10,829 nt of DNA. Source: Promethearchaeota archaeon. GTDB lineage: Archaea > Asgardarchaeota > Lokiarchaeia > Sigyniarchaeales > SOKP01. The notes under the pieces are model-generated. The model saw nothing but the letters and a program-made list of their open reading frames with translations. It did no database searches and was not told the DNA's origin. The stretch is taken from positions 1 to 10,829 of the forward strand of contig SDNY01000122.1 in the NCBI GenBank assembly GCA_004524535.1, written 5' to 3'. Below are positions 1 to 10,829 of the stretch, piece by piece. Position 1 is the first letter of the stretch. Each line of letters opens with the position of its first letter. The position numbers and the translations under genes were made by a program.

Positions 1-2
1 TA

Positions 3-737
3 GACTTCGTTAATTGGAATATTGTGGTAAATTTAATCCCTGAGATATGTGAGAAGAAAGGAATAGATATAGATGAGATTCCTGATATCCTAAAGCGATA
101 CAAAAAGAAAGGTACAATTAGACAAGAAAAAAATTCAGTTATAATTGACCCTGGGATAGAAGACTTACAAAGCCTCCAAAAAATGCGGGAGAAAATCCTT
201 AAAAAGGTGGTTAAGGGGATTAGAGGTGTAAAAAGAGGGTTATTAACTCCTTCTGATGATAATCAAGAATGGATCATTAAGACAGAAGGAACAAACCTTC
301 AAGGTGTGACCCAAATTGAAGGTGTAGACGCATCAAGGACGGTTTCGAATCATATACATGAAGTTGAGAAATTGTATGGCATAGAAGCTGCTCGAAATAT
401 GATTATTAGGGAGTCTCAAAAGGTACTTGAACAACAGGGGCTTGATGTTGACGGACGTCATCTTTTGATCCTTTCTGATTTAATGTGCACCACCGGAACT
501 ATTCAATCAATCGGTAGACACGGTATTTCAGGCTCAAAATCGAGTGTTTTTGCTCGAGCAGCGTTTGAAGTTACGGTAAATCAATTACTCGACGCAGGGC
601 TTTATGGTGAAGAGGAGAGACTCCTTGGTATCCCAGAAAATGTGATTATAGGGCAAATAACACCTATCGGGACGGGAAGAACAAGAATTATGTTCGATCT
701 TGACGCTAATTTAGAAATTTTAAAAAAGAAAAAATAA
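3..737 (+). CDS. rpoA2: DNA-directed RNA polymerase subunit A'' (Rpo1C), C-terminal part; 5'-truncated by the window edge
   Basis: Conserved Rpo1C/RPB1 motifs: VKGIRGVKR, TEGTNL, SNHIHEVEKLYGIEAAR, DGRHLLILSDLMC, IGRHGISGSKSSVFARAAFE, ENVIIGQITPIGTG. The frame is open from position 3 (GAC TTC GTT AAT TGG AAT ATT GTG), so the GTG at 24 is internal. Followed by rpl30e-nusA-rps12-rps7 as in the standard archaeal cluster. Confidence 0.96.
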   Translation, partial: DFVNWNIVVNLIPEICEKKGIDIDEIPDILKRYKKKGTIRQEKNSVIIDPGIEDLQSLQKMREKILKKVVKGIRGVKRGLLTPSDDNQEWIIKTEGTNLQGVTQIEGVDASRTVSNHIHEVEKLYGIEAARNMIIRESQKVLEQQGLDVDGRHLLILSDLMCTTGTIQSIGRHGISGSKSSVFARAAFEVTVNQLLDAGLYGEEERLLGIPENVIIGQITPIGTGRTRIMFDLDANLEILKKKK

Positions 738-846
738 ATTTAAACAGAAATATCCAAATTTACTAAAAATATATATAATATTAAGATAATTTTTTTAAGA
801 TACTTAATTAATGCATAATAAATAGACACATATTTGGCAATTATTG

Positions 847-1221
847 ATGGTACCTAAAAAGAGAAACCAATCAGCTATGAGCTCTATAGACACTTCGCGA
901 AAAAAGATAAAAGAATTCGATATTGATACAAATATCAAAGTGGCTTATAAGACGGGTAAAATAATTTATGGTAAAAAGCAGGTTTTAAAAGAATTAAGGC
1001 AAAATCCATTTAAAATGTTAATAATCGCCAACAATTGTCCTAAAGAATTAGAAAATCAATTAAATTACTATAATTCTTTAATGAAAAATAAACTTTTCAT
1101 TCATAAATATAAAGGTTCTAGTTGGGACCTGGGATTAGCCTGTGCGAAACCCTATATGATTTCAGTAATAGGAGTAATTGATTCTGGAGATTCTGATTTA
1201 TTAAGCTTAAGAGCAAATTGA
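847..1221 (+). CDS. rpl30e: 50S ribosomal protein L30e (eL30)
   Basis: Motifs KTGKIIYGKKQVLK, LIIANNCP, YKGSSWDLGLACAKPY, VIDSGDSDL; canonical position between rpoA2 and nusA. Start uncertain: TTG 844, ATG 847 or ATG 877. Confidence 0.95.
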   Translation: MVPKKRNQSAMSSIDTSRKKIKEFDIDTNIKVAYKTGKIIYGKKQVLKELRQNPFKMLIIANNCPKELENQLNYYNSLMKNKLFIHKYKGSSWDLGLACAKPYMISVIGVIDSGDSDLLSLRAN

Positions 1222-1249
1222 AAATAATGTAATGCTGGAAATTTAAAAA

Positions 1250-1738
1250 ATGTTAAAGAAAAATATTAAGATTGATAGGGATTCAATGGAACTTATCTCA
1301 CTGTTTAATAATATATCTGGAGCAATAATAAAAGATTGTTTGGTGTTTAAATCTCCAGAAAATTATGGGGAAATTATAATTTTCTTAGTAAAAAAGCAAG
1401 ATGTTGGAAAAGCAATTGGAAAAAATGGAGAGCATGTTAAAGATCTAATGTCAAAACTTCAAAAGAAGATTGATGTAATTCCTTTTTCAGAGAAACTTGA
1501 AGAATTCATTCAATTTATCTTAAACACTACAAAAAACTCCATTAAGGTACAAAATATCGAAATAAAATCCTCAAAAAATCAAAAGAAAACTGTAATTATC
1601 ACTGTTCGCCCTCAAGACCGAGGAAAAGCTATTGGTAAGGACGGGTCTATGATAAGGAAGATAAAAGAATTAGTCCTTAGACATTTTGACGTTGACAACG
1701 TGATAATTAATACTAAAAATACAGGAACGGTTAATTAA
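1250..1738 (+). CDS. nusA: Archaeal NusA-like transcription factor (two KH domains)
   Basis: Two KH GxxG loops, VGKAIGKNGEHVK and RGKAIGKDGSMIR; N-terminal IIKDC motif; canonical synteny between rpl30e and rps12. Confidence 0.95.
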   Translation: MLKKNIKIDRDSMELISLFNNISGAIIKDCLVFKSPENYGEIIIFLVKKQDVGKAIGKNGEHVKDLMSKLQKKIDVIPFSEKLEEFIQFILNTTKNSIKVQNIEIKSSKNQKKTVIITVRPQDRGKAIGKDGSMIRKIKELVLRHFDVDNVIINTKNTGTVN

Positions 1739-1758
1739 CGCCCAATTAACGGTTAATA
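1726..1758. repeat. Three imperfect 11-bp tandem units spanning the nusA stop codon
   Basis: AACGGTTAATT (1726-1736), AACGCCCAATT (1737-1747), AACGGTTAATA (1748-1758). Contains palindromes GTTAATTAAC (1730-1739) and ATTAAC-G-GTTAAT (1745-1757). Confidence 0.6.
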
Positions 1759-1934
1759 TAGATTCAAAAAGAGCCAAAAAAAAAAAAATCTGTAATTCCT
1801 TTTGTATATTTTGTCATTCAATAATTCGAAATCTCTTGTGGAAGAAACTCTTTTTTATTTTGAACTAGTACGAAAATTTTAAGTTTAAGAAAATATTTCT
1901 TTTCATATAGTAATTATTTTATTAATTGAAAAGT

Positions 1935-1940
1935 AAGGTG
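1935..1940 (+). promoter_or_regulatory. Shine-Dalgarno-like motif for rps12
   Basis: AAGGTG ends 7 nt before the ATC at 1948; it matches the archaeal GGAGGTGA-type SD. Confidence 0.65.
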
Positions 1941-1947
1941 TTTTATA

Positions 1948-2382
1948 ATCGGCAAACCTAAAGGATTATATGCTGCACGACAGTTAAAGAAAAATCGTAA
2001 AAAATTCAGATGGTCCAAAACCAAATATAAAAGAAAAAAACTCAAATTAAAACAAAAAGCGGATCCACTCGAAGGAGCACCTCAAGCTTTGGGTATTGTT
2101 TTGCAGAAAGTCGGAAGAGAAAGCAAGCAACCGAACTCAGCAATACGCAAATGCGTAAGAGTTCAACTCAAGAAAAACGGAAAAAGTATTACCGCTTTTT
2201 TACCTGGTGATGGGGCATTAAACTTTATAGAGGAACATGATCAAGTAATTGTTGAAGGGATTGGAGGTGCTAAAGGCAGAGCAGTTGGTGATTTACCTGG
2301 AGTGAGATGGAGTGTTGTTAAAGTTAATGGAGTATCTTTAGAAGCGCTACTAACCGGGCGGAAAGAAAAGCCATTGAGGTAA
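1948..2382 (+). CDS. rps12: 30S ribosomal protein S12 (uS12/S23), 144 aa, with a probable non-canonical ATC start
   Basis: The ORF track starts at TTG 2089, but the same frame upstream reads (ATC) [46 protein letters not shown], the conserved archaeal/eukaryotic uS12 N-terminus. It continues into [25 protein letters not shown] and GDLPGVRW. An in-frame TGA at 1927 bounds the frame. Confidence 0.95.
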
Positions 2383-2387
2383 AAACT

Positions 2388-3005
2388 ATGAGTAAAGACA
2401 AAAGTGAAATAAAATTATTTAATATCTGGTCTTTTAATGATATAGAGGTAAATGATTATACTATAGTTAATTATATTAATTTAAGCCCTATTATTATCCC
2501 CCATTCATGCGGAAAACATGAACATAAAAGGTTCTGGAAGACTTCAAAGGTTTCGATAGTTGAACGGTTTGCCAATAGATTATTATCCCCAGGATTTATA
2601 GCTGGAAAAATTAAGGGTCATAAAAGCTCTCATAATTCAGGAAAAAAAAATAAAATAATTAAAGGTATAAAAACCGCATTCATATTGATCGAACGTATCA
2701 CAGAATTAAATCCAATTCAAGTATTAGTTGATGCTATAGTGAACACCGCTCCAAGAGAAGAAACAACTCGGATTGCGATGGGAGGAATTTCCTACGCATC
2801 AGCAGTAGACATTTCACCTCAACGAAGAGTTGATTTAGCAGTTAAATATTTAACCCAAGCGATTGCTTCACGAAGTAGCGGGAGTTTAAGAAATTTTGAA
2901 GAATGTATTGCACAAGAACTTATCAATGCGTCAAAAAACTCACAAGAATCACTAGCAGTAAAAAGAAAAGATGAGATAGAAAGAATTGCCATCTCTGCAC
3001 GGTAA
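2388..3005 (+). CDS. rps7: 30S ribosomal protein S7 (uS7/S5e)
   Basis: Motifs IKLFNIWS, SIVERFANRL, NPIQVLVDAIVNTAPREETTRI, AVDISPQRRVDLA, IAQELINA, KRKDEIERIAISAR; starts 5 nt after the rps12 stop. Confidence 0.97.
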   Translation: MSKDKSEIKLFNIWSFNDIEVNDYTIVNYINLSPIIIPHSCGKHEHKRFWKTSKVSIVERFANRLLSPGFIAGKIKGHKSSHNSGKKNKIIKGIKTAFILIERITELNPIQVLVDAIVNTAPREETTRIAMGGISYASAVDISPQRRVDLAVKYLTQAIASRSSGSLRNFEECIAQELINASKNSQESLAVKRKDEIERIAISAR

Positions 3006-3057
3006 ACTATTCTAATGATTTTAAAATAATTCTCTTTTTAGATTTTATATCACGCCT

Positions 3058-3137
3058 ATATTATCAGAATTCGATTATATTTATATATTTGTTAACCATA
3101 TTATTTATCAAGAAGATCTAAGTAAATCTGATAATAT
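3058..3137. promoter_or_regulatory. Putative promoter (TATA-like TTTATATA at 3080-3087) flanked by a perfect 11-bp inverted repeat; candidate operator
   Basis: ATATTATCAGA (3058-3068) and its reverse complement TCTGATAATAT (3127-3137), 58 nt apart; the right arm ends 4 nt before the ATG at 3142. The region is AT-rich, so significance is moderate. Confidence 0.45.
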
Positions 3138-3141
3138 TGCG

Positions 3142-5142
3142 ATGAGTCCCGACAAAAATAGAAATGATATAGAGAAACTGCTAAAAACCTTAGGCCAAAA
3201 GATTAGAATAGACATCTTGAAGAAGTTGAAAAATAGTGAATTAGTAGTATCCTTTTCCAAGCTTCAAAAAGAAATTTTAGATACGAATCAAAATTCTCTT
3301 AATTTTTCCTACCATATAAAAGCATTAGAAAAAGTTGGTTTAATATCGAGCTCTGAGGATGGTTATTTCATTTCATCACTTGGCAAGAAAATTTTAAACA
3401 TAGTTTTATCAATGGAACAATTTCTAGACGATCAAAACAAGATTACAATGATTAGGACTTCAAAATACTCTAAAGAAGTTTTTGATTTTAAAAAAATTGA
3501 AGATTATTTGATTAAAGAGGGTGAATTAGAAAGGTACTTGGCAAAAAAAATCGCCCGTGAGGTTAAAGAACGCCTTTCTAAGATAAACATAGAATATTTA
3601 ACGTCTCCATTAATGCGAGAATTTATAAATGCTATACTTTTAGAAGAAGGTTTAGAGGATGTGAGACATAAATTAACACGATTAGGCACGCCTCCTTATG
3701 AAGTCTTTAAATTATTTAAAAATAATGAAATATTTCCAGAAAATTTTATCCAGATATTAGGTTCAGATGTTTCTGAGCAATTTTTATTACTAAATCTGTT
3801 ACCTAATCACTTGGCTGATCTTTATTTATCAGGAGAAATAGCTTTATGCCATCTAAACTATTGGAGTTTAAGACCACTAAGTATCTATGTGAATACAGAG
3901 ACATTATTGGATATAATATTCAAAAGATATTCAAATATATCTAAAAATGTTGATAATTCAAAAGATTTACTTAGTCTTTTATTAAGTTTAGTAGATTTAA
4001 TTTATCAAATAAAGCCATATTTTTCTGAAGATCTCGTATTAGGGGATTTCAACAATAAATTCCTTTCGCTTTTTAATTTTCTTAGTAAGGATAAAAACTC
4101 AGATTTTCATAAAATCTTATTTTCTCAAATTTCAAGATATAACAAAGAAATTAACGATAGTCGAAGCCATTTATCCTTAGAATTTTGTTATGATGATAAG
4201 AACCATTTAAATGGAAAAAAAAGATTTCAATTTCAAAACGATAAATTATTTTTAGAAAAACTTAACAATGGAATAAATTATAATGAAAATCACATCAATC
4301 CTTTAATCCTATTTGATTATTCAAAATTTGATTTTCAAGAAATAGAAAGCTTTGTTTTAAATGACATCAATTTATCAAATTTAGGAAAAAATTTTATCTT
4401 TTATGATAATAAATCACATTTGTTAAATTCAAACATTATTAAAATTATGAATTCTGACGAAAATAAATTTTTAAGGGCTAGAATTATTTTAGACAAAATT
4501 TTGATTAATTTAAACTCAATATCATCAGAAGCAAATCAGAATGATGATGTTTTTTGTGATTTATTACAAGATAAACTGAATTCAGTTTTTGAATTTTTTA
4601 GCTATAAAGAATCTTTAATTAATAGGAAATTAAATTCTTTAAAAAATTGGGAGCCTTTAGTATCAGATTTTTTTGGAGAAGATTTCAGAAATTGGAGTAA
4701 ATATTCGTTAAAATCAATTAGTTTTATTGGATTGAATGAAGCTATTATTAACCATTGTGGTTTAGAGCTCGATAGAGTAGTCGCAAGTCAATCATTTGCC
4801 CTTAAAATTTTATCCCTTTTAAAAGATCTAATCAATGAAAAAAATGAAAACGAAAATGAATCTTTTGTTTTGAGTCAGCCTCATCGTGATAGATATATTG
4901 CGCTATCTAAAAATAATAAGATTATGAAATTAAACAAAAAGAACCATTTTTATTCCCCAAGAATAATAAGAAAAAACTCCAAATTACCTCTACAAGAAAA
5001 AATTTCCATTTTCAAAAAATTTGAGACAGTAATTGAAGGCGGAACGAAATTCAATAATTCACTTAGTTCTAATAATATGTCAAAAGAAGAAAGTTTAAAA
5101 ATTTTAATGGAATCTAAATTAAAAGCATTTTCAATTCACTAA
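3142..5142 (+). CDS. ArsR-like winged-HTH + ATP-cone + degenerate class III ribonucleotide reductase (NrdD-like) domain protein; probably catalytically inactive
   Basis: Residues ~10-95 form an ArsR-type wHTH (LLKTLGQKIRIDILKKL...SFSKLQKEI...NFSYHIKALEKVGLI...GYFISSLGK). Residues ~103-190 match the archaeal NrdD-type ATP-cone (IRTS...FDFKKIEDYLIKE...IAREVKERL...LTSPLMREFINAILLEEGL...TRLG). NrdD barrel remnants follow: ADLYLSGEIALCHLNYWSLRP, ILINLNSISSEA, SISFIGLNEAI, FALKILSLLKD, FVLSQP, LQEKISIFKKFETVIEGG. There is no finger-loop Cys motif, no C-terminal CxxC pairs and no RxxGY glycyl-radical loop. Confidence 0.8.
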   Translation: MSPDKNRNDIEKLLKTLGQKIRIDILKKLKNSELVVSFSKLQKEILDTNQNSLNFSYHIKALEKVGLISSSEDGYFISSLGKKILNIVLSMEQFLDDQNKITMIRTSKYSKEVFDFKKIEDYLIKEGELERYLAKKIAREVKERLSKINIEYLTSPLMREFINAILLEEGLEDVRHKLTRLGTPPYEVFKLFKNNEIFPENFIQILGSDVSEQFLLLNLLPNHLADLYLSGEIALCHLNYWSLRPLSIYVNTETLLDIIFKRYSNISKNVDNSKDLLSLLLSLVDLIYQIKPYFSEDLVLGDFNNKFLSLFNFLSKDKNSDFHKILFSQISRYNKEINDSRSHLSLEFCYDDKNHLNGKKRFQFQNDKLFLEKLNNGINYNENHINPLILFDYSKFDFQEIESFVLNDINLSNLGKNFIFYDNKSHLLNSNIIKIMNSDENKFLRARIILDKILINLNSISSEANQNDDVFCDLLQDKLNSVFEFFSYKESLINRKLNSLKNWEPLVSDFFGEDFRNWSKYSLKSISFIGLNEAIINHCGLELDRVVASQSFALKILSLLKDLINEKNENENESFVLSQPHRDRYIALSKNNKIMKLNKKNHFYSPRIIRKNSKLPLQEKISIFKKFETVIEGGTKFNNSLSSNNMSKEESLKILMESKLKAFSIH

Positions 5143-6056
5143 TCGGCCAATAATTCCGCTAGGATTGCCTTTCTCATCATTAAACCATAAGATGTTTGTT
5201 TGAAGTATATTGCTTTTTTCGAACTATCTACATCTGGAGAAATTTCTGTTATTCTTGGAAGAGGGTGCATAAGGATAAATGTATTCTTTGTGTTTACTAG
5301 ATCTTCTTGTTTAAAAATATAGACATTTTTCACTTTTTCATATTCTTCCACATCAACAAATCTTTCTCTTTGAATTCTCGTCATATAAAGAACATCAAGT
5401 AGATCTAATAAACTCCTATATTGAATTACTTCTTTAAATTTGATCTGCCGCTGAATTAAAAACTCCTTTTCTTGATTCCTAATAGTTAATTCTTTTGGAC
5501 TAATAAAATAAAGGTTTACATTAAAATTTGAAAATAATACAGCTAAACTATGTACGGTGCGACCATACTTCAAATCTCCCATGATTCCTATGTTTAAACC
5601 ATCTAATTTACCACATTCCTCTTTGATTGTCAATAAATCTAATAATGCTTGAGTAGGATGTTCACCGCTACCTGAACCTGCGTTAATGATTGGAACTTCT
5701 GAAAATCGGGAAGCCAATTTGGCAGCCCCTTCCATAGAGTGTCTTATAACTATACAATCACAATAATTTTCCACAGTTCTTATCGTATCAGCAAGGCTTT
5801 CTCCTTTTTTGATTGAAGATACTTCTCCCGATTGAAACCCAATAACATTTCCTCCCAATCTATACATCGCCGATTCAAAACTTAGTCGAGTTCGGGTAGA
5901 AGGTTCAAAAAATAATGTTGCAAGTATTTTACCTTTGAGAAGATTAGTATTTGTAGAATTAACCATTTCTCTACTCTTTTTCAAGAGATATTCAATATCT
6001 TCTCTATTAAATTGCTTAGCACTTATTATACCTTCGCCAAATTTCTCTTTAAACAT
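5139..6056 (-). CDS. pyrB: Aspartate carbamoyltransferase catalytic subunit
   Basis: FFEPSTRTRLSFESA, KKGESLADT, INAGSGSGEHPTQALLDL, GDLKYGRTVHSL, YMTRIQRERF and MHPLPR are all diagnostic ATCase motifs. Confidence 0.98.
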   Translation of the reverse strand: MFKEKFGEGIISAKQFNREDIEYLLKKSREMVNSTNTNLLKGKILATLFFEPSTRTRLSFESAMYRLGGNVIGFQSGEVSSIKKGESLADTIRTVENYCDCIVIRHSMEGAAKLASRFSEVPIINAGSGSGEHPTQALLDLLTIKEECGKLDGLNIGIMGDLKYGRTVHSLAVLFSNFNVNLYFISPKELTIRNQEKEFLIQRQIKFKEVIQYRSLLDLLDVLYMTRIQRERFVDVEEYEKVKNVYIFKQEDLVNTKNTFILMHPLPRITEISPDVDSSKKAIYFKQTSYGLMMRKAILAELLAD

Positions 6057-6239
6057 TTATTTTCTTTTCCAAAGTTTATTATTAAATTTATGTAAAAGTT
6101 GCTTAAATTATTTGCTATTTAGGTTATATCCCACCAATAAGTAATGAGGTTTAATTAAGCTTAAATTTAACGGAACTAATAAAATTTAAAGCTTATAAAT
6201 AATTAACTACATCATTATTTTAATTTAGGTTTTTGAAAA

Positions 6240-6521
6240 TTGAAATATCCTAGAACATTAAACAGATATTGTCCGAAATGCAGAACGCATACTAAGCATA
6301 ACGTCTCAATTTATAAAAAAGGAAAAGAAAACACCCAAGCTCAAGGAAAAAGAAGATTTGAAAAAAAGAAAAAAGGTTATGGTTCTTTTCCAAAAGAGAT
6401 TTTTCATAAAAACGCAAAAATAAATAAAAAAACAACACCTTTACTTGAATGTTCTGAATGTGGCAAAAAGCACTATTCAAAAGCCTATCGCGTAAAAAAA
6501 TTTGAATTACAAGAAGTTTAA
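6240..6521 (+). CDS. rpl44e: 50S ribosomal protein L44e (eL42)
   Basis: Zn ribbon YCPKCRTHTKH...LECSECGK, with QGKRRF and KKGYG; TTG start with AGGT (6227-6230) upstream; adjacent to rps27e. Confidence 0.96.
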   Translation: MKYPRTLNRYCPKCRTHTKHNVSIYKKGKENTQAQGKRRFEKKKKGYGSFPKEIFHKNAKINKKTTPLLECSECGKKHYSKAYRVKKFELQEV

Positions 6522-6542
6522 TTAAAAATTGAGATACCAACT

Positions 6543-6749
6543 ATGGGTAGAGATAAAAAATCAAAAGAATTGATCCCCCAACCTAAAAGCCGTTTCTTGC
6601 GCGTAAAATGCTTAAATTGTGGAAATCAACAAATAATTTTTGGGTGTTCCGCCACTGATGTCGAATGTTTGGTATGCGGGAAAATACTACTTCAATCAAC
6701 AGGCGGGAAAGCTCGTATTCTTACAAAAATTTTAGAAGTTCTTTCTTAA
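6543..6749 (+). CDS. rps27e: 30S ribosomal protein S27e (eS27)
   Basis: [24 protein letters not shown]...[18 protein letters not shown]; canonical rpl44e-rps27e pair. Confidence 0.97.
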
Positions 6750-6773
6750 ACCTATAGGTTTAACTTATGTCTA

Positions 6774-6781
6774 TTTTTTTT
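6774..6781 (+). terminator. Candidate oligo-T archaeal terminator after rps27e
   Basis: T8 tract 24 nt downstream of the rps27e stop, between two convergent genes. Confidence 0.4.
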
Positions 6782-6805
6782 AGAGTAAACCTGAGTATTA
6801 ATTGA

Positions 6806-7135
6806 TTATTTTTCCTTTTCATTCAATTCTTTTTTTAATTCATATAATTTGCAGTAATATTCGAAATTCAAATTATTCATATCCTGTACAATGTCGGCAT
6901 CTATGATTTTTTCACCATCAGTTTTTATCAGTAAATTCCCAATAATGTTGACTAAATTTTTTTCTGTAAAATTAAAATCAATGTTTTTAATCCTTACTTT
7001 AATATGCCCAGTTTTGTCTTCTAATATAATATGGTCATTTTCAACTAAATTTTTTACATAGCCCGTAATTTGAATTCGTTCATCTTCATTTTTCACATCT
7101 CTTATTATCCTCTGTTTCGCATATAGATTTTCCAC
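6806..7135 (-). CDS. Single OB-fold protein, replication protein A small subunit (RPA3/RPA14-like)
   Basis: The pattern AKQRIIRDVKNEDERIQITGYVK...IILEDKTGHIKV...LVNIIGNL...IDADIVQDMNNLNFEYYCKLYELKKEL resembles, from memory, Thermococcales RPA14 and eukaryotic RPA3 (OB fold plus C-terminal trimerisation helix). GTG start preceded by AGGATGGTGG on the minus strand. Confidence 0.75.
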   Translation of the reverse strand: MENLYAKQRIIRDVKNEDERIQITGYVKNLVENDHIILEDKTGHIKVRIKNIDFNFTEKNLVNIIGNLLIKTDGEKIIDADIVQDMNNLNFEYYCKLYELKKELNEKEK

Positions 7136-7395
7136 TTAAACCACCATCCTTAAAACATAACTTATAATTTTGAAAGTTTTAGGCAAATATAAATAATTAA
7201 TTCATTAAGTAATTTTTTTATTTTTAAATATTCATATTATAGAATTTTTAAATAACTATAAATAATTTAATCGAGAAGTAAAATTAGTTATTATTAAAAC
7301 ACTAATATTAAATTTAATAAAGAAAGGCAATAAACCAATATTAATATATTGTGAAAGCTAACGCAATAAGTTATAAATAAAAGAGTTAATGAGAT

Positions 7396-8199
7396 ATGAG
7401 TTTTACGTTAAAACTAGAAAATAGTCGGATTTTAAAAGGCATAGTAGAAACTCTTGCTAGTATTATTGACGAAACAGAGTTTATGGTAACACCAAAAGAG
7501 TTCACAATTTCAGCAATGGATCCAAGTCGAATTTGTTTGTTAAAACTTTCTATCAAGAAAGATAATTTTGATGATTATAAATGTAGTAAAGAATCTAAAG
7601 TAGGATTAAATTTAGACGATTTAGATAAGATTTTGAAACGATGTGCTGCAAATGACTCTGTGGAAATTGATTTTAATGAGAAAGATCAAAAAATTAAAAT
7701 TAAAATGCAGAGAGAAGGAACTTCTCGCACTCGAACCTTTAGTTTAGCTTTACTGGACATCGATATTGAAGAAATTCCAATGGAAAATTTATTAAATATT
7801 GAATATTCTTCAAAATGGGTAATAGATCCGGAATTCTTAGTTGAGGCGATAAAAGACGCTGAGATTTATTCCGAAATTTTAAATATGAAGTCAATAGAAG
7901 ACCAGGGTTTAGTGTTTAGTTCTACTGGACAAATTGGAGAGATGAATTACGAGCTTGAACTAGATGAATTGATTGAAACAGATATTTCTGGCACTAGTAG
8001 TGGCGCATACTCTCTAACTTTTTTGAAAGCAATCTTGAAAATTTCTTCAATTACCGAAAAGTTAGAGATCTCACTCAAAACTGACCATCCCTTAAAAATG
8101 ATGTTTAACCTACTTGAAGGTGGTGAACTATTCTATTTCCTTGCGCCAAGAGTAGAAGAGGCAGACTTCGATGAAGATGAGGACATGGATGAATTTTAA
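7396..8199 (+). CDS. pcn: DNA polymerase sliding clamp PCNA
   Basis: LKGIVETLASIIDE, AMDPSRICLL, FDDYKC, GLNLDDLDKILKR, YSLTFLKAILK, DHPLKMMF, YFLAPRVE; 267 aa with an acidic tail. Confidence 0.97.
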   Translation: MSFTLKLENSRILKGIVETLASIIDETEFMVTPKEFTISAMDPSRICLLKLSIKKDNFDDYKCSKESKVGLNLDDLDKILKRCAANDSVEIDFNEKDQKIKIKMQREGTSRTRTFSLALLDIDIEEIPMENLLNIEYSSKWVIDPEFLVEAIKDAEIYSEILNMKSIEDQGLVFSSTGQIGEMNYELELDELIETDISGTSSGAYSLTFLKAILKISSITEKLEISLKTDHPLKMMFNLLEGGELFYFLAPRVEEADFDEDEDMDEF

Positions 8200-8330
8200 T
8201 CAATTATTTTAACTTCTTATCTCTTTTCAAATTTAATTATTAATAAATCAATGTGCTCCTTGTATATAAAACATCAAATTATCATTTTATTTAGAGAAAG
8301 AATAATTTTGAAAAAGGAGAATTTAACGCC

Positions 8331-9518
8331 TTGACCGTTCCAATTGAATTGATTTACCGTTATCCATGGCTTCCATCGTTAAAAGAATTTTTTTCAGACA
8401 TTGCTTCTAAACCCCCTTCAGAGTTTATTTCGACTATTTTTTCAGAAACTTTTAGTGAAGAAATACAAGAAAGATTATTTGAAATTTTTAAAGCCGCTTT
8501 TGATAATTTAGAAAATGTCTCATATTATAAACTTGATAAGGTAAATGTATATCTTTATTTATTGTTAAAAATCTTAATGTTTGTTCTGGATAACAAGATT
8601 ATTACAAATAAAATTGCTAACTTATTTTCAAAAATAAACTATAACGATCTAATTGAAGAAAATGACTACAATATTTATTCTATTTGTGAAGATTTAAAAT
8701 TAGATATTCTATATAGTGATCCAATCGAATATGGGGTAAATATTTTAAAAGACCAGAGAGAAATACTTAAAACTAGTTTTCGAATTCATTATACAGATTA
8801 TTTAAAGTCAATATCTAAATTACACGATGAGTATCGTAAACTTGTAAATAATGCTCTCTCCAATGGATATGTATTTATTCAAAAACGAAGATTAATTCGC
8901 CTTATACAAGAGTACATTCGTAATAAATTTGAAGTGGAAGAAGATAAAGCTTCGTTAGAATCTCTTAAAAAGGAATTATTAAATTTACCAGAATTTAAAG
9001 AATTATATGAAAATATTTTAAGCCAATGGGAACTAAAAAAGGAAGTTTTTGAATATTCTTTTGATATTAGTTTTAAAGAAGGGGCTGATATTTCAAATAC
9101 TTTTCCTCCATGTATTAATGAAATACTCTCGAAAGCTCAAGAAGGTCAAAATCTGATTCATATAGAAAGGTTATTTTTAGTGTTTTTTTTACACGCTCTT
9201 AACTACCCAGTAGATAAAATTATTGACATATTTTCAACTATGCCAGATTTTGCTAGAGATAAGACTGCCTATCAAGTAAACTTTGCTAAAAAAAAAGGCT
9301 ATACACCACATAAATGTGATACTTTAAAATCGTTAAATTTATGCATGGCAGCTAAGTATAAGGATGAAATTTGTTTAGAGGGGTATTATTCAAAAAAACT
9401 AGATGCCCAAAAAAAGATAAAACACCCCCTATTTTATGCACAATTAAAGCAATTTCGAGCTTCCAGAAAAGAAAACCATCCTAATAATAATTTAAAAAAT
9501 AATAATGAGCGAAAATAA
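8331..9518 (+). CDS. priL: DNA primase large (regulatory, Fe-S) subunit PriL
   Basis: N-terminal RYPWL, then LVNNALSNGYVFI; C-terminal Fe-S domain FPPCI...GQNLIHIERLFLVFFL...FSTMPDF...TAYQV...YTPHKCDTLKSLNLC...IC...IKHPLFY with four Cys. TTG start with AAGGAGA at 8314-8320. Confidence 0.93.
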   Translation: MTVPIELIYRYPWLPSLKEFFSDIASKPPSEFISTIFSETFSEEIQERLFEIFKAAFDNLENVSYYKLDKVNVYLYLLLKILMFVLDNKIITNKIANLFSKINYNDLIEENDYNIYSICEDLKLDILYSDPIEYGVNILKDQREILKTSFRIHYTDYLKSISKLHDEYRKLVNNALSNGYVFIQKRRLIRLIQEYIRNKFEVEEDKASLESLKKELLNLPEFKELYENILSQWELKKEVFEYSFDISFKEGADISNTFPPCINEILSKAQEGQNLIHIERLFLVFFLHALNYPVDKIIDIFSTMPDFARDKTAYQVNFAKKKGYTPHKCDTLKSLNLCMAAKYKDEICLEGYYSKKLDAQKKIKHPLFYAQLKQFRASRKENHPNNNLKNNNERK

Positions 9519-10755
9519 ACTATTAAAAAAGCTATTTCAAGCGTACTATCGCGAAAATAAGTCTAAAATTCCTATTGTGGATTTGCTAGAGCATCGGGAA
9601 TTCGGATTTATTCCGTGGGATAAACAAATTATGATTAGGCATATGGCATTTAGAAATGTTGAATCTCTATCAAAATATTTAAGTGATAATGGATCAAGAC
9701 ATGTATATTCAAGTGGAACACTTTATCTTGAACCAGATAATTTAAATATGAATAATAAGCAATATCAAGGCTGTGATTTAGTTATTGATATTGATGTAGA
9801 CCATTTTGAAACACCTTGTAAAACTAATCACGACTATTGGTATTGCGTTGAGTGTGGAAAAAGTGGAAAAGGGATGATGAAAAAATGTCCTAAATGTGGT
9901 AAACTTAAGTTAAGAAATTTAACTTGGATTTGTGATATTTGTTTAGATATTGCTAAAAGAGATATAATTAGTTTAATTTACGATTTTCTCTTTCCAGATT
10001 TTGGGATTGATGAAAAAGATTTGAAAATTGCTTTTTCGGGGCACCGTGGTTATCACTTAAAGGTCGAAAATAAAAGAATGAGAGGATTATCCAGTGAAGA
10101 TAGAAGAGAAATTGTGGATTATATTACTGGAAATAATATATCTCTTGAAATTTTGGGTCTTAAAGATTTAAGCTTGAATTTGAATTTTTTAAGAGATAAT
10201 ATAGGCTGGCCAAAAAAAATTATTTTAAAAATTGAAGAAGTTTTAAAAAATTATTCTAACGATACAATAATTAGACTCTTTAAGAGTAAGCAATTTGGAT
10301 TGAGTAATGACAGTATAGAGTTTATTCTTAATAATAAACAAGATTTTCTGAAAATATTATGGAATATAGATGGATTCGGTCCAAAAAAATGGGAGAATTT
10401 TTTATATGGAATAATCAAGGAAATTGGAATCAGAATTGATGATCCCGTATCAATTGACATCCATAGACTTATTCGATATCCTGGAACTTTACATGGTAAA
10501 ACAGGATTTAAAGTTCAAGAATTATCCCTTAAAGAACTAGATACATTTAATCCCCTCGATGAAAGTAATAAAAATCTGGATCCAATCGTATTCCAGAGTG
10601 ATATTATGCAAAAAATCGAAATTTTAGAGTCTGAAGTGCCTGCGACAAAAATTAAAGGTCAAACTTATGGACCTTTCTCTCAAGGAGAAATAATTGAGGT
10701 TCCCCATCATATTGCTGTATTTTTGCTGTGTAGAGGGGTTGCTAAGACTGCTTAA
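9505..10755 (+). CDS. priS: DNA primase small (catalytic) subunit PriS with a Zn-ribbon insertion and a GINS-B-like C-terminal domain
   Basis: AEP motifs REFGF, MIRH, HVYSS, DLVIDIDVDH (DxD), FSGHRGYH and IDDPVSIDIHRLIRYPGTLHGKTG; overlaps priL by 14 nt. Confidence 0.96.
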   Translation: MSENKLLKKLFQAYYRENKSKIPIVDLLEHREFGFIPWDKQIMIRHMAFRNVESLSKYLSDNGSRHVYSSGTLYLEPDNLNMNNKQYQGCDLVIDIDVDHFETPCKTNHDYWYCVECGKSGKGMMKKCPKCGKLKLRNLTWICDICLDIAKRDIISLIYDFLFPDFGIDEKDLKIAFSGHRGYHLKVENKRMRGLSSEDRREIVDYITGNNISLEILGLKDLSLNLNFLRDNIGWPKKIILKIEEVLKNYSNDTIIRLFKSKQFGLSNDSIEFILNNKQDFLKILWNIDGFGPKKWENFLYGIIKEIGIRIDDPVSIDIHRLIRYPGTLHGKTGFKVQELSLKELDTFNPLDESNKNLDPIVFQSDIMQKIEILESEVPATKIKGQTYGPFSQGEIIEVPHHIAVFLLCRGVAKTA

Positions 10756-10767
10756 GTTAATAATAAA

Positions 10768-10791
10768 TTCTTTCTCTACTTTTTCTTTTTT
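10768..10791 (+). terminator. Candidate T-rich terminator after priS
   Basis: Pyrimidine/T-rich tract TTCTTTCTCTACTTTTTCTTTTTT starting 12 nt after the priS stop. Confidence 0.45.
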
Positions 10792-10829
10792 AAGAATAAA
10801 AAAATTTTCTTAATTTATGGATATTAAAA

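Follow-up and report, generated by a model that had tools for sequence, protein, structure and literature searches.

The rps12 gene studied here, which encodes ribosomal protein uS12 in a genome of the class Lokiarchaeia, is very probably translated from an AUC codon led by a Shine-Dalgarno (SD) sequence and, judging from the genomes compared, represents one case of a lineage-wide use of AUU, AUA and AUC (together AUH) as start codons. A genuine AUC start was one of the alternatives offered in the initial annotation of this DNA. It is strongly supported by the conservation of the codon, by purifying selection on the codons that follow it and by the SD geometry, which together with the gene anatomy are directly observed, and by contigs assembled in other studies.

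The window is the whole stretch of DNA that was analysed, 10,829 nucleotides in length, and corresponds to an entire contig (C72) of a MAG (G000; 3.66 Mb in 198 contigs, 30.4% G+C). Pfam matches of the ORFs in the window give the order Rpb1 domain 5 (the end of RNA polymerase A''), L7Ae/L30e, NusA-like KH, S12 and S7, which is the archaeal rpoA''-L30e-NusA-S12-S7 arrangement. A spacer of 210 nt separates the end of the NusA-like gene (1738) from rps12. In archaeal clusters of the str type the place after rps7 is usually taken by elongation factor genes. Here a 666-aa ORF is found 3' of rps7 (3142-5142, forward strand), with Pfam matches to DUF7347 and to anaerobic ribonucleotide reductase (NRDD). 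The features discussed in the text are presented in Table 1.

Table 1. Features of the rps12 locus and of three further genes with proposed AUH starts. Positions refer to the window unless another contig is named.
Feature	Location	Strand	Remarks
Promoter-like A/T box AAAATTTTAAGTTTAAGAAAATAT, candidate BRE/TATA element	1873..1896	+	~64 nt 5' of start codon
TGA closing the rps12 frame 5'	1927..1929	+	in-frame stop in the sequence
SD box AGGTG	1936..1940	+	complementary to 16S 3' end ...GGATCACCTCC of relatives
ATC, proposed near-cognate rps12 start codon	1948..1950	+	
rps12 (uS12) coding sequence, 144 codons and TAA	1948..2382	+	
TTG of default ORF callers, read as a false start	2089..2091	+	costs 47 conserved residues
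GAGGT SD box of rps7	2376..2380	+	overlaps rps12 3' end; aligned distance 13 to ATG 2388 (hand count)
rps7 (uS7), ordinary ATG start	2388..3005	+	ORF and Pfam
aIF1 (SUI1), sole copy in the genome, 108-codon frame	C174:10556-10882 (locus L215/L216)	+	ATC 10565 proposed start
TFB gene, proposed ATT start directly after AGGTG-TAA-AAC	C183:5134 (locus L246)	+	zinc ribbon before first canonical start
uL22 gene, frame TAA AAA ATT CCA AAC TGG GGA	C188, reverse-complement coordinate 10603	-	no canonical start before Pfam domain

After the TGA at 1927 the rps12 frame reads AAA GTA AGG TGT TTT ATA ATC GGC AAA CCT AAA GGA, and neither the sequence nor the ORF listing contains an in-frame ATG, GTG or TTG between this stop and the TTG at 2089. 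The earlier description of the locus, with ATC at the codon where Met is expected and TTG 2089 as the first canonical start, is therefore confirmed. The same is true of the stated cost of that TTG, since the ORF lister returns 2089..2382 (97 aa) with its default start codons and 1948..2382 (144 aa) when ATC is allowed, the difference being 47 conserved residues. The product is clearly uS12. Residues 35-142 match PF00164 (Ribosomal_S12_S23) at E 2.9e-46, scoring 156.2 bits where the curated cut-off is 22.3, and TTG 2089 corresponds to residue 48, inside this domain. The alignment with solved eukaryotic chains (for example 9eho_YY and 11hg_RR) pairs residues 1-142 with residues 1-141 of those chains, which places the ATC codon at residue 1 of the eukaryotic uS12 chains, while residues 3-144 align to the archaeal chain 9fhl_N (E 1.2e-60). 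The homologous codon of relatives is ATG, GTG or TTG.

An SD-like element had also been noted upstream of the ATC, and this holds: the AGGTG box is separated from the codon by a spacer of 7 nt (1941-1947). The 3' end of the 16S rRNA (...GGATCACCTCC) was taken from relatives and gives GGAGGTGATCC as the SD consensus; the 16S gene of the MAG itself runs off its contig at model position 1343, and four congeners yielded no 16S. Among the SD 5-mers preceding 1719 confident starts of the genome, aligned distances of 12-17 predominate with a mode of 14, and 14 is the aligned distance between AGGTG and ATC 1948. A coding-potential score of pre-start regions was also computed, with a separation too weak for use alone.

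Further upstream, a box nearly identical to AAAATTTTAAGTTTAAGAAAATAT is present at an equal distance in all eight genomes of the genus, and of the 105 rps12 loci of the family 51 have a TTTAAAG-like box, 45-85 nt upstream. From the candidate BRE/TATA box we infer a transcription start that would give a leadered rps12 mRNA, with a leader of roughly 30-35 nt. Five RNA-library runs contained small shares of this genome; the one that was compared gave a single contig of 153 nt (2063-2213), from which neither a transcription start nor an expression level can be read.

To place the codon in its evolutionary context, rps12 5' ends were gathered from 126 genomes of the same class and from 80 genomes of the other classes of the phylum. 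When the 5' regions were aligned, as had been proposed at the outset, ATC or ATA was found at the position of codon 1948 throughout the genus (ATC in five of eight genomes, ATA in three). In all eight congeners GGTG lies 7 nt upstream of the AUH codon with its GTG always out of frame, and in one of them (L009) a TGA is located three codons 5' of the ATC. Comparison of the codons between ATC and TTG 2089 with those of six congeners gives 14-25 synonymous and 1-2 non-synonymous differences; over the same 47 codons there are 24 synonymous and 1 non-synonymous differences to L007, 14 and 1 to L004, and 2 and 0 to the near-identical L003. By this comparison, purifying selection acts on the 47 codons that precede TTG 2089. 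Positions 1948-1950 are also spanned by contigs of three other studies (runs X2, X3 and X4), which show no difference there, although they differ elsewhere; the runs were compared as assembled contigs rather than raw reads, in which minority variants are invisible. A 144-aa NCBI protein (P0010, MGKPKG...) is identical to congener locus L004 read from its ATC, and therefore the public annotation pipeline already accepts such a start in a relative.

The use of AUH codons extends over the whole genome. We collected 3159 stop-to-stop ORFs without mutual overlap, each 90 codons or longer, and considered as boundary codons those in frame, no more than 5 codons from the upstream stop and at least 8 codons before the first ATG, GTG or TTG. 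An SD 5-mer at a distance of 13-15 precedes 43 of 769 AUH boundary codons, compared with 25 of 3757 (0.67%) for all other, non-start codons in comparable positions (Fisher 1e-17), so that SD-backed AUH starts number at least 43 among the 3159 ORFs. By type, these are 26 of 367 ATT and 16 of 304 ATA, and by subtraction 1 of 98 ATC, that one being rps12. The rarity of ATC as an SD-backed start means that the genome-wide statistics back ATT and ATA directly, and ATC by analogy and through the case of aIF1 described below.

Protein domains point in the same direction. From 79 SD-associated AUH codons, 26 were printed and 18 of these were hand-picked for recognisable N-termini, making a non-random set in which the Pfam domain starts 5' of the first canonical start in 13 of the 18 candidates, with 1 sub-threshold and 4 uninformative. 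The 13 genes encode FtsZ/tubulin, the zinc ribbon of TFB, five Ras/Arf/Rag-like GTPases, HisA (from profile position 1), a 2-oxoacid oxidoreductase, an Fe-S protein, uL22, an AsnC regulator and an AMP-binding enzyme; the five GTPases would lose their P-loop under a canonical start. Of the 30 TFB loci read in relatives, 14 retain the string AGGTG-TAA-NNN-ATT-TCN-AGY-TGG, and in 9 the stretch from the stop to the zinc ribbon is free of canonical codons. The uL22 gene likely starts at an ATT three bases past an in-frame TAA. We conclude that in this organism and its family dozens of genes start at AUU or AUA, or less often at AUC, in most cases with a strong SD, which seems to compensate for the weak codon.

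The gene for aIF1 presents the same picture. Its frame contains no ATG and reads TGA AAA GAG ACA ATC AAA GAC GAA GAC ATT TGT CCA ATA TGT, with the in-frame TGA closing it three codons before ATC 10565 and a conserved AGGTTGTGA box upstream of the start. Among the 30 loci of relatives that were read, the homologous codon is an AUH codon in all 21 genomes of the family (ATT in 17, ATC in 3 and ATA in 1), and 18 of these 21 cases are made unambiguous by a stop codon in frame immediately 5'. The sister family has TTG in five genomes, ATA in two, and GTG and ATG in one each. In Sulfolobus, aIF1 is reported to be a start-codon proofreader that rejects non-canonical starts (PMC6237735). The factor expected to disfavour AUH starts would thus, from its reading frame, itself be made from an AUH start, and this start may be an archaeal analogue of the infC AUU autoregulation.

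For rps12, AUH codons are also present beyond the genus, both within the family (four further genera) and elsewhere in the class (four of its six remaining families). Among the 126 genomes of the class, 63 have ATG at the Met-homologous codon, 41 have AUH, 12 GTG, 9 TTG and 1 ACG. The 80 genomes outside the class have ATG in 46, TTG in 31, GTG in 3 and AUH in none, these counts being those of a hand-read table because the automatic start picker mis-called a few loci (an 'ACG' in f16, a 'TTG' in f24). TTG is fixed in whole families outside the class, for example in 21 of 23 genomes of f12. Only 10 of the AUH cases are unambiguous, namely the eight congeners, L027 and L028 (GGTG TAA AAT ATT). 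Of the 35 AUH loci in the family, 27 have the GTG of their GGTG box in frame, 9 nt upstream, where it might serve as an alternative start. We read GGTG in these 27 loci as a probable SD rather than a start, because sister genomes have a stop between the box and their GTG or TTG start codon.

SD strength differs with the type of start codon. Among the 105 rps12 loci of the family, the SD match before AUH codons has a mean of 4.74 nt and reaches at least 4 nt in 35 of 35, whereas before ATG it has a mean of 3.17 nt and is 3 nt or shorter in 35 of 53, a comparison to be read with the caveats that the start picker broke ties by the presence of an SD and that kin are not independent. In a separate case, locus L122 (G045, family f7), the Met-homologous codon is ACG, located 7 nt past GAGGTG (GAGGTG T TTT GTA ACG ACA GGT), which makes an ACG start possible there.

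With the AUC start, initiation on rps12 may be envisaged as follows. The SD AGGUG of the leadered mRNA (1936-1940) would pair with the 3' end of the 16S rRNA and set the AUC in the P site, where the initiator Met-tRNA (anticodon CAU) would read it with a mismatch at the third position. The product would be a normal uS12 of 144 residues with Met-Gly-Lys-Pro-Lys-Gly at its N-terminus. The yield would be expected to lie below that of an AUG and to be sensitive to aIF1, with the strong SD partly compensating. Use of the initiator tRNA, Met as first residue, lower yield and sensitivity to aIF1 are inferred from near-cognate initiation in bacteria and eukaryotes.

The initial annotation had gone further and suggested that the weak start could tie the output of uS12, and perhaps of uS7, to the stringency of initiation, in the manner of the AUU of infC or the start context of eIF1. 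Several features of the gene are in line with such a dedicated device. A start other than ATG is unusually frequent in rps12 (63 of 126 genomes in the class and 34 of 80 outside it); the AUH codon has been kept in the genus over a turnover of about 50% of synonymous codons while ATG is one base change away; and three genomes (G000, G002 and G005) carry ATC on both aIF1 and rps12. The adjoining rps7, taken as a control gene, has ATG in at least 81 of the 95 loci that could be parsed among the 105 of the family (f1); outside this family rps7 was unusable, since N-termini diverge or the gene is not adjacent, 59 of 201 loci lack a match and several non-ATG calls are artefacts.

However, the weak start is not specific to rps12. 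AUH starts occur genome-wide on functionally unrelated genes, as seen from the 43 SD-backed boundary starts and the 13 of 18 hand-picked genes confirmed by Pfam, and this weakens the idea of an rps12-specific device. Half of the class (63 of 126) has ATG, and the counts given above overstate the case since kin are not independent. Within one genus (g11) the rps12 start varies among ATA, GTG, TTG and ATG, which looks like a near-neutral exchange. This lability together with the genome-wide use suggests that AUH starts function acceptably in the lineage and that exchanges with GUG and UUG come at no great cost. The folding of the rps12 leader is no stronger than that of shuffled controls (z 0.11). 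To our knowledge uS12, a protein of the decoding centre, has no role in start-codon selection. The proposed coupling to uS7 is unsupported, as rps7 has a GAGGT box and an ATG of its own. Taken together, we regard a dedicated stringency device at rps12 as unlikely.

A broader form of the stringency idea retains some plausibility in view of the proposed ATC start of aIF1 itself: by analogy, all genes with AUH starts, rps12 among them, could respond to the level of aIF1. Its fullest version would be a stringency regulon centred on aIF1 in this family, in which aIF1 limits itself through its AUU or AUC and core genes with AUH starts (uS12, uL22, TFB, FtsZ and many small GTPases) co-vary. We consider this regulon a speculative proposal that is rather doubtful at present. 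If true, the self-limitation of aIF1 would be an archaeal counterpart of the autoregulation of infC and eIF1.

Translation of rps12 from AUC 1948 also has to be weighed against a start one codon earlier, at AUA 1945, an option that had been left open before. Starts at ATA are frequent in the genome, and the codon is in frame directly 5' of the ATC. However, the aligned distance from AGGTG to ATA 1945 is 11, at which only 6 confident starts of the genome are found against 102 at 14, and the position is occupied by CGA, AGT, AAA, AAC or AAG in six of the eight congeners and by ATA in two. The ATC is preferred because of its modal SD distance and because ATA is present in only two of the eight congeners, and we judge initiation at AUA 1945 to be very unlikely.

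Less probable still is a truncated uS12 of 97 aa starting at TTG 2089, or initiation out of frame, at GTG 1938, with a subsequent +1 frameshift. The TTG product is given by default callers and is present in exact form in the public protein collection, where the exact 144-aa form is absent. Against it stand the strong purifying selection on the 47 upstream codons and the fact that these codons form part of the Pfam domain and of the solved uS12 structures. GTG 1938 is a canonical start codon, but it lies inside the SD box (1938-1940), out of frame with rps12 and without an SD of its own. No conserved slippery site follows it in the congeners, which read GTG TTT TAT, GTG TTT TCG, GTG TAT TAA or GTG AAT TAA.

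An error of sequencing or assembly, which had been the other main suggestion for the missing start, can be dismissed: although ATC is one base away from ATG and the MAG is fragmented, ATC or ATA in all eight congeners, the agreement of the contigs from three other studies at 1948-1950 and dozens of further genes with the same pattern refute it.

The start proposed for rps12, SD-led AUC 1948, resembles several known systems. In E. coli, infC (which encodes IF3) and pcnB have AUU start codons. Like the rps12 start, these are led by an SD, differ from AUG at the third position and involve a mismatch with the initiator tRNA, and their yield depends on a start-proofreading factor, as proposed here for rps12. 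They differ in being bacterial, with IF3 in place of aIF1. In the case of infC the product is itself the proofreader, hence the autoregulation, whereas uS12 is no known proofreader; the counterpart of infC in this genome would be aIF1, likewise with a proposed AUC start. The autoregulation of eIF1 through a poor start context, reportedly described by Ivanov et al. in 2010, is similar in that the stringency of start-site selection feeds back on expression. In contrast to rps12, it operates in eukaryotic scanning without an SD-led near-cognate codon and concerns the gene of the factor rather than uS12. Animal mitochondria use AUA and AUU as start codons. There, too, AUH codons are regular starts in an A+T-rich genome, but the system is organellar, with its own code and tRNA-Met modification.

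Comparable starts have been described more recently. In Staphylococcus aureus, according to the parts of the report available to us, non-canonical AUA and AUU starts lie behind extended Shine-Dalgarno motifs (PMC13009471). This combination of a weak AUH codon with a stronger SD is similar to the rps12 loci of the family, where AUH codons have matches of 4-5 nt and ATG mostly 3 nt or less. The difference, as far as the accessible text goes, is that S. aureus is a bacterium whose start sites were mapped experimentally, while ours are derived from sequence alone. For the Asgard tubulin gene atubA from a Kariarchaeaceae MAG, a 'rare ATT start codon' was thought probable in the portion of the article consulted (PMC13394414). 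That organism is also an Asgard archaeon, and the accessible text makes the remark for a single gene in the context of cloning, with no ribosomal protein, ATC or genome-wide count. The excerpt of a review available to us states that SD sequences are apparently not prevalent in the Prometheoarchaeum genome (PMC7531240). A literature search on start codons in Asgard archaea and Lokiarchaea and on aIF1 autoregulation, which covered few subscription journals and some sources only in part, yielded no work dealing with rps12 or with AUH starts on a genome-wide scale in archaea, the atubA remark being the only relevant item.

In archaea, AUG, GUG and UUG are commonly regarded as the start codons. This textbook view would be widened by regular SD-led AUU, AUA and AUC starts in a family of Asgard archaea. 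There is also a practical consequence. Default callers clip uS12 by 47 residues, and likewise dozens of genes of the lineage including TFB, FtsZ, aIF1 and small GTPases, all frequently invoked in discussions on the origin of eukaryotes. Asgard proteomes called with ATG, GTG and TTG only will therefore be systematically short at their N-termini, since AUH starts are missed. Moreover, the weakest type of start codon, on both aIF1 and a protein of the decoding centre, allows one to ask directly whether archaea regulate expression via the stringency of initiation, for which IF3 provides a bacterial and eIF1 a eukaryotic precedent.

Some observations were made on the RNA genes of the lineage. For the initiator tRNA of this genome, ARAGORN reported 9 or 12 tRNAs depending on the options, with a doubtful sole 'tRNA-Met' of 97 nt, and a regular-expression search for a CAU anticodon stem-loop gave nothing tRNA-like. 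In general, tRNA genes are scarce for a MAG whose completeness is rated at 99% (Rfam RF00005 gives 15 and ARAGORN 9-12), and several contain introns. The missing tRNA genes are probably either interrupted in a way beyond the reach of these tools or unassembled. The 16S match of the same genome (C76:27-1381, reverse strand) is split exactly at model positions 828/830. Elsewhere in the family the match of G061 ends at 828 and that of G105 is confined to 1344-1467, which suggests that 16S genes of the family carry insertions or introns.

Inserts are also present in rps12 itself in genus g11. Three loci, L106 (G101), L109 (G067) and L121 (G095), carry an insert of 30 nt with an in-frame TAA. The inserts occupy two different sites, after AFLPG and after GDLPGV. 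Each of them forms a perfect hairpin, with the flanking exon bases pairing across and minimum free energies of -28.1, -19.7 and -32.0 kcal/mol over 90 nt. From these sequence features, the inserts are candidates for mini-introns of the splicing-endonuclease (bulge-helix-bulge) type in a protein-coding gene.

Follow-up and report, generated by a model that had tools for sequence, protein, structure and literature searches.

What role is left to a protein that carries the body of a reductase behind a DNA-binding domain? The question is raised by one gene in a 10,829-nt stretch of contig SDNY01000122.1 from a Promethearchaeota archaeon (hereafter the window). Genome stability depends centrally on how RNR is controlled, and the Asgard archaea are among the archaeal groups closest to eukaryotes. 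An earlier note had read the gene as a candidate regulator made from a dead class III RNR; the unbroken ORF that it reported was confirmed, and its 666-aa product consists, in order, of an ArsR/SmtB-type winged helix, an ATP-cone and a class III RNR (NrdD) barrel:

3142..5142, plus strand: gene of the wHTH / ATP-cone / dead-NrdD protein (P0001), a single uninterrupted ORF
3142..3441, plus strand: ArsR/SmtB-type winged helix, residues 1–100 (DUF7347 at 38.6 bits, domain model, Foldseek)
3448..3696, plus strand: ATP-cone, residues 103–185 (MIRTSKYSKE ... LTRLGTPP; PF03477, orthologue matches, hhalign)
3697..5139, plus strand: catalytically dead NrdD-type barrel, residues 186–666, stopping at the last barrel strand (PF13597, Foldseek, VIA)
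5139..6056, minus strand: pyrB (aspartate carbamoyltransferase), convergent, its 3′ end overlapping the gene by 4 nt

The N-terminal domain is predicted to fold as a winged helix, in keeping with the ArsR-like wHTH that the earlier note had proposed. Pfam DUF7347 matches residues 14–88 above its cut-off of 27.6 bits, HTH_20 and NF033788 stay under theirs (19.3 bits, cut-off 27, and 23 bits, cut-off 55), and the NCBIfam ArsR/SmtB metalloregulator match to the protein has an E of 5e-5. Modelled alone, residues 1–100 reached a pLDDT of 89.5, and according to DSSP this model has helices at residues 3–17, 20–31, 38–46 and 55–64, wing strands at 68–71 and 74–77 and a long helix at 79–99, which corresponds to the ArsR/SmtB fold order α1-α2-α3-αR-β-β-α5. 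The top Foldseek matches of the model in the PDB were all of the ArsR/SmtB type (ArsR, HlyU, NolR-DNA, SmtB, CzrA; TM 0.56–0.75), with the lowest E for ArsR 6j05 (2.4e-3; none at E ≤ 1e-3) and TM values of 0.73 for CzrA and 0.72–0.75 for Rv0081. The likeness to ArsR/SmtB proteins (CzrA 1R1U, ArsR 6J05, NolR 4OMY, HlyU 4OOI) is that of a five-helix winged-helix fold over all 100 residues, and the recognition helix, NFSYHIKALEKVGLI (residues 54–68), resembles the ArsR/SmtB pattern xxSxHLxxLxxxGL. The sensor differs, however: it is a site inside the wHTH dimer in ArsR/SmtB and would be the appended ATP-cone and barrel in the 666-aa protein. A Cys4 of the Zn-ribbon type is absent from the N-terminus, where the wHTH stands instead.

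The ATP-cone was judged to be real because PF03477 matches 14 of 15 orthologues at E ≤ 0.01 and because hhalign matched the cone profile to that of the NrdD ATP-cone from the same lineage at a probability of 98.5% (E 1.6e-15). On the 666-aa protein itself PF03477 scores 17.3–21.8 bits, under its cut-off of 25.8, and the cone profile retrieved no solved ATP-cone from the PDB sequences (top rows unrelated, E 0.09–1). Across the family alignment R105–E112 and LTRLG are invariant, and the dN/dS of the cone is 0.04–0.15 in four of six pairs (0.22 and 0.52 in the remaining two). Judged by homology, the ATP-cone is genuine and is the most constrained part of the protein, although its earlier description as well preserved was too strong.

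Behind the cone lies what had been described as a strongly diverged NrdD barrel, and both profile and fold comparisons agree with that description. PF13597 scores 47.1 bits over model positions 282–479 only, the curated NrdD equivalog TIGR02487 reaches 39.2 bits against a cut-off of 326, and the protein shares 24% identity over 580 aa with the genome's own NrdD-like protein (E 4e-20). Against the PDB, phmmer with the whole protein gave no meaningful match and the family profile gave marginal NrdD and ArsR rows only (E 0.013–0.9). In the AF2 model (pLDDT 77.5) the ten-stranded α/β barrel of the RNR/GRE fold is present: the Foldseek matches listed, down to rank 36, are all class III RNRs (E from 4.6e-16), and VIA against known class III RNR structures gave Z scores of 24–28.5 with 431–470 residues aligned, P. 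copri NrdD reaching Z 28.5 at an rmsd of 3.5 Å over 437 residues. With NrdD (P. copri 8P27/8P23, T4 1H78, T. maritima 4CON, S. thermophilus 9DCA) the protein has in common a homologous ATP-cone and the ten-stranded barrel, and in a quick tree it belongs to the same gene family by descent. It differs in lacking the NxN flap, the catalytic Cys pair, the Zn ribbon and the radical Gly and in adding the N-terminal wHTH. Three short segments of the barrel are of particular relevance:

3871..3885, plus strand: RPLSI, residues 244–248, in the place of the β-1 catalytic Cys, with Ser247 instead (alignments)
4414..4452, plus strand: SHLLNSNIIKIMN, residues 425–437, in the place of the radical finger loop, without Cys (alignments)
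4750..4776, plus strand: NHCGLELDR, residues 537–545, a family-specific motif (family alignment)

For P. copri NrdD, PMC11226230 gives Cys171 as the β-1 catalytic Cys, Cys416 as the radical-initiating Cys at the finger-loop tip and residue 676 as the start of the glycyl-radical domain. By alignment with canonical NrdDs, the 666-aa protein has no Cys at either catalytic position: RPFCQ in the canonical NrdDs of sister genomes has become RPLSI, within CHLNYWSLRPLSIY (residues 236–249), and the canonical Asgard finger loop SQCCR is matched by the Cys-free SHLLNSNIIK, where two alignments lie one column apart but agree in placing no Cys. The NxN flap is likewise missing (canonical NENAN, here KNNEIFPE), as are the Zn ribbon and the SR[VI]TGYY loop. 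VIA pairs residues 198–666 of the model with 120–674 of the P. copri chain, residue 666 falling on 674, and the protein thus stops at the point at which P. copri NrdD enters its glycyl-radical domain. Both the C-terminal end before the Zn/Gly-radical domain and the four scattered Cys (residues 236, 349, 472 and 539) outside the catalytic motifs had been recognised before; what had been overlooked is that C539, within HCG, is invariant in a 37-sequence alignment, as are H538, E542 and D544 of the same motif, and that no Cys occupies this position in the aligned canonical NrdDs or long forms. To the extent that sequence and predicted fold allow, the protein is an NrdD-derived pseudoenzyme, as the earlier note had claimed. 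Its further suggestion, that the barrel may retain a specificity site, is unlikely to hold because conservation within the family is lowest in the segment that contains the s-site hairpin and loop 2.

That the protein is still a reductase, using an unusual chemistry or a radical partner supplied by another gene, is very improbable. In favour of such a reductase, no other RNR was seen in the genome, which encodes eight glycyl-radical enzymes of the PFL type and many radical-SAM proteins. Against it, the protein lacks a Cys at both catalytic positions as well as the NxN flap and the glycyl-radical domain, its substrate-side loop 2 is not conserved, and its sole invariant Cys lies elsewhere.

The low Pfam score and the missing catalytic parts might also point to a strain-specific decaying copy of nrdD. 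This explanation is refuted by the family to which the protein belongs. Among 8000 candidates scored, 496 homologues were found at E ≤ 1e-3, and length and architecture are the same in the best 120 of them. In the relatives searched, a single-copy orthologue is present in 17/17 genomes of f1, 7/7 of f2 and 1/1 of f3, with synteny conserved in all 17 f1 relatives. The orthologues have the same truncation and Cys loss under purifying selection, dN/dS being 0.17–0.30 for the entire gene and below 1 in every domain barring one noisy close pair, and in the quick tree one branch with an SH-aLRT of 100 separates the wHTH proteins (n = 35), as a single clade, from other NrdDs (n = 13). Asgard and TACK homologues, which the earlier note had proposed to collect, were indeed found, although the family is far wider than that note foresaw: it spans the archaea (Asgard, Bathyarchaeia, Methanomethylicia, Culexarchaeia), and in a phylum sample of 251 genomes full-length matches including the wHTH occurred in families f1, f2, f5, f12, f16, f18, f22 and f24. 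Distant long forms keep the Zn ribbon in 76/76 cases, the radical Gly in 29/76 and a Cys preceding the conserved loop Arg/Lys in 9/76 only; the β-1 Cys was found in none of the 76, and none has all three radical parts. As had been suspected, many members carry the NCBI name 'anaerobic ribonucleoside-triphosphate reductase'. Through this widespread annotation error, metabolic reconstructions credit genomes like the present one with an RNR that they lack.

No live RNR was seen in the source genome, whose nrdD is also catalytically dead, and nrdG, which the earlier note had not seen beside the gene, is found neither in the window nor over the cut-off genome-wide. The same state, with nrdD dead and NrdG gone, is shared by three close relatives. 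For NrdR, TIGR00244 had no match in the source genome. The neighbouring pyrB adjoins the gene at 17/17 f1 loci and 31/80 long-form loci and is a conserved neighbour; a second NrdD is present at 15 of the 80 long-form loci.

Some of these observations would suit a non-catalytic partner, in which the dead barrel, by way of the interface used in NrdD dimers, pairs with the live NrdD (here with the other dead one) to tune or tether it, and the wHTH serves otherwise, for instance by placing the complex on DNA. The NrdD fold is retained over the 437 aligned residues, the gene lies directly upstream of glutaredoxin-nrdD in Bathyarchaeia (checked at one locus), and purifying selection acts on both of the dead NrdD-like proteins that the source genome retains. 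We nevertheless regard such a partner as quite unlikely, since gene and nrdD are unlinked in Asgard f1 and since the conserved candidate operators on the gene itself and on nrdD would be left unexplained. These elements are, at the present locus:

3047..3065, plus strand: ATATCACGCCTATATTATC, a tandem repeat of the ATATCAC type (period 11 bp), 95 nt upstream of the start ATG
3149..3157, plus strand: CCGACAAAA on codons 3–5, a candidate operator common to nrdD and, in this subclade, also to dNK

The ATATCAC repeat is followed about 10 nt downstream by an A/T-rich, TATA-like stretch (3075–3088) and is nearly unique to the promoter of this gene. In 30 genomes its exact pattern matches 14 times: 12 matches lie upstream of the gene's orthologues and two adjoin unrelated ORFs in relatives, as compared with one match for the reversed control. 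In a PWM scan of the whole genome 11 sites reached at least 14 bits, against 5–10 in shuffles, and the gene's own site alone stood out; the repeat was not found at nrdD loci. Because it occurs at no other gene, the two conserved elements cannot both be explained in the same way.

The second element is found at the gene start (as CGACAAAA, codons 3–5) in 16/17 orthologues, where the preceding codon always ends in C, NNC codons making up only about 11–12% of four-fold boxes. Upstream of nrdD, CCGACAAAA is present in 15/16 genomes with the gene and in 0/14 without it; the genomes compared are kin, so that the 15 do not count as independent events, and the 14 promoters without the site belong to other lineages, whose base composition differs. 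More precisely, nrdD is preceded at –58 to –117 by CCGACAAA(A) in 10/11 f1 genomes with canonical nrdD, 1/1 of f3 and 4/4 of this subclade, and nrdD in f2 carries CACCGACAT. The promoters of second nrdD paralogues have the site in 0/5 cases, 17 pyrB promoters checked have neither element, and the site at Nre genes (1/18) is not conserved. At dNK, the deoxynucleoside kinase gene, the site occurs in 4/15 genomes, which are exactly the four without live NrdD. Genome-wide the element is not enriched: it occurs 25 times, the reversed word 17 times, and the 58 occurrences of the 8-mer come close to a rough composition estimate of ~57. Other genes with CCGACAAAA in this genome are TFB, a histone, Nre and five unannotated ORFs.

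In f1 the CCGACAAAA site is always on the sense strand and could therefore act in RNA, or another factor may bind it. This leads to an explanation in which the protein binds DNA at targets other than dNTP genes, CCGACAAAA being read by another factor or acting in the mRNA and the ATP-cone reporting the energy state only. Besides the strand bias and the lack of enrichment, such an explanation is favoured by the ATATCAC repeat, the better operator candidate for a wHTH, being at no other gene, and by the retention of the gene where nrdD is dead. It is nonetheless unlikely in our view, as it does not account for the co-occurrence of site and gene (15/16 versus 0/14), for the site at dNK exactly in the RNR-less subclade or for the tandem arrangement with nrdD in a distant class. 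An mRNA element is further disfavoured by the predicted fold of the gene's 5′ region (3095–3200), which is no better than shuffles (z +1.37), and by Rfam, which has no match anywhere in the window.

The best explanation, to which we assign a probability of roughly 55%, is that the protein is an autoregulated transcription factor that senses nucleotides and serves dNTP supply, derived from a dead class III RNR and resembling NrdR without being NrdR. The regulator claim of the earlier note is supported only indirectly, by the cis-element common to the gene and nrdD, the synteny with nrdD in Bathyarchaeia and the absence of NrdR. In such a regulator, the barrel would keep the protein dimeric, as in NrdD, and the ATP-cone would bind ATP or dATP. 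The bound nucleotide might then alter how the protein oligomerises or how its two winged helices are placed, and hence binding at the candidate operators of the gene itself (autoregulation) and of nrdD, and dNTP supply would in this way be matched to the dATP/ATP ratio. Retention of the gene in the four genomes with dead nrdD counts against this reading, as it is not expected of a pure RNR repressor; because dNK carries the site in these genomes, the switch may there have moved onto deoxynucleoside salvage.

The logic would be that of bacterial NrdR, built here on an RNR body and on another type of DNA-binding domain. According to PMC9110341, NrdR is an RNR-specific bacterial repressor composed of a Zn-ribbon and an ATP-cone, which is known from most bacteria but from only some archaea. 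Both proteins join an ATP-cone to a DNA-binding domain, and the proposed targets of the 666-aa protein, like those of NrdR, are RNR genes and its own gene, with operators (here candidate ones) at or overlapping the promoter or start. A nucleotide-driven oligomer change, shown for NrdR, would be the likely switch here as well. The differences are the ArsR/SmtB winged helix in place of the Zn ribbon, the 480-residue dead NrdD barrel after the cone, and the short direct or single candidate sites, as opposed to the paired 16-bp palindromic NrdR boxes.

A bolder version is possible, and we offer it tentatively: the family may provide Asgard and TACK archaea with their missing master switch for the supply of DNA precursors, reading dATP/ATP and setting the expression of nrdD and of itself, with catalysis lost before the lineages split and with a rewiring onto dNK salvage that here would mark an archaeon dependent on partners for its deoxynucleosides. 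If the transcription factor reading is true, a whole enzyme body has been reused as the sensor for its own pathway, and the protein would clearly exemplify the neofunctionalisation of a pseudoenzyme. Literature searches found neither a paper on a wHTH / ATP-cone / dead-NrdD protein nor an archaeal NrdR counterpart; a preprint on Tn7 also mentions Asgard nrdD, but its subject there is attachment sites and not this protein. The idea is directly testable with the candidate operators and with cultured relatives (a complete single-contig f2 genome, Methanosuratincola and Bathyarchaeum records). As a weak hint of transcription, a metatranscriptome run yielded one 357-nt contig spanning 3570–3926 of the gene.

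P0001, the 666-aa product of the ORF, yielded the following domain matches:

Residues 14-88: DUF7347 (winged helix), Pfam 38.6 bits, cut-off 27.6
N-terminus: HTH_20, weak Pfam match
Residues 103-174: ATP-cone, weak Pfam match of 17.3 bits, cut-off 25.8
Residues 453-644: NRDD, model positions 282-479 of 562, Pfam 47.1 bits

The strongly diverged barrel of NrdD (class III RNR) described in the earlier note was borne out by both alignment and fold. P0001 scores 39 bits against the NCBIfam NrdD model (cut-off 326), and BLASTP against the NrdD-like protein of the same genome (G000) gave a colinear alignment from the cone through the last strand (24% identity, 580 residues, E 4e-20). Foldseek comparison of an AlphaFold2 model of P0001 (37-sequence alignment; pLDDT 77.5, pTM 0.68) with the PDB revealed only class III RNRs among the ranks listed down to 36, including those of S. 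thermophilus (9DCA, E 4.6e-16), T. maritima, P. copri and phage T4, followed by other glycyl-radical enzymes and class I RNRs at about 1e-5. VIA-align equated residues 198-666 of the model with residues 120-674 of the P. copri NrdD chain (8P27; Z 28.5, rmsd 3.5 Å, 437 aligned residues). Because the barrel of the latter spans residues 123-671 and its glycyl-radical domain, with Gly711, residues 676-739 (PMC11226230), P0001 ends at the very point at which the radical domain would start, in line with the truncation before the Zn/Gly-radical domain noted earlier.

The catalytic parts were compared with those of canonical NrdDs from sister genomes (about 710 aa, with PF13597 scores of about 480 bits that span positions 1-560), which carry NENAN (NxN flap), RPFCQ (beta-1 Cys, aligning with Cys171 of P. 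copri NrdD), SQCCR (radical loop), a CxxC...CxxC ribbon and SR[VI]TGYY. At the corresponding places P0001 reads KNNEIFPE (flap), RPLSI (beta-1) and SHLLNSNIIK (radical loop), and nothing follows its last barrel strand; the ribbon and SR[VI]TGYY are missing. The four Cys (236, 349, 472 and 539), previously described as scattered outside the known NrdD motifs, indeed occupy none of the canonical catalytic or ribbon places, and the alignment thus speaks against the alternative of a Cys at the catalytic position. C236 is Leu in most orthologues, and C539 (HCG) is invariant throughout the short-form clade, i.e. the P0001-type proteins ending at the last barrel strand. Specific to this clade, and not found in canonical NrdD, is the stretch NHCGLELDR (window 4750-4776), in which His-Cys, Glu and Asp are invariant; it may be a new ligand or redox site.

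The suggestion that the barrel could supply a specificity site fared less well. The s-site hairpin and loop 2 of P. copri NrdD span residues 185-192 and 295-312 (PMC11226230), and by our reading of the alignments their counterparts in P0001 lie within residues 251-445. Conservation in the family is lowest there (dN/dS 0.15-0.39), which makes a canonical specificity site unlikely.

The N-terminal region matched ArsR/SmtB metalloregulators at E 5e-5 (NCBIfam), and residues 1-100 modelled alone (pLDDT 89.5) adopted the ArsR/SmtB topology, in which four helices are followed by a two-strand wing and then by a long fifth helix. The top PDB matches of this domain model were all of ArsR/SmtB type (ArsR, HlyU, NolR on DNA, SmtB, Rv0081 and CzrA; TM 0.56-0.75, best E only 2.4e-3) which, together with the DUF7347 match above cut-off, agrees with the ArsR-like winged helix (wHTH) originally proposed. 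The next segment had been called a well-preserved NrdD-type ATP-cone, of which the ATP-cone stands but the good preservation does not. PF03477 was matched at E ≤ 0.01 by 14 of 15 orthologous segments, and their profile aligned with the NrdD ATP-cone of the same lineage (98.5% probability, E 1.6e-15), so that the cone is genuine. It is nevertheless a diverged one, as it scores below the Pfam cut-off and a profile search of solved structures with the segment found no ATP-cone.

The gene lies on an archaeal contig of low GC content (about 27-35%), in the following order:

5′ of the P0001 ORF, plus strand: rpoA'', L30e, nusA, S12 and S7
3142-5142, plus strand: P0001 ORF, 666 aa
5139-6056, minus strand: pyrB, convergent, 3′ of the P0001 ORF
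Beyond pyrB: L44e, an OB-fold ORF, PCNA and two primase subunits

The best 120 of 496 homologues are 545-673 aa long, 49-95% identical and nearly always of the same Pfam architecture, with the nearest named ones stemming from MAGs of Hod-, Prometh-, Thor- and Hermodarchaeota. A single orthologue was found per relative in family groups f1 (17/17), f2 (7/7) and f3 (1/1), and none in the four f4 relatives, the genomes of which contain class I/II-type RNR genes. The order S12-S7-P0001 orthologue-pyrB-L44e is kept in f1 loci. Whole-gene dN/dS was 0.17-0.30 in six pairs (Nei-Gojobori) and lowest in the cone and following helices (0.04-0.15 in four pairs); residues 186-250 reached 1.56 in one very close pair, from very few changes. 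The shared architecture and purifying selection that the earlier note had proposed to test for were both observed, and orthologue presence, synteny and dN/dS rule out a decaying copy. A 357-nt contig from the sediment metatranscriptome run X24 matches window 3570-3926 with 4 differences, which hints weakly at transcription of the gene.

Among 1.84 billion representatives searched, 685 clusters matched at E ≤ 1e-3 (143 of them at ≤ 1e-30), and many are proteins of 700-890 aa in which the match starts at residue ~10. The family extends to Jord/Frey-, Baldr-, Odin-, Hel- and Atabeyarchaeia, Methanomethylicia, Bathyarchaeia and Culexarchaeia; further ESM Atlas clusters labelled Nitrososphaerota, Thermoproteota and Nanobdellota are a lead only. 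Long forms, i.e. distant wHTH relatives of greater length, were aligned for 76 of 80 loci (the remaining four, three of them with N-masked or cut ORFs, were omitted). The four ribbon Cys persist in all 76, and the beta-1 Cys and, by strict columns, the loop Cys are missing from every one; the radical column holds Gly in 29 and Ala in 21, while 11 end before it. With the conserved Arg/Lys brought into register, a Cys precedes it in 9 of the 76, just one of which also has the Gly. As aligned, no family member examined carries the full radical set, which leaves no example of the full-length orthologue with intact Cys, Zn site and RxxGY that the earlier note had set against its reading. In a quick, unrooted IQ-TREE search of 48 rows, one branch (SH-aLRT 100) parts 35 wHTH proteins, grouped by taxonomy, from 13 other NrdDs.

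From Bathyarchaeia to Asgard, pyrB is the convergent neighbour just 3′ of the wHTH gene in 17/17 f1 loci and 31 of the 80 long-form loci (L064-L143); in f2 it instead lies upstream on the same strand. In 15 of the 80, all Bathyarchaeia, a second, much better NrdD follows directly 3′, and a PF02867-type gene occurs in none of the 80. The complete record of Ca. Bathyarchaeum tardum shows the order wHTH protein (740 aa), glutaredoxin-like protein (101 aa) and full NrdD (733 aa, 481.5 bits). Full-text searches of open-access articles turned up no publication that deals with a wHTH/ATP-cone/NrdD fusion or with DUF7347, and in two RNR family surveys (10.1101/2022.04.23.489257; PMC9669993) the terms helix-turn-helix, HTH, winged, DNA-binding and ArsR do not appear.

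Upstream regions of the f1 orthologues have diverged apart from a BRE/TATA-like CTAAATTTTTATATA and two elements:

Window 3047-3065: first element, ATATCAC repeat, 68-135 nt 5′ of the ATG across f1
Window 3149-3157: second element, CCGACAAAA, codons 3-5 of the P0001 ORF

The first element, ATATCAC[CG]NNNATAT[TC]A[TC]C, consists of two or three ATATCAC-type units with an 11-bp period and was found in 13/17 f1 loci and once more in a variant form. Across 30 related genomes the exact pattern gave 14 hits, against 1 for the reversed control, and 12 of the 14 lie upstream of P0001 orthologues in 11 genomes. Within G000 the gene's own site scored 28.2 bits and the runner-up 19.8, within shuffle expectation. 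By eye only, a conserved direct repeat resembling TATACAGAATTTTATAC was seen 5′ of the glutaredoxin-nrdD pair in Bathyarchaeia loci L094-L132; its period is 11 bp and its style that of the ATATCAC repeat.

For the second element, CGACAAAA occupies codons 3-5 in 16/17 orthologues. The preceding codon specifies Ser, Pro, Ala or Thr and invariably has C as its third base, against an NNC share of 11-12% among such codons in G000, which points to constraint on DNA or RNA rather than on protein. On the sense strand, CCGACAAA(A) is located upstream of canonical nrdD (–58 to –117) in G001, G003, G004, G007, G009, G010, G012, G015, G016 and G017 (not in G014) and in the f3 genome G019, and at –83 to –87 of nrdD in G000, G002, G005 and G008; its flanking bases vary among genomes. 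Two f2 nrdD genes carry CACCGACAT, and f2 wHTH genes are preceded by TTTGTCGG or TGTCG-N4-CGACA. The second element was found in 0/14 nrdD promoters of genomes without a wHTH-family match, in a comparison of kin (positives) with other lineages (negatives), and at 1/18 Nre genes. Its 9-mer is not enriched across G000 (25 copies vs 17 reversed), and neither element occurs in pyrB promoters (CCGACAAAA-type site, 0/17).

G000 is 99.1% complete, and the search for its real RNR and NrdG returned neither a live RNR nor an NrdG above cut-off. PF02867, TIGR02504 and TIGR02505 (class I/II RNR) had no match, and NrdG2 none above cut-off anywhere (best 63 bits, in a PFL-type frame), extending the earlier remark that no nrdG adjoins the P0001 gene. 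Two further genes are relevant:

Contig C178, 623-2497: the only other NrdD-like gene of G000 (L001), 624 aa
Contig C92, 6269-6988, minus strand: deoxynucleoside kinase (dNK) gene, PF01712 48.9 bits
Contig C92, 7014-7022: CCGACAAAA/ACGACAAAA site of dNK, at –33

The C178 protein is 59% identical to canonical G001 NrdD (tblastn) and falls inside the canonical Asgard NrdD clade (quick unrooted tree). It has lost both the SQCCR loop and the NxN flap, has nothing past the last strand, ends at a real stop codon, and is predicted to be catalytically dead; its dN/dS against G005 is 0.22, and it is under purifying selection. The dead-nrdD state is common to G000, G002, G005 and G008. NrdG2 was not found in G005 and G008, nor in G015 at E ≤ 1e-15, and scores 153-156 bits in G001 and G010. 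G000 may be an RNR-less Asgard archaeon dependent on deoxynucleoside salvage. CCGACAAAA or ACGACAAAA at –33 of dNK occurs in exactly the four genomes without live NrdD and in 0/11 others (4/15 genomes), which we read as a single evolutionary event, not four, in which the site was transferred to the salvage gene as the reductase became inactive. Both nrdD and dNK sites lie just before an A/T-rich stretch, possibly a TATA box; at the P0001 gene the second element sits within the coding start.

Beyond the parts of P0001, their conservation and the element that its gene has in common with nrdD, we propose that P0001 forms a dimer or higher oligomer via its NrdD-type barrel and ArsR-type helices, that ATP or dATP in the cone would alter this assembly, and that the change would govern DNA binding at its own gene and nrdD. 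In G000, the targets beside its own gene would be the dead nrdD and dNK. This switch is inferred by analogy, its logic being borrowed from P. copri NrdD, in which the cone shifts the dimer-tetramer balance (PMC11226230), and from the bacterial repressor NrdR, in which it moves the protein between dodecamer, octamer and tetramer states (PMC9110341).

G000 also encodes a stand-alone ATP-cone ORF (L003; contig C51, about 71255-71539, minus strand) followed by a basic tail and 54% identical to the canonical NrdD N-terminus; lacking a Zn ribbon, it was ruled out as NrdR. G001, G004, G009, G012 and G016 possess, in addition to canonical nrdD, a truncated second paralogue of about 604-618 aa (e.g. 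L060) with SQYS for SQCC and no Zn/Gly domain; none of these five genes carries the CCGACAAAA site. Finally, eight PFL-type glycyl-radical enzymes are encoded on contigs C165, C118, C139, C11, C62, C167 and C53 of G000, one of them as a 1094-aa frame, and several adjoin radical-SAM activase-like genes.
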